This document shows positions 1-64,000 of a stretch of DNA of 64,000 bases, piece by piece; position 1 is the first letter of the stretch, and each line of letters starts with the position of its first letter. The notes beneath the pieces are model-generated. The model ran no database searches, was not told the DNA's origin, and worked only from the letters and a program-made list of their open reading frames with translations. The translations under genes were made by a program, and so were the position numbers. The DNA is taken from assembly GCA_038246735.1 (NCBI GenBank), contig JBBRVQ010000015.1, positions 9,200 through 73,199 of the forward strand, in the 5' to 3' direction. Origin of the DNA: Chitinophagales bacterium. GTDB taxonomy: Bacteria; Bacteroidota; Bacteroidia; Chitinophagales; Saprospiraceae.

Positions 1-950
1 AAGCTATTATTTTCAGCTACACTCAATATCATGTTTTTAAACGTAATGGGTGTCACCTTTCCATGCTCACTAAAGATACCATTTTTAAATGCAAAATCAT
101 ACAGCTTTTTTGTATAATGGGAATGGTCATTATTTAAGCCCTGTTTTTTTGATCTTATGTTGAGTCGAATGAGATAGGCAGTTATAATTATTTCTTCTAA
201 ACTGCCATGAAGAAATCCAACATTTAGCAGTTGATTGACAAGGATATCATATTTTGATTTATCAAATTCCTTAAATAATTCGCAAATGGTTCTAAAGTTT
301 TGGATGTGTGTTGTATCAGAAGATGCACTTACGAATGACTCCATGATGGCGGCATCGGCTGTGCCAACGTAAGGATAAATCGTGCTCCAGTTGATGATTT
401 CAGTTTTTAAAATTTGGGCAGTATAGGACGTGTAATCTATAAATGTTTGATGTAGCGAATGTACGGCATTGCTACCTTCACTATATTTGTGGGGATTGAA
501 GCTATAATACACTTCAAAGTGACTGAGCCATTCATATAGTTTGTGATAATAATTAGCATTTGGCGTGCTATGTATTCTGTTGGTCATATCCTCATATTCT
601 TTATTTGCCAATTGATACAATCCTCTTTTTTGAAAACCCTTTAATAGTAAATAGCTCTTCATATTTTCATCATGATGGATAGCGTCTTCTACCATCCATT
701 GTTCTAGGAGCTGATATAATAAAGATAGATAATTGGCGAAATTTTTATCTGAGTGTTGAACAAATTTTTTACCCTTGATTTCCTTTAGATCAGTCTGTGG
801 CAATAAACCGTTGGATACTTTTTTGATATGGCAAAATATGTGATAGACTTCAGACTTGGTATCATGATGTCGGAGTATAAATTTATCAAATACTACCTTC
901 TCCGACTCATGGAGTGCATTAAAAACAGTAATAAACTTAGGTAGTGCCAT
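1..950 (-). CDS. hypothetical protein, N-terminal 316 codons only (gene runs off the window start)
   Basis: Manual minus-strand translation from ATG at 950-948 (MALPKFITVFNALHESEKVVF...KVTPITFKNMILSVAENNS) stays open to position 3. It is absent from the ORF track because no stop lies inside the window. No family recognised. Confidence 0.55.
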   Translation of the reverse strand, partial: MALPKFITVFNALHESEKVVFDKFILRHHDTKSEVYHIFCHIKKVSNGLLPQTDLKEIKGKKFVQHSDKNFANYLSLLYQLLEQWMVEDAIHHDENMKSYLLLKGFQKRGLYQLANKEYEDMTNRIHSTPNANYYHKLYEWLSHFEVYYSFNPHKYSEGSNAVHSLHQTFIDYTSYTAQILKTEIINWSTIYPYVGTADAAIMESFVSASSDTTHIQNFRTICELFKEFDKSKYDILVNQLLNVGFLHGSLEEIIITAYLIRLNIRSKKQGLNNDHSHYTKKLYDFAFKNGIFSEHGKVTPITFKNMILSVAENNS

Positions 951-1283
951 ACCAAATTTGTTGATTTCGTTAGGAAAATTATTGGACGTAAAAGTATTGT
1001 AAAAAATTGAAAAACAGATATTTATAAAGGATAAAATTATTTATTATTACTAATATATGTTAGGAAAAAGCAATAAAATTAGATGGTATCTATGGCGAAT
1101 GAATATCATATTTGTCCTGGAAATATTTTTGATCATACACAACCAGTCATTTTGATTGGTCAGTTTTGAATGTCGATATTTTGATGATTAATTTTTTCTT
1201 ACCAAAAAATGTCAATTCACGACCGATAGTCAAATGGTTAATACCGTTGCTCAATTACTAAAAATTTACCACGGAGCCAATAT

Positions 1284-1291
1284 TAGTTTTG
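1284..1291 (+). promoter_or_regulatory. candidate Bacteroidota -7 promoter box (TAGTTTTG, consensus TAnnTTTG)
   Basis: Exact TAnnTTTG match 46 nt upstream of ATG 1337. It overlaps the TTG used as start in the ORF track, which argues the real start is 1337. Confidence 0.35.
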
Positions 1292-1336
1292 CATATTCAA
1301 AACTTAATAAATTTAGTAAACTTAAATCAACCCGTT

Positions 1337-1849
1337 ATGAGAATTTTAATTTTTATCTTTTTTTTGATGCTAAGTGTTAGCATCGCACAAGGTCAAGTGG
1401 TAGAAGTCCAAGGACAGCTCAAAGTCACTACTGTCAATCAAAATAACGCTGGTACCGATGTGCTAGTGAGAAATGCTAGTGGAGTGATGGAGAAGAGAGA
1501 TCTAAGTACGATATCTTTTCCTAGTACGGGGATAGTTATGAGTGAGACAGAAATCAATACAAACTTAATATCCAATGGTTATTCGAAATTTGGGGTTATT
1601 CATACAAACTATGGTATAATTGGGGGTGGTGGAATAAATTATGGAGATTGGACTACAACGTCTACTACCGATGCTCCTACAGCAAGGTCTTATTCCACTG
1701 CTATCTGGACAGGCACGGAAATGATAATTTGGGGTGGTTACGACGCCAGCAATCAGTATTTAAATACAGGTGCAAAGTACAATCCTTTAACGACTGGATA
1801 CTCACCGCCAATACCGAATAATAAATTGTTCTTATACAAAAAAAACTGA
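1337..1849 (+). CDS. secreted protein with one Kelch-like repeat, probably a truncated fragment
   Basis: Signal peptide MRILIFIFFLMLSVSIA|QGQ. The motif APTARSYSTAIWTGTEMIIWGG...GAKYNP resembles a Kelch/beta-propeller blade. Only about one blade is present before the stop. Confidence 0.5.
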   Translation: MRILIFIFFLMLSVSIAQGQVVEVQGQLKVTTVNQNNAGTDVLVRNASGVMEKRDLSTISFPSTGIVMSETEINTNLISNGYSKFGVIHTNYGIIGGGGINYGDWTTTSTTDAPTARSYSTAIWTGTEMIIWGGYDASNQYLNTGAKYNPLTTGYSPPIPNNKLFLYKKN

Positions 1850-1896
1850 TCTCTTTTTAACCAACTTATTTCCAACTCATTTAAAACAAAAACAAA

Positions 1897-4800
1897 ATGA
1901 AAAATTTAATAATTATCTTCTTTTTAGTTGTTCCTAAAATTATATGGGCACAATCTGGTGTCAATTACGGAAATACCTTGACAAAAGAAACTGGTTATCT
2001 AATAAAAGCCGATGATAATTTTGTGTACACTGTAGGCGCAACATTTACCAATAATGTTGAATTTCCAATCATAACAAAATTCAATAAAGGGACTTATGTC
2101 AAAGTATGGGAAAAAAGACTTGACATAAGTGCTAGAATCAATGATTTAAGTTTTATTGGTAATGATAATACACCTGCAGAAATGTTTCTCGTAGGAAATA
2201 CTTTACCTTCTGGAAGTTCAATAAATAATAGCTCTCTGTTATTAAAACTTAACACAGCCAGTGGAAATTTAGATTGTTCAAAAATTTATAACCATTCCGG
2301 AGGTGAATCGTTTACAAGAATTATTCGTCATCCCAATCCTTCAAATAGTAGTTATCCATATTATATTCTTGGAGCAAAAGCTGTTACAGGTGCTGTAAAT
2401 TTTGATGTTACTCAAATGTTCTTGTTGAATGTAAGTGCCGATTGTAATGCATCAAATTTTATCAACTTTTCAAGACAATATGCTCAGGCAACTCCCATCG
2501 ATGATGAATTTCACAGAGGATTGATTCCGATTTCAGGAGGATCGTTACTACTTACCGGCAACAGAGTGGACGGTGGCTTGGGTTTAATAGTAGTAATAAA
2601 TGGTGCCGGTGTTGTTTCTGAAGCAAAATACAATTCTTGGGATATGGAGATCGAAGATGGTATTCAATTGGCTAATGGTAATTTTATATTTGTTGCTGAG
2701 GATTTTTCAGTTTCTCCTAGAGGAGCAATGATTTTTATGACTGATACTAAGTTTGAATTTCTTACTGGTAAGAGTTACCCCGAACTTAATGGGTTCAGAG
2801 ATGTGTTTTTAGATGGAAATTTTGTATATACAATTGGAAATAAAAAGGAAACGGGAAATGGTCTAAATGAATTTCCTGTTATAATGAAATTTAATATTAC
2901 AAATTCTCCTTCAGTCAGCATTACAGAAATTTTTTCCCGTAATGTCGGGCATATTGTTGGCACATCTTACACAGGTGGCAATCTTGATTTAAAAGCCGGT
3001 AAACTCCATTATATAGACAGTAGAACCACACTAAATAATATAGGAAATATTTACATTGCTGAATCGGACATCAATGATAACTTTGAATGTCAAGGAACAG
3101 TAAGTTTAATGCCTACAATCCCTGATTTTTCTGTCACAAATACTCCCGTAACTAGTTCCTCATACACGCTACCATTTGCGACTACACTTACTGCAGTTAA
3201 TGCGAGTTTTACAACGGTCCTATTTTGTCCGTTAACGGTACCTTGTACTGTAAATTTTGAATCCCAATTTGGCGAGTGTGGGAATGTAAATTTTACCTCC
3301 ACCACAAATCTTATATCACCTGTGACTTACAGCTGGACATTTGGTACTACGCCACAAAGTACTTCGGCATTAAAAAATCCAGTAAAAAAATATCTGGCCA
3401 ATGGAACGTACCAGGTATGTCTCACCGTAAGCAGTGGAAATTCTTCATGCAATATTTGTAAGAGTATTACCATTAGTAATGCAGATACTCAAGCCCCGGT
3501 GGTCACCTGCCAGTCCAATGTCCAGCTTACCAATAATCCGGGACAATGTTACGCAACTTATGCACCACAGGTCACAGTTACCGACAATTGTGATCCGATG
3601 CCTACTTGCAATTGTGTTATGACCGGGGTTACTTCCGGACCAATGATAAAAAACACATTAACGCAATTTAATGTAGGAATAACTACGGTAACTTGCACCG
3701 CAACTGATGCATCTGGAAATGTTTCTATACCATGTATCTTTACCGTCACTGTTTTTGATGCTCAGGCACCGAATATCGTGTGTCCTCCAAATGTCACCAT
3801 TTCATGTACACAAAATCAAGATGACTACATGATAACTGGTCAGGCAGCGGCCACTGACAATTGTCCAGGTGTAATCATCGCACACACAGATATCTTTTCA
3901 GGCAATACTTGTTCGGGCACTATCACTCGCACATGGCGTGCAACAGATGCATCAGGAGCTATTGTGACTTGTGTACAACTAATCAAAAAAGAAGATAAAG
4001 TGGCACCAGTGATGTCTTGTCCTGTAAATGTGACAATCAATTGTACCCAAAACCCTCTACCTACTCTTACAGGAACTGCATTGGCTGTAGATGATTGCCA
4101 ACCTGGTCCGATCGTACCCACCTTTAACGATGTGACTGTGGGCACAGGCTGTTCTTTGTATATTAATCGTACATGGACAGCCAATGATGGATGTGGAAAT
4201 ATTGCTACTTGTTTGCAAAAAATACACTTCAAAGATGATATTGCACCTGTAGTTACTTGTCCGCCTAACTTAACTATAAACTGCATTGGTAATGACTGGC
4301 AAACCGCTAATTACGGAAACGCAACAGCCACTGACAATTGTAGTACACCAACAATATTTAATTTTAATAGAACACTTACAGGAACCAATTGCAATGGAGA
4401 GATCAAAAGTTGGTGGAGAGCCATTGATGCCTGTGGCATCCAAAATGAATGCGTACAAACTATAACCATAATGGACAATGTAGCGCCTTTGATCACCTGT
4501 CCACCAAATATAACGGTATCCTGCAATGACAATACCAACACATCCAATACAGGAACAGCCACTGCCATTGACAACTGTAGTGGAAATAATGTTATTAGGT
4601 TTACGGATGCCTTACCACCACAAGGCTGCACCCAAATTATCGTTAGAACATGGACAGCCACTGATGCTTGTGGTAATGTTTCTACTTGCGTACAAACTAT
4701 AACATTAAAAGATGATGTGGCTCCTAGTATTTCTTGTCCTCCTAATCTTACACTAAATTGTGGCGCTAATACTAACCCTGCTGCTACCGGTAATCCCGTG

Positions 4801-7800
4801 ACATCTGATTTCTGTCAAACAAATCTCTCCGTTACTTTCATTGATGCTACTTCTGGAACACCATGTAATTTAGAAATCACCAGAACCTGGACGGTCAATG
4901 ATGGATGCGGCAATACAAGTACTTGTATTCAGATTATAACAGTAAATGATATATCAGCGCCAACGATTTTTTGTCCACCATCAAATTTAAACCCTATAGA
5001 ATGTGCAGCGAACCCAAACCTTGGAGTACTAACAAATGTAGCGGACAATTGTGGGGGTAAAATAGACCAATCCAACGTAGATGTGTTAAGTATCAATGGA
5101 TGCATTACTATCATTAATAGGACTTGGACGGTAACTGATCAGTGTGGCAACAGTGCCACCTGCGCTCAGACCATCACCATGCAGGATACAAAACCACCAG
5201 TGATTACCAATTGTGGAAAAAAATATACCATTCAAGGTATAAGAAATATAGATGGAAATTGTATCGCAAACGTAACTGTTATCTCACCCAATGTGACTGA
5301 TCTCTGTGACGGCACAGTAACATTGACCAATTCATTCAATAATACGTCGAATGCGTCTGGTACATATGCTATGGGGCAAACGATATTAATATGGACAGCC
5401 AAGGATGATTGCGGCTTGATGACTATGTGTCGGGATACGGTGTTAGTGTTGGAATGTCCGAATTGTTGTTGGGACGAAAATGCTTTTAATGCCGTTGCTG
5501 CCACGGAATTTAGTATTATCAGAGATGAATGCAGTATTCACATCAGCCATCCGGGGTTGACTCCTTGTCAAAGGGTGACTTATACTTGGTCTACTGGAGT
5601 AAGTTCCGGATATTTGACAGGTACTGCCAATGCTAGCCATGATTATGTAACATCAGGAGATTACACCATTTGTGCACTGATAGAAGAGGTCGATGTTAGT
5701 GGCATGGTATGTTTTTCTGCAGAAAAATGCTATGAGGTATGTGTGACTTGTGGTGATGGATGTATGGATGATAGGATAGTGTATGAGTGTCATGATTTTT
5801 CTCAAGTAACGAGATATCAAGGATCAAGAAATTTGACTAGATACGATTTAGTGCATAGTAACGGATTTATTTATGCTGCGAACTCAATAAAAATAGCACA
5901 AGGAGATACAGATGCTACCATTACAAAAATGGATGCAAACAATTGCATTGTTGAGACGCTCCTTATTTTTGGGGGTAGTGGTTTTGATGAAGCAAGTTCA
6001 ATAAAAGTAAATTCATCAGGAACAAAAATGATTGTTGCTGGAATATATGAAAGTTTTGACTTTGTAATATCAAGTTCCATAACTATGAGTGGATCTAATA
6101 TTACAATGTCAAGTATTGGTGGTCCTGGTATTTGGAATGGTTTTTTATTACAAATAGATATAGGCACAATGAAAGTTGATTGGGCATTTTCTTTAGGAGA
6201 TGGTTGGAGAGATAATATTAATGATATAGCTTTTGATAATAATGATAATATTTACATTGTTGGTAGTATTAGAGGTCAAGGTACTTCTCCAGTAGTAAAT
6301 TTTGCTCCATTAGGTATTTCAAATCAAGTACTTACACTTGGTTTAGCCAGTATGTATGCTACTGATGTTTACACAGGCTTTGTAGCAAAATATGATACTA
6401 ATGGTAGATTGATTATGTACGATGTCATTCAGCCGTATGGTATGTATAATCCACGGGATGGTAATGCAAGTATTGGTTGCAACTCTATCGATATTGAAGG
6501 TTCTAATATATATGTTGGGGGGTATTTTCAGGCCGGTATTCCATACGTAAATGGTCCATCTGCAATAAATTTACCAAGTCAAACCATTGTTATACAAGTT
6601 GATATAAATGATGTTAATAAAACAACAGGTTGGTCAAATTTCGTAATTAAATATGATCTTAATTTACAAAGAAATATTTCACAAGAAATATATTCTGGGC
6701 TTGGGGATGTCTATGTGGAAAGAAATCAATTAAGATCACTTAAATTATCTCCTACAGATATTTTCGTAGGAGGATCAAATTTTATCACAAAATTAGATAA
6801 AAACACACTTACTCAAGGTCTTTCTTACAACTCTGTCTATGAAATTAATGATATAAAAGTTTCAGGAGGTATGCTGTACACCATAGGTTCAACAACAAAA
6901 GGAAATCCAAATTTAGATTTTATAAATTCGTCGCCGCCTTACTCTGTTGGGATTGATATTCCGATAGGTATCTACGATTTAGACCTTAACCTTAAAAAGA
7001 ATATAATTTTGGGAGGCGGCAGAATTGAATTCGGATATGGTATTGAAGTTGTGGGTAATAACTTTTTCGTACAAGGAATGTCCCAAAGCTTAGATTTTAA
7101 ATATGATCCGCCAAATGGTGGAATAATATCAGCGGCACCTGCAAGTGATGATGCAAATATCTTCTTAGGCAAATACTCATGTGCCTGCGAGCCAAATACA
7201 GATTGTTGTGAAGATGTAAGTGCTTCTTTTTCTGGGCCTGAAAAATGTTGTAAATCATTAAATCTTGTAAATAATGCAGGATTTGACATCAGCCAAGTTA
7301 CGATAGAATTGATAACACCTGACTGGATACTTAACACTACCGGCGGAGCGTCAGGTTATATTTACAACCCTATAGCCAACGGTATAGAAATAACGCACAC
7401 ATCAGGTTCATTGCCTACAGGCACTTTAAACAGTCTTTTGGAAACATGTTTAACTGGAATTCCTGCTGCATCAACAAGCCAACAGTTCGTGGTCAATTGG
7501 TATGAAAATAGTACATCAGGAAACGAACTTGTGTCATGTTCTGACACGCTGACTATGGCATGTAATCCGGCACCACCACCATTACTTTGTGTGAAAGTAA
7601 ATGATATTGTTGTGGAATGTGATTCCGAAAATCCAAATGTCTATAATGTTACATTTACAGTGACCAACCTCACAACTAATATCCAAGGAACAACAGCTTA
7701 TTTATCTGGTCTTCCTTCAGACTACTTATTCAATTCTTGTTCAGGTGGTACTTTATCTGGAAGTATAGCCTTGTCTATTTTCCCAATTCTGGCTCCAGGT

Positions 7801-10800
7801 GCAACTTCATTGCCACTTTGTGTACAAATCTATAGTCTAAATCCTATTCTAAATTCTGAATCTATATGCTTCAACATAAATCTTAAAGGCTTGATAGGCA
7901 ATATTTTGGCTTGTTGCACAGAAGATGAAGAAATGTGTGTAAGTCTTGCTCCTTGTTGCACACCATGCGACGCTATAGATATTACTTCATCGCCTTTAGA
8001 ATCTGAAGACGATAGATGTTGTTACACTTTAAATGTTGAAAATAATTGTGAATACGCATATTTTACAAAAATAGAAGCTGAGATATTGACAAATGACGTA
8101 CACTTTGGGTATCTATCTACTGGAACAAATTGGAATAACTGCACTCCACCTACTTTACAAGAAGTTTGTATAAGCCCAAATGCAGGAACTGTAGGTGCTG
8201 GTACGCTCAACAATATACTTGAATTTTGCCTAACAAATATCAACAATGCGAGTCAAATACCACAAAATATAGACTTTACACTATACGCCATAGATAGTAC
8301 TGGTAATGAAGTGGTTGCTTGTAACAAAATGCTTCAATTCCAATGTGATACTATTCCCAATGATTCTTGTTTGATTGTTACAAATGCTATAGCATATTGT
8401 AATCCTGAAAATGAAAAGTACACAATTAGCGTTACTATTCAAAACAACTCAAGTCCTGACTTTTGTGCCAATGAAGTAGTGATTACACCCCTTCAATCAG
8501 GTGTCGCAATGCCGAGTGTCATTGTATTATCCGATTTTTTATGTTATGGTGAATCTACAACTATTAATTTCATGTTGAATACCAATCCTTTTCCAGACGC
8601 GGATGGCTTATTTCCGGTAATTTTTTCACTAAAAAACAGTTTGAGTGGATATTGCTGTCGTGGCGGAATTGCGCATATTGATACTCTAGTTTTACCTGAT
8701 TGTCCTTGTGCCACTTTATGCTGTGATTCGGATGAAAATGAAGACTTTGAAAACATAGCACTTGGCAATTTACCAAACAATCAAGTGGGTTGGGTCAACC
8801 ATCAAGGTAGTCCACAAGTTGTGAGCGGTGGTGCAAATGGCTCGGCTCAGTGTATAGGATTAAATGCTGGTATTAGAGGAGTTAGACCTGGAAGTGTATC
8901 TTATGGGATGTCAGGAGTCGTAGGACCTGAAATCATTTTTAAAGAAAATAAATTATACTGTATTACATTTTGGGCCAAATTATTTCCAGCTTTGAACTTA
9001 TACGGACGTTTGGGTGTGTATGCAGATGGTCAATTGATCGGTACAGTGGTTATACCATCTTCTAATACTCTATGGACTCAATATTCATTCAATTTCATAG
9101 CGCCTCCGCCTGGACAGGAAATATTGATTTTTACTAATGAATCTCCAGCTCCTGCAGATGCTGGTCCAAGTATTCTCCTTGATCAAGTATGTTTTGAAGA
9201 AATTGTACAGATTTTTGATGACACAACTCCTCCAGCCCTAACATGCCCGGCTAACTTGACTATCAATGACACGGACAATGACTGCATGGTCTCCTACACT
9301 ATTCCAAATATTACCGTCACCGATGCCAATGGCGTGGAGTCAGTCACTTGCTATCTGGACGGTACACCTGTTAACATTGGGTCAATCCATAACTTGAGCA
9401 ACACACTGGTTCATATGATCCTATTTGTAGCGGAAGATATTTGCGGTAATAAAGATTCTTGTAGTTATACGATTACAGTCAGATGTCAACAGTGTACTTG
9501 CCCAGCAACCACATCTTCCTTTACACTCAAACCAGGAAATAACGCTACAGTAAACCTTTCTTGCGGACAGCCTTTAACTTCCATTCCTACTATAGATTGT
9601 CCGACAGCTGGTATAAATATTACAGGTAATTTCGGCTGTGTGTTAAATTCACCCGTTGGTTCATGTCCTCCAAATGCTATTTCTTGGACTTTGGACAGAC
9701 CTGTACTTGGTGATTTGACTGGCACATTGACCGGTCCTGTATTTAATTGGAATCAAGTAAGCGCCAATCTAAGTGATGCTGGTCTATATATACTAACAAT
9801 TAAGACCTTGTGTTCCGCATCTGTTGATAGTTGTCTGTGTGTATTGAAGTGGAATCAGAGACCATGTCCACCAATCGATACCTGCTGTAAGGATGAAAGA
9901 GCATTTTACGTAAATACACAATATGCCGTACTGCCAGGTAAAGACGAAAAAGACTGTAAGGCATTTGTAAATATAGATTTGTTAAATCCATGCATTAAAA
10001 TTGATAAAATAGATTGGGGAAATGGGACATCTACAAATGGCCCATTACCAACAGGTCAAACATATTATAGCCCTACGCTTACTAACGGTAATTATACCAT
10101 TGTAGTTACATTTAGTGAATATAATACAAGTGGTGCAAAATGTTGGACAAATGATGTGGGTTTTTCTATTGACTTACAGTGCATCAATCCTTTATGTTCA
10201 TGTAAATATGTATATTTTAAGATTGAAAAAGATAACGTGGACTGTAATAATGCCCCTGTCAAAATTTCATGTCCAAATAAAACACCTGTTTTTATTTCAG
10301 GAAACTTAGGGTGTACACCAACTGGCTGTGGAACAGGTACTATACAATACAACATCAGAAATTCTTCCAATGTGTCTGTAACTTCAGGCACTTTTATGGC
10401 ACAATACTTTAATTTACAACTTTTAGCCGGCTGGTTTGATCCTTTAGGTGGGCAATACAGTATGGAATTAGTTACAATTTGTGGTAATAACACTTGCAGA
10501 TGTAAACTCAATTTTATTGTTCCTGCGTGTCCAAAAAGTTGTCTATGCGATGATAATTTTGCTGCAGAAGTAAGTCTTGGATTCAGCACTCAGCATTACA
10601 CTATTCCTGTATGCAGAAAGAAATTTACTCCAAAGAATTTATGTCCAAATGACAAGGTAAAATGGACTCTCAATGGGATTGCAATGCAATCTTCTACAGG
10701 TACGAATCCGGTGATCTTTAATATTTTGCCGGCAAATAGTACTGTTTGTATGATAGTCGAAAGGATGGAGTCTCCGAATAAAATTTGCAGAGATACATTC

Positions 10801-11613
10801 TGTCAGTTTTTCCAAACATGTAAGTACAAATTGACCCCAAGTCTGATTTGTCAATTTCCAAAAAATTCAACTTTTGATGGTGGCATAGATGGAAGTTTCA
10901 GCGATGGAGGAATGATGACTGAATGGACATTAAAGTCAGGAAGAGGAGTAGTCATCTCGGATGAAGGAATTGATTTCGAAAATGTACTTCTGATAGCTAA
11001 TAAAAACAATCCGTCTGATTTATATCAAAATTGTTGCTTAGATCCATTGGGGCAGAAAAAAATATTGAGTAATATACAATTGAATATTCAAAATTATGGA
11101 TACGAAAAATTGCAAGAAGGTAGCAAAATAAAAATATTTAGCGCCCCATCTGATGTGACAGTTACAGACTTAGATATCAAGGGTGAAATAGATATTTCAG
11201 CTATTTCTTTTGGGTGGAGTAATCTATCATTAGCACTTCAGGATGTAATATGGGAATACAATAATCTAGTAATACGGTTTGAAAATCCAAATGAAAATGA
11301 TGCGTTTATTCGAATCGATAATTTATGTTTGGATTTTGTAAGTGGAACCGCTGATGTTGATTCTAAAAACAATTTCTACATCTACCCTAACCCGACCACA
11401 GGTCACTTGACCATACAATTTACATCATCTACAGAACAAGATCTCACATTAAAAGTAATGGATGTTTTGGGCAGAGAAGTTAGTAGGAGTACCATCAATA
11501 TAGGTAGTACCAATTACAGCTTTAACATAGATGACTTTGCTGGTATTTATATCATTCAGCTGACGGATAAATCTGGTAATTCTTCTCAAAGGAAGGTGAT
11601 CAAAATAGAGTAA
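1897..11613 (+). CDS. giant (3238 aa) T9SS-secreted multidomain adhesin-like protein
   Basis: Uninterrupted 9.7-kb ORF with signal peptide MKNLIIIFFLVVPKIIWA|QSG. It has a PKD-like segment (VTYSWTFG...NGTYQVCLTVS) at about 3270-3480 and HYR/HYR-like modules at 3484-5455 plus one at about 9226-9480. SBBP-like beta-propeller repeats (NDIAFDNNDNIYIVGS) lie at about 5800-7100. The C-terminal sorting domain reads FYIYPNPTTGHLTIQF...GIYIIQLTDKSGNSSQRKVIKIE. Confidence 0.9.
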   Translation: MKNLIIIFFLVVPKIIWAQSGVNYGNTLTKETGYLIKADDNFVYTVGATFTNNVEFPIITKFNKGTYVKVWEKRLDISARINDLSFIGNDNTPAEMFLVGNTLPSGSSINNSSLLLKLNTASGNLDCSKIYNHSGGESFTRIIRHPNPSNSSYPYYILGAKAVTGAVNFDVTQMFLLNVSADCNASNFINFSRQYAQATPIDDEFHRGLIPISGGSLLLTGNRVDGGLGLIVVINGAGVVSEAKYNSWDMEIEDGIQLANGNFIFVAEDFSVSPRGAMIFMTDTKFEFLTGKSYPELNGFRDVFLDGNFVYTIGNKKETGNGLNEFPVIMKFNITNSPSVSITEIFSRNVGHIVGTSYTGGNLDLKAGKLHYIDSRTTLNNIGNIYIAESDINDNFECQGTVSLMPTIPDFSVTNTPVTSSSYTLPFATTLTAVNASFTTVLFCPLTVPCTVNFESQFGECGNVNFTSTTNLISPVTYSWTFGTTPQSTSALKNPVKKYLANGTYQVCLTVSSGNSSCNICKSITISNADTQAPVVTCQSNVQLTNNPGQCYATYAPQVTVTDNCDPMPTCNCVMTGVTSGPMIKNTLTQFNVGITTVTCTATDASGNVSIPCIFTVTVFDAQAPNIVCPPNVTISCTQNQDDYMITGQAAATDNCPGVIIAHTDIFSGNTCSGTITRTWRATDASGAIVTCVQLIKKEDKVAPVMSCPVNVTINCTQNPLPTLTGTALAVDDCQPGPIVPTFNDVTVGTGCSLYINRTWTANDGCGNIATCLQKIHFKDDIAPVVTCPPNLTINCIGNDWQTANYGNATATDNCSTPTIFNFNRTLTGTNCNGEIKSWWRAIDACGIQNECVQTITIMDNVAPLITCPPNITVSCNDNTNTSNTGTATAIDNCSGNNVIRFTDALPPQGCTQIIVRTWTATDACGNVSTCVQTITLKDDVAPSISCPPNLTLNCGANTNPAATGNPVTSDFCQTNLSVTFIDATSGTPCNLEITRTWTVNDGCGNTSTCIQIITVNDISAPTIFCPPSNLNPIECAANPNLGVLTNVADNCGGKIDQSNVDVLSINGCITIINRTWTVTDQCGNSATCAQTITMQDTKPPVITNCGKKYTIQGIRNIDGNCIANVTVISPNVTDLCDGTVTLTNSFNNTSNASGTYAMGQTILIWTAKDDCGLMTMCRDTVLVLECPNCCWDENAFNAVAATEFSIIRDECSIHISHPGLTPCQRVTYTWSTGVSSGYLTGTANASHDYVTSGDYTICALIEEVDVSGMVCFSAEKCYEVCVTCGDGCMDDRIVYECHDFSQVTRYQGSRNLTRYDLVHSNGFIYAANSIKIAQGDTDATITKMDANNCIVETLLIFGGSGFDEASSIKVNSSGTKMIVAGIYESFDFVISSSITMSGSNITMSSIGGPGIWNGFLLQIDIGTMKVDWAFSLGDGWRDNINDIAFDNNDNIYIVGSIRGQGTSPVVNFAPLGISNQVLTLGLASMYATDVYTGFVAKYDTNGRLIMYDVIQPYGMYNPRDGNASIGCNSIDIEGSNIYVGGYFQAGIPYVNGPSAINLPSQTIVIQVDINDVNKTTGWSNFVIKYDLNLQRNISQEIYSGLGDVYVERNQLRSLKLSPTDIFVGGSNFITKLDKNTLTQGLSYNSVYEINDIKVSGGMLYTIGSTTKGNPNLDFINSSPPYSVGIDIPIGIYDLDLNLKKNIILGGGRIEFGYGIEVVGNNFFVQGMSQSLDFKYDPPNGGIISAAPASDDANIFLGKYSCACEPNTDCCEDVSASFSGPEKCCKSLNLVNNAGFDISQVTIELITPDWILNTTGGASGYIYNPIANGIEITHTSGSLPTGTLNSLLETCLTGIPAASTSQQFVVNWYENSTSGNELVSCSDTLTMACNPAPPPLLCVKVNDIVVECDSENPNVYNVTFTVTNLTTNIQGTTAYLSGLPSDYLFNSCSGGTLSGSIALSIFPILAPGATSLPLCVQIYSLNPILNSESICFNINLKGLIGNILACCTEDEEMCVSLAPCCTPCDAIDITSSPLESEDDRCCYTLNVENNCEYAYFTKIEAEILTNDVHFGYLSTGTNWNNCTPPTLQEVCISPNAGTVGAGTLNNILEFCLTNINNASQIPQNIDFTLYAIDSTGNEVVACNKMLQFQCDTIPNDSCLIVTNAIAYCNPENEKYTISVTIQNNSSPDFCANEVVITPLQSGVAMPSVIVLSDFLCYGESTTINFMLNTNPFPDADGLFPVIFSLKNSLSGYCCRGGIAHIDTLVLPDCPCATLCCDSDENEDFENIALGNLPNNQVGWVNHQGSPQVVSGGANGSAQCIGLNAGIRGVRPGSVSYGMSGVVGPEIIFKENKLYCITFWAKLFPALNLYGRLGVYADGQLIGTVVIPSSNTLWTQYSFNFIAPPPGQEILIFTNESPAPADAGPSILLDQVCFEEIVQIFDDTTPPALTCPANLTINDTDNDCMVSYTIPNITVTDANGVESVTCYLDGTPVNIGSIHNLSNTLVHMILFVAEDICGNKDSCSYTITVRCQQCTCPATTSSFTLKPGNNATVNLSCGQPLTSIPTIDCPTAGINITGNFGCVLNSPVGSCPPNAISWTLDRPVLGDLTGTLTGPVFNWNQVSANLSDAGLYILTIKTLCSASVDSCLCVLKWNQRPCPPIDTCCKDERAFYVNTQYAVLPGKDEKDCKAFVNIDLLNPCIKIDKIDWGNGTSTNGPLPTGQTYYSPTLTNGNYTIVVTFSEYNTSGAKCWTNDVGFSIDLQCINPLCSCKYVYFKIEKDNVDCNNAPVKISCPNKTPVFISGNLGCTPTGCGTGTIQYNIRNSSNVSVTSGTFMAQYFNLQLLAGWFDPLGGQYSMELVTICGNNTCRCKLNFIVPACPKSCLCDDNFAAEVSLGFSTQHYTIPVCRKKFTPKNLCPNDKVKWTLNGIAMQSSTGTNPVIFNILPANSTVCMIVERMESPNKICRDTFCQFFQTCKYKLTPSLICQFPKNSTFDGGIDGSFSDGGMMTEWTLKSGRGVVISDEGIDFENVLLIANKNNPSDLYQNCCLDPLGQKKILSNIQLNIQNYGYEKLQEGSKIKIFSAPSDVTVTDLDIKGEIDISAISFGWSNLSLALQDVIWEYNNLVIRFENPNENDAFIRIDNLCLDFVSGTADVDSKNNFYIYPNPTTGHLTIQFTSSTEQDLTLKVMDVLGREVSRSTINIGSTNYSFNIDDFAGIYIIQLTDKSGNSSQRKVIKIE
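3484..5455 (+). repeat. eight tandem ~80-aa (about 240-nt period) HYR/HYR-like modules inside the giant CDS (protein-level repeat)
   Basis: Recurring pattern D-x-x-AP-x-(I/V)-x-CP(P)N(V/L)T(I/L)xC ... G.A.A.DNC ... (I/V)xRTW(T/R)A.D.CGN...C.Q.I...D. Units start near 3484, 3757, 3993, 4233, 4473, 4710, 4947 and 5187. Confidence 0.8.
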
Positions 11614-11634
11614 ACTTCCTAATAAATAAACAAT

Positions 11635-11670
11635 AATCCGAGTCGATTTTTTAATCGATTCGGATTTTAA
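11635..11670 (+). terminator. intrinsic terminator-like hairpin after the giant gene
   Basis: AATCCGAGTCGATT-tttt-AATCGATTCGGATT forms a 14-bp stem (one G.U) with a 4-nt loop, followed by TT. It starts 22 nt after the stop at 11613. Confidence 0.55.
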
Positions 11671-11686
11671 AAAAAATAAAATAAAA

Positions 11687-12484
11687 ATGCAAAAGATGAG
11701 TTTGATTTGTTTCCTAATCTTGAAAATATTTGTTGCTCATTGCCAATTTGGTATGGGCGATGTCAAAGAAATTAAAGCCATCCAAAAGAGAAACTTGATT
11801 GTAATGCTCGAAGATGTTGCGCAAGCCGGCAAGGACAATAGTGCTTATTTAAATGATATTAAAGATTATAATGAAAATATAAAATTTATGGTTCAGAAGT
11901 ATTGGCCATATAATAAAGATTCTATTATATTCAAAACATATAATGAAGTGGAAAAAATAAAAAAAATGAAATCAAAAAAGTATGCTGTTATGTACTGTAT
12001 TTCAGCCATACCATCCAATACAATGTCAGGGTATTACAATGAAAAGGGTATTTTATGGGAAGATGATATGCATAAAGATGTTTTAAATAAAGAAACACTA
12101 ACTACAACGAATTTTGAGATTAATCTTATAGAAGACTTTGGAAATAAACCTGTCTTTTATACACCTTTGTACAAAGTTTTTCCGAGTAAACCATCTTTAA
12201 TTTTTGGTATTCAGAATGCTATAGCATACTTTGATTTTCGATTAAAAAAGACAACTAAGGAAAAAAAACTTAACAAAGAAGAAGAGATAAATTTGATGAT
12301 TAGTCAAAATGCCCCGATGCTAAAATCCAAGACCTTACTTATAAAGAAATTGTGGTCAAATGAAGAATTCAACGATACAGAAATAAAAAAATACTATGGT
12401 TACGAGTATATGATTTGTTCCGAAACTGAATTTGAGACTGCTATTATAAATAATGATCCAAGGTATGCCTACTTTGTTATCTAA
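11687..12484 (+). CDS. hypothetical secreted protein (the reading frame continues past an in-frame TAA to 12688)
   Basis: ORF with signal peptide MQKMSLICFLILKIFVAHC|QFG. After TAA at 12482-12484 the same frame stays open for 67 more codons (PIVVSSRSSNFIVYAQYIYNCEDQKLMGFVKPSVGALMGASYFGGKAGDRIITKKSLKTFKKQIDDN*). Confidence 0.6.
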   Translation: MQKMSLICFLILKIFVAHCQFGMGDVKEIKAIQKRNLIVMLEDVAQAGKDNSAYLNDIKDYNENIKFMVQKYWPYNKDSIIFKTYNEVEKIKKMKSKKYAVMYCISAIPSNTMSGYYNEKGILWEDDMHKDVLNKETLTTTNFEINLIEDFGNKPVFYTPLYKVFPSKPSLIFGIQNAIAYFDFRLKKTTKEKKLNKEEEINLMISQNAPMLKSKTLLIKKLWSNEEFNDTEIKKYYGYEYMICSETEFETAIINNDPRYAYFVI

Positions 12485-12787
12485 CCAATTGTTGTTTCTT
12501 CACGTAGCTCTAATTTTATAGTTTATGCTCAATATATTTATAATTGCGAAGATCAGAAATTAATGGGCTTTGTTAAGCCAAGCGTTGGTGCTTTGATGGG
12601 TGCAAGCTATTTTGGTGGTAAGGCAGGTGATAGAATCATAACTAAGAAATCACTCAAAACATTCAAGAAACAAATAGATGATAATTGATGATGATCAATT
12701 CTATAAATTATAATTTAAGATATTGTGGGAAAATGAAATTCCCATCCATATTGGTCACTTACTCATTCCAATAATGTTTCCTTCTAT

Positions 12788-12808
12788 TGGTGCAAGTTTG
12801 CAACTTGT
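12788..12808 (+). repeat. left copy of a 21-nt direct repeat TGG(T/C)GCAAGTTTGCAACTTGT
   Basis: 20/21 identical to 14140-14160. It contains the hairpin GCAAGTT-tgc-AACTTG(t). Confidence 0.7.
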
Positions 12809-12872
12809 GCCTCCTACTTACTAATAATTAAAGACATATCATCTCTATTATTTTCTCATAAAGAATTCCTTT

Positions 12873-13010
12873 TTACCCAGTATAATCTCTGGCGCTGCTA
12901 AAAATATAGTGTTCAACTTCTGCCACTATTCCCGCAGTTATATGATTATTATCCACAAAATAAATCTTCTGAAAGGTGTCGTATGCCTGATTGAAATGAT
13001 CCCTGAGGGA
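12873..13010 (-). pseudogene. C-terminal remnant (45 codons) of an IS200/IS605-like Y1 transposase / RAYT-like (COG1943-type) protein
   Basis: Minus-strand translation gives SLRDHFNQAYDTFQKIYFVDNNHITAGIVAEVEHYIFSSARDYTG*. This matches the family C-terminal motif Y-I-x-x-N-P-V-x-A-G-L-V-x4-D-Y/W-x-Y/F-S-S-A-x-D-Y. There is no start codon and no catalytic HUH or Tyr region upstream. Confidence 0.45.
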
Positions 13011-13504
13011 TCAGACTTTGTTTGATATAAATAAATGGTGAAAAACCGACCCTGGCAGGGTCGCACAAAAGAAAAAATGTGGTTTATTGATCTTGAATAG
13101 TCTGACTCCGCCAGAGTCAGACGAAACTCATATTTAAAATTTTCAACCATAATCAGACTTCTCTGAAGTCTGGGTCGTATGCCTGATTGAAATGATCCCT
13201 GAGGGATCAGACTTTGTTTGATGAATAAGGAGTTCAGGAATACCGCCCTTGGCAGGGTCGCACAAAGGATGAATGTGGTTTATTGATCTTGAATAGTATG
13301 ACTCCGCCAGAGTCAGACGAAACTCATATTTAAAATTTTCAACCATAGTCAGACTTCTCTGAAGTCTTGGTGTTATGCCTGATTGAAATGATCCCTGAGA
13401 GATCAGACTTTGTTTGATATAAATAAATGGTGAAAAACCGACCCTGGCAGGGTCGCACAAAGGAATGAATGTGGTTTATTGATCTTGAACAGTGTGACTC
13501 CGCC
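12962..13504. repeat. tandem array, about 2.75 copies of a 196-bp unit, each unit carrying four different GC-rich palindromic hairpins
   Basis: Unit starts (GTCGTATGCC / GTGTTATGCC) lie at 12978, 13174 and 13370. The hairpins per unit are TGATCCC-tga-GGGATCA, CGACCCTG-g-CAGGGTCG, TCTGACTC-cgcca-GAGTCAGA and CAGACTTC-tct-GAAGTCTG. Copy 2 has a diverged ~25-nt segment between hairpins 1 and 2. Confidence 0.85.
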
Positions 13505-13591
13505 TGCTGTGTATGATAATACTTTTAAAGAGCTTTACTTTGAAATTGAAACCAATCATTATCTAAAAATGTTAATAACAAAAAAATAAAG

Positions 13592-13831
13592 GTGCAAACA
13601 GCTGAACTAAAATCCAAACTCATCAATAAAATCATGTCCATAAATGATGAGCACTTGTTGATGGAAGCTAGTAGACTTATAAGTATGGAAGGTTCAGATG
13701 AGGAGGAAGTATTTATTTTTTCAGAAACACAGTCGGAAAAAATAGAAGCTGCACTACATCAAATTGAAAAGGGTGAATATTTGATTGCCGATGATGCCAA
13801 CAAGGAAATAGAGCAATGGCTAAAAAAATAA
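13592..13831 (+). CDS. putative addiction-module antitoxin (small acidic protein upstream of the ParE-like toxin)
   Basis: 79-aa ORF (GTG start) MQTAELKSKLINKIMSINDEHLL... Its stop overlaps the start of a RelE/ParE-like reading frame, the typical type II TA arrangement. Confidence 0.6.
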   Translation: MQTAELKSKLINKIMSINDEHLLMEASRLISMEGSDEEEVFIFSETQSEKIEAALHQIEKGEYLIADDANKEIEQWLKK

Positions 13832-14121
13832 TCTAGTCAACAAATGCCCAACTTGATAGAAAGGAAATTTTAGCTTATTGGATTAATAGAAACAAATCAA
13901 ATGTCTATAGCATAAAGTTAAACCACATCTTTGTTGAAACCTCACTACTACTGGCTATCCTTCCACTAACGGGTAGAAAGACTTCCATCGAAAATGTTCA
14001 TGTAAAAATAGTTAGAGATTATATGATGGCTTATAAAAGTACAGCCACAGAGCTACAGATTTTAGCTATTTTTGATACAAGACAAAATCCAGACAAATTG
14101 GATGAGATTATTAAGATGTAG
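13816..14121 (+). pseudogene. RelE/ParE-family toxin with premature TAG at codon 7
   Basis: ATG at 13816 overlaps the antitoxin stop. Translation is MAKKII*STNAQLDRKEILAYWINRNKSNVYSIKLNHIFVETSLLLAILPLTGRKTSIENVHVKIVRDYMMAYKSTATELQILAIFDTRQNPDKLDEIIKM*. TAG at 13834-13836 sits where family members have Trp (TGG). Confidence 0.7.
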
Positions 14122-14139
14122 AAAGTGGAATTCAGCAAA

Positions 14140-14160
14140 TGGCGCAAGTTTGCAACTTGT
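14140..14160 (+). repeat. right copy of the 21-nt direct repeat TGG(T/C)GCAAGTTTGCAACTTGT
   Basis: 20/21 identical to 12788-12808. It begins 19 nt after the ParE pseudogene stop. Confidence 0.7.
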
Positions 14161-14393
14161 AGGCTCGGGTTCAGAAAGTGAGCAACAGAGCATATTCAAA
14201 ATTAAAAAACCTATACAATACTTGACAAAATAACATTATTTTTTAATCTAAAACATCCATATTGTACTCAAATTTACAAATGTCACTCTGAAATATATGA
14301 AAAGCTAACAGTTAATTTCAGTTTTAAGTCTATTCCAATAGATTATACCTAATCTAACGATATAAAACATTTCCCAAGTATACAAAAAAATGT

Positions 14394-14401
14394 TACTTTT
14401 G
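14394..14401 (+). promoter_or_regulatory. candidate -7 box TACTTTTG
   Basis: TAnnTTTG match 16 nt upstream of ATG 14417. It lies inside the N-terminal extension of the ORF-track call (14390), so the shorter start is preferred. Confidence 0.35.
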
Positions 14402-14416
14402 CGTTTTATTTTAAAA

Positions 14417-16375
14417 ATGAAAAATTATAATATGTTTAATAAGATTTTTATATGCATATCTGCTTTGTTTCTATCTTTCGGTATCATTGGTCAAGATAGG
14501 GACGAAGTATTGATGAGAGTTGGAAATTCTGATGTAAGAGTATCTGAATTCAAGTATATTTATGAAAAAAATAATGGTACAAATGCGGATTATAGTGATA
14601 AAAATATAAATGAATATCTTGATCTATACATAAAGTTTAAACTAAAAGTAGAAAAAGCTAAACAGCTGCAACTAGATACGATAAGTGCTCTAATTACTGA
14701 ATTAAGTGGTTACCGGAAGCAGTTGGCAAGTTCTTATCTTATTGATAAAGAGGTAACAGAGTTTTTATTAAGAGAGTTGTACGATCGTATGAAATATGAT
14801 GTTGAATTTAGTCATATTTTCATTCCTGTGGCCGAAGGGGCAACTAAAGCAGTAAGAGAAGAAGCTAAAAGTAAACTCAGAGAAATTAAATCAAAGATCG
14901 TCGGAGGTATGACATTTGAAAATGCTGCATCTGAATTTTCTCAGGACAGGACAACAGCTTTGAAGGGTGGGAATATGGGATATTTTACAGCCAAGCTGCC
15001 TTCTGGCTTTTATGAACTTGAGTCTGCATTGTATAAACTTAAGCCAGATCAGATTTCTGATATGGTAGAATCAAGGATAGGATTTCATTTGGTCAAAGTG
15101 ACCCATACAAGGCCTGCAAGGGGCATAATGGAAGTTGCTCATATACTACTAAAACAGGAACAGCAGAATTTGGCAGATAGTATTTACAACGAATTGCAAA
15201 AAGGAAAAGACTTTGATGTCTTTGCATTAAATTATTCCATAGATAAGACAACAACAAAAAACGGGGGTAAACTACCTCCATTTGGAATTAATACCTATGA
15301 CAAGATTTTTGAAGAAACAGCGTTCGGTTTAAGCAAAGATGGAGCAGTATCAAAACCAGTGCTAACCAAGTCAGGCTGGCATATTATTAAAAGGCTGGCA
15401 AAACCATTACCGGACAGTTATGAGCTTTTTGTCAGAAAAATGAAAGCTCAGATCAATAAGGATCAAAGATTTGATGCAGCAAAACTTAGTTTAATCAGTG
15501 ATATCAAAAAAGCAGCCGGATATAAAGAGGACAGAAATGAGTTACAAAGGTTTTCTGCATCACTTAATGAGGAATTTTATTCTTATAAATGGAATCCAGA
15601 TAGTTCACTCCAATCAAAAATGGTCTTTTCGTTAGGAGGCAATAACATTTATACTATTAAGAATTTTGCTGATTACTGCAAAAAAAATACAAAAACAAGA
15701 TTGAAATATGATAAATCAAAACCTATATCTGAAACCATAGATGAATTGTTTACAGAATATGTTAATGAATCAGCTATGGAGTATGAAGAAAAAACACTGG
15801 AACTAAAGTATGGAGATTTTAAGTCTCTGATGAGAGAATATGAAGAAGGAATTTTGTTGTTCGAAGCAACTAAAATTAATGTTTGGGATAAAGCAAATCA
15901 GGATACCGTCGGATTGAAGATATATTATGATAAAAATAAAGGTGAGTATATTTGGCCTGAAAAATCAGCTATAGTTGATTATAAAATATCAGGCGTAGAT
16001 AAAAAGACTGCAGAAAAAATTTATAAATATGCAGTAAAGAACGACATATCAAAAGTTGAAAAGAAGTTTAATAAAAAAGCAAAAGTCGTTCAAGTAACAA
16101 ATAACGAATTTGAAACCGGAGCTAAAGAATTAAGTGGGCTTGAATGGAAAAAAGGTTCCGTAACCGGCATGATCATTGAGCCATCCGGCAAAGAATTTTC
16201 TTTCAAAAAAGTAACCGATATTATTCCTTCAAAGCAAAAATCACTTTCTGAAGCCAGAGGGTATGTTGTGGCTGATTATCAGGATTATCTTGAAAAAGAG
16301 TGGATAGGCCAACTCTCTAAAGAGTTTAATGTTGAAGTTAACAAAGAAATTTTGTCGAAACTTAAAAAACAATAG
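14417..16375 (+). CDS. peptidyl-prolyl cis-trans isomerase, parvulin type (SurA/PpiD-like periplasmic chaperone)
   Basis: Signal peptide MKNYNMFNKIFICISALFLSFGIIG|QDR. Parvulin motif GGNMGYFTAKLPSGFYE...RIGFHLVKV and a second degenerate PPIC region ...SGWHIIKR. Confidence 0.8.
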   Translation: MKNYNMFNKIFICISALFLSFGIIGQDRDEVLMRVGNSDVRVSEFKYIYEKNNGTNADYSDKNINEYLDLYIKFKLKVEKAKQLQLDTISALITELSGYRKQLASSYLIDKEVTEFLLRELYDRMKYDVEFSHIFIPVAEGATKAVREEAKSKLREIKSKIVGGMTFENAASEFSQDRTTALKGGNMGYFTAKLPSGFYELESALYKLKPDQISDMVESRIGFHLVKVTHTRPARGIMEVAHILLKQEQQNLADSIYNELQKGKDFDVFALNYSIDKTTTKNGGKLPPFGINTYDKIFEETAFGLSKDGAVSKPVLTKSGWHIIKRLAKPLPDSYELFVRKMKAQINKDQRFDAAKLSLISDIKKAAGYKEDRNELQRFSASLNEEFYSYKWNPDSSLQSKMVFSLGGNNIYTIKNFADYCKKNTKTRLKYDKSKPISETIDELFTEYVNESAMEYEEKTLELKYGDFKSLMREYEEGILLFEATKINVWDKANQDTVGLKIYYDKNKGEYIWPEKSAIVDYKISGVDKKTAEKIYKYAVKNDISKVEKKFNKKAKVVQVTNNEFETGAKELSGLEWKKGSVTGMIIEPSGKEFSFKKVTDIIPSKQKSLSEARGYVVADYQDYLEKEWIGQLSKEFNVEVNKEILSKLKKQ

Positions 16376-17227
16376 TTGAAAGCTTCTTTATCAATTTTGG
16401 TTCTATCAATTTTATTTTTGTATTCCTGTAAGGATGGCTTTAATTTTAATAGAGATACAAAAGACCCAATCATAGCTAGGGTAGGAGAAAGAAATCTATT
16501 TAAATCACAGATTGCAGAATTAATACATTCCGGAACATCATCTACAGATAGCGCAGCTATTGTAGATGGATTTATTGAAAATTGGATTCGGGAAAATTTG
16601 ATGATACTGGAGGCAGAAAAGAATGTAGCAGCAGATATTAATCTCAATAAACTAGTAGATGACTACAGATCATCATTGTTGGTGTATAATTTTGAGAAGC
16701 GTTTGGTTGACCAAATGCTTGATACCATTATTTCGATGGATGAAAAAAATGATTATTACGAGTCTTTTAAAAATCAATATCTGTTATCGCATCCCATTTT
16801 TAAATGTATCATAGCTAAAGTTTCTGCAAAAGCTTCTGGTCTGAAAGACATAAAAAGTGCATTGGGTAAATCGGATCTTACAGAGTCAATATTTCTGATA
16901 AAGGAAAAAGCAGTGTATCATCATTTGGATATTGAAAGATGGATGACCATAGAAGATCTGGAATCTCTTTTGCCACTAGGGATGATAGAAATTTCAGAAT
17001 TGTCAGGCGGTAAAATATTTCAGAAAAAGGAAAAAGACTATGAATATTTTGTTAAAATTGTAACATATTACGACGAAAAAAGAATTCCTCCGTTTGATTT
17101 TATCGAAGGGAAAATAATAAAAACAATTCTCAGTGAACGGAAGATTGAGTTGCTAAAAAAGTATAGACAGGATTTGTATGACCAGGGCGTATCTGATCAG
17201 AAATTCGAAGTTTTTAAACCGGAATAA
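16376..17227 (+). CDS. lipoprotein, SurA-N-like chaperone domain protein (hypothetical)
   Basis: The TTG start directly follows the previous stop. Lipobox LFLYSC. It lies between two PPIase genes on the same strand. Weak family assignment. Confidence 0.55.
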   Translation: MKASLSILVLSILFLYSCKDGFNFNRDTKDPIIARVGERNLFKSQIAELIHSGTSSTDSAAIVDGFIENWIRENLMILEAEKNVAADINLNKLVDDYRSSLLVYNFEKRLVDQMLDTIISMDEKNDYYESFKNQYLLSHPIFKCIIAKVSAKASGLKDIKSALGKSDLTESIFLIKEKAVYHHLDIERWMTIEDLESLLPLGMIEISELSGGKIFQKKEKDYEYFVKIVTYYDEKRIPPFDFIEGKIIKTILSERKIELLKKYRQDLYDQGVSDQKFEVFKPE

Positions 17228-17235
17228 TTTATCAA

Positions 17236-18591
17236 ATGAAAAGCATAAAATATTTTTTACAAATCTCAATGATGACCATACTTATTAATGGTACCATGGG
17301 ACAATCTATATTGATAGATAAAGTGATAGCTAAAGTAGGTAGTGAACACATCCTGTTGTCTGAAGTCGAGGAAGAATTTTCTTATGCAAAAACCAAGGAC
17401 CCATCATTAACTGATGATATCAAATGTCTTATAATCGATAACATGATAGCTCAGAAATTAGTAATTTATCATGCGAAAATTGATAGTGTTGAGATAGCCG
17501 AAGATGAGGTTGAAACTCAACTTGACTATAGATTTGAGTCCATATTGAGACAAATGAATGGAGATGAAACATTTTTTCAAGACTATTATGGAGCAACCGT
17601 AGCTGAAATGAAAGAGCGATTTCGGGATGACCAGAGACACAAAATCCTTGCAGAAAAAATGCAATACAAACTCATTTCTGAAATTGAAATTACACCCAAG
17701 GAAGTCGAAAAATTTTACAGGGGTGTGCCAACTGATTCGTTGCCATATTTTAAATCTGAAATGGAAATTTCTGAAATTATTCTTACCCCAAAAGTAAACG
17801 ATAATGAAAGAAAAAAGGCATTGGACAAAATTACTGATTTGAGGATAAAAGTAGTATCGGGAGAAACAACTTTTGCCGATGTAGCTTCTAAATATTCTCA
17901 AGATCAGGGTTCTGCAATTAGGGGAGGAGACTTAGGTTTTGCAAAAAGAGGAGTGTATGTGCCTGAATTTGAAGTGACCGTATTCTCTTTGGCAAAAGAT
18001 GAAATTTCAGAAATCATCGAAACAGAATTTGGATTTCATTTTATTCAATTGATAGAGCGAAGAGGAAATACCATCCGGGCAAAACATGTACTTATTAAGC
18101 CTGAAATTACTGCTGATGATTTGACTTTAGCCAAAAATAAGCTTGACTCCATCAGGCAACTTATAGTTAGCGATTCCATGACTTTTGAAGCAGCTGTGAT
18201 GAAGTTTTCGTTAAAAAACTTACCTTCATACAGTAATAGTGGGAGAGTGAAAAATCAAAATACCAATAATACTTTTTTTGCTGCTGATGATCTTGATCCG
18301 GATACTTATTTTGCAATATTTGAGTTAAAACCAAAGCAATTGTCAACCCCATTATCTATACAATTGCCCGATGGGCAGAAGGCATTCAGATTAATAAAAC
18401 TAAATACGATTTCTAAACCTCATAAGGCCAATCTGAAAGAAGATTTTGATAAAATTGCAGGTTTCGCAAAGGAAAGTAAGAAAAACGAATATTTTCTTAA
18501 GTGGCTGAAGAAAAAAAGAGAAGAGACATTTATTTATACAGATCCTATGTTTAAAGACTGTAAATTGGGTGGACAAGGATCAGGGCTGTAG
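17236..18591 (+). CDS. surA: SurA-like peptidyl-prolyl isomerase/chaperone
   Basis: Signal peptide ...INGTMG|QSI, SurA-like N-domain, and parvulin motif GGDLGFAKRGVYVPEFE...EFGFHFIQLIERRG. Confidence 0.75.
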   Translation: MKSIKYFLQISMMTILINGTMGQSILIDKVIAKVGSEHILLSEVEEEFSYAKTKDPSLTDDIKCLIIDNMIAQKLVIYHAKIDSVEIAEDEVETQLDYRFESILRQMNGDETFFQDYYGATVAEMKERFRDDQRHKILAEKMQYKLISEIEITPKEVEKFYRGVPTDSLPYFKSEMEISEIILTPKVNDNERKKALDKITDLRIKVVSGETTFADVASKYSQDQGSAIRGGDLGFAKRGVYVPEFEVTVFSLAKDEISEIIETEFGFHFIQLIERRGNTIRAKHVLIKPEITADDLTLAKNKLDSIRQLIVSDSMTFEAAVMKFSLKNLPSYSNSGRVKNQNTNNTFFAADDLDPDTYFAIFELKPKQLSTPLSIQLPDGQKAFRLIKLNTISKPHKANLKEDFDKIAGFAKESKKNEYFLKWLKKKREETFIYTDPMFKDCKLGGQGSGL

Positions 18592-18608
18592 GATGTAACT
18601 CTTAAAAG

Positions 18609-18682
18609 TGGAGAATACCGGGCTCGAACCGGTGACCTCTACGCTGCCAGCGTAGCGCTCTAGCCAACTGAGCTAATTCCCC
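18609..18682 (-). tRNA. tRNA-Ala (anticodon GGC)
   Basis: The reverse complement GGGGAATTAGCTCAGTTGGCTAGAGCGCTACGCTGGCAGCGTAGAGGTCACCGGTTCGAGCCCGGTATTCTCCA folds as a 74-nt cloverleaf. It has the G3:U70 Ala identity pair and anticodon loop CUGGCAG. CCA is not encoded. Confidence 0.9.
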
Positions 18683-18798
18683 AATCATTTTTTTTGGCTC
18701 GCAAAAGTAAAAATTATTTTTACAAAAGTTATATTTTTAGGTCTTATTTTAAATTCAAAACTAAATACTTGAACTTTAAAATCGTAAACTGATTTAGA

Positions 18799-19800
18799 AT
18801 GACATTCGATAGTATTATGAAAGACCTTAAGGTGGGGAAGTTTCATCCAATTTATTTTCTTTTTGGGGATGAACCGTATTTCATTGATCAAGTATCCGAT
18901 TATCTTGAAAAAAACGCTTTATCAGAAGCTGAAAAATCTTTTAATCAGGTCATATTCTACGGTAAAGATGCGGAGTTCAAAACAATAGTAGATGAAGCCC
19001 GCCAGTTTCCAATGATGGCTTCTAAAAGGGTTGTTATTGTAAAGGAAGCTCAGGAAATGAAAACACTGCCCGAACTTCTGCCATATATTGAAAAACCGTC
19101 TCCGAGTTCAATTCTAGTTTTATGCCACAAATATAAAAAACTGGACAAAAGAACAAAATTTGCTAAAATTTTGGAAGAAAAGGCAGTGGTTTTTGAGTCA
19201 AAAAAATTGTTTGATAATCAAGTGTCACCGTGGATCAGAGACTTCATTAAAGCTAAAGGACTTACTTCAGAAACAGGAGTACCGGATATCATAGCAGAAT
19301 ATCTTGGTTCTGATTTGAGTAAGATAAGTAACGAATTGAACAAACTTATATTAAATTTAAATAATAATACTTCAATCACGATAAGCGATGTAAAGGAGCA
19401 AATCGGGATAAGCAAAGATTTTGATGTTTTTGAATTACAGCGAGTATTGGGTGAAAAAAATTTCGTTAAAGCTGCTATGATCATTAATTATTTTAAAGAA
19501 AATCCAAGCGCAAATCCAGCGGTCATGGTCATCAGTAGTCTCTTTGCATATTTTAATAAAGTAATGATTACAAAATCTCACAGTAGCCTTTCTGATCAGG
19601 AATTGTCAAAACAAACCGGTGTAAATCCATTTTTTCTGAAAGAATATAGAAATGCTGCAAAAAATTATTCTATGGCGCATCTAATAAAAATATTCCAAAT
19701 ATTGAAATCCGCCGACAAAAATTCAAAAGGTATTTCAAGCAGAAGATCGGACGAAGGTGCTATTTTTAAAGATATTTTAATTGCTTGTATGCAGGCATAA
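18799..19800 (+). CDS. holA: DNA polymerase III subunit delta
   Basis: 333 aa. The N-terminus ...GKFHPIYFLFGDEPYFIDQVSDYLEKNALSEAEKSFNQVIFYGKD is typical of HolA. Confidence 0.8.
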   Translation: MTFDSIMKDLKVGKFHPIYFLFGDEPYFIDQVSDYLEKNALSEAEKSFNQVIFYGKDAEFKTIVDEARQFPMMASKRVVIVKEAQEMKTLPELLPYIEKPSPSSILVLCHKYKKLDKRTKFAKILEEKAVVFESKKLFDNQVSPWIRDFIKAKGLTSETGVPDIIAEYLGSDLSKISNELNKLILNLNNNTSITISDVKEQIGISKDFDVFELQRVLGEKNFVKAAMIINYFKENPSANPAVMVISSLFAYFNKVMITKSHSSLSDQELSKQTGVNPFFLKEYRNAAKNYSMAHLIKIFQILKSADKNSKGISSRRSDEGAIFKDILIACMQA

Positions 19801-19936
19801 ACCAAAGTACGGCTATAAACTGAATTATGTCTTATGCTTTGTAGGTGTAACATAAGTCCCATTACTTTTTTAGGAAGTATTTTTATTTTATGTTCTAACT
19901 ACATATTAGTAATCGAGGTAGGTTTTTTTTATTATT

Positions 19937-19984
19937 CAAATGACTTTGACTCCCATGTTGGGTGGGATAAATCAAAGTCATTTG
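19937..19984. terminator. 13-bp perfect inverted repeat between convergent genes (possible bidirectional terminator)
   Basis: CAAATGACTTTGA (19937-19949) pairs with TCAAAGTCATTTG (19972-19984) around a 22-nt loop. A T8 run lies at 19923-19930 just upstream. Confidence 0.4.
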
Positions 19985-20108
19985 AAAATGTGGACAGTTT
20001 GTCTAAGTTTTAAGGTGACCCTAAATCAAATACAGATATGAAATAAGACATACCATTGATCATCTATTCTATTCTTCAAAAATTAAAGTTAAACCTGCTG
20101 TCAAGTTA

Positions 20109-21146
20109 CTATTGGATAAGTATCTTTTTTGAAATTTTATTTTTTCCCTGAATTACAGTTACAATATGAATTCCTTGATTGAAGTTTCCTTCTAAATAAA
20201 TTTTTCGGGAAGAATTTTGATCTGTTATATCTTGAGACACCACAGTTTTTCCTGTGACATCGGTCAAGGTAATTTTTCCATTATTAAATAGCTTCAACCC
20301 CGATAAGTCAACAATGACGCTTCCGCTTTCAGACTGAAATGCATTTATTTCTGAGTTGTCGATATCTTCTGATGATGCTGAAATTCCTACATTAACCATG
20401 TTTGCATTAAAAAACAGATATTTATTAGGTGTTTTATTCCAAATAATACCCACTACTTTATAATTCTCTCTGCTAGATGTAACACCATTCACTGTCGCGC
20501 TTACATTAAAAATAGTTCCTTTTAGTACTGCTCCTTTTTGTAGTGGAGTACCAAAAGTGGTATTAAGTAAACTCCTTCTCAATACTTGTTTGTGTAATTG
20601 CAGGCCAGGTCTGCTTGCTTGAGTATTCATCAAATCTTCCACCAAATATAAACCAAGGTAATAATCCCCATCTGTTACTGGGCTGAAAAATTCAACTTTT
20701 GCATCCACTTTGAGTGTGTTGTTAGTCTGATTCAGAGTGGCATTTATACCTACCCCTGCTATGGTTTCCTGAGTATCTTTAAAATCTATTACCCACTGTG
20801 TTTCTTCCAATTTTTGTGTAATATTATTGCTGTTTACATTTATATCCACACCGTCCTCATAAAATATTGGTTGACCTGAGCCTGTAAAATTTTTTCCGAA
20901 GTCTGCTGCAGTACTATTTGTAAGGCCACCACTATGATGAACAGCCATAAAAATGACATTTTGATTTTCAAATTTTTCAAAAATTTTTGTTTTCATTTCC
21001 CATCCCCATGTCCCGCAAAATGGGCACCAATCAGCCGTACGTTCATGCAATAGGGTCCAATTTTTAGTACTGACTTCCTGACCTACACTCTGATTTAACG
21101 CACAAAATAATACTACAAGTAAAAAAACTACATTCTTCATGTTCAA
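20109..21146 (-). CDS. Omp28-related / thioredoxin-like secreted protein with T9SS C-terminal sorting domain
   Basis: Signal peptide ...ALNQSVG|QEV, the motif TADWCPFCGTWGWE, and a C-terminal sorting-domain-like tail ...GIHIVTVIQGKNKISKKILIQ. Confidence 0.55.
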   Translation of the reverse strand: MNMKNVVFLLVVLFCALNQSVGQEVSTKNWTLLHERTADWCPFCGTWGWEMKTKIFEKFENQNVIFMAVHHSGGLTNSTAADFGKNFTGSGQPIFYEDGVDINVNSNNITQKLEETQWVIDFKDTQETIAGVGINATLNQTNNTLKVDAKVEFFSPVTDGDYYLGLYLVEDLMNTQASRPGLQLHKQVLRRSLLNTTFGTPLQKGAVLKGTIFNVSATVNGVTSSRENYKVVGIIWNKTPNKYLFFNANMVNVGISASSEDIDNSEINAFQSESGSVIVDLSGLKLFNNGKITLTDVTGKTVVSQDITDQNSSRKIYLEGNFNQGIHIVTVIQGKNKISKKILIQ

Positions 21147-21177
21147 ATAATTTTATAATTTTAAAAATTTTAATTTA

Positions 21178-22161
21178 TTAAAAGCTACCATCGGATGTCT
21201 TGTATGCCACTGCCATGACAACTTGAATTACAGCTGCCAGATTATTTTTATCAATGGCAGTAATATTGTCATTATGGGTGTGGTGATAGTCACTAAAGTA
21301 GCCTGACGGCTTGGTTTCAATGATAACAATGCAGGGTATATCTGCAATGGTATTTACGTAATAATGGTCATCTGTAATGGCACCAATCGGTGCATTGATA
21401 AATAAATTCCCTTTGCCCATGACAGCTGCAAGTTCCCACACTTTTTTCTGTACACTACCTGCCATTTTTGCGGAATATTCTTCTTTACTATAGGTCGCAT
21501 TTTTTGCACCTATAAGATCGAGCAATATCCCAAATTCTGGTTTCGTCTTTTGATTGACCACGCTTTTTGACCAAAATTGTGAACCTTGGCACCATGTAAG
21601 ATTAGAAGTGTCGTCTCCCTGGTCCTCTGCATCAAAAAAAACAAAATCAATACCGAGATCTATTGGATGATCCTTTACTAATCGGGCTATCTCCAATAAA
21701 CCTGCTACACCACTGGCTCCATCTACAGCACCTAGTATAGGTTTGTCTTTTTTGCTTTGATCTGCGTCTTTTTCTGCAATTAATCGGGTGTCCCAATGTG
21801 CAAATAGTGCAATTCGCTGTTGAATATCCGGATTTATTTTTGCAATTATATTATATGAGGGTATGTCTTTTTTATTTAAAAAATTGGATTTGAATTCCTG
21901 AACTTCCACAGATGCACCGTAATATTTCATTTTTGAAATTATCCAGTCTTTTGTTTTTATATGACCATCTGTGCCTGGGACTCTTACACCAAAGGACAAT
22001 TGCTTTTCTATAAAAAAATAAGCTGAATCTGAATTGACGGCAGGAACAGTAGCTTTTGTCCTTATTTTAACGGGAACTTCAGCTTTTTCTTTGTTGTCTT
22101 GTTTACAAGATAAGAATCCTGTAAACAATAAAACTATAATTATTAAATATCTACTCTTCAC
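21178..22161 (-). CDS. M28-family lipoprotein, glutaminyl-peptide cyclotransferase-like
   Basis: Lipobox FTGFLSC. M28/QC metal-site motifs are AHWDTR, GAVDGASGVAGLLEIAR, FVFFDAEDQG and YHHTHNDN. About 327 aa, as for Bacteroidota QC. Confidence 0.6.
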   Translation of the reverse strand: MKSRYLIIIVLLFTGFLSCKQDNKEKAEVPVKIRTKATVPAVNSDSAYFFIEKQLSFGVRVPGTDGHIKTKDWIISKMKYYGASVEVQEFKSNFLNKKDIPSYNIIAKINPDIQQRIALFAHWDTRLIAEKDADQSKKDKPILGAVDGASGVAGLLEIARLVKDHPIDLGIDFVFFDAEDQGDDTSNLTWCQGSQFWSKSVVNQKTKPEFGILLDLIGAKNATYSKEEYSAKMAGSVQKKVWELAAVMGKGNLFINAPIGAITDDHYYVNTIADIPCIVIIETKPSGYFSDYHHTHNDNITAIDKNNLAAVIQVVMAVAYKTSDGSF

Positions 22162-22182
22162 TTATTATGCTATTTTAAAAGA

Positions 22183-23664
22183 CTAATTAAAACTCCATGA
22201 AGTCCCTTCTTTTCCATCTTTGATCTGAATATTGATCTCATTGAGTGAATCTCTTATTTTATCTGAAGCGCCCCAGTCTTTATTTTTTCTGGCTTGCTGA
22301 CGTAAATCTATGATAAGATTCATCAGGCCATCTAGCGGACCTGCATTGGTTTCTGACTCATCTTTTAACCCCAAAATGTTAAAAATTATTGTATGCATTG
22401 CAACTTTTATTTCGTCTATTGCTTTGACAGAAATATCAGATAAAGACATTTGACCGTCCTTGAGGTTATTTATAATTGTAACCAGTTCAAATAATCTGGC
22501 CAGAGCTCTGGGCGTATTAAAATCATCATCCATATCTGAATATGCTCCTTCGATGATTTCAGATATTTTGGAATCCAGCGTTGTATCTATACTGCTTTCA
22601 CCTGCAAGTCCCTGCAAATTTTTATGGGCATCCATCAATCTTTTAAATCCTTTTTCTGCTGCCAGAAGAGCCTCATCTGTAAGGTCGTTGGGAGAGCGGT
22701 AATGTGATTGGAGCATAAAAAAACGAACAACCATAGGGCTGTAACCTTTGCTAACGTGCACACTTTCACCATTAAATAATTCTTCCGGAGAAATAGTGTT
22801 ACCATCACTTTTCGACATTTTTTTGCCATTCATCAACAGCATGTTGGTATGAAGCCAGTAATTTGCCGGTTGGCAACCACAGGAACCAACGTTTTGTGCG
22901 ATCTCATTTTCATGATGCGGAAATTTAAGATCATTGCCACCACCATGTATATCAAAGCTTTTTCCCAAATATTTGGTACTCATGGCGCTACACTCTAGGT
23001 GCCATCCCGGAAATCCGACTGACCATGGAGAATTCCATTTCATAATATGCTCATCAGATGCTTTCATCCAGATACCAAAGTCTGAAGGATGATTTTTTTC
23101 ATCCTGATTTTTTAAATTGTCGCGGGACTCTGAAAGTAAATCTTCGATGATTCGTCCAGACAATTTACCATATTCTCCCGTCTTTTCAGCAAATTTAAGG
23201 GTATCAAAGTAAACAGACCCATTTTTTTCGTAGGCATAACCATTGTCCAGTATTTCTTGTACCATTTCGATTTGCTCCAAAATATGACCTGTTGCTCTAG
23301 GCTCAATACTCGGAGGAAGAGTGTTGAAAATACTCATTACATGATGAAAGCCGTTAGAATATTTTTGTGCGACTTCCATAGGTTCGAGATTATCTAACCT
23401 TGCTCCTTTTGACATTCTATCTTCACCACCATCGAGTAGATGTCCTACATCAGTAATATTGCGCACATATCTCACTTTATATCCCAAATATAAAAGATAT
23501 CTGTATATCATGTCAAAACTCATAAAAGTCCGACAGTTTCCTAAATGTACGTCATTGTATACGGTCGGTCCACAGACATACATACCTATATGTCCTTCTT
23601 GGATAGGAGAAAACTTTTCCTTTTGTCTTGTCAGACTATTATATACTATAAGATTTCTGCTCAT
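22183..23664 (-). CDS. cysS: cysteine--tRNA ligase
   Basis: 493 aa with the class I motifs HLGNCRTF (HIGH) and KMSKSDGN (KMSKS), plus GWHLECS. Confidence 0.95.
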   Translation of the reverse strand: MSRNLIVYNSLTRQKEKFSPIQEGHIGMYVCGPTVYNDVHLGNCRTFMSFDMIYRYLLYLGYKVRYVRNITDVGHLLDGGEDRMSKGARLDNLEPMEVAQKYSNGFHHVMSIFNTLPPSIEPRATGHILEQIEMVQEILDNGYAYEKNGSVYFDTLKFAEKTGEYGKLSGRIIEDLLSESRDNLKNQDEKNHPSDFGIWMKASDEHIMKWNSPWSVGFPGWHLECSAMSTKYLGKSFDIHGGGNDLKFPHHENEIAQNVGSCGCQPANYWLHTNMLLMNGKKMSKSDGNTISPEELFNGESVHVSKGYSPMVVRFFMLQSHYRSPNDLTDEALLAAEKGFKRLMDAHKNLQGLAGESSIDTTLDSKISEIIEGAYSDMDDDFNTPRALARLFELVTIINNLKDGQMSLSDISVKAIDEIKVAMHTIIFNILGLKDESETNAGPLDGLMNLIIDLRQQARKNKDWGASDKIRDSLNEINIQIKDGKEGTSWSFN

Positions 23665-23709
23665 TTTATACGTTCAGACATGATAACTAAGTTTTTAAAA
23701 AAAGTGCCG

Positions 23710-23717
23710 CAAAGATA
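23710..23717 (-). promoter_or_regulatory. candidate -7 box for cysS (plus strand CAAAGATA = TATCTTTG on the minus strand)
   Basis: TAnnTTTG match 46 nt upstream of the cysS ATG (23664). Confidence 0.3.
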
Positions 23718-24121
23718 TTATTAATTCATAATATATATTGTTAATTTCTTGTTATAAAGATTGCAAAAATGCTCTTTCAATAATTTTTTTTCAGTTGTTA
23801 TCGAATAATTTTTCTTAAAGACAGAACCTTCTTAATCTCTGCAAGAAAAAGATCCTTAAAATGTCTTTTGAAATATGATGGACATTCTTCGTTTTTTAAA
23901 GATTAAATTTGGCATTTAGACTATGAAGCAGTTGAATGGTAAATGTAAATATGGTCTTCTCCATGAATTAGTAGGGGCAAGTAACTGCCATGATTTTTTA
24001 TCATGCATTTGATGCAAAGATCCAAAAGATTGCGGATTTAATTTATCACATAATCAAAGTATATAAATAATAAAATTTCCAAATCATGATAGATAATTTG
24101 CAGATTTGGGTCTTCTATTTC

Positions 24122-24129
24122 TATCTTTG
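24122..24129 (+). promoter_or_regulatory. candidate -7 box TATCTTTG for fabI
   Basis: TAnnTTTG match 24 nt upstream of ATG 24153. Confidence 0.35.
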
Positions 24130-24152
24130 CATTATATTAAAATAAACTCATC

Positions 24153-24956
24153 ATGGGACATGGACTTTTAAAAGGTAAAAATGGAATTATTTTTGGTGCA
24201 TTGGACCATAAATCTATTGCATGGAAAGTCGCTGAAAGGTGTGTAGAAGAAGGCGCAAATATTGTACTTACCAATGCTCCTGTTGCCATGCGTTTGGGAG
24301 AGATCAGTGAACTTGCTGCTAAGTTGAATTGTGATATTATCCCAGCTGATGCCACTAGTATAGAAGATTTGGAAAATCTTATTGTAAGTTCCATGGAAAA
24401 ATTTGGTGGAAAAATTGATTTTATTTTGCATTCCATTGGTATGTCTGTCAATGTCAGAAAGAAAAAAGATTATACTGATTTAAATTATGAATGGATGAAA
24501 ACCACATTTGATGTATCAGCCATATCATTTCATAAAGTGATGCAGACTGCCATGAAGCATGATGCCATGAATGATTGGGGGTCAATTTTAGCACTTACCT
24601 ATATTGCTGCACAAAGGACATTCCCTGATTATAGTGAAATGGCAGAATCCAAGGCACTTTTGGAAAGTTTTGCCAGAAGTTTTGGATATCATTGGGCAAA
24701 AAAATCACACGTTAGAGTAAATACCATTTCACAGTCACCAACGGTAACGACGGCAGGCTCAGGGGTGAAAGGTTTTTCAGATTTTTTTGGATATGCTGAC
24801 AAAATGTCGCCATTAGGTAATGCAAGTGCTGAAGCTTGTGCCGATTATTGTGTCACTATGTTTTCAGACTTTACTCGAATGGTAACCATGCAGAATTTAT
24901 TTCATGACGGAGGTTTCAGTAGCATGGGTATGGCACCGGAAATATTGGAAGAATAA
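24153..24956 (+). CDS. fabI: enoyl-[acyl-carrier-protein] reductase (NADH), FabI-type SDR
   Basis: 267 aa. The N-terminus LLKGKNGIIFGALDHKSIAWKVAE and overall SDR layout are typical of FabI. Confidence 0.75.
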   Translation: MGHGLLKGKNGIIFGALDHKSIAWKVAERCVEEGANIVLTNAPVAMRLGEISELAAKLNCDIIPADATSIEDLENLIVSSMEKFGGKIDFILHSIGMSVNVRKKKDYTDLNYEWMKTTFDVSAISFHKVMQTAMKHDAMNDWGSILALTYIAAQRTFPDYSEMAESKALLESFARSFGYHWAKKSHVRVNTISQSPTVTTAGSGVKGFSDFFGYADKMSPLGNASAEACADYCVTMFSDFTRMVTMQNLFHDGGFSSMGMAPEILEE

Positions 24957-25398
24957 TTTTAATTATTTACTTGCTATGAACATTTATTTTTAGCTCTTCA
25001 GCTAAAGAACAGGTGAGTTAATTTCTCCCTTTTTAAAAGTGCTCTCAACAAAATTGTATTTTGGAACTATGGACAGATGTATTATTCATATCTGGTCATT
25101 TGTTATGGACTCACAAATGCAAATCCTAGTTTTTTTCCTAGGAGTAAGTGCTTTGGTATGTTTTACCATTTTTATTAAACTGATTGTTCATTAAACTGAG
25201 GCTTTTAAGTATGACATCTTTGGTGTATTTTTGTGATATAAAGATCATTAAAATGTTTTATATTTACCATTTTTATCGTATGTATTTTGATGGTTATTGT
25301 TAGATTATTTGTCCGGCTTTAGCTGTAAACTGCATGTAGCATTTGTAACGGGCAGTTGGCAATTTGTGTACACTTTTTAAAAATTAGAATTAATAAAT

Positions 25399-25878
25399 AT
25401 GAAAAGTATTTCAGTCTTGTTATTTTGTTTGAGTATAACTAGTTGTAATGAATCCGGGAATAAGCAACCAGGCAATGAGAAAGTAATTACATCAATTAAT
25501 GTTGATTCCTTGAATGCGGAATTTCTTGCCGGATGGAATATCAAGGATTCTGTTGCAATAATGAAAACGATTGCGGAAAATGCAGTTGTCATGAATGATT
25601 CTTTAATTCACAAAGGAACAGATGAGATAGCAAATAATTGGATAAGTGGTGGAGTCAAAGTTTTAAGTAACATCAAGACAGTTTCTTCTATTCGAGAAGC
25701 AAATGAGACCTTAGCTTATGATGGAGGTACGTATAGTCTCGACTTAACACCTCCAGGTGGACCCATTCTAAAAGAAAGAGGAAATTATAGTTTAGTATGG
25801 AGAAAACAAAATGTGGGTGATTGGAAGTTGACACTTATTCATATAGAAGATGTAACACGAATGCCGGATATAAAATAA
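25399..25878 (+). CDS. lipoprotein, possibly NTF2/SnoaL-like (DUF4440-like)
   Basis: Lipobox LSITSCNE. Size and pattern (...NAEFLAGWN...GNYSLVWRKQNVGDWKLTLIHIE) resemble the NTF2-like fold. Weak. Confidence 0.45.
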   Translation: MKSISVLLFCLSITSCNESGNKQPGNEKVITSINVDSLNAEFLAGWNIKDSVAIMKTIAENAVVMNDSLIHKGTDEIANNWISGGVKVLSNIKTVSSIREANETLAYDGGTYSLDLTPPGGPILKERGNYSLVWRKQNVGDWKLTLIHIEDVTRMPDIK

Positions 25879-26185
25879 CTTTAGTTAACACGGCCGATAA
25901 CACTTAAGTTCTGGTTGACAAAATTGGTTTGACTGTTGTATTTTCAGTTTTAGTTTGGTAACCAGAGAGTGATACGTGGTGACTTTTGCCTACTTACTTT
26001 TGAAGTTATTTCGAAATTCTTGTTCCTTTTGCAAGCATTTTCGCCAGACGTATGGAATCTTACTTCTTCAACTTTGTTAGTGTACTTGCTAAAAAGACAG
26101 GCTTACAGGGGTGAAACTGAATTACCTTCCCCAAAATCAACCTTTATTCCACCCTGTAAAGTTTGAATAACTGACATTTCCCAAG

Positions 26186-26193
26186 TTAAATTT
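26186..26193 (+). promoter_or_regulatory. candidate -7 box TAAATTTG
   Basis: TAnnTTTG match 32 nt upstream of ATG 26225. It supports 26225 as the true start of the interrupted membrane-protein gene. Confidence 0.35.
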
Positions 26194-26224
26194 GCACATC
26201 GTTTCACTTAAACCTTAAAATAAT

Positions 26225-26602
26225 ATGAACATCAAGAACACAACTTCGGAACTTCTTTTTGGCTTGACAATATTTGTAGGCCTTATATCATTAGCTTTTA
26301 TGTTTTCACAAAAGGGAACACAACTTCTGATTGAAACGTCATTCAGGTATTTCGTCTAGTTCGGTGAAGCTATTGTTTTGTTTCTACTGGCTCTGACAAA
26401 ACAAAACCTAAGTAAAAAACAAATGATTGCTTTGGCGACACTTTGTCTACTTGTGCCATTTACCTTTACTTTCAACGAAAATGGTGTTACCTTCCTTATT
26501 TTAGACAAATACATAAGTTCTATTCTTTCATGGTTAATGGCAAGTGTATTGTTTAGTAAGTTAATTTCTAATTCAAATATTATCGAAAAGTCCAGTCATT
26601 AA
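26225..26602 (+). pseudogene. small multi-pass membrane protein interrupted by an in-frame TAG (26357-26359)
   Basis: The ATG 26225 frame reads MNIKNTTSELLFGLTIFVGLISLAFMFSQKGTQLLIETSFRYFV*FGEAIVLFLLALTKQ... It runs straight into ORF-track ORF 26378-26602, which has only a TTG start. Confidence 0.5.
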
Positions 26603-26610
26603 AAAATACT

Positions 26611-27048
26611 ATGACAGCAAAACACAATCAAAAATTATTCATTGCATTGAGTATCTTCTTTGCATTGTGTTTAATAGGATTTTCATTTACTGGGACTACC
26701 TATTTATGGTTTTGGCAGAAATATCCCATTATCCCTATCCTGTTGCTTCTATTTGTATTTTTTGTTCTTCAGTTTTGGTTAAAACTTGAAATCGAAAGAC
26801 AACGACAACACATTCATTCGGAATATACACAAAGTATTAAAGCAAAAGAACAGACAAATATTAGACACCTACTTTAACAAAGAGAAATTGAAGTATTAGA
26901 TTTGATAAATAGTGGATTAAGCAACAAGGAAATATCAAATAAATTATTCATCTCCTTATCAACCGTCAAAACACACATTAACAACATTTACAAAATTTTA
27001 GAAGTAAAAACCAGACGCGAAGTTATTGAAAAATTGAATGGTGATTAG
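26611..27048 (+). pseudogene. membrane-anchored LuxR-family HTH regulator interrupted by an in-frame TAA (26875-26877)
   Basis: The TM-rich N-part (ORF 26611-26877) ends ...NIRHLL*. The same frame continues QREIEVLDLINSGLSNKEISNKLFISLSTVKTHINNIYKILEVKTRREVIEKLNGD*, a canonical LuxR/GerE HTH with no start codon of its own. Confidence 0.65.
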
Positions 27049-27263
27049 TAAGCAAATGATGATATCGACCCATATTAACCTTAAATTACAACAATAAACC
27101 GATATATTTTAGACCCGTTTTTGGTATTCTAAAATAAAAGTGAATTAAATCGTCCTTAAATCACTCGCTTCTTGATATTTTTGTCAGAATTAGGCGGTTT
27201 TTGAACAAATTGCTGAAAAGCTCTATGCTAGAAGGTATAAAAAATCAAGAAAAGGAATAAAAA

Positions 27264-27609
27264 AATGATATTTGAACGAGTGATAAAATAGAGCATTACT
27301 AATCCGGGAAAATTACTCCTGATAGATGGATTGGGGGCAGTGGTATCAGCTTTGTTTCTTGGAGTCGTTTTAGTTGAATTTGATGAAGTTTTTGGAATTC
27401 CTAAACCAACGCTATACTTTCTTGCATTATTTCCTTGCCTGTTTGCTGTTTATGATTTTTATTGTTACAATGCTGAAAGCACTAATTTCGGGATTGCTTT
27501 GAAGGGAATTGCTGTTATGAACACAGCATATTGTTTTTTATCGGTTGGATTAGCAACATATCATTTCCGGAAAATATCATATTTCGGATGGGGCTACCTT
27601 GCACTCTAA
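27264..27609 (+). pseudogene. small membrane protein, probable frameshift in the A4 run at 27284-27287 (alternatively a TTG-started CDS 27331-27609)
   Basis: ATG 27264 gives MIFERVIK then a stop. The next frame reads NRALLNPGKLLLIDGLGAVVSALFLG... into ORF 27331-27609. One extra A would fuse them. Confidence 0.35.
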
Positions 27610-27742
27610 ATTTTAATTTTAATTCCACTTGCAAACCTTGAACATAAAATTGGTAAACGTTTGATTTTTAAAAGAGATAATTTGACTTTGGGCCGATAAA
27701 AGAATTTATGAACCTGTCTGTGAAAATTTCAGATATAGAATA

Positions 27743-30013
27743 TCAAAAAGGATATCCAATGGCAAGATTTATCACCATAGATTTGTCCGGGGGTGTAGTT
27801 GCATAGGGCACCTTTAGTGGAAAAGCAAAGTCAAATCGGAGCATCAGTATTGTAAAATTAAAACGTATGCCAAATCCGGCATCTACAGCCAGTTCTTTTA
27901 AAAAATGGGACGTAAACTGGGCTCCCGGTCTTTTGGTATCTTCATTGACCAACCAGACATTGCCCGCATCTGCAAACAATGCACCTTCGACAATGCCAAA
28001 AAGTTTTCTGCGATATTCAACATTCATTTCCAGCTTGATGTCCCCCGACTGATCAGGTAGAAACAATGCAGCATTATTGCCGGCATTAGGTGATCTGTAA
28101 CTACCGGGACCTATGGTGCGGCTCCTGAAACCACGTAAACTGTTATTTCCACCTGCAAAAAACTGTTTTACAAATGGCAGTTCTTTGTTGTTTCCGTAAG
28201 GATATCCCGCACCTACAATCAAACGCGACGCCCACTGACCTCGTGATGATAGCTGATGATAATATCTTACATCAATTTCAGTTTTTAAAAATTGGGCAAA
28301 TCTGGTTCCAAAGAGACTTTTGGTGTCGTTGGATTTCCAGTCGGCACCACTTAATAACCCGTATATGTTGCCGGCTATATCTACCAAACCATTAAAATAC
28401 AATCCGGTTTGTTTAGTGTTGCCCGCCAGTTGATTATAATTGTAATTGTACGTTGACCCTAAAATAAATTGCTGTTCTGTAATCCTTGCCAACGAGGGTA
28501 TATTCACTATGCTGTCCAGATAGAGTTGGCTTATGCTGAGTGGTTTAACATAATTTACTGCAACCGGAAACAATTGATGTTCGCTTTTTATGCTTTCCTT
28601 CCATAGATAACCGAAATTGCTACGAATACTTCTTAAAGTATAGAGCAATTGTCTGTTTAATTGTTCATACCCAACCAGTAAGTTGGTCCTTGGTACAAAT
28701 TCGCCTCTTGTTTTGATCTTCACCAGTGGGACTACAAATCTAGGAACACTTAGACTAATGTCACCTCCGATTCTGTATGTGGCGGTTTTTGAAAAATTAC
28801 CGTTGATTTGCAATTCAGCTCCAGCAAAAAGATTGATACTCAACTGTTCAGCACTTCCAAATGTATTGCGGTGTTTCCATCCCAATGTGATCTGTGATCC
28901 GACAAGATTATTGGTTTTGGAAGTACCGGTGAGTTCTGCACGAATGGTTTTTTTGGGTAGTGGTGTCAGATAATAATATGTATTTAACTTGGTCTCTCCA
29001 TCATCGGACATTAAGGCAAACCTGTTCTTTACAAATTTAAAATTGCCAAGATTGATCAAACGGCTGAGCGTGGCGTTGTGGTCCTTCCGGCTATAATAAT
29101 CACCTGTCTTAAACTGCATGCTCGATTCAAAAACTATGGGTTTAAACAAGCCTGCGGAGTCAATGACATAATAGCCCTGGTATTTTACAGCATACATCAT
29201 GGAGGTGTCTTCTTTGGCTTCGGATAGGTGATAGTCAGAATAAATAAACACATCATTAATTTTGTAGGCCTGTGTAGCTTCTGAGGGCGTTTCTTTTTTA
29301 ATTTTCATATACATATCGGCACTGTTATTTCCGATGGTGCTGTCTGCCTCAATCAACAAATAATCGTCATGAAAATAATAATATCCTTGCTCTTTAAGTA
29401 TGGTATTGATCCTAATACGCTCTCCCAAAATCAGATCTAGATTAAATGGTGCTCCTGCATGAAGAAGCGTCCCGGACATGGTTTGACGGATGGCATCACC
29501 TAAAGCAGTAGAATCCGTAGGAAAAACCATATTCCTGATTTTGTACTCAGGTCCTGTCTTTACTTCGTATCTGACTTTTGCTTTTTTGTTGGCCACCGTT
29601 GTTTCGCTGGCAACAAATACTTGAAAAAAACCACGATTTTCAAGATAATTGTCCACCAATTCTTCGGTATTTTTCACATTGACATGGCTAAACAACACCG
29701 GTTTTTCCCCAAATTTACGACGTATCCAACCTCCAATGCCTTTCTCACTACCCAAATTATACATCCAAAGTTTGATAGGCATACCAAGTATTTTTGAATT
29801 TGGTTTTGGTTTTATAAGCTGTTTTATGTTGCGGGTGAGGGTTTTTTTATGTTTGGAAGATACTTCCGATTGAGATATTTCTACGGTAGAGCCTTTGTAT
29901 AAAGCATCATTTTCCGGAATGTTTTTAGTAGTGCTGCAACCGTTTAGAAGCAATGTTAACAAGGCAAACCCTATGAATATTTTTGAAGGAATCACTACAA
30001 TTTTGTAAAACAT
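27743..30013 (-). CDS. Omp85-family outer membrane protein, TamL-type (lipoprotein TamA/BamA homolog)
   Basis: Start chosen at MFYKIVVIPSKIFIGFALLTLLLNGCSTT (lipobox) rather than the ORF-track start at 30223, which overlaps tamB. The C-terminal Omp85 beta-barrel ends ...NLAIGYPF. It lies immediately downstream of tamB. Confidence 0.75.
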   Translation of the reverse strand: MFYKIVVIPSKIFIGFALLTLLLNGCSTTKNIPENDALYKGSTVEISQSEVSSKHKKTLTRNIKQLIKPKPNSKILGMPIKLWMYNLGSEKGIGGWIRRKFGEKPVLFSHVNVKNTEELVDNYLENRGFFQVFVASETTVANKKAKVRYEVKTGPEYKIRNMVFPTDSTALGDAIRQTMSGTLLHAGAPFNLDLILGERIRINTILKEQGYYYFHDDYLLIEADSTIGNNSADMYMKIKKETPSEATQAYKINDVFIYSDYHLSEAKEDTSMMYAVKYQGYYVIDSAGLFKPIVFESSMQFKTGDYYSRKDHNATLSRLINLGNFKFVKNRFALMSDDGETKLNTYYYLTPLPKKTIRAELTGTSKTNNLVGSQITLGWKHRNTFGSAEQLSINLFAGAELQINGNFSKTATYRIGGDISLSVPRFVVPLVKIKTRGEFVPRTNLLVGYEQLNRQLLYTLRSIRSNFGYLWKESIKSEHQLFPVAVNYVKPLSISQLYLDSIVNIPSLARITEQQFILGSTYNYNYNQLAGNTKQTGLYFNGLVDIAGNIYGLLSGADWKSNDTKSLFGTRFAQFLKTEIDVRYYHQLSSRGQWASRLIVGAGYPYGNNKELPFVKQFFAGGNNSLRGFRSRTIGPGSYRSPNAGNNAALFLPDQSGDIKLEMNVEYRRKLFGIVEGALFADAGNVWLVNEDTKRPGAQFTSHFLKELAVDAGFGIRFNFTILMLRFDFAFPLKVPYATTPPDKSMVINLAIGYPF

Positions 30014-30158
30014 ACCTTTCTGAAAATAAACATGTAATATATATAGAAGTAGTTTTGAACTTCCCGCTTTAATACTGCTCCACCCAGATAAAAAAACAGA
30101 ACAAACCATCTTAAGTAGGAATAGTGAAAGATGAAACCATCTTGAATAATTACCGTCT

Positions 30159-33100
30159 TCAATGTTCATCATCATCTTTTTTTTCATTATACATGACGGG
30201 ACTTTGTTTATTATTCGGCTCATTCATTGGCGGCGCATCAGGTTTTTTTACGGGCAAAGCTGATGATTTGATTTCCTTTTCGAAACTATTGTTTGACTTT
30301 CTTCGTTCGAAAATCTCCCTGAACCTGTCATAATCTACCGACATGACAAAACCAAGACCAGTCTCTATGATGTAACCTTCCACTATACCTTCGAATTTAT
30401 TGAGTCGGTACGCCCTCAGCAAGTATCTGCCATCTTTTGAGAGGAGATATTCAATATTCACATTGGGCGAATTAATGGCGCCAAGATTTCCCGAAGAATT
30501 ATTTTGCTGACCACCTTCCAAAGCGATATTGGTGCCTATGGTTACATTTAGTCTCTCATTAAATAATCTTTTCGATACACCGACAGACAAATCGGTTTTA
30601 TTTTGCATGGTTCCGGTTGTGTAATCTTCTGATGAAATAATATCAAAATTAATGTCAACGCCGGATATCAAATCTTCAGCCAGTTTATTAAGTTGTGATG
30701 TCAGTATTTTACTCACACTTTGTCTGGCCATAGATTCAGCATTGATGCCTCCGCCCGCACTTTCAAAAGGATTCTGTGAGGTAAAACGATTCAGTATCAG
30801 CAAAGAAAAGACTTGTTTGTTCAGTTCTGACGGCTCCGCGTTCAGTTGCTGCAATCGCATCTCTACTTGTCCTGCTATCTCGCTGCCTATCCTGATCAAA
30901 CTCTCTTTGGGTAATTTTATTTCAAAGGTGAGGATCGGCTGCAACAATGGTCCGCTCATGCTGAGATGTACCTCAAAAGGTAATTTTTGTCTGTACCTAA
31001 GATCCGTTTTGGCTTCCACGATCTGATCCTGCACCAGTTCTACCGCGGTAGTATTGGCTTTATATACTGCTGTGATATTCATGATTCCATCTGTAGGTTC
31101 TCCTGTCCAGGTGATTTTACTGCCTTTCTGTATAAGAAAGCGTCTCTCCAGCAAGTTGAAAGACATTTCATACGCTCCCTCGTCCAGTTCATAAGTGCCC
31201 GTCAGGGTTACTTTACCGCTTTTATCAATGCCGCCATTTAGTATGGCTTCACCTTTCAAGCTCAAATGATCATTATTACTTTCATCGATGACCAAGGTCA
31301 ATGCAGCTTTTTTATCTATTTCTATATTTACTGAAACATCCATGCCTAATACAGAAGTTTGGTTTAAACTATCCAAAACGCCATTAAATAGATCATCATT
31401 GACGGGAGCATCTTTGTCTACAAATATGACCACACCGTCTCTAGCCACCAGACCGGGTTCTTTTTGGGGCAAAACGATGGTAAACTCAGTGCCTTCATTT
31501 ATTTTTAATGTACCGTCGATCACAGGCGCTTTTTCAGTTCCTGAGACTTTCATATCTGTATCAAAAATGATCTTGCCGTAAAATGCCTGATTGTCAGCGC
31601 GGCTGCTGTTGAGCGCCTGAAAGTCAGTAGCTTTTAATCTCAAATCAAAAATGTAGTTGATATAGTTTTTTGTTAGCGCATTGCCATTGATGGTAAATCT
31701 GTTGTTACCGGCATCTTTTATCGTGAAATTGTTGAACCTTAGGCCTTTGTTGTCAATGGCCAAAATCTGTCCGTTATCTACTTTAAATACACTATTGACC
31801 TTAGTAATAAGCATACTTGTCTGAAAAAATTCAAGATTGCCATTAATGTCCGGTGAATCCAGATTACCACCTATATTTACTTTTCCGCTCAGATGACCTT
31901 TGCTGCTGCGTATATTGCCCAAACTTGCCCCTTCCAGACTTCTCATTTGCAGGGACTTTATATCCAGGACAAGATCCATACTACTTTTGCCAACAGGCTT
32001 CAGATAGTAATTTCCAACCAAAGAAACATCATTGCCACGACCGGTAAGTGCTACATTTGTGGCAAAAACATTCGCTTTTGTATTGTCAATGGTAGCATGA
32101 ACATCTCCTATGGTATCCCTATTGACCATTAAATTTTTTATCGAAAGATCGGTAGTAAAATTGGGTTGGGTGGCAATGTCTCTAAGTAGAATTGTTCCGT
32201 CAAGGGTGCCATCTGCCAATAATGAATCCGTCTGAAAAAAGCCTGTCAAAGTAGCCAACTTAAAATCTTTAAATATCACTTCTACAGGACTATTCGGTCC
32301 TGATACCGTATTTTGGATGATGAGATGCTGTTGGTCTTTGCTCAGATCAAAATTATTTGTCTGCACCATTGCTGAATTGAATCGTATCAGGTTTTCAGGA
32401 TGAATGGCCCAAACATCGTAATTCAGTAAAAAACTATCTTGATGGATCGCGAATGAAAAAACATTGTCTTTACCTTTCTCAAACCCACCATGAATAATGT
32501 ATTTATCCAGTTTCTCTTTGTCGCCAATACGAAGACCAAAGTCAATTTTCTGATTGGCAATATCCGCATTTATTCGTGTACCGGTCATGGTGATATTATC
32601 TCCACTGGTTATTTTTCCGATGTCAGCAATTACGGTTAATACTTCATCTTTTGTATCTGCATTAACATTCATTGCGGTAATAATGTTAGTTCCATAGGCG
32701 AGATAAGGAACTTTAAGTTCAGATTTCCACCCTTTCTGATCAGAAAATGTACCATTCAGGGTGATGCGCTCCATTCTGTTTATTTCGGGTATAAATGCCC
32801 TCAAAGTAGGATGATCTCTAATATCTGCAGCTATAGTAAAATCGTAAGTGTCTGTGATATTTGATATAGTATCAGGTCTTAAGGCGTAATATGGCAACAT
32901 GGCATTCAAAAAAATATTGCCAAGTTGAGTTGCTTTATACTTGCCGGAGATGGAAGCCTGAGCGAAATCTGAATATAGTTGTATTTTTTGAATATTTTTT
33001 TCATAAGTGGCGATCAATGATATTGAATCCAATTGTATTCTATTATTTTTGGCCAAGAGCAGAGATTGGGTAATATATACATTGCCCACCAAGGTATCGG

Positions 33101-35336
33101 GATCAAATGCGGGTATATAGCTTTCTATCTTACCTCGGTAAACCAAAGGTATCGTGGTAAAATGTAAGGGTAAGGTTTTGATACTATCTACATTGGCACG
33201 AAATATAATGCAAGGCTTTTGGGCTAAAAGATCACCTTCAGCTTCAAAAGTGAGATGTATATTGGGATCAATGATGCCTCCATTGGTCATGAATGCCATA
33301 TGGTCCAATTGCGCATCTAAATTTATATTTTTGTAAACGTATCCTCCATAATCAAAACGATTTATCAGGCCATCTATATTTGCCTTAGCTGTTTTCGGAT
33401 CAAAAGAAGTGCCTTTAATGGTAAATTCTGCCGTAATTGCACCTAAGTTATCCGGTTGCCGAATCAGTTTTCCTACCTGCAAGCCATCCAACGAAAAGAA
33501 AACATCATATGCCGACTTGGAAGGTTTCCTAATATCACTGAAAGTACCCTTTGCTGTAGCATTTCCTAAAGATGTTTTCAATGTCAAATCAGAAAATAAA
33601 CGGGTCATATTTCCTTTTACGATGCCTTTTATGGACATTTTATCAGGTATAGCAATATTTTTAGGTAAACTTCCTATTGGTAACAATAAATGAATATCAA
33701 CAGCCGTAGTACTTAAACTGCGAATATCGATGTCCATACCCACTAGGTCTATGTCAGTGACATTGGTCAAAGTACCGGAAAAATCTGCCAGGGTATGACC
33801 AAAACCCGTAAGCTGCATACTCGGGAAATGGAGCTTTCTGAGTGTTCCATTCATACGGCCATGTACGTTATAGATGTCATCTTGATCAGTAAAACCAGGC
33901 TTTCCCGCAAGGAAAGGGGCAAAATAGAGGATATCCTTGACCTGAATTTTGCTTTGGTCCATTATGATATCCATTTCAATCAACCGCTTATCACTTGCGA
34001 TGGCATTCAGGGACGGATATCGTACTACAGCACTTCGCTTCAACTCGCTCCCCGGTGTTTTCATCAACAGTTTGCTGGCTCGGATGCCTTTGTCGGTAAA
34101 CTGAAAATCTGTGTACAAACTATTCAATACAAAACCACTTTTATCGACCATGCTTCCACGAGTAATCAAGGCAGCAATTGTATCCTTGTGGATAAAAAAA
34201 CGATCCGCTTCCAAATTAAGTTGCGTTAAATCAAGATGTCCGTAATCCATTCCCGGACTGATAGCAGCTTTGGTATTGTCATCAAATAACAATTGACTGT
34301 TGTGCAACTTCATAGCATCCACAGTTACTTCCCAAGGTAGATATTCACTGATGATTTCGCGACCATCGCTGTTGGTCAGTTTTATCAGGTCAGAAGTATT
34401 TTTGCTTTGGATAGCAACCTTTGTGTTAACATCTGCCATTTCAATTTTTTTGAAAGCCATTAGATTGGAAGCGATATCCAGATTTTTGGGGAATATGTCC
34501 AATGATAATCCATTGAATGATGTCTTTAACGCTGATATTTCGTTGCTGTAATAAAATTCAAAGTTACGAATGCTGGTCTGCTGATTAGCAAACTTCAGAA
34601 AAACGGTCTTAGGATTGAGAGTCACAGGATCGGCACTTTTGGTAGTGGTTACTATTTCCAATGGTGAAGTCTGATTTACATATCCATTGATGCCGTCTAT
34701 TTTAATGATTGGTACGTCAAAGTTTAATGTGCCAGGATCAAAAGTATCTATGTTGGTATCAAAATGACCAACATACACTACTGCCTCATTTCCCTTTAGT
34801 TCGTCATTATATGTAAAATGAGTTGCATCTAGCAAAATGTGCTCTATGGCCATTTTCATAGGTGCCTTTTCTTTTACCGATGGTGTTTTTGAAGAAAAAG
34901 CATCCATAATAATCTGGTAATTGAATACTGTATCTGGAAGTTGTCGGTTAATTTTAACAATAAGCCCAGTCGCTTTAACTTCACAAATCTGTAACTCGCT
35001 TTGCAGCAATTTTAATATACTTAATTCTACAGCCAAAGATTGGCCTGCCAACAATGTATCTTTGGTTTTATCTTCGACGTATATTCCTTCCAGTAAAATC
35101 AGCGATGGGAATGAAATGCTCAGATTTTGAATAGCTACTTTTGTTTCCAGCTTTTTCTCAAGGTAAGAAACGATTTCTTTTCGAGCATAATTTTGGAACG
35201 ATTTGTTCTGAATGAGTAGAAAAACGGCGATGCCAAGAAAAATGATGATTGTCACCAATATCCTTGTAACCCTGAAAATTTTCTTAGGCAATGATTTTTG
35301 TTTTACTTCTGTAGCATTTTCTTCTCCCATACACAT
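30159..35336 (-). CDS. tamB: translocation and assembly module protein TamB (DUF490/AsmA-like)
   Basis: 1725 aa with an N-terminal TM anchor (ILVTIIIFLGIAVFLLI), a long beta-rich body and a DUF490-like C-terminus. Paired with an Omp85 gene. Confidence 0.75.
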   Translation of the reverse strand: MCMGEENATEVKQKSLPKKIFRVTRILVTIIIFLGIAVFLLIQNKSFQNYARKEIVSYLEKKLETKVAIQNLSISFPSLILLEGIYVEDKTKDTLLAGQSLAVELSILKLLQSELQICEVKATGLIVKINRQLPDTVFNYQIIMDAFSSKTPSVKEKAPMKMAIEHILLDATHFTYNDELKGNEAVVYVGHFDTNIDTFDPGTLNFDVPIIKIDGINGYVNQTSPLEIVTTTKSADPVTLNPKTVFLKFANQQTSIRNFEFYYSNEISALKTSFNGLSLDIFPKNLDIASNLMAFKKIEMADVNTKVAIQSKNTSDLIKLTNSDGREIISEYLPWEVTVDAMKLHNSQLLFDDNTKAAISPGMDYGHLDLTQLNLEADRFFIHKDTIAALITRGSMVDKSGFVLNSLYTDFQFTDKGIRASKLLMKTPGSELKRSAVVRYPSLNAIASDKRLIEMDIIMDQSKIQVKDILYFAPFLAGKPGFTDQDDIYNVHGRMNGTLRKLHFPSMQLTGFGHTLADFSGTLTNVTDIDLVGMDIDIRSLSTTAVDIHLLLPIGSLPKNIAIPDKMSIKGIVKGNMTRLFSDLTLKTSLGNATAKGTFSDIRKPSKSAYDVFFSLDGLQVGKLIRQPDNLGAITAEFTIKGTSFDPKTAKANIDGLINRFDYGGYVYKNINLDAQLDHMAFMTNGGIIDPNIHLTFEAEGDLLAQKPCIIFRANVDSIKTLPLHFTTIPLVYRGKIESYIPAFDPDTLVGNVYITQSLLLAKNNRIQLDSISLIATYEKNIQKIQLYSDFAQASISGKYKATQLGNIFLNAMLPYYALRPDTISNITDTYDFTIAADIRDHPTLRAFIPEINRMERITLNGTFSDQKGWKSELKVPYLAYGTNIITAMNVNADTKDEVLTVIADIGKITSGDNITMTGTRINADIANQKIDFGLRIGDKEKLDKYIIHGGFEKGKDNVFSFAIHQDSFLLNYDVWAIHPENLIRFNSAMVQTNNFDLSKDQQHLIIQNTVSGPNSPVEVIFKDFKLATLTGFFQTDSLLADGTLDGTILLRDIATQPNFTTDLSIKNLMVNRDTIGDVHATIDNTKANVFATNVALTGRGNDVSLVGNYYLKPVGKSSMDLVLDIKSLQMRSLEGASLGNIRSSKGHLSGKVNIGGNLDSPDINGNLEFFQTSMLITKVNSVFKVDNGQILAIDNKGLRFNNFTIKDAGNNRFTINGNALTKNYINYIFDLRLKATDFQALNSSRADNQAFYGKIIFDTDMKVSGTEKAPVIDGTLKINEGTEFTIVLPQKEPGLVARDGVVIFVDKDAPVNDDLFNGVLDSLNQTSVLGMDVSVNIEIDKKAALTLVIDESNNDHLSLKGEAILNGGIDKSGKVTLTGTYELDEGAYEMSFNLLERRFLIQKGSKITWTGEPTDGIMNITAVYKANTTAVELVQDQIVEAKTDLRYRQKLPFEVHLSMSGPLLQPILTFEIKLPKESLIRIGSEIAGQVEMRLQQLNAEPSELNKQVFSLLILNRFTSQNPFESAGGGINAESMARQSVSKILTSQLNKLAEDLISGVDINFDIISSEDYTTGTMQNKTDLSVGVSKRLFNERLNVTIGTNIALEGGQQNNSSGNLGAINSPNVNIEYLLSKDGRYLLRAYRLNKFEGIVEGYIIETGLGFVMSVDYDRFREIFERRKSNNSFEKEIKSSALPVKKPDAPPMNEPNNKQSPVMYNEKKDDDEH

Positions 35337-35812
35337 ATATTGATTATTACACTACAGTAGATAAATTCATTTTAAATCAAGACTTTAAGTATCAACACGA
35401 AATAATTTAGACATCATATAACAAAAGTCAAAAACCCCTATTGTATCCCTTAAGGTGATTAAGTTAGCAACGAAGTATTTTTAAAATTGGTTCCATTAGA
35501 AGCGTACAAAGGTAATTATAGATTAATTGACTTATCATAACGCTTGCTTTTTATGTTTTGAAAATGAACTTAAAGCTTTTTTATTTACTCGATCCAGAAT
35601 GGAAGCTTCTACAGTCATTAATATGAAAATAAATGAATGATTTATTTATTGCTTCATTTTTAATGGATGGATAAGAAAATTGGATTGGCTTAGTCAAATA
35701 GCCAAAATATTAGAATTATAAAACTGTGTCAACTTATTTTAAATTTTGTTGTTTACCATTAATTACATCAAATAGCCATTTTAAATTTACCAAAACCTAT
35801 GGTAATTTCAAA

Positions 35813-35820
35813 TAAATTTG
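35813..35820 (+). promoter_or_regulatory. candidate -7 box TAAATTTG for the MFS gene
   Basis: TAnnTTTG match overlapping the ORF-track start (35818) and 28 nt upstream of TTG 35848. Confidence 0.3.
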
Positions 35821-35847
35821 GTTATACACATTCAAAAAATTATTTTC

Positions 35848-37074
35848 TTGAAACGAAATGAAACAATTTTAGTTGCTTTACTGGCTTTATTGAATTTTAC
35901 GCATATACTGGATTTTATGATCATGATGCCTTTGGGCAACATACTAATGCCTAAATGGTCATTGACTACATCACAATTTGCAGTGATCGTTTCAGGTTAT
36001 TCTCTTGCGGCATTCGTAAGTAGTTTTACAGCAATATTTTTTGCTGATAAATTTGACAGGAAAAAACTTTTACTTTGGGCATATCTGGGATTTTTGATAG
36101 GTACTTTTGGGTGTGTTTTTGCTACAGGTCATTTTACAATGTTATTGGCTAGGATCATTGCGGGTATTTTTGGTGGTTTGATAGGTGCTCAAGTACTCAG
36201 CATCTTAGGTGATGTGATTCCATACGAAAGACGTGGGCAAGCCATGGGATTGCTGATGGGGGGATTTGCTTTGGCGTCTGTGGTCGGTGTTCCTTTCGGG
36301 CTTTTTTTAGCAAATAAATTTGACTGGTATTTTCCTTTCATCGTGGTAGCTGTTGTAGGCAGTTTGTTGTTTCCTTTTTTAATAAAATATATCCCAAACG
36401 TAAATGGGCACCTGCTCAATCCTGTGCATCTTAGGCAACGAGTTGATAATTTCTTTCAGATATTCAAAAATGATACACAGATGACTGCTTTGGCCTTCAG
36501 CATGTTGATGATTATGGGCCACTTCATCATCATACCGCTGATCAATCCATATTTGGTGTATAATGTAGGTGTAAAACAAGAATATACTCCCTTGATATAT
36601 TTTTGTGGTGGTCTTAGTGCCATGATTACCGCTCAATTAACTGGAAAATTTGCTGACAGATATGGCAAAAGACAAGTATTTGTAGTATCAGCTTTGGTCT
36701 CCACTATTTTTATCTACTTCATCACCAATATGCCTATAATGCCACTTTTTATTGTGCTAATCACTTTTTCCTTGTGGTTCAGTACTGCCACAGGACGTAC
36801 AGTACCCGGTCAGGCCATGACTACACAAGCTGTCACCACCCAAACCAGAGGAAGTTTTATGAGTCTCAATTCCTGCGTTCAATCTTTAGGGTCAGGATTA
36901 GCAACATTGGCTAGCGGATGGATAACATTTAGTGATGCATCCTATGCTATCCATAATTATCATATTTTGGGCTATATCAGCATCAGTCTTATTTTGATTT
37001 GTGCTGGTATGGCGTACAGATTGGACAGATTGATTATTGCCCATTTCAGTGCTATGGAAGAAGCAAAAAATTAA
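35848..37074 (+). CDS. MFS transporter
   Basis: About 12 predicted TM segments. The N-terminus (L/M)KRNETILVALLALLNFTHILDFMIMMPLG and the motif ADKFDRKK are typical of MFS. The TTG start is inferred. Confidence 0.8.
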   Translation: MKRNETILVALLALLNFTHILDFMIMMPLGNILMPKWSLTTSQFAVIVSGYSLAAFVSSFTAIFFADKFDRKKLLLWAYLGFLIGTFGCVFATGHFTMLLARIIAGIFGGLIGAQVLSILGDVIPYERRGQAMGLLMGGFALASVVGVPFGLFLANKFDWYFPFIVVAVVGSLLFPFLIKYIPNVNGHLLNPVHLRQRVDNFFQIFKNDTQMTALAFSMLMIMGHFIIIPLINPYLVYNVGVKQEYTPLIYFCGGLSAMITAQLTGKFADRYGKRQVFVVSALVSTIFIYFITNMPIMPLFIVLITFSLWFSTATGRTVPGQAMTTQAVTTQTRGSFMSLNSCVQSLGSGLATLASGWITFSDASYAIHNYHILGYISISLILICAGMAYRLDRLIIAHFSAMEEAKN

Positions 37075-37245
37075 CATCCTGAATCTATTTACACTAAGAT
37101 ATCCTTTTACTACTGTAATCGGTCGATATTATCCTGCCTTTTATATAAATTTTGATTTCATGCCCACTTATTGATTTAATTTTAACCAATGGCTGATGCA
37201 ACCATTGAATCAATAGATGTGTCTTTAAAAAAATCAGAAATATCC

Positions 37246-39711
37246 ATGCGAACTTTTTTCATTTTCTCCTTCTTAATTGTTGCTAATTTTTTACTTGCAG
37301 GAAATATTAAAATAAAAAAAGTAGAGTCAAAAAGAGTAACAAATGCAATAAAAATAGATGGCATACTCAACGATGGTGAGTGGAAAGATGCAACATTACT
37401 AGATCAGTTTGTAGAGTTCAGGCCTAACCCGGGTCAACTTGAGCATGAAATACACAAAACCGTTGCTTTTCTTTTGTATGATAACCAGGGTATTTATTTC
37501 GGTGGATTCTGTCATGAAGGAACAAAAGATAGTATTTCGACCGAATTAGTAGGACGGGATGGTTTTGGAAATAATGATTATGTTGGCATCGTTTTCGATA
37601 CTTACAAAGACAATATCAATGCATTCGAATATTTTATAACCCCGCTCAATGAACAGTGGGACGCAAAACAAGCTCCTAATCTAAACGGTGATTCTGAAGA
37701 CTTTTCTTGGAATAGTGTATGGGAAAGTGCTACAAAAATACATGAAAATGGCTGGAGTTTTGAGATATTTATTCCTTTTGCATCTATCCGTTTCCCTAAA
37801 AAAGATTTACAGGATTGGGGTCTGAATGTTACCCGAAAAAGGCAAAAAACAGGCGAACAATTTTTTTGGAATCACGTGGATCAAAATGTAAACGGATTTC
37901 TCACCCAGGAAGGTTACTGGACTGGTTTGAAAGACATTAAACCACCCGTCAGATTACAACTTTCGCCTTACTTATCTTTTTATTCCAATCACTATCCTAC
38001 CAATCAACCATCCATCAGTAATTACACCAATCAAATCAATGGAGGCTTGGATTTGAAATGGGGGATCAATCAGGCTTTCACACTGGATGCGACACTGATC
38101 CCGGATTTCGGTCAGGTACAAAGCGATGCCAGAGTATTGAATCTCACGCCATTTGAAGTAAGATTTAATGAAAACAGATCCTTTTTTACAGAAGGAACAG
38201 AGTTATTTAATAAAGGAAACCTATTTTATTCGAGAAGAATAGGAGGTAATCCAATATATTTTTATGATGCTTACAACCAAGTGGGGGATGATGAAACGCT
38301 CATCTCCAACCCAGCCGAAACAAAATTGATCAATGCTACCAAAATTTCCGGTAGAACACAAAATGGTTTAGGCATAGGTGTATTAAATGCAGTAACAAAC
38401 AATACCTATGCGGTAATTAAAAATAATGAAACAGGTATACAACGTGAGGTGCTTACTGACCCAATGACCAATTATAATGTTTTTGTGTTAAATAAATCTC
38501 TGAAATATAATTCTAGTATTAGTTTAGTAAACACCAATGTGCTTCGTTCTGGCGATGCGTATGATGCCAATGTGAGTGCTCTTATGTTTGATCTAAATGA
38601 TAAAACCAACAGTTGGAATATTGGTGGCCAATTTTCTTCCAGCCAGATCATCAATAATGGCACCTTCAAAGATGTCTATGGATATAGCCATAGTATTTAC
38701 ATGGGGAAAACAAGCGGGAAAATAAGGTACAATATTTGGCAGGAACTGGCGGATTCAAAATTTACCAGCAATGACCTGGGATATTTTACGAACAGCAATT
38801 ACATGACCCAGGGAGTATGGATGGGAATCAGGAGACCGGAACCCAAAGGTTGGAGCAACAATATGAATACAAATATCAACCTGAATTATAGTAGACTGCT
38901 CAGCCCTTTTGGCATCGAAAACCCAATGTTTCAGGTAGCAAGGGTAAATGTCAACATCAATGCCCAACACAAAAATCTTTCGTGGATGGGTCTAAATACT
39001 AATTTCAATTCAAATGAAAATGATTTTTATGAGCCAAGAATTAGCAATAGATTTTTCAGACGGGGTGAGAGTGCTTTGATAGGATATTGGTATGAAAGCA
39101 ATGGGGCCAGGAAACTGTCATTCACGTCAGAAATTTTTGTACGTAGATACTTTAACTTTTATGATGGAACAGCCGTGGACCTTAATTTTTATCAGAACTG
39201 GCGGACCAGCGAAAAATTATCATTGAGATTGGGAGTGAGCTTTCAGCCAAGATACAATAATGTAGGCTTTTCCACTTTTGAAGGAAACGAGCCAATATTT
39301 GCAAAAAGAGATATTCACACCTATGAGACATCACTTAGAGTAAAATATAACTTTACAAACAGAATGGGAATAACTCTGGTCGGCAGACATTATGTAAGAT
39401 CACTAAGCAATGATCAACTATTTTTTTTAAATGAAGACGGTACTCTGAAAGAGAATGCAATTGAACCAAAATCGAATGATCGAACAGCAAATTACTTTAA
39501 TATTGATATGGTGTACACCTGGCAAATAGCACAAGGTAGTTTTATTAATGTTGTATGGAAAAACGCGATTACAAGATTTGATGCATACCACAGGAATGGA
39601 TATTTTGACAATCTAAGAGAGACGGTTGTTGAAAACCAAAACAACAATCTGTCTTTAAAACTGATTTATTTTCTGGATTACAATACTTTGGTAAATAAAA
39701 GGAATAGTTAG
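37246..39711 (+). CDS. CBM9-like / DUF5916-type outer membrane protein
   Basis: Signal peptide MRTFFIFSFLIVANFLLAG. The N-terminal ...IKIDGILNDGEWKDA... motif is typical of carbohydrate-binding family 9-like domains. The C-terminal region is long, beta-rich and aromatic-rich. Confidence 0.55.
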   Translation: MRTFFIFSFLIVANFLLAGNIKIKKVESKRVTNAIKIDGILNDGEWKDATLLDQFVEFRPNPGQLEHEIHKTVAFLLYDNQGIYFGGFCHEGTKDSISTELVGRDGFGNNDYVGIVFDTYKDNINAFEYFITPLNEQWDAKQAPNLNGDSEDFSWNSVWESATKIHENGWSFEIFIPFASIRFPKKDLQDWGLNVTRKRQKTGEQFFWNHVDQNVNGFLTQEGYWTGLKDIKPPVRLQLSPYLSFYSNHYPTNQPSISNYTNQINGGLDLKWGINQAFTLDATLIPDFGQVQSDARVLNLTPFEVRFNENRSFFTEGTELFNKGNLFYSRRIGGNPIYFYDAYNQVGDDETLISNPAETKLINATKISGRTQNGLGIGVLNAVTNNTYAVIKNNETGIQREVLTDPMTNYNVFVLNKSLKYNSSISLVNTNVLRSGDAYDANVSALMFDLNDKTNSWNIGGQFSSSQIINNGTFKDVYGYSHSIYMGKTSGKIRYNIWQELADSKFTSNDLGYFTNSNYMTQGVWMGIRRPEPKGWSNNMNTNINLNYSRLLSPFGIENPMFQVARVNVNINAQHKNLSWMGLNTNFNSNENDFYEPRISNRFFRRGESALIGYWYESNGARKLSFTSEIFVRRYFNFYDGTAVDLNFYQNWRTSEKLSLRLGVSFQPRYNNVGFSTFEGNEPIFAKRDIHTYETSLRVKYNFTNRMGITLVGRHYVRSLSNDQLFFLNEDGTLKENAIEPKSNDRTANYFNIDMVYTWQIAQGSFINVVWKNAITRFDAYHRNGYFDNLRETVVENQNNNLSLKLIYFLDYNTLVNKRNS

Positions 39712-40096
39712 AATGGTCATCAAGTTAAATAAAAATATTAAATCAGAAATAAATGATAACAAATTTAAATTATTGAGACAGGTTAAGTAAGATTACAGCT
39801 TCAAATATAGTTTATAAAGTTATTTAGCTTCACCCAAATTATAGCTTGCAGACAAATGATGAAATTTTAAACATACTCCAATGAAGTCCCAAAGTTACAA
39901 TTTTATCGTAATTCAAATTTGCGATCAATTATCTTTCTATACTTATTTTATTGAAACAAAGTCTGGTTTTCTGAATACATAGACATATTCTAAAGAGGTA
40001 TAGCAGAATAAATACGAAAAAATGGTGTAATTGTTAATAATCCACCATTTATGTCGAATTTTATTTTCTAATGACAAATTATATCTTAAAAAGATT

Positions 40097-40104
40097 TATT
40101 TTTG
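40097..40104 (+). promoter_or_regulatory. candidate -7 box TATTTTTG
   Basis: TAnnTTTG match 46 nt upstream of ATG 40150. Confidence 0.3.
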
Positions 40105-40149
40105 TTGCATAATATAAGGTTTATTTTTCTTTAAATTAAATGATGCGCC

Positions 40150-40974
40150 ATGAAAACTTTATTTTTCTCAGTATTCATATTTACAACGACCTCATTTCTT
40201 CTGTCTCAAAAACTTTCTGTTGTTAATATAGAAGAGCTACGGTCATTGTCAGGTTCTTGGGATTATTGCAAAATAGATGTAAAGCCAATCGGGGACGAAA
40301 TCAGGAGCTATACTTACTACAAAATCGATGAGGTAAAACGTGCTGTAGATAATAAAGGCATCAATCTGATCCCTGAAAATCAAACTGCACCTGATTACAA
40401 ACCAATATCTGAAAACATTACGTTACAGTTATTGAAACCATCAAGATCTGCTACTTCTATTTCAGTAGATGGTACCATAAGCCTTTATAAACCAACTGAA
40501 GCAAATGGGGGCATAATAAAATTGAGTGGTTTTATGAAAAAGCCAGAAGTCAACCTTGCGCCAAAAGGTGCTGCTTTTTCAGTGTTTTATTATGATAAGC
40601 CGACCTTGTCCAAAAAAAATGAAGTGGATTATATGAAACGATACGAAGAAATAGAAAAATTGCCTGAACCTGAACGAAATTTTGCGTCTGAAGTTAATTC
40701 TCTGGTAAACGGATTGACTTATTACTCAGAAGATGATTTACAAAAAATACTCTTTTTTGCCGTTGGTGGGGATAATTCTGCTATTTTGGGATTTGAATTT
40801 GAAGATGGCAAAGGCAAAAAAATATCACAGGTATCTTCATCTTCTACAAATGTAGTGTATACCTATTATTTTGAAGAAAAACCTGACCCGGGCATGAAGG
40901 TGATTTTGAATGTCGAGAGCATTAAGGCAGTAAAGAAGATTCCTTTTTCTCTCCTTGGCATTGACTTGCCATGA
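40150..40974 (+). CDS. hypothetical secreted protein
   Basis: 274-aa ORF with signal peptide MKTLFFSVFIFTTTSFLLS|QKL. No family recognised. Confidence 0.6.
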   Translation: MKTLFFSVFIFTTTSFLLSQKLSVVNIEELRSLSGSWDYCKIDVKPIGDEIRSYTYYKIDEVKRAVDNKGINLIPENQTAPDYKPISENITLQLLKPSRSATSISVDGTISLYKPTEANGGIIKLSGFMKKPEVNLAPKGAAFSVFYYDKPTLSKKNEVDYMKRYEEIEKLPEPERNFASEVNSLVNGLTYYSEDDLQKILFFAVGGDNSAILGFEFEDGKGKKISQVSSSSTNVVYTYYFEEKPDPGMKVILNVESIKAVKKIPFSLLGIDLP

Positions 40975-41071
40975 ACTTTTTATAATATTTGGCTTTATTG
41001 GTTTGGATTCGCCAGACTTATCAAAAATTACTATTTTCGGGTGAATCCCATTTTTCTGTGTAGTTAAAATT

Positions 41072-41899
41072 TTATATTCTGGCTTGAATCCAGTTTGTCA
41101 CTACTTGCATAACAATTTCTTTTTCTGGTTCACGCATGATTTCATGATACAATCCTTCAAAATATTCTATCTTTTTGTCAGTGGAAGATATTTTATCATA
41201 CATCCACTGGCTTCCCAACGGGTCTGCAAGTCTGTCTTTAGATCCGTGCATAATTAATACTGGAAGATTAATATGCGGAAAAATATTTTGTGCTGATTTC
41301 ATTGCTTCCAGCATTTCGAAACCTAATCTGGCTTTGGTACCTCCATGGTAGACGGCAGGATCAGTAAAATACTTTACTACTTCTTTTGGGTCACGACTGA
41401 GTGCATTGGGATCTAGTTTTATAGTTTTAAGATGCGGGGCTAATCTGCTCATAATTCCTGATATATTTCTTAAAAAAGGAGAAATACTTTCATCTATTTT
41501 AAGCGCACCAGCTGAAGATATAAATCCTGCAAATTGATGCTCCAAATGACTTGCTAAATATTCAACTCCGATCAGACTACCCATACTGTGTCCCATAAGA
41601 AAGGTGGGCAGTTCAGGCTTTTTTAGCTGCTTAAGATAGATATCCAGATCATCCGTGTATTGCCCGAATCTATTGATATAGGCCCTTGTACCATCTGATT
41701 TGCCATATCCCCGATGGTCATATGCAAAAACATTTATTTCGGCATTATTTAGTTGTTCTATCATCCATCCATATCTGCCAATATGCTCTGTATAGCCATG
41801 AAGGAAAATGAGATTTGCCCTTGCATGGCTTATTGTATTTGAAATAGTATATAACGAAGTATCGTCCGGTAGCTTGATATATTGATTGTGTAAATGCAT
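41072..41899 (-). CDS. alpha/beta hydrolase (lysophospholipase / monoacylglycerol lipase-like)
   Basis: 275 aa with HG oxyanion motif LIFLHGYTEH, nucleophile elbow GHSMGS and a C-terminal His region ...YHEIM. Confidence 0.75.
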   Translation of the reverse strand: MHLHNQYIKLPDDTSLYTISNTISHARANLIFLHGYTEHIGRYGWMIEQLNNAEINVFAYDHRGYGKSDGTRAYINRFGQYTDDLDIYLKQLKKPELPTFLMGHSMGSLIGVEYLASHLEHQFAGFISSAGALKIDESISPFLRNISGIMSRLAPHLKTIKLDPNALSRDPKEVVKYFTDPAVYHGGTKARLGFEMLEAMKSAQNIFPHINLPVLIMHGSKDRLADPLGSQWMYDKISSTDKKIEYFEGLYHEIMREPEKEIVMQVVTNWIQARI

Positions 41900-41961
41900 G
41901 GATTGGTCTATATTTTTGGTAAAGATACATACTTAGGTTTTGTAATTTGTAAACAAGCCGT

Positions 41962-41969
41962 TATCTTTG
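41962..41969 (+). promoter_or_regulatory. candidate -7 box TATCTTTG
   Basis: TAnnTTTG match overlapping the ORF-track TTG start (41967) and 31 nt upstream of ATG 42000. Confidence 0.3.
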
Positions 41970-41999
41970 ATGAGTATTGTTAAAATTAAATATAGTCTT

Positions 42000-42650
42000 A
42001 TGAAAAGTCAAACGCCTACCTGGGCGATAATTGTGTCCATCCTGATGATGTTGATCGGCGGATGTGGTATTAAAAATGATATACAATATATCAATATCAG
42101 GTCAATGCTGGCTATGAAGGATAAATTTATTAGTAATATTGATAAATCCATTGAAAAAGAAACTGATTCATCGGCTACGAATCCCAGTGAGAATGTGGTT
42201 ACTGACAGTATGTCGATAGATACGGTTTCAGAAGAAGATGAAAACGATGAAGTGAACTCTGACACCAGCGCAATTGATTTAAATGGAGAAAAAAAAGATA
42301 TAAATGAAGTGAAAAGTATGATTGATGGGTTTTTAGATGTACCTGAAGAAACCATCCAATGGATGATAAGATTAGGTTATATTGGCTTATTTTTCTCTCT
42401 TTTATTTCTGATAGGCGGCTTATTTCTTCTTATCAAAAAGGACTTTTCTATCAAACTTGCCTATATTGTGTTAGGAGCAAATATTGCTTTCAGCATTTTC
42501 AAGTGGGTTATGCTTTCAGGCAAGGGAGGTAGTATGCTAGCCATTTCCAATAGTGTGGGTGCCGTCTTTTCCATTATTTTAAGTATTATTGTAGGTATAG
42601 TAATAATATCCTGTGATAAAAGCCATTATGAAGAAATGTATACGGACTGA
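42000..42650 (+). CDS. hypothetical membrane protein with acidic low-complexity loop
   Basis: N-terminal TM (TWAIIVSILMMLIGGC), an acidic Ser/Asp/Glu-rich middle and three C-terminal TM segments. Confidence 0.6.
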   Translation: MKSQTPTWAIIVSILMMLIGGCGIKNDIQYINIRSMLAMKDKFISNIDKSIEKETDSSATNPSENVVTDSMSIDTVSEEDENDEVNSDTSAIDLNGEKKDINEVKSMIDGFLDVPEETIQWMIRLGYIGLFFSLLFLIGGLFLLIKKDFSIKLAYIVLGANIAFSIFKWVMLSGKGGSMLAISNSVGAVFSIILSIIVGIVIISCDKSHYEEMYTD

Positions 42651-43331
42651 GTTGAATGCGCAGTTGATTTATCAGGATTTAAAACACTAGTGCCAAGAAC
42701 AATCGCACCAAGTAAAGGCCGTCTCCATGAAAGCTTACATGAAACATTTGTTTGACTTTTATGGAATAAATGCACATCAAAGAAAAGAGCTGGTAAGGAC
42801 ATTAAAGAAGAGATGTAAGTTTGCCCCGGATAACAATTTGTGGCAATTGGTAAAGTATTTATTGGCGGACCCACATATAGAAATGCGGTATAGTGCTATT
42901 GCTTTACTAACCCCCATTTGCCAAAAAAATGTCTGGTGCAGATCTACTTCAACTTGAAAATATGAGCATTTCAAAATCATGGTGGGATACTGTGGATGGC
43001 ATTGCCCCTACCATGGCAGGACGGATATTCAGAGATAATAAACTAATCAGAGATAAGTATATTTATCGTTGGATGGAAAGTGAAAATATATAGTTACAGC
43101 GCTCTGCAATTATTTTTCGATTGAAGTATGGCAAGGAGACAGATTGGAATTTATTATGTGAAGCCGTACTAAAAATGACAGTTCGAAAGAATTTTTTGTA
43201 CGAAAAGAGTAGGGCTGGGCATTGCGCCAATATAATAAATACGATACTTTGGCAGTACGCCAATTTGTAGATGCCAATCCACAGTTGTCAGGCTGACAAG
43301 ACGGGAAGCTTTATGGCTGATCGAAAATTAA
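42628..43331 (+). pseudogene. heavily decayed DNA alkylation repair (AlkD-like, PF08713-type) gene
   Basis: Family motifs are spread over three frames: MKAYMKHLFDFYGI, SWWDTVDGIA, (W)LQRSAIIFRLKYGKETDWNLL, EFFVRK..GWALRQYNKYDTLAVRQFVDANPQLSG and LTRREALWLIEN*. In-frame TAGs lie at 42688-90, 43091-93 and 43210-12. There are frameshifts at the A7 run 42922-42928, between about 43150-43190, and near 43293. Confidence 0.7.
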
Positions 43332-43389
43332 GTAAAATATTGACATTTTCTTTTAAAAACTAATTTATTTAGAATCTAGAAAGTAAAAT

Positions 43390-45099
43390 TTACTTTTGTA
43401 TCTCCTTTAGTTCTTCGCGGATTTCGTTCTGAACCTTTTTTACACGCATTAGTGTTATCCCTTCCTTATCCAGCAGCTGATCAAATTCAAAAAAATTGGA
43501 TTCAATCTTATGTTTTATCCTGGCAGTGTAATCAGTGAGTTTTTCAGATACTTCATCCTTCATTTTCACTCGTCCTTTCACTATTTCTTCCTCAAATTTT
43601 TTTATTACTTTAGAACGGTTGAGTCCAAGTGTTACTCCGGCAAAAAGTACTCCCACAGCGGTGAGCACTCCTCCTGTAATATCAAATACTGCACCTTGTG
43701 CAACAGCTGCCAGAATAACTCCCACAATGGCCACTCCACCGCCAGCTGCCAGATTTGGGGTCATTTTGGATGATTCTGACACCATTTTGTCATCATAAAA
43801 ATTCTCTGCAGTATTCATAAATTGAGCGAAACTTTGCTGTAAATCTCTGAGTACATTGATGCGCCGCTCAGCAATGTCCGCAAATATCTCATCGTTGTTT
43901 TTAAGTATGGTTTCTGAGTAACGTAGCTTGTTGTCTACAAGTTTTCCCATAATTTGAATATTTTCAGCTACGTCAATAATTCCATTCTGAAGTTTATCTC
44001 TTAGTGAGGTGTTGAGCTTTAACTCAAAATCTTTGGCTTGAGTAGTGAGCCACTCTTTCAGGCTGCTTTCTTTGCCAAAAATAGAACTGAAGGACCTTTT
44101 TACTACACTTATGAATGATAATCCATCTTCCAAGTCACTTAATTTTTGTCTGGTGATATTGTCATAACTATCCAGTAGATTGTCTGTCAGAACATGAATT
44201 TGTTTTTCTGTTTTCTGATGTTGGGTGTCTATGAGTTCTCTTATCTCGGCTCTGAATTTTATATCCACTTCATATTGATGGATGCGGTTTTTCATACTGT
44301 CATCCAATTTTTCAGAAATGGTCAATAATGTATTTACGTTATTTTGAAATTTGAGCTCCGGTGCCTTTCCTCCCGTGATATTGTCCGATATGTAATTTCT
44401 TATCGCTTTAAACCCACTGATGTCGTGATAATTGTCTAACTCCAGTTTGGCAGATACGGCAAATACTTTAGGATCGGCAATTCCTTTCTTTTTTGCATGT
44501 TCTACTACACCTTCAAAATTGATCTGAAGGTCATTTTCCGGAAGAAGATCTTTCTGCTGCAATACAAAAATGATTTTTCGGTGCCATTCTGTGTTGATAA
44601 AATCAAAAAACTCCCAACTTGACTGTCTATACGGATTCTTGGCTTCAAAAACAAATACGATTAGGTCGGAATATGGTATAAACTTTTCTGTGATCTCCTG
44701 ATGATGTGTCACGATAGTATTCGTACCTGGTGTATCGACGATAGCTATTTCCTGTAATATTTCTACAGGTTGATATATTTTTTTTAAATATGGATTAATA
44801 ACTTCTATTCGTTCTTCAGGCCCATAAACAATTTGTTGAATAGTATCGGTCATCGGCATAGGAGCAACTTTACATATTTCTTTGCCTGTATCAAGAAGGG
44901 CATTGATAAAACTGCTTTTGCCGGCTTTGACTTCTCCCACTATAACAAATGTAAAAGGCGCATCCAATTGAGATCTCAATTCTCCAAGCGTAAGCTCAAG
45001 TTTTTCATGTCCGACTTCTTTGGTGACATCCATCAGTTTATCCACAGAAATGGCAAGTCTGGAGAGTTTAAAGTTAAGTTCTTTATTGATTTCCTGCAT
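43390..45099 (-). CDS. dynamin-family GTPase (bacterial dynamin-like protein) with C-terminal membrane hairpin
   Basis: G1 GEVKAGKSSFINAL, G3 DTPGTN, G4-like LQQKD, a long helical stalk, and the hydrophobic Gly/Ala-rich segment LAAGGGVAIVGVILAAVAQGAVFDITGGVLTAVGVLFAGVTLGL. Confidence 0.7.
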   Translation of the reverse strand: MQEINKELNFKLSRLAISVDKLMDVTKEVGHEKLELTLGELRSQLDAPFTFVIVGEVKAGKSSFINALLDTGKEICKVAPMPMTDTIQQIVYGPEERIEVINPYLKKIYQPVEILQEIAIVDTPGTNTIVTHHQEITEKFIPYSDLIVFVFEAKNPYRQSSWEFFDFINTEWHRKIIFVLQQKDLLPENDLQINFEGVVEHAKKKGIADPKVFAVSAKLELDNYHDISGFKAIRNYISDNITGGKAPELKFQNNVNTLLTISEKLDDSMKNRIHQYEVDIKFRAEIRELIDTQHQKTEKQIHVLTDNLLDSYDNITRQKLSDLEDGLSFISVVKRSFSSIFGKESSLKEWLTTQAKDFELKLNTSLRDKLQNGIIDVAENIQIMGKLVDNKLRYSETILKNNDEIFADIAERRINVLRDLQQSFAQFMNTAENFYDDKMVSESSKMTPNLAAGGGVAIVGVILAAVAQGAVFDITGGVLTAVGVLFAGVTLGLNRSKVIKKFEEEIVKGRVKMKDEVSEKLTDYTARIKHKIESNFFEFDQLLDKEGITLMRVKKVQNEIREELKEIQK

Positions 45100-45105
45100 C
45101 AGATT

Positions 45106-45738
45106 TCATTTTAAGATGATTAAATTATTGGCAGCATTTATTTTTGTAAGTACAGATGTGGATTCAGGACCTGCACAGAATAATACATCCAGAATGCTTA
45201 GATTTGGAGTAAAATTAAACTTTTCTTCCCATACCTGAGTGTATTTTATCGTAGTTTGATACAAATTCCATTCAATATTTCGTAAATCTGATATATTAAA
45301 GTAATCTTTCTGATATGAATGAGTATATTCGACGGTTAGTTGAAGTTTTAATTTTTTTATTGCAAAATGCAACGCATCCATATTTAACAGGAATAGATAC
45401 GAGTGTTTCTTCTTTAGTATCTTTTCTACGTCATAATAATAAAACTCAAAATATGGACTTTTCCCATATGCAGAACGTATGCAATGTAAATGTTTGTCCA
45501 CCCAGTTTTCGTCGTAGGAAATCCTTACATCAGTGATAGCAGTACCAGCATTTTTACCTTTTTTAAGTGGTATGCTTAAAGTGACTGGTCCATTTGACGT
45601 TAGAATGGAATATCTATTGCGAAAAGATCTTTTTTGGTAAGATTCATTTTTTTCAATCAATAAAGTTTCTTTACCTACATATTGACTGAATTGACTAATA
45701 GGTCCGAATATCTGACTTTCATGGAGGATAGATTTCAT
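45106..45738 (-). CDS. WbqC-like family protein
   Basis: 210 aa. The pattern ...SQIFGPISQFSQY...YQKRSFRNRYSILTSNGPVTLSIPLKKG...ISYDENWVDKHLHCIRSAYGKSPYFEFY resembles the WbqC family. Confidence 0.55.
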   Translation of the reverse strand: MKSILHESQIFGPISQFSQYVGKETLLIEKNESYQKRSFRNRYSILTSNGPVTLSIPLKKGKNAGTAITDVRISYDENWVDKHLHCIRSAYGKSPYFEFYYYDVEKILKKKHSYLFLLNMDALHFAIKKLKLQLTVEYTHSYQKDYFNISDLRNIEWNLYQTTIKYTQVWEEKFNFTPNLSILDVLFCAGPESTSVLTKINAANNLIILK

Positions 45739-45841
45739 CTTGCAAAGATAGTAGTATTTTAAAATTACAGAACGGTGTTTTATTAATTGAATTTCATATT
45801 TAGAAATAAAATCTGCTATGCATCATTAAAAATAATGGTAC

Positions 45842-45881
45842 AATAAAAACACCCTGGCCAAATGATAAGATCAGGGTGTTT
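45842..45881 (-). terminator. rho-independent terminator of the RND efflux operon
   Basis: The minus-strand RNA reads AAACACCCUG-(15-nt loop)-CAGGGUGUUU followed by UUUUAUUG. That is a 10-bp perfect stem about 27 nt after the stop at 45908. Confidence 0.7.
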
Positions 45882-45907
45882 AAATTTATCTCAATAAGTT
45901 AGGTTAA

Positions 45908-48900
45908 TTATGATTTATACCTGCCATCCCACACTTTGTTTCCAAATATTCTTCTGATCAGATACATGATACCGGGAAGAATAAAGAAAAAAGGTCCAAT
46001 AAATCCCAAAAGCGCAATGTATTTAGTGCCAAAGAATCTTGACATTGGTCTTCTAAGACGCTCTGAGATCAGATACATACTGGGAATCACAAGCAATGTC
46101 AGGAAAAAAGAAAATATCAAACCAAATATAATGGTCCAGGCAAGTGGCCCCCAAAACACTACAGAATCACCACCAATAAATATCTTTGGATCAAAATGGG
46201 TGAACAAGGACTCAAAATCAATGTTAAATCCTATGGCTAGAGGGAAAAGACCAAGGATAGTTGCGATTGCTGTAAGTAAAACCGGAATAATTCTGATTTT
46301 GCCAGCTTGGATGGCGGCTTCACGGGTTTTCATGCCTCTGCTTCGCAACTCATCCGTAAACTCTATCAGAAGAATACCATTTTTAATCACTATACCGGCA
46401 AGCCCGATGATACCCACCATAACCATGATGGTTGGCATTGTCATACCCGTAATAGCAAATCCAAGGAAAACGCCAATGATTGAAAAAAGAATTTCCGACA
46501 ATACAATAAATGGTTTACTCAATGAATTAAATTGGAGTACCAAAATCAAAAAGATCATGCCGAGTGCAATAATCAGCGCAGTACCTAAAAATGCATTGGT
46601 TTCAGCTTGTTGTTCGCTTTCTCCACTCTGTTTTATACTTACCCCATCAGGCAATTGATATTGGCTTTTAAACTCATTGATTCGCAATGCAACTTCCTGA
46701 TTGATCTGTGTAATTGCGGATAGGTCGGTAATATTTGATTGCAATTGAATGGTTCTTTTTAAATCCTTTCGTTTTATACCGCCAGTTGTAGTGGTGAAGT
46801 CAAATTTAGTAATGGCACTGATGGGCACCTGCTTTATTCTGCCAGAATTAAAATCTCTGAATGTAATCCGCATATTAATCAGCTCGTTGATATCATTTCT
46901 TACCAGATCTTTATATCTCAATTGTATTTCATATTCGTCTTCGCCATCTTTAATTTTACTCACTTCTCTTCCGAAGAGTGCTGTTCTGATAGCCATACCT
47001 ACCTGTGAAGTGCTTATACCTTCTATAGCAGCCCTTTCTTTATCTACAATCAAGGTAACTTCAGGATTTTTGAGGTCAACATCCATAGAGAGATTGTCAA
47101 TGCCGTCTATGCGATTTGTATCTATAAAATTATATAAGTCGATAGCCACTTTGGCATTGTCTTCAAAATTGTCACCTGCGATTTCAATATTTACCGGTGG
47201 ATCAGTGGGAGGTCCTCCTCCTTCCTGTTCTACAGTAATCTGTGCCCCCGGAATACCTTTTAATGCTGTCCTTATGCTATCCAAATATGGTTCAGTAGGG
47301 GTATAAGGACGTTTCGCAAATTCTACAAATGAAACCTGGATTCGCCCGAGATTGGACTGTGCGCTCTGATTATTATCCATTGGATTGGCTGCATTAACGG
47401 CAACATTGGATATTATACTTTCGACAATAGAATTTTCTTCACCCGGTTTTAACTTTTCAAGGGTCTTATACACTTTGTTTTCTAGTTCAGTAAGTACTAT
47501 ATTGGTCTCTGCAGATTTAGTCCCTACGGGTAATTTCAGATAGACATAAATAAAATTTGGCTGACCGCTTGGGAAAAAGGGAAAATCCGGTTTACTGACA
47601 ACAAGTAGAAAAAAAGAAATCACCAACATAACAAATACGGATGCAAACATAAACACCGGTCTCCATCCATGAAGTATCCACCTTAATAACTTTTCGTAAG
47701 ATGACATCATAGCCGGTAATAATATTTCTTGAAAGAAACGAATCGCATCTCTAAGCAAATATCTGTTGATTATTGCCAATAGGGCCATGAATAAAGCAAA
47801 ATTACCCATGCCATGACTACCCAACAGATGCAGCATTATACCGATGACAATGGTGGCATACCAAAACCATTTTTTGAAAATGTCTGATTTTCTATCTTCA
47901 AATTCTTTGCCTTCCTTTTTCATAAAACTGACTGCAAAAACAGGATTAATGATAAAGGCTACAATTAATGAAGCAAATAACGTAAATATCAACATGGTGG
48001 GCAAGTAAATCATGAATTTACCAATGATACCTTTCCAGAACAACAATGGAAAAAATGGAGCAATGGTTGTAGCAGTTCCAGCCAATACCGGAATAAATAC
48101 TTCTCCAGCAGCCGCTTTTGCCGCTTTTAGTATGGGTACTTTACCATTTTCATATATCCTGTGCGTATTTTCAATGACTACAATGGCATCATCGACAATA
48201 ATCCCCAACCCAAATAGCAGCGCAAAAAGTACTATGAAGTTTAGTGTAACATCCGTACCAACGATTAAGTCTGCAGCAGGAAGAAAAAGGAATGCTACAA
48301 AAACACTTAAAGGCACGCTCAGCGCCACAAAAAATGCATTCACCACACCCATAAAAAACATTAATATAACCAACACCAGAATAAATCCAATGATAATGGT
48401 ATTTACCAACTCGTGAAATGATGTAGCAGCCTGCTTGCTTTGGTCTGCGGTTACCACCACATCCAGGTCATGCGGAAGCTCTGAAATCTTCATTTCAGCT
48501 ACAATGTCTTTCACTTTTCCTGCACATTCTATCAGGTTTTCTCCCGCCCGCTTTACGATGTTTATTGTGATGACATTTTTTCCGTTAAGTCTGGCATAAC
48601 TTTCTTTTTGTTTGACTGTGTCTTTAACCGTGGCTATATCTCTAAGGTATACAGAGCCGGAGCGCGGTGTCCTGATGATCAGATTTTCTATGGCTTGGGC
48701 GGATGAGATCTGACCTTTTAATCTAAGTGCCCTGTTCATTTCTCCCACTTCTATCTGTCCACCACTGATATCAACGTTTTCATAAGCAACGGCATTGGCA
48801 ACGTCATCAAAACTTAACATGGCCTGCTCCAGCTTCAAAGGATCAACATTAATCTGAAATTCTCTTTCAGGAGCACCTACTAATTCTGCTTTATTAATTT

Positions 48901-49450
48901 CAGGCAGAGCTTCAAAACGATCCTGCAATTTTTCAGCATATTGTTTTAGTTTGATACCATCATAATCACCGCTAATATTGACAAACATGATCGGCATATC
49001 GCTGAAGGAGAACTCCAGAACATCCGGCAAAGAGGTAAGGTCTTTAGGTAAATCAGTTTTCGCTTTATCTACCGCATCTTTGACTTTTTGTTTAGCCGCT
49101 TCAGGCGTTACATCAGTATCAAATTCTACCACAATTAAACTGAAATCAGTTTGCGAAGTAGAATTTATTTTATTGATTTTTGCTCCGGTAATCCCTTTGA
49201 TTTTTTTTTCAATGGGTCTTGTCACCAGGTTTTCAATGTCTTTCGGTGAGTTACCTACGTACACGGTGGAAACTGAAATGGTAGGAACCACGATGTCAGG
49301 GAATTGCTCCTTCGGCAGCGTATTAAAAGTATTGAAACCAAATAAGGTGATGATGATCGTAATCACATAAATTGCGGTACGATTATCAACAGACCAACTT
49401 GTCAGTTTAAATTCTTTAAATTTATCTTTCAAATAATTTATATGCTTCAT
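45908..49450 (-). CDS. efflux RND transporter permease subunit (AcrB/HAE1-like)
   Basis: 1180 aa with 12-TM RND architecture, two large periplasmic loops and typical motifs (e.g. ...GIIVDDAIVVIEN...). Confidence 0.9.
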   Translation of the reverse strand: MKHINYLKDKFKEFKLTSWSVDNRTAIYVITIIITLFGFNTFNTLPKEQFPDIVVPTISVSTVYVGNSPKDIENLVTRPIEKKIKGITGAKINKINSTSQTDFSLIVVEFDTDVTPEAAKQKVKDAVDKAKTDLPKDLTSLPDVLEFSFSDMPIMFVNISGDYDGIKLKQYAEKLQDRFEALPEINKAELVGAPEREFQINVDPLKLEQAMLSFDDVANAVAYENVDISGGQIEVGEMNRALRLKGQISSAQAIENLIIRTPRSGSVYLRDIATVKDTVKQKESYARLNGKNVITINIVKRAGENLIECAGKVKDIVAEMKISELPHDLDVVVTADQSKQAATSFHELVNTIIIGFILVLVILMFFMGVVNAFFVALSVPLSVFVAFLFLPAADLIVGTDVTLNFIVLFALLFGLGIIVDDAIVVIENTHRIYENGKVPILKAAKAAAGEVFIPVLAGTATTIAPFFPLLFWKGIIGKFMIYLPTMLIFTLFASLIVAFIINPVFAVSFMKKEGKEFEDRKSDIFKKWFWYATIVIGIMLHLLGSHGMGNFALFMALLAIINRYLLRDAIRFFQEILLPAMMSSYEKLLRWILHGWRPVFMFASVFVMLVISFFLLVVSKPDFPFFPSGQPNFIYVYLKLPVGTKSAETNIVLTELENKVYKTLEKLKPGEENSIVESIISNVAVNAANPMDNNQSAQSNLGRIQVSFVEFAKRPYTPTEPYLDSIRTALKGIPGAQITVEQEGGGPPTDPPVNIEIAGDNFEDNAKVAIDLYNFIDTNRIDGIDNLSMDVDLKNPEVTLIVDKERAAIEGISTSQVGMAIRTALFGREVSKIKDGEDEYEIQLRYKDLVRNDINELINMRITFRDFNSGRIKQVPISAITKFDFTTTTGGIKRKDLKRTIQLQSNITDLSAITQINQEVALRINEFKSQYQLPDGVSIKQSGESEQQAETNAFLGTALIIALGMIFLILVLQFNSLSKPFIVLSEILFSIIGVFLGFAITGMTMPTIMVMVGIIGLAGIVIKNGILLIEFTDELRSRGMKTREAAIQAGKIRIIPVLLTAIATILGLFPLAIGFNIDFESLFTHFDPKIFIGGDSVVFWGPLAWTIIFGLIFSFFLTLLVIPSMYLISERLRRPMSRFFGTKYIALLGFIGPFFFILPGIMYLIRRIFGNKVWDGRYKS

Positions 49451-49531
49451 CTTGATGTTCGATTTTGAAAATATTTTTTTATTGCTTGTTGCTTATCTTA
49501 AAATGCATGATTTGCAATTTTCAGAACCACA

Positions 49532-50695
49532 TCATAATTTTGAAATAAATTGACCTTCATACAAATTTTGAAATCCTTTAGTCACTAAAAGATCTCCAGC
49601 AACAATACCCGACAAAATTTCTACTTTTTCTCCGTACAAAGGACCCAAAACAACTGTTTTTCTTTCGGCTATTGTTTTACCCATTTCATTTTTACCCATT
49701 ACAAAAACATATTTACCTTTTTCATCACTTTGCACAATGTTAATAGAAATCACGATGGCTTTTGATGTACTATGGTTTAGGATTTTAGCTATTGCTGCCA
49801 TGTTTGGTTTTAGGTTGATGCCTGAAGGAATCTTACATTCTGCCTTAAACCCTCGAGTGGATGGATTGATGGACTGGCTTATTAAGCTAATAGTAGTATT
49901 GAATGATTGACCAGCTGATGGTATTTCTACAACAACTTTAGCCCCGATTTTTATTTTGCTGATATAATTTTCCGGTACATCAACGGATACATTCATTGAG
50001 TTGTTATTGATGATCTGAATCTGTGGGCCGGCTACGGAAACACCGGAAAACAATTCTCCTACTTTAATATTGACAATCTCAGCTATACCACTTTGATCTG
50101 CATAAACAAGGTATGTTTTGAGTTGCTCTTGCTGGACTGATATTTGTTTTTCCAGGGCATCAACATTGTTTTTAGCGCTTAGCAACTGGACTTCAGTCCC
50201 AATTTTCTGATCCCAAAGTGATTTGGTTTTGTTGTAAACATTGGTGGCAAAACTCAACTGATTTTTTGTGGCTTCAATACTTTCGCGAAGGACTTTATCG
50301 TCCAGTTTTAAAACGAGTTGGCCTTTTTTTACACCCTGTCCTTCTTTTATGTACAATTGCTTGACATATCCTCCTATTCCGTTGCGCGGAGCTACATAGG
50401 AAATATTGTCGGATTTGACTATGCCTTGTAAGTTAAGGTATTGATTAAAACCTTCTGTAGAAAGTTCTTCTGTACTTACAAGCTTAGGTTTTATAGCAGA
50501 TTCCGGATCAAGGACTTCTATTTCAGATTGTACAATAGCAATTTTACTACTAATTTCTGCCTGCTGTTTTTTAAGATTTGCTAGTTCAGTTTGTTTGGCT
50601 ATCAATTCCGCACTAATTTTTTCCTGATTTTTATCGTTGCTTGGTGTACAAGCGGCAAAAGCCAATATAATATATAAAATGAAAAATCTGTTCAT
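49532..50695 (-). CDS. efflux RND transporter periplasmic adaptor subunit (MFP/HlyD family)
   Basis: Start set at MNRFFILYIILAFAACTP (lipobox). Coiled-coil hairpin plus barrel-sandwich motifs. Lies between the tolC-like and RND genes. Confidence 0.85.
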   Translation of the reverse strand: MNRFFILYIILAFAACTPSNDKNQEKISAELIAKQTELANLKKQQAEISSKIAIVQSEIEVLDPESAIKPKLVSTEELSTEGFNQYLNLQGIVKSDNISYVAPRNGIGGYVKQLYIKEGQGVKKGQLVLKLDDKVLRESIEATKNQLSFATNVYNKTKSLWDQKIGTEVQLLSAKNNVDALEKQISVQQEQLKTYLVYADQSGIAEIVNIKVGELFSGVSVAGPQIQIINNNSMNVSVDVPENYISKIKIGAKVVVEIPSAGQSFNTTISLISQSINPSTRGFKAECKIPSGINLKPNMAAIAKILNHSTSKAIVISINIVQSDEKGKYVFVMGKNEMGKTIAERKTVVLGPLYGEKVEILSGIVAGDLLVTKGFQNLYEGQFISKL

Positions 50696-50741
50696 GATTG
50701 TTTTTTTAGAAGGTAAAAAAGGATTTGATTTTTTTAAGTTT

Positions 50742-52154
50742 TTATAGTTTGTTGAATGCTTTAGCAAAACTAGTTTTGGCGATCATTCCTTCATACAATG
50801 CTTGGAAATAACTGCCTTGGGCTCTCTGAAGTTCTGTATCTGCCTGAATTACTTCAAAACTGGAACCCAGCCCGTTTTCATATTTAATTTTTGTTTTTGT
50901 AAAGACTTCCTCTGCTAATTTTACATTCCTGTCTTGAACATCGAGATTAATGATGGCATTATTTAAGGTAGTTTTAGCTATTTCCTGTTCCAAATCTATA
51001 AATTGTTTCAATTGTAAAATATTGTTTTCCACTTTTTCACCAGCATATTTAGCCTGATTCATAAGCGATTTTCTTTTATTGCCACTATAAATGGGAACAT
51101 TTACCTGTAGTCCCACCAGACCTGTGTTAAACCAAAACCATGATTTGCCAGTAAACTCTGCAAAGCTATTGTTGCGCTGACCTGATCTTTGGAACTGATA
51201 AAAAGCTACTACAGAAGGGAGGTAGCTGAGTTTATATCTTTTGAAATCTAATTTCTGTAACTCTAGTGCGGTGTTTAGCAAAGCTATTTCACTTCTTTTT
51301 TCATAATTAAAATCATTGGTTGACATCAAGTCAACTTTTAATGCATTCACGTCCAGATTTTGAATGAGCACCAGAGAATCTTTTTGTGATATTCCCAAAG
51401 TATTTTTTAATGAAGCCATCCCAATTTTCAGCGCATTGTTGAGCTGATTCTGACCAGATTCTGTATTGTTGAGACTTACCTGTAACTTATCCACATCCAG
51501 TTTTTCAGCAAATCCTGTTTGATACATCTGATTCATATCATTCAATAATGATGTCAATCTTTGTTTTGTAGAAATAAGGACTTCCAATTGTTTCTGAATA
51601 ATCAATACGGCATAATAGGCTTTATAGATTTTTTCTTTAAGATTGTAACCAGCCACATTTATATTGTCCTGACTCAATTGCATAACTGTTTTTCTCGCCT
51701 GAAGACCTACTAAAACATCTGCTTGAAATAGCAATTGATTTACTGATAATCCTATTTGCGTATTCCACGGCTGAATGAATGAAACGTTATTGACCGAAAA
51801 TGTTGAATTTCCAATGTCAATCACATTACCATTCTGATCCCTTACCCCTTCTTTATTCAAAACCTCATATATTGATTGGTCTGAAGATGGAAACTGTATC
51901 TGTGGTACGTTTGTATAATAAGTAATTCCTCCAGTTGCAGCTATGGTAGGATAAATAGATGATGTAATCTCTCTGTTCTTCTGAAACTGGATGTTGTAAT
52001 CTAGATTTAAATTCTTAAGTTCTATCGAATTTTGTGTACCCAGTTCAACTGCTTGTGCAATATTCAGATTAAATATTTCCTGTGCATTTGATGGAAAGGA
52101 AAAAATGAAGGAAAAAATGAAAAAAATCAGAATTTTAATAGAAAAATGACGCAT
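50742..52154 (-). CDS. TolC-family outer membrane efflux protein
   Basis: 470 aa with signal peptide ...FSFPSNA|QEI and a two-fold repeated alpha/beta TolC pattern. It is the first structural gene of the efflux operon. Confidence 0.85.
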   Translation of the reverse strand: MRHFSIKILIFFIFSFIFSFPSNAQEIFNLNIAQAVELGTQNSIELKNLNLDYNIQFQKNREITSSIYPTIAATGGITYYTNVPQIQFPSSDQSIYEVLNKEGVRDQNGNVIDIGNSTFSVNNVSFIQPWNTQIGLSVNQLLFQADVLVGLQARKTVMQLSQDNINVAGYNLKEKIYKAYYAVLIIQKQLEVLISTKQRLTSLLNDMNQMYQTGFAEKLDVDKLQVSLNNTESGQNQLNNALKIGMASLKNTLGISQKDSLVLIQNLDVNALKVDLMSTNDFNYEKRSEIALLNTALELQKLDFKRYKLSYLPSVVAFYQFQRSGQRNNSFAEFTGKSWFWFNTGLVGLQVNVPIYSGNKRKSLMNQAKYAGEKVENNILQLKQFIDLEQEIAKTTLNNAIINLDVQDRNVKLAEEVFTKTKIKYENGLGSSFEVIQADTELQRAQGSYFQALYEGMIAKTSFAKAFNKL

Positions 52155-52756
52155 TATTGTTTTGATTTATATTGTTCAATTAATTTTAGTCCTTTTGGTG
52201 TTGAAATTCCATATAAAAAATGGTCAAGAATAGCATGTGTCACATCTATTAGTTTATATTTTTCATAAGGAAATACCTGCTGATTAAAGCCAAGTAACAT
52301 GGATTCCAATCTGAATTTAGCGAGTATTTCTGCATTAATTTCCGGACGGTAATATCCCTGAGAAATACCATTAACGAGATTATTGTAAATAAGTTTAAAT
52401 ATAAAATTGTTTTTATGGCCTTGAAATTTGTTGAATGTATCTGGATAATATCGTTGTAAATCGTGAATAATGATCGGATTCAGATGCAGGAAATCTTTTC
52501 TGATTTGTTTCATGGTCATAAATATTTCATCTACAGCGTTTTCAGCATTTTTTGAAGTATTCTGGCAAATAATCTGTGATTTATTGATCACTTCCGCCAT
52601 TACATCATCTACCAATGCATTTTTATCTGCATAATATTGGTATATAGTTTTTTTGGAAATTCCCAACTGATTGGCCAATTCATCCATAGTGACAGCCCTA
52701 AACCCTACAGATCTGCTTAGTTCTTCTGCTTTGCTTAAAATTCTTTCTTTGATCAC
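52154..52756 (-). CDS. TetR/AcrR family transcriptional regulator
   Basis: 200 aa (GTG start) with N-terminal HTH ...GFRAVTMDELANQLGISKKTIYQYY. Its stop overlaps the tolC start by 1 nt. Confidence 0.85.
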   Translation of the reverse strand: MIKERILSKAEELSRSVGFRAVTMDELANQLGISKKTIYQYYADKNALVDDVMAEVINKSQIICQNTSKNAENAVDEIFMTMKQIRKDFLHLNPIIIHDLQRYYPDTFNKFQGHKNNFIFKLIYNNLVNGISQGYYRPEINAEILAKFRLESMLLGFNQQVFPYEKYKLIDVTHAILDHFLYGISTPKGLKLIEQYKSKQ

Positions 52757-52775
52757 TAATCTTTTAATTAAGATG

Positions 52776-52783
52776 CAAAACTA
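52776..52783 (-). promoter_or_regulatory. candidate -7 box for the tetR-efflux operon (plus strand CAAAACTA = TAGTTTTG on the minus strand)
   Basis: TAnnTTTG match 20 nt upstream of the GTG start at 52756. Confidence 0.35.
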
Positions 52784-53125
52784 TGGAAACTTTATTAGTT
52801 GTATTGGTTTCCGACTTGACATTTGCATTTGATTAACATTGTGGTTCGTCTATAAACGAGTTGTCATCCAGTAAAGGAGAAATCCCCAACAGATTGACAG
52901 CTATCAAAAGTGGGTATTCCCACGACGGTAGTTGCTGACGGTACAGCACGGTCAAAATGCTTAGACTTATGAAAGCGGTAAAAGATTATTCAGTCTCATG
53001 ATGGAGCAAGCTGACTCGCTCCTTAAATAAATACTCAGATCGCATTCAGAATGAATTACGGACTCATTCTGATGCTAAACTATGAAGTCCGATAATTATT
53101 ACTTTATGTTTAAAAATTTCATATC

Positions 53126-55995
53126 ATGAGAAATTTTAAGTTTTACCAATTTTCGATTTTAGTATTTTTTTGTTTACTTTTTACTAATATCGGTAATAGT
53201 CAGAGTTTTTCCCAACAAATATTTGGTGGTCAAGCAGCTGATATTAGTAATTTTCCCTACCAAGTATCATTAGAATTAGTCGGATCACCTTATCCTGGAT
53301 TACATGGATGCGGCGGCTCCATTTTAAATAATAGATGGATTGTGACTGCTGCGCATTGTGTGGATGGGAATACTAATCCTGCAGATATTACTGTTCATGC
53401 TGGAGCTACAAACCAGACACAAAATAATATTGGTCAAAGAATTGTTGTAGATCAAATAATTATCCACCCAGGTTGGAATGGAATTTTTACAACTCTTGGC
53501 AACGACATTGCTCTTTTACATTTAAGTTCACCTCTTTGTTTTAATGATAATGTCCAACCAATCAATATTGATTTACCTTCGCTACCAAGTAATATTATTA
53601 ATCCAGGTGTTGATGTGTCAATTTCCGGATGGGGACGAGCTACAACGTTTGGTGGATGTGAAGCTAATCTAAGATCCGCTTTAGTACCAATTATTTCAAA
53701 CGCAACTGCAGGGCCATTATTTTCTAATTGTGGTGGTACAGTCAATATTCCTAATAACTGTATTAGTTTTTTTAATGGGTTATCTGGAGCTGGCGGTGGA
53801 GATAGTGGAGGTCCTGCTGCTATTCAACACAATGGAGCACCTTTATTAATTGGAATAACAAGTTGGGGATGATCATCTATAGGCAATTGGCCATCAGTTT
53901 ACACTAGAGTCAGAAGTTTTTCTGAATTTATAAATGGCAATATCACAGTAGGAGGCTGTACCTGCGAAGATTTGGTTGTAACATCTGACTTGACGATTAA
54001 TCAAAATCAAACTTATAATAATATTACAATCAAACCAAATGCAACATTAACCATTAATGCAGGTGCAACAATACAAATGGCGAATGAAATCTTGGTAGAA
54101 ATGGGAGGAAAGCTGATATTAAATGGCGGTAAATTGACTAATTGCCAAAATGGCCCAAATTGGAAAGGTGTCAAAGTTAATGCAGATTTTAGTTTTTGGT
54201 GGTTTGCACAACCGACCACTCTGGTAGAAGTAAAAAACGGTGGTATCATCGAAAATGCAGATACTGCCATTGATGCTGTTGGTCAAGTAACAATTTTTAC
54301 AACTAGTAATGTGGGTGGAGCTAAGATTACAGTTTCGTCTAACTCTATCATTCGTAACTGTGAATACGGTATCAAATTAGGCCCACTTTATGGGGTGCAA
54401 GAATTAAGTAGCTGTACAAATGCACAATTTACAAACGTAGATTTCGCAATAAATTTGGATAATAATCATGGGTTTAATTTAAAAAACTGTCAATTTTCGG
54501 AATGCTATGCCGATATCAGAGCTAATACATCGTCTTTATTTGCTGATGGTAATGACTTTAATGGAGAAGTAGTTTTTGAAAACACATTCCCTAACTTTAC
54601 TGGAAGTACCTTTGTAAATAATCGGTTCTATGGTGGATCGGTGGGTAGTTCCATCATAATACTTGATGCATACTCCAATGCCACAGATTTTAACATCCAT
54701 AACAATCAGTTTTTTGAAACAGGAGTTTTATCATTGGGAGAGTTAGATTTTGATATAGAAGGCAATGATTTTCATGGCTCTCCAGAAGGAACATGGATCA
54801 ATGACTCGGGATTAAATATAACGAATGACATCCATCAGAACAAGTTTTATGATAATACCTACGGTAATAGTGCATCAGGAGTAAATAGTGTAGAGTATCT
54901 TAAAATTGTTTCGAAAATACATCTGAATTATCCATCGAAGTCAATGAAGGAGCATCTATTGGTCTTCAGCAAGGTTTTGTAGATGATGCTGCAGGTAATT
55001 GCTTTGTTGCAAGCGGACGTGTAGGCACTGGACAAACTTCAGAGTTTTTTGACTATTTTGTCAAATCTGGAGAGATACCTCAGAGCTGCAAGAAGCCAGG
55101 AAGTGGGAACTTCTATGAGTTAACAGCATTTGTTGACAATCCATTTCCATGTGGCACAGGAATAAACATATATGGTACGCTACCATACATTGTACGCAAT
55201 TGTATGTACGGCAATGGTATATCAAAACAGCAGGCCATCAATCTGCTAAAAGCAGAGATACTACGCATCCAGAATGACACCAATCTCAATCCATGGACCA
55301 AACGATGGTTGATCGCGAAATACAAAAAATGCTTAGACAGGCTGATCAAGCAAAAAGCCAAAGAAGACAAAGACCAAAGTGGTCGAGAAAGTGCTGTGCA
55401 ATTTCTGCTCTCTCAGCCAGAGTTTAGATATCAATCAATGGCATACGGTCTGATAGTGGAGTCGGGTGATATTACTAGGTCTAGAACCATGCTAAACAAC
55501 CTTAGCCCTAGTGATGTAGGTGAGACAGAATTTGTCCAGTCACAACATGTATTGCTTGACTACCTTAATGATCGATCTGGGTATAATGCACCGAGTACAT
55601 CTTTGTCGGCTCTATATGCTGCTGGTCTCCGCAAGCACCCACTCGCAGGGTTCTCAAGATCTGTATATCATACACTGACGGGTCAGAAAGTGCCTGTAAC
55701 TTTGACACATCTATCGGGCAGACCTCAAACTAGAACTAAGGCAATTGCAAATGAAACGTTTTTTTATCCCAACCCATCCTATGCAGGTGATATAATAATA
55801 GACATACCTGATTATGATGATAACTATGTGTATAGTTATTCCATCCAATCAGCAAGTGGCGTAATAGTTAACCAAGGTTTATTAAACCAAAAAGTGAACG
55901 ATTTGTCTTTGGATGTATCAAGTGGTGTATATTTTGTATCTTTGACATAAGAAGGAAAACTCATTAATACACAAAAATGGATTGTAATCCGATAA
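53126..55995 (+). pseudogene. trypsin-like serine protease + parallel beta-helix + T9SS sorting domain protein, carrying three lesions
   Basis: Catalytic triad motifs TAAHC, NDIALL and GDSGGP. In-frame TGA at 53870-72 splits GITSWG*SSIGNWPSVYTRV. The same frame runs into ORF 53972-54982. A frameshift in the A4 run at 54902-54905 links to the frame of ORF 55204-55950 (open from 54904). In-frame TAA at 55948-50 cuts the sorting domain (SGVYFVSLT*EGKLINTQKWIVIR*). Confidence 0.7.
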
Positions 55996-55996
55996 T

Positions 55997-57460
55997 ATGA
56001 AGCATTTCATAATGATAATGACATACGTATTGACGCCAGCCTTGTGCTGGTGTCAATATTTTTATAGGACGTATCCCAAAGAACGGACAGCGACGTTTGC
56101 AAGTATTATTGATCATGAAAATTCTGTTATACTTAGTACGGGAAAAAAATGTGAGTTTTGGGAATGTAGTGAGGTGACACGATTTGACTATTTAGGAAAT
56201 CAGATATGGAATACAGAATTTATCAATACTGATGTCGGATCTGCTACTTTGCTATTGCTTAATGATACATTGTATGTTGGTGGAAATTATAATCCAGGAA
56301 AAGCTATTAGTGTTATAAATAGGATGGCACTTGATGGAAAAGTAATAGACGAACATATTTATTCAGATTCTTTGAATAGATTTGAAAGGAGTTTAGTCAA
56401 TCAGTTATGTAGCGACAATAAAGTATTATATTTCAGTGGAGGATCTTATATTGGCAATGGGGGCAAGGCATTAATATATTCTATTAACAAATCTATGGAT
56501 TTAAACATTTGTTACGTTGATACTATTCAGGAAAATTCAGTAGTTTGGGACGCACACATTGGCCCAGATAATGTACTCACTTGCTTTATCATGGAAAATG
56601 GATTTGCTGCACCTCGAGATCGACGAAGGATTGAGAAGTATGACCAAGATCTCAATCTTGTATGGAATTATCAGCCACCAGATTCATTGCTTTTTTTAGG
56701 GAATGATATACACCTTCGTGGGACAGTTCTAAACAATGGTAATATATTTTTCAGCTATTATAAGTTCGGGTGGAATGACAGATTACCTAACCTACGCTGT
56801 ATAGATACTGTATCAAAACAAACAAAATGGGAATATGATTTCCCCAATATATCCTCGCATGGAAGACAAGTTTTAAGAACCAAGGAACTAAAAAATGGAG
56901 ATATATTAATTTCAGGTCAATATGCAACGTTTGCATCAACTCCAAGAATTCGAAATTCGCCATGGTTAATGAGAATTGATCGGAATGGCAATCGCAAGTG
57001 GGAAAAAGCGTATGTTGAACTTGAGCCCGATGGTCAAGATAAAACAGGCGCCCTTTGGGATGAAATCGAGCTTGACAATGGCGACATCATGGCTTGTGGA
57101 TTTGTAATTAATGACAATAAACAGGTTCCACTACTCATCCGTACAGACGCCGATGGATGCATAGATCAGGGACAAACCAACTGTCCTACTGTGCAGATTA
57201 TCGATCTGATGACTGGAGCGGTAGATGAGATAGGTAAACCACTTATTTCTATTAATCCCAATCCCGCATCTACCTATATTACCATCGATGCTTCAGCTCG
57301 CTCAATCTATACAATATATAGTCTCAGTGGTCAGGAGATGATGACAGGCGTAGTCGATAATGCCGATATAGATATTTCGCATTTGAATGTTGGCTTCTTT
57401 ATAGTCAAAATTATTGATCGTTCTGGAAACATCTATAATCTCAAATTACAAAAAATATAA
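55997..57460 (+). CDS. hypothetical T9SS-secreted protein (beta-propeller-like)
   Basis: Signal peptide ...PALCWC|QYF and C-terminal sorting domain ISINPNPASTYITIDAS...GFFIVKIIDRSGNIYNLKLQKI. Confidence 0.7.
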   Translation: MKHFIMIMTYVLTPALCWCQYFYRTYPKERTATFASIIDHENSVILSTGKKCEFWECSEVTRFDYLGNQIWNTEFINTDVGSATLLLLNDTLYVGGNYNPGKAISVINRMALDGKVIDEHIYSDSLNRFERSLVNQLCSDNKVLYFSGGSYIGNGGKALIYSINKSMDLNICYVDTIQENSVVWDAHIGPDNVLTCFIMENGFAAPRDRRRIEKYDQDLNLVWNYQPPDSLLFLGNDIHLRGTVLNNGNIFFSYYKFGWNDRLPNLRCIDTVSKQTKWEYDFPNISSHGRQVLRTKELKNGDILISGQYATFASTPRIRNSPWLMRIDRNGNRKWEKAYVELEPDGQDKTGALWDEIELDNGDIMACGFVINDNKQVPLLIRTDADGCIDQGQTNCPTVQIIDLMTGAVDEIGKPLISINPNPASTYITIDASARSIYTIYSLSGQEMMTGVVDNADIDISHLNVGFFIVKIIDRSGNIYNLKLQKI

Positions 57461-57508
57461 TCTAAAGGTTTAAACAAAAAATAATTATTCACTAATAAAA
57501 ATTCAAAT

Positions 57509-58051
57509 ATGAAAATCTTAATCATTCCTTTTATGTTGTTCTTAGCATCATGTTGCAATGAAGATGAAAAGCTATCCATTCATTCCGATTGTATTCAAAT
57601 GGAGCAAAATTCTGATTTTGTCACCGAAGAATTAAATCAAGATTATACTATTCAATTTCCAAAAGATTTCACAGGAACAGGATTGGATTCAACTTCATTT
57701 ATTAGTTTTAGAAAGGAAAAAAGTGATAAAATAACTTTTTCCTATACTTTCAATTCAGACATAGGACCAAGTTTTTATTATGGACACAAATTACCAGATC
57801 CATTTCCTCTAGAACTTGATATTCCTACTCAATCGTTTTCAAAAAATCTAAATATTAAAAAAGATTTATGTATCGATGATAAAATAGTCGGAATACTTTA
57901 TTATAATCAGAATGGAGAAAATGAAGCTTCCAATGGTAAATTGTTTTTAGAGTATAAAACTTGGTATTATGAAGCTTTGCAAATTACTTTTTCAGAAAAT
58001 ATAATAATTGAAGAAATATTTGAAATATTGAAAACAATAAGAAAGAAATAG
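57509..58051 (+). CDS. hypothetical lipoprotein
   Basis: 180-aa ORF with lipobox FLASCC. No family recognised. Confidence 0.55.
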   Translation: MKILIIPFMLFLASCCNEDEKLSIHSDCIQMEQNSDFVTEELNQDYTIQFPKDFTGTGLDSTSFISFRKEKSDKITFSYTFNSDIGPSFYYGHKLPDPFPLELDIPTQSFSKNLNIKKDLCIDDKIVGILYYNQNGENEASNGKLFLEYKTWYYEALQITFSENIIIEEIFEILKTIRKK

Positions 58052-58319
58052 AAACAACCAGATGACAACACAGGCTTTGATGTACATGCCGCCCTAACGG
58101 GACGGCACGTCACAAAGCCAAAACGCCAAATGCAGTACATAGACTATTTGTGAAGAATACCAGAGAAGAAATTATGCAGGCATTTGCTGATTTTCATGCG
58201 GGTAAATTCAGGACAATGGTTTAAGAAAACAATTTTATTTGTTCATCAAATATTTTTTTTTGAAATAAAATGCAGCGATTTTCCTGTTTTTCTTACTTTT
58301 ACTTTTAAATGTTATTATT

Positions 58320-59921
58320 ATGAAGTCGTTGTCACAAATCTTTCTATTATTTCTACTTGCCTATATTTATGCACCTTGCTATAGCCAGATAACTGTAGCC
58401 CCAGAAAGAGCTGATGGAATGGGACCTTTTCCAAAGCTTATTATTCGGGGAGTGACACTCATTAATAGTACAGGAGCACCTCCAATGGGACCGGTTGATA
58501 TTGTTGTAGAAAATAATATTATTAAACAAATCAAAAGTGTAGGATATCCAGGTGTACCGGTAAACGATAAGGACAGACCAAAGGCAGGAACTGAAGACAA
58601 GGTCATAGATTGCACAGGGATGTATTTGCTGCCGGGATTTGTAGATATGCATGGTCATATTGGAGGACAGTCTCAGGGAACTCCGGCAGAATATGTGTTT
58701 AAATTATGGTTGGCTCATGGCATTACGACCATACGGGATCCGGCAAGTGGAAATGGAGTGAAGTGGACCATGGAACACAAAGCAAAAAGTTTGAAAAATG
58801 AAATAGCAGCGCCTAGGATATTGTGTTATCCAGCATTTGGATCAGGATGGGAAAAAGCTATCAGCACTCCGGAGGAAGCAAGGATGTGGGTGAGGGAAAA
58901 TGCAAAAAGTGGGGCTGACGGTATCAAGTTTTTTGGTGCAGCTCCAGAGATATTTAAAGCAGCTCTGGATGAAAATAAAAAACTTGGATTAAAATCTGCT
59001 TGTCATCACGCTCAGTTGGAAGTGGGACGGATGAATGTACTGGCGACTGCAGCTGCTGGATTAACAACTATGGAACACTGGTATGGATTGCCTGAGGCTC
59101 TGTTTGATGGTCAAACGCTGCAGGATTACCCGGCAGATTACAATTATAATAACGAACAAAATCGTTTTGAAGAAGCGGGAAAATTATGGAAACAAGCCGC
59201 AAAACCAGGCAGCGAAAAGTGGAATCAAGTGATGAATGAGTTATTGAAACTTGATTTTACCTTGGATCCTACCTTCAATATATATGATGCCAACAGAGAT
59301 TTTATGCGTGCAAGACAAGCTGACTGGCACAAGATTTACACTCTGCCTTCCTTGTGGAAGTTTTATGCTCCAAGCAGAATTTCACATGGTTCTTATTGGT
59401 TTGACTGGGGTACTGAGCAGGAAGTAGCCTGGAAGCAAAATTTTAACCTTTGGATGCAGTTTGTAAATGAATATAAAAACAAAGGAGGACGCGTCACCGC
59501 CGGCTCTGATTCAGGTTTTATCTATCAACTTTATGGGTTCGGGTATATCAGAGAACTTGAATTGTTGAGAGAAGCAGGATTTCTACCTTTGGAAGTGATT
59601 AGGGCAGCTACGCTTAAAGGAGCTGAAGCATTGGGCATGGACGATAAGATAGGGAGCGTAGAAATCGGTAAATTCGCAGACTTTGTTATACTTGAAGAAA
59701 ATCCATTGGCCAATTTAAAAGTATTATATGGTACAGGAGCTATAAAGTTGGATGAAAATAATGAAGCAGTTAGAGTAGGCGGTGTAAAATATACGGTGAA
59801 AGACGGAATCGTTTACGATGCTAAAAAATTGTTGGCTGATGTGAAAGCAATCGTGGACAAAGCGAAAGCAGAAAATGATTTTGAAATTTTGCAACCTGGA
59901 GACAAAAAAATAAAACCATAG
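58320..59921 (+). CDS. amidohydrolase family protein (metal-dependent hydrolase)
   Basis: Signal peptide ...APCYS|QIT, metal-binding motif LPGFVDMHGHIGG, and a later ...GSDSG... motif. 533 aa. Confidence 0.75.
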   Translation: MKSLSQIFLLFLLAYIYAPCYSQITVAPERADGMGPFPKLIIRGVTLINSTGAPPMGPVDIVVENNIIKQIKSVGYPGVPVNDKDRPKAGTEDKVIDCTGMYLLPGFVDMHGHIGGQSQGTPAEYVFKLWLAHGITTIRDPASGNGVKWTMEHKAKSLKNEIAAPRILCYPAFGSGWEKAISTPEEARMWVRENAKSGADGIKFFGAAPEIFKAALDENKKLGLKSACHHAQLEVGRMNVLATAAAGLTTMEHWYGLPEALFDGQTLQDYPADYNYNNEQNRFEEAGKLWKQAAKPGSEKWNQVMNELLKLDFTLDPTFNIYDANRDFMRARQADWHKIYTLPSLWKFYAPSRISHGSYWFDWGTEQEVAWKQNFNLWMQFVNEYKNKGGRVTAGSDSGFIYQLYGFGYIRELELLREAGFLPLEVIRAATLKGAEALGMDDKIGSVEIGKFADFVILEENPLANLKVLYGTGAIKLDENNEAVRVGGVKYTVKDGIVYDAKKLLADVKAIVDKAKAENDFEILQPGDKKIKP

Positions 59922-60156
59922 TACCAATGTATAAACAAAGCCTGTATAGGTTTATTTAGAATGTATTTTATTTTAGAACCATCCAAGTATTTGCTTTACT
60001 ATTTTTCAACTCAATAAGATAATAAACGGTTTACAAAAATTTCTTTTACACTCCTTCAAAGTTATTTGGCAATTTGGCAGGTGTTTGAGTACCTGAAGAA
60101 AGTTGTTCAGAATCCCACATTTATTTCCGGAGTATTATCCATGCTGTAGTAGTTAT

Positions 60157-60180
60157 CTCAAAGCTTTAAAAGCTTTGAGT
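60157..60180. repeat. perfect 24-nt palindrome CTCAAAGCTTTTAAAAGCTTTGAG
   Basis: Exact self-complementarity checked base by base. It lies in an 850-bp non-coding stretch. Confidence 0.8.
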
Positions 60181-60404
60181 GATATGATATTCGCGCAAGA
60201 TTTTAATCGTTTGCTGCAAATGAAGAACCGATAATAAAAAACGTTTTAACTTTTTAATATACTTTAAATTTCGCGGGTATTTGGTGAAAAATATTTCATA
60301 ATGTTGATGTTGATTTTTTTAAAGCTCTCAGTCTTTCAATATATGAGTTTACTCATAAAAGTAATTTTTTATTTAAATTTGGAATATATATATACTAATT
60401 TGCT

Positions 60405-60495
60405 AATCATCTGTTTACCTGATGGGTATACCACTTTAGAAAGTCTCCCCTTAAGGGGCAGGGGGTTGGTTGGGATCGGGTAAAAACAGATGATT
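60405..60495. repeat. 91-nt element: 12(+2)-bp inverted repeat enclosing short palindromes and a G-run tract
   Basis: AATCATCTGTTT (60405-16) is the exact complement of AAACAGATGATT (60484-95). Inside are GGTATACC, CCCCTTAAGGGG (60447-58) and GGGGCAGGGGGTTGGTTGGGATCGGG. Confidence 0.7.
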
Positions 60496-60774
60496 ATCAT
60501 GAAAGTGGCATTTTCCGAGTGGACACAATATAATAATTATGTGTATTATGAAATTTTTGATGTAATATACTATATTCTAAAAGTATATTTAATAAAAAAT
60601 TTGAGTTTTGATGGTCACGTCCAAAGCAGTGGATGCATTAAAATCAATCCACCGCTGAGATTGCCCTTTCATTTCTCTTGACTTCAGTTAAAAAGCATGT
60701 TAATTCTTTTGATTGAAATTGATCATACCTGAGTATTCACAAATAATGAAGATGCAATCCACATCTACATTGTT

Positions 60775-61446
60775 TTATTTAAATAAAGCGTAAGCTACTG
60801 ACAAACTGATGGCATCTGGAGTTTCTAAAAACTGAGATTTTTTATATCCATAGTAGATGTGATCACCCACTGTTCTGAATGCTTTATCATATTTAAGATC
60901 AAAACTGAATCTTCCCAAATCATAACCAATAGCACCACTGAAACCAAAGCTAATATTTCTGAGTTTTTGATTATAGTTTTGTAGTACATCCAGTTCTGAG
61001 TGATGGTTTGCCAGAATATGCATAGCTGGTCCGACACCTATTCTAAAACCGTTAGAGATCAATCCGCCCATCACTTGCAAATCAACATAGCCAAATCTTT
61101 CTGTCTTGTTTTTTAAAGTTTGACCTTCAGTATTATAGCTGGTGACGTCAAAAGACATACCGTAAGTAGAAAAAAGTGCATTGGCTTCTGCATACAACCA
61201 TCCAAATCTTTTTTGACCCCATAATCCGGCAGAAAATTGTGGCGATGAATTTGATAATTCAACCTGATGAACCACGTAGTCCTGCTCGTTACCAATGTAG
61301 GTAATTTCTGGTCTGGTGACTATGGCTCCGCCAGAAATTTTAAACCCATATCTGGACGCAAAGTTTTCTTTTGCTTTTGATGAGTATTGAGCTGTAGCGC
61401 TTAGTGTCCCGATGAAGATGATGATGAAGACAAATAAATTTTTCAT
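60775..61446 (-). CDS. outer membrane beta-barrel (porin-family/OmpA-like barrel) protein
   Basis: 223 aa with signal peptide ...GTLSATA|QYS, alternating amphipathic beta strands and a C-terminal aromatic end (...VAYALFK). Confidence 0.6.
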   Translation of the reverse strand: MKNLFVFIIIFIGTLSATAQYSSKAKENFASRYGFKISGGAIVTRPEITYIGNEQDYVVHQVELSNSSPQFSAGLWGQKRFGWLYAEANALFSTYGMSFDVTSYNTEGQTLKNKTERFGYVDLQVMGGLISNGFRIGVGPAMHILANHHSELDVLQNYNQKLRNISFGFSGAIGYDLGRFSFDLKYDKAFRTVGDHIYYGYKKSQFLETPDAISLSVAYALFK

Positions 61447-61799
61447 TTTAAAATTATTTTAGTGTATATGTAGTTAAACCTATATGCCAGTTCAAATATA
61501 CTAACAATACTTCATTTGTGCTGTTTTTATTGTGTTTAACTCCGATTAAAAACGATTTCAAACTATAACATATTATAGAATAATAAATCGTTAACACTGA
61601 ATTAACATTATTAATATTTTGTTTTGTAAAGTATGATTTGTGTCATATAAAATTAAATATTGTCAATTCGTACTTTCCGAAAATGATTTTATCTTACATT
61701 TATCATAATATAATTCCAATTTGGGTAATAAAAACAGGCATAGTTTCAAAAAGATTGCTGATATCTTTCAAATTAATATAATTCACGGATTCTAAAGGT

Positions 61800-61807
61800 T
61801 AAATTTG
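61800..61807 (+). promoter_or_regulatory. candidate -7 box TAAATTTG
   Basis: TAnnTTTG match 36 nt upstream of ATG 61844. Confidence 0.35.
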
Positions 61808-61843
61808 CCCTAATTTTTAACCCCTGTTATTTGTCGACCATTC

Positions 61844-63031
61844 ATGAATAATAAAGATTTAAAGTATGATTTAAGAGGCGTCTCGGCTTCAAAAGATGAA
61901 GTACATCAAGCTATAAAACATCTGGACAAAGGTTTGTTTCCCAATGCTTTCTGCAAAGTCATACCTGATATTGTGGCTGGTGATCCTGAATACTGCAATA
62001 TTATGCATGCAGATACTGCGGGTACAAAAACCAGTCTAGCTTACATTTATTGGAGAGAAACCGGTGATATTTCCGTTTGGAAAGGTATAGTGGAAGATGC
62101 TATTGTGATGAATCTGGATGATTTGGGTTGTATCGGTTGTTTTGACAATATGGTACTTTCTTCTACTATTGGGAGAAATAAAAGTATCATAACCGGTGAA
62201 GTTATTTCAACGATCATTAACTATACCCAGGAATTTCTGGACAAACTGGGGAAGTATGGTGTTGGGGTAACTTTGGCTGGTGGTGAGACCGCAGATGTAG
62301 GAGACATTGTGCGCACTGTAGATGTGGGATACACGGCTTTTGCGCGGATGAAAAGACAGGATATTATTAACATCGATATTCAGCCCGGAGATTATATCAT
62401 AGGGTTCAGTTCATCAGGTCAGGCCACCTATGAAGAAAGCTACAATGGTGGCATGGGAAGTAATGGCCTTACGTCTTCCAGACATGATGTTTTCAGTAAA
62501 TATTATGCTTCAAAATATCCTGAATCGTACAATGGACACATTCCAAATGAGGTCGTATATACAGGTAGCAAAAGGCTGACAGATGAGATTGAAATAGATG
62601 GTTCTAAAGTTACTGCGGGCAAATTGGTTTTATCACCTACGCGAACCTATCTTCCACTGCTAAAGCCTATTATAGAAAATCATCGAAACGCCATACACGG
62701 GCTTATCCATTGTTCAGGTGGTGGACAGACCAAAGTAAGTAAGTTTATGGGCAAAGGATTACGGATAATTAAAGATCAATTATTTGATACTCCGCCATTA
62801 TTTGATCTGATAAGGAATGAATCAGGACTTAGCCTGCGAGAGATGTATCAGGTATTTAACATGGGGCACAGATTGGAATGTTATGTTTCAGATTTATCTG
62901 TGGCGGAGGATATGATAAAAATTGCTGATTCCTTTGGCGTGGAAGCAAAAATAATAGGTAGGGTAGAAGCGTGTGACCATCCTCAGATAGAGATAATTTA
63001 TGCCGGTGAAAGCATGGTTTTTGATTTTTAA
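61844..63031 (+). CDS. purM: AIR synthase-family protein (phosphoribosylformylglycinamidine cyclo-ligase-like, Bacteroidota long form)
   Basis: 395 aa. The N-terminus ...YDLRGVSASKDEVHQAIKHLDKGLFPNAFCKVIPD...IMHADTAGTKTSLAYIYWRETGD matches the Bacteroidota PurM-like family. Confidence 0.6.
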   Translation: MNNKDLKYDLRGVSASKDEVHQAIKHLDKGLFPNAFCKVIPDIVAGDPEYCNIMHADTAGTKTSLAYIYWRETGDISVWKGIVEDAIVMNLDDLGCIGCFDNMVLSSTIGRNKSIITGEVISTIINYTQEFLDKLGKYGVGVTLAGGETADVGDIVRTVDVGYTAFARMKRQDIINIDIQPGDYIIGFSSSGQATYEESYNGGMGSNGLTSSRHDVFSKYYASKYPESYNGHIPNEVVYTGSKRLTDEIEIDGSKVTAGKLVLSPTRTYLPLLKPIIENHRNAIHGLIHCSGGGQTKVSKFMGKGLRIIKDQLFDTPPLFDLIRNESGLSLREMYQVFNMGHRLECYVSDLSVAEDMIKIADSFGVEAKIIGRVEACDHPQIEIIYAGESMVFDF

Positions 63032-63291
63032 ATGTGGATTTCCAAGTAAAGCATCTATTGGTAGTCAAGAATTACAGCTCTCTCAAAAGTTTGTCATATT
63101 GTTTGCCATAAAAATAAACATGACAAAGATAATAAAAATTAATATTTATGAGCATTTCTATAGCAAAAATAGCGCATAACAAGTATCTTGTGTGATGCGC
63201 TATTATTTTTCTGATTGCTTCCAATGGATGTATTAAAAATGTTATATTTATGGGATCGAAGTTAGAAACTTCGACCATCGGAATGAAACAT

Positions 63292-63861
63292 TTAATAAGG
63301 CATAAATCTGTGAACATATATCTGATCATAGACTTCATAAAAGTTCTCATTCTTGCATACATAAAATATTTTTGTAGAACCAATTTTTATATTGTTAATT
63401 TCTGAAACAATAAAAAAACCGTTATTATCTGCTTCATCAAAATAAATTGGGCTAAATACCAAGAATATCCTATGAGAGTTTATACTGTTATCAAGTTGCA
63501 TATTCAATGAATAATTAAATCTAGAAAAGTGTACTTCCTTACTGCTCTTTTGATTAACTACTGTATTTACATTATCTAACAGATGAAAATGCCAAAAATA
63601 GTTATTTGGTATAATTTCAATATATTTATTTTGATTTTCATTAAGATCATTGTAATAAAATATTTGCTCAGGAAATTTGCCTTCATTAACTTTAAAGTTC
63701 GGAAAATTTAGTGCAACATATACAGTGTCTACATGGCAAGTTGTATATAACAAATTTATAGCTGTAGAATAGCAATTAAACTGGTTTTTGTGGCTCAAAT
63801 CTTTACACCCAATAAGCAAAGCCCAAGCTAAATAAAATGAAAATAATAAGGCTTTTGTCAT
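63292..63861 (-). CDS. hypothetical lipoprotein
   Basis: 189-aa ORF with lipobox ALLIGCKD. Its ATG overlaps the upstream gene's TGA (ATGA). Confidence 0.55.
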   Translation of the reverse strand: MTKALLFSFYLAWALLIGCKDLSHKNQFNCYSTAINLLYTTCHVDTVYVALNFPNFKVNEGKFPEQIFYYNDLNENQNKYIEIIPNNYFWHFHLLDNVNTVVNQKSSKEVHFSRFNYSLNMQLDNSINSHRIFLVFSPIYFDEADNNGFFIVSEINNIKIGSTKIFYVCKNENFYEVYDQIYVHRFMPY

Positions 63862-64000
63862 TTACAAAAAGTATTTAGAGTTGACATTAATATATCATGT
63901 TTTTCTTTAAATTGCCTTATCCAAGGATCATTGAGCAGTTCTAGTTCATACCCTGCATTTTGAATACCTGACCAAGCCAAATACATATGGTAATCTACAA
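63858..64000 (-). CDS. hypothetical protein, C-terminal 46 codons only (gene runs off the window end)
   Basis: Minus-strand frame ...VDYHMYLAWSGIQNAGYELELLNDPWIRQFKEKHDILMSTLNTFCK* ends in a TGA that overlaps the ATG of the next gene. Confidence 0.4.
   Translation of the reverse strand, partial: VDYHMYLAWSGIQNAGYELELLNDPWIRQFKEKHDILMSTLNTFCK

What the first reader, a model, noticed from the sequence alone, without database searches (positions are those of the whole stretch)
12962..13504. Tandem array of a 196-bp unit built from four distinct GC-rich palindromic hairpins
About 2.75 head-to-tail copies occur, with phase markers at 12978, 13174 and 13370. Each unit carries four different near-perfect palindromes spaced about 50-55 nt apart: TGATCCC/GGGATCA, CGACCCTG/CAGGGTCG, TCTGACTC/GAGTCAGA and CAGACTTC/GAAGTCTG. 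The pentamer GTCTG/CAGAC occurs about five times per unit, and the stems are far more GC-rich than the surrounding DNA.

The period is not a multiple of 3, so the long minus-strand ORFs across the array are probably artefacts. Copies 1 and 3 are nearly identical, but copy 2 carries a replaced ~25-nt segment between hairpins 1 and 2 that also breaks hairpin 2. Some stems are degraded without compensatory changes.

The layout resembles a BIME-like cluster of REP hairpins or a structured-RNA/protein-binding array. I do not recognise it as any named element.
Basis: seen in the sequence. Interest (0 to 1): 0.7.

Follow-up and report, generated by a model that had tools for sequence, protein, structure and literature searches.

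The report
Hairpin-rich 196-bp tandem repeat, strain-variable
A real 196-bp non-coding tandem repeat carrying four GC-rich hairpins per unit sits in a decaying mobile-DNA scar of an uncultured Saprospiraceae bacterium; it looks like a cluster of REP-type hairpins, but it was found at only one locus of one lineage, so it is a modest curiosity and not a new system.

Summary
Window 12978-13504 holds 2.7 head-to-tail copies of a 196-bp unit, each with four different 7-9-bp GC-rich hairpins. Eight of the 13 perfect hairpins of this kind in the 64-kb window lie in these 527 bp.

The array is non-coding and matches no Rfam family. It has no Bacteroidota-type promoter box and shows no compensatory changes across seven unit copies from four sources.

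Every copy I found belongs to one Saprospiraceae lineage and, where the right flank is known, has the same right edge. Copy number varies from 0.8 to at least 2.7 units. Two unrelated left flanks occur. A related species (86% nucleotide identity) has neither the array nor the neighbouring toxin-antitoxin pair.

The left edge abuts a 37-codon C-terminal relic of a REP-associated tyrosine transposase (RAYT) gene. Intact homologues on other plasmids are flanked by clusters of similar hairpins. No dispersed copy was found in about 64 kb of this genome, in 185,579 representative genomes, or in phage, plasmid and viral collections.

Best reading: a locus-specific variable-number tandem repeat, amplified and contracted by unequal recombination. 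It is built from a hairpin module probably left by REP/RAYT-type mobile DNA, in an islet that is now decaying. Interest is low to moderate.

The parts
12978..13504 (.). Tandem array, 2.7 copies of a 196-bp unit (units 12978-13173, 13174-13369, and the partial unit 13370-13504, which ends inside hairpin 3).
   Evidence: TRF, period 196, score 866. Alignment of the copies. Repeat families D1 and D3.
12962..12977 (.). Left junction zone. Patchy microhomology (CTTCTGAA, GGTGT) links the RAYT relic to the hairpin-4/unit-start sequence. This is the probable site of the deletion that fused them.
   Evidence: Direct comparison of window 12950-12990 with the in-array junctions and with L001/L026. The flanks are otherwise not homologous to the unit.
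12997..13013 (.). Hairpin 1, TGATCCC-TGA-GGGATCA, followed by GAC and a T-rich run. Other copies lie at 13193-13209 and at 13389-13405 (one mismatch).
   Evidence: Flagged as terminator-like on the + strand.
13047..13063 (.). Hairpin 2, CGACCC-TGGCA-GGGTCG. On the minus strand it is followed by GTTTTTC. Other copies lie at 13244-13260 (two mismatches, broken) and at 13439-13455.
   Evidence: Flagged as terminator-like on the - strand.
13100..13122 (.). Hairpin 3, GTCTGACTC-CGCCA-GAGTCAGAC. The conserved core is TGACTC/GAGTCA. A second copy lies at 13296-13318 (one mismatch). Only the left half is present at about 13492-13504, where the array ends.
13154..13172 (.). Hairpin 4, CAGACTTC-TCT-GAAGTCTG. 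A second copy lies at 13350-13368 (terminal pair lost). In strains L001 and L026 this hairpin is the first element of the array, 13 nt after the stop codon of an unrelated gene.
13222..13248 (.). Diverged patch in unit 2. About 13 of 31 aligned positions differ from units 1 and 3. It spans the spacer between hairpins 1 and 2 and the left arm of hairpin 2.
   Evidence: Alignments. The patch is unique to this copy among the 7 copies compared.
12861..12971 (-). C-terminal relic (37 codons, with an in-frame stop) of a REP-associated tyrosine transposase (RAYT, Y1/HUH) gene. It is truncated at the array edge. No N-terminal part exists anywhere in the window.
   Evidence: tblastn with Bernardetia WP_338794277, E 7e-6 over the whole window. 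Five-sequence subfamily HMM, positions 140-177 (25 bits on the 12800-13560 translation) and 141-177 (17.6 bits on the whole window). The homologues match NF047646 at 105 bits.

Best explanation
The array is a lineage-restricted, single-locus, variable-number tandem repeat of non-coding DNA. Its 196-bp unit is a module of four unrelated GC-rich hairpins, whose G+C-rich stems stand out against this AT-rich genome.

Shown:
- The array lies in a small islet (about 12485-14310) at a synteny breakpoint.
- The islet also holds a truncated RAYT gene and a RelE/ParE-type toxin-antitoxin pair whose toxin carries a nonsense codon.
- Copy number and left flank differ between near-identical strains.
- The copies diverge at similar rates in stems and spacers, with no compensation.

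Inferred:
- Units are gained and lost by unequal homologous recombination or replication slippage between the 88-95% identical copies. Strain L001 is a hybrid of a first and a last unit, as such a crossover would give.
- The junction with the RAYT relic arose by a deletion at short microhomology.
- The hairpin module originated as REP-type or other mobile DNA associated with a Y1 transposase, and is no longer mobilised.
- Any present effect is generic to the hairpins. Hairpin 1 with its T-run could act as a terminator or 3'-end stabiliser for the upstream gene, and hairpin 2 for antisense transcripts. A sequence-specific function is not indicated.
For: - Real, dense hairpins.
- Non-coding: period 196 is not a multiple of 3, and the ORFs match no family. 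Only one similar 'protein' exists among 5.8 billion clusters and 1.84 billion representatives, and it is another copy of the array (L026).
- Single lineage and locus: the same right edge occurs in L001, L002, L046 and L047. The left flank is either the RAYT relic (window, L030) or an unrelated T9SS-sorted gene (L001 and L026).
- Copy number is 0.8 units (L001), at least 1.5 (L046), at least 2 (L026) and 2.7 (window).
- L001's unit matches L026's first unit on its left part and the window's last unit on its right part.
- A related species (86% identity) has dapB directly next to the PpiC gene. It has no toxin-antitoxin pair and no array, and synteny ends at window position about 14310.
- No selection on structure: 0 of 30 pairs show a compensatory change, and 9 of 150 cells are unpaired through one-sided changes. 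Pairwise diversity is 5.5% in stems and 7.0% in spacers.
- No Rfam family and no TAnnTTTG promoter box in the array.
- Mobile-DNA context: the RAYT relic, the toxin with TAG at codon 7, and hairpin clusters flanking intact homologues of the RAYT.
Against: - Four strong, mutually unrelated hairpins per 196 bp, and a strand-specific hexamer, are not explained by neutral duplication alone. TCAGAC occurs 7 times in the array, all on the + strand, against 10 times in the other 63.5 kb. This suggests the module once had, or still has, a specific ligand.
- The diverged patch in unit 2 could be a conversion tract from another, unseen copy. That would mean the family is not confined to this locus.
- Only about 64 kb of this genome could be examined, and the exact-pattern scans tolerate no divergence in the stems, so dispersal is not excluded.
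- The loops show no variation across copies.
Confidence: 0.55

Rival explanations
1. It is a genuine REP/BIME-type family. On this reading the hairpins are substrates of a RAYT (Y1/HUH) transposase and are scattered through the rest of the genome. This locus would be one cluster, amplified by transposase action or recombination next to the former RAYT gene.
For: - A RAYT relic abuts the array, and its family passes NF047646.
- Intact homologues are flanked by clusters of several different 7-10-bp GC-rich hairpins with 3-4-nt loops, present on both sides in the Salinivibrio (L034) and Bernardetia (L035) plasmid loci and upstream only in L003 and L033.
- Such hairpins are otherwise rare in this genome.
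- TCAGAC sits at the foot of three hairpins on one strand, like a REP 'tag'.
- The conversion-like patch in unit 2 hints at other copies.
- Tandem reiteration of REP clusters is documented (PMC3733652).
Against: - There is no other copy of any hairpin in the window or in about 8 kb of extra contigs.
- There is no inverted partner and no alternation of orientation.
- The four hairpins are all different and about 50 nt apart.
- No unpaired GTAG or CGTC head of the described kind is present. Hairpin 3 has only an overlapping, paired CGTC on the minus strand.
- Searches of 185,579 genomes, JGI metagenome contigs, and viral, phage and plasmid sets gave only chance hits or no match at all.
- The RAYT is truncated at the junction, and strains L001 and L026 have an unrelated gene there, so the adjacency is probably secondary.
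- The hairpin 3' of the RAYT relic is a different sequence, GCAAGTTTGCAACTTGT.
Confidence: 0.2
2. It is a tandem array of genes for a roughly 190-nt structured small RNA, with four stem-loops and hairpin 2 as the terminator on the minus strand. Alternatively it is a structured 3' UTR of the upstream gene.
For: - The folds are strongly non-random on both strands.
- Hairpin 2 followed by GTTTTTC on the minus strand, and hairpin 1 followed by a T-run on the plus strand, are terminator-like: 6 such sites were found against 0.9 expected.
- The one variant in hairpin 1 (G to A) would keep a G-U pair in a minus-strand RNA.
- The loops are invariant.
Against: - There is no Rfam match even at E up to 10.
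- No Bacteroidota -33/-7 promoter motif lies in the array.
- There are no compensatory changes, and stems are no more conserved than spacers.
- A strain keeps only a partial unit that lacks half of hairpin 3 and the spacer.
- The array is absent from the related species.
- The array ends in the middle of hairpin 3.
Confidence: 0.1
3. It is a relic of a plasmid or phage maintenance region integrated with the toxin-antitoxin pair. Examples would be a single-strand replication origin or a centromere-like repeat whose palindromes bind a partner protein.
For: - The array lies 88 bp upstream of a RelE/ParE-type toxin-antitoxin pair.
- The islet is lineage-specific.
- The 17-bp perfect palindromes resemble dimer-binding sites, and the stems (60% G+C) are far richer in G+C than the rest of the unit and the window.
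Against: - No replication, partition or mobilisation gene lies nearby.
- Four different palindromes, not one reiterated site.
- No similarity to any phage or plasmid record or viral contig.
Confidence: 0.06

Closest known systems
REP clusters / BIMEs of RAYT-carrying bacteria (E. coli BIMEs, Pseudomonas REPINs, the GTAG- and CGTC-tagged REP superfamilies)
   Same: Short GC-rich extragenic hairpins with 5-13-bp stems and small loops. They lie next to a RAYT-family gene (here a relic), are clustered, are reiterated in tandem together with flanking DNA, and vary between strains. Hairpins at gene ends can act as terminators or mRNA stabilisers.
   Different: No dispersal was seen: there are 0 copies outside the array in 63.5 kb. 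There are no inverted or alternating pairs. The unit holds four unrelated hairpins instead of one reiterated sequence, with about 50-nt spacers. There is no unpaired GTAG or CGTC head. The neighbouring RAYT is a truncated fragment whose adjacency seems to come from a deletion.
Intergenic variable-number tandem repeats (for example MIRU-VNTR loci of mycobacteria, or boxB reiteration in pneumococcal BOX elements)
   Same: Head-to-tail non-coding units of tens to hundreds of bp between genes. Copy number differs between close strains, presumably through slippage or unequal crossover. Function is often nil or modulatory.
   Different: MIRU and BOX units are multi-locus families. This unit is known at one locus only, is longer, and is unusually rich in perfect hairpins.
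Hairpin clusters flanking RAYT homologues on Bernardetia and Salinivibrio plasmids
   Same: The transposase subfamily is the same as that of the relic at 12861-12971. The hairpin geometry is the same (7-10-bp stems, 3-4-nt loops), and several distinct hairpin sequences occur per cluster. Small motifs are shared: TAGTCTG with hairpin 3, and the CTGAGG apex with hairpin 1.
   Different: In L034 and L035 the same hairpins recur on both sides of an intact gene, and in both orientations. Here no hairpin recurs outside the tandem copies, and the only hairpin 3' of the relic is unrelated. The sequence resemblances are too short to be tested.

Membership tests
REP / BIME (RAYT-associated repetitive extragenic palindromes) | Many dispersed extragenic copies of the same palindrome in the genome (typically tens to hundreds or more). 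| tested here: not met
   Each hairpin, allowing up to 3 mismatches, occurs only inside the array in the 64-kb window. None occurs in other contigs of this lineage or in related-species loci. The hairpin-1 pattern gave one chance hit in 185,579 genomes. The rest of this genome could not be searched.
REP / BIME (RAYT-associated repetitive extragenic palindromes) | Copies arranged as inverted pairs (REPIN) or in alternating orientation (BIME). | tested here: not met
   All copies are head-to-tail in one orientation. No hairpin sequence recurs in reverse orientation.
REP / BIME (RAYT-associated repetitive extragenic palindromes) | The palindromes flank a RAYT gene. | tested here: inconclusive
   A RAYT-family C-terminal relic abuts the array. 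It is truncated at the junction. Its 3' flank carries a different hairpin. Strains L001 and L026 have an unrelated gene on that side.
REP / BIME (RAYT-associated repetitive extragenic palindromes) | A conserved unpaired head tetranucleotide (GTAG or CGTC) at one end of the hairpin. | tested here: not met
   Read from the sequence against the definitions in PMC3733652. No GTAG is present. CGTC occurs only on the minus strand of hairpin 3, where GTC is base-paired. Instead TCAGAC recurs at three hairpin feet on the + strand.
Known structured RNA families (Rfam 15) | A match to a covariance model at or near its gathering score. | tested here: not met
   The only hit in the window at gathering threshold is tRNA-Ala. 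In 12500-14000 the best hit has E = 1.2 and scores 26 bits against a 60-bit cut-off.
Structured RNA in general | Compensatory base changes that maintain the helices. | tested here: not met
   0 of 30 pairs show a change on both sides among 7 copies, and departures are unpaired cells. The copies are only 5-9% diverged, so power is low.
Variable-number tandem repeat (intergenic minisatellite) | Head-to-tail non-coding units at a fixed locus, with copy number differing between close strains. | tested here: met
   The same right flank occurs with 0.8, at least 1.5 and 2.7 units in L001, L046 and the window. L026 has at least 2 units, but its right flank is unknown. The contigs are 99.7% identical outside the array.
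Type III toxin-antitoxin RNA repeats (ToxI-like) | Short (about 34-45 nt) tandem repeats directly upstream of an endoribonuclease toxin gene (ToxN/AbiE-like). | tested here: not met
   The unit is 196 nt. The downstream genes are a 79-aa protein antitoxin candidate and a RelE/ParE-like pseudogene.

The most novel reading that the evidence does not exclude
The 196-bp unit is a composite four-hairpin substrate, tagged on one strand by TCAGAC, of a Bacteroidota lineage of RAYT (Y1/HUH) transposases. Further diverged copies would lie elsewhere in the genome, with the unit-2 patch as a conversion tract from one of them. The array would be a site where the enzyme, or recombination between its substrates, drives rearrangements such as the two alternative left flanks. 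That would be a REP/RAYT system with a new repeat architecture in a phylum where such systems are hardly described.
Probability: 0.1. Interest if true: 0.55.

Novelty: new member of a known kind. Interest (0 to 1): 0.3.

Why it matters
If it is only a decaying variable-number tandem repeat, it matters little. It would serve as a strain marker for this Saprospiraceae lineage, and it explains why metagenome contigs break here.

It would matter more if the hairpin module proved to be a RAYT substrate. REP/RAYT biology is known almost entirely from Proteobacteria. A four-hairpin composite unit with a strand-specific hexamer tag would extend the known repeat architectures, and it would link a domesticated Y1 transposase to genome rearrangement in Bacteroidota.

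Tried and rejected
1. The unit as decayed RAYT coding sequence. By eye, the minus-strand frames resembled Bernardetia RAYT residues 30-65, including the HUH motif. A five-sequence subfamily HMM scores only 12861-12971. All array frames score below 0 bits. Rejected.

2. Flanks as older, diverged copies of the unit. Local alignments of either flank against two units do not exceed shuffles. Rejected.

3. The unit as built from about 49- or 98-nt sub-repeats. No circular offset or half-against-half alignment exceeds shuffles. Rejected.

4. Exact-pattern scans returned chance hits only:
- Genome contigs with hairpin 1: one hit, in a Burkholderiales MAG;
- Metagenome contigs with a 19-mer: three hits, all in coding regions;
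- Viral contigs with hairpins 1, 3 and 4.

5. blastn of the array against plasmids and phages found nothing.

6. Using the spurious array ORFs as protein probes returned only P0001, which is another copy of the array. The search also returned two unrelated FG-GAP-like repeat proteins.

7. A protein search with the 60-aa RAYT relic found no candidate, so that search was wasted.

8. A search with the L001 T9SS protein did not return that protein itself. Its closest relative (59% identity, L031) has no related element downstream. An exact look-up of the T9SS fragments found that neither is in the collection.

9. An apparent inverted partial copy at 39934-39965 is a chance match in AT-rich intergenic DNA.

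10. Integron attC sites, a diversity-generating retroelement, iterons and type III toxin-antitoxin repeats were considered from their known anatomy and set aside. No integrase, reverse transcriptase or ToxN gene is nearby, and unit size and hairpin form do not fit.

Full report
**Observation.** Tandem Repeats Finder reports one strong array in the window: 12978-13504, period 196, 2.7 copies, 88% matches, score 866. The three copies align in register.
- Unit 1 carries four perfect palindromes at 12997-13013, 13047-13063, 13100-13122 and 13154-13172.
- Each palindrome, with up to three mismatches allowed, occurs only inside the array in the 64-kb window. Shuffles give zero expected matches.
- Perfect hairpins with a stem of at least 7 bp, a loop of 3-7 nt and at least 3 G/C per arm number 13 in the whole window. 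Eight of them lie in these 527 bp, and one of the others is an arm of tRNA-Ala.
- A unit folds far better than shuffles on either strand, with z = -4.1 and -4.9.
- Stem GC is 60%, against 27% for the rest of the unit and 35% for the window.
- The period is not a multiple of three. The 70- and 105-aa minus-strand ORFs match no Pfam family.
- Unit 2 carries a patch in which about 13 of 31 positions differ, and this breaks hairpin 2.

The only refinement is that 12962-12977 is patchy microhomology and not clear repeat.

**What lies around it.**
- *Left flank.* On the minus strand, 12861-12971 encodes 37 residues (QKIYFVDNNHITAGIVAEVEHYIFSSARDYTG*KGIL) that match the C-terminus of a 'transposase' on a Bernardetia plasmid.
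  - A profile built from five homologues hits only this stretch in the whole window, at profile positions 140-177 of 183.
  - The homologues pass NCBIfam NF047646, 'REP-associated tyrosine transposase', at 105 bits against a cut-off of 80. Their best solved relative is E. coli TnpA-REP, 4ER8.
  - So a RAYT pseudogene, lacking its first 140 or so codons, is cut off at the array edge.
- *Right flank.* A 79-aa ORF lies at 13592-13831. It is followed by a RelE/ParE-like reading frame at 13816-14121, with full-length but sub-threshold matches to TIGR02385 and PF05016. That frame has TAG at codon 7 where relatives, from my recollection, have Trp.
- *Flanking hairpin.* An exact 17-mer hairpin, GCAAGTTTGCAACTTGT, occurs twice, at 12792 and 14144. 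The two copies bracket the relic, the array and the toxin-antitoxin pair.

**Distribution.** The organism belongs to an uncultured Saprospiraceae lineage.
- *Right flank.* Contigs 99.7-100% identical to the window on the right side (L001, L002), and contigs carrying at least 90%-identical antitoxin variants (L046, L047), all show the same right edge of the array.
- *Left flank.* Two forms exist.
  - The window and L030 have the RAYT relic.
  - L001 (ENA) and L026 (JGI) have an unrelated T9SS-sorted protein gene. Its stop codon lies 13 nt before hairpin 4.
- *Copy number.* It is 0.8 units in L001, at least 1.5 in L046, at least 2 in L026 and 2.7 here.
- *L001 as a crossover product.* L001's single partial unit equals L026's first unit on its left and the window's last unit on its right. 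This is what an unequal crossover between first and last units would produce.
- *Related species.* At 86% nucleotide identity, synteny runs only from window position about 14310 rightwards. There dapB sits next to the PpiC gene, with no toxin-antitoxin pair and no array.
- *Wider searches.* No true match was found in any of the following:
  - phage or plasmid records;
  - viral contigs, chance hairpin hits only;
  - 185,579 species-representative genomes, one chance hit;
  - JGI metagenome contigs, three chance hits in coding DNA.
- *Protein probes.* Using the spurious ORFs as probes against 5.8 billion clusters and 1.84 billion representatives found only L026's copy.

**Is it an RNA, or under selection?**
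- No Rfam family matches, even at E up to 10.
- No Bacteroidota -33/-7 promoter motif falls in the array.
- Across seven unit copies from four sources, none of the 30 base pairs shows a change on both sides. Nine of 150 cells are unpaired through one-sided changes.
- Pairwise diversity is 5.5% in stems and 7.0% in spacers outside the unit-2 patch. Only the 16 loop columns are invariant.
- The outer pairs of hairpins 3 and 4 are lost in most copies.
- Hairpin 1 (plus strand) and hairpin 2 (minus strand) are followed by T-runs and score as terminator-like. Six such sites were found against 0.9 expected.

The copies are too similar for a powerful covariation test. What variation exists looks like neutral decay.

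**Is it REP/BIME-like?**
- *For.*
  - The RAYT relic is adjacent.
  - Intact homologues on plasmids are flanked by clusters of several different 7-10-bp GC-rich hairpins with 3-4-nt loops. In two of the loci (L034, L035) these lie on both sides and in both orientations.
  - TCAGAC occurs seven times in the array, always on the + strand and at the foot of hairpins 1, 3 and 4. It occurs ten times in the other 63.5 kb.
- *Against.*
  - No dispersal was seen.
  - No inverted partners were found.
  - The four hairpins are unrelated to each other, and there is no sub-period.
  - No unpaired GTAG or CGTC head is present.
  - The RAYT adjacency appears to be the product of a deletion, since the gene is truncated, no N-terminal part exists in the window, and other strains have another gene there.

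REP membership is therefore not met on the testable criteria, although the anatomy resembles that of a REP cluster.

**Ideas tested and dropped.**
- By eye, the unit's minus-strand frames resembled the RAYT N-terminal region, including the HUH motif. The subfamily profile gives negative scores for every array frame.
- Neither flank is detectably homologous to the unit.

**Conclusion.** The best-supported reading is a single-locus, strain-variable tandem repeat in a lineage-specific islet of decaying mobile DNA at a synteny breakpoint.
- It expands and contracts by unequal recombination or slippage.
- Its hairpin module is probably a relic of REP/RAYT-type DNA. This origin is inferred, not shown.
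- Any current effect is probably generic, such as termination or mRNA 3'-end protection.

A true dispersed REP family (about 0.2), an sRNA array (about 0.1) and a plasmid-type maintenance relic (about 0.06) remain possible. The deciding test is a search of the complete genome, which could not be done here.

Noticed in passing
window 12861-12971 (minus strand): A C-terminal relic (37 codons, with an in-frame stop after ...ARDYTG) of a REP-associated tyrosine transposase (RAYT) gene. No other part of such a gene exists in the 64-kb window.
   Followed up: yes
window 12792-12808 and 14144-14160: An exact 17-mer hairpin, GCAAGTTTGCAACTTGT, occurs twice in the same orientation (about 21 nt are similar when flanks are included). 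The copies bracket the RAYT relic, the array and the toxin-antitoxin pair. One copy lies about 20 nt past the end of the RAYT relic. It may be this genome's real REP-like element or the ends of an islet. It is absent from the related-species loci.
   Followed up: partly
window 13592-13831 and 13816-14121: A toxin-antitoxin pair. The 79-aa antitoxin-like ORF is intact. The overlapping RelE/ParE-like toxin frame (TIGR02385 E 8e-4; PF05016 E 0.011; both full-length but below cut-off) has TAG at codon 7, so the toxin looks inactivated. Gene callers in other strains find only its last 32 codons.
   Followed up: partly
window about 14310; loci L037-L042: A synteny breakpoint. In a related Saprospiraceae species (86% nucleotide identity), dapB, dnaG, cmk and queA lie directly upstream of the PpiC-type isomerase gene. 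In the window everything left of about 14310 is unrelated. In L036 a second breakpoint falls at tRNA-Ala (window 18608).
   Followed up: partly
L001 1-1285 and L026 (reverse strand) 1409-395: Strains from ENA ERZ27246970 and JGI 3300032420 carry a different gene left of the array. It is a T9SS C-terminal-sorted protein with a DUF1349-like region and has no counterpart in the window. This is a strain-level rearrangement with its breakpoint in the first unit of the array.
   Followed up: partly
window 13011-13016, 13117-13122, 13153-13158 and the equivalent positions in units 2 and 3: The hexamer TCAGAC recurs three times per unit, always on the + strand, at the foot of hairpins 1, 3 and 4. That is 7 in 527 bp against 10 in the other 63.5 kb. 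Its pairing partners (GTCTG) are mutated in most copies while TCAGAC is kept.
   Followed up: partly
window 1897-11613: A 3238-aa T9SS cargo protein with HYR, PKD and Por_Secre_tail domains. It has internal DNA repeats of about 237-240 bp at roughly 3840-5414.
   Followed up: no
L034 (Salinivibrio plasmid) and L035, L033, L003 (Bernardetia plasmids): RAYT homologues flanked by REP-like hairpin clusters. In L034, TTCCCACGCAGGAGCGTGGGAA lies on both sides. In L035 two hairpin families occur in both orientations on both sides. In L003 and L033, GTAGTCTG(T/C)GACTAC hairpins lie upstream. These are textbook REP/RAYT layouts in Bacteroidota plasmids.
   Followed up: partly
L031 7514-7601: Downstream of the closest homologue of the L001 T9SS gene (59% identity, MAG GCA_964267875.1) there is an unrelated 41-bp tandem repeat of 2.1 copies, at the contig end.
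   Followed up: no
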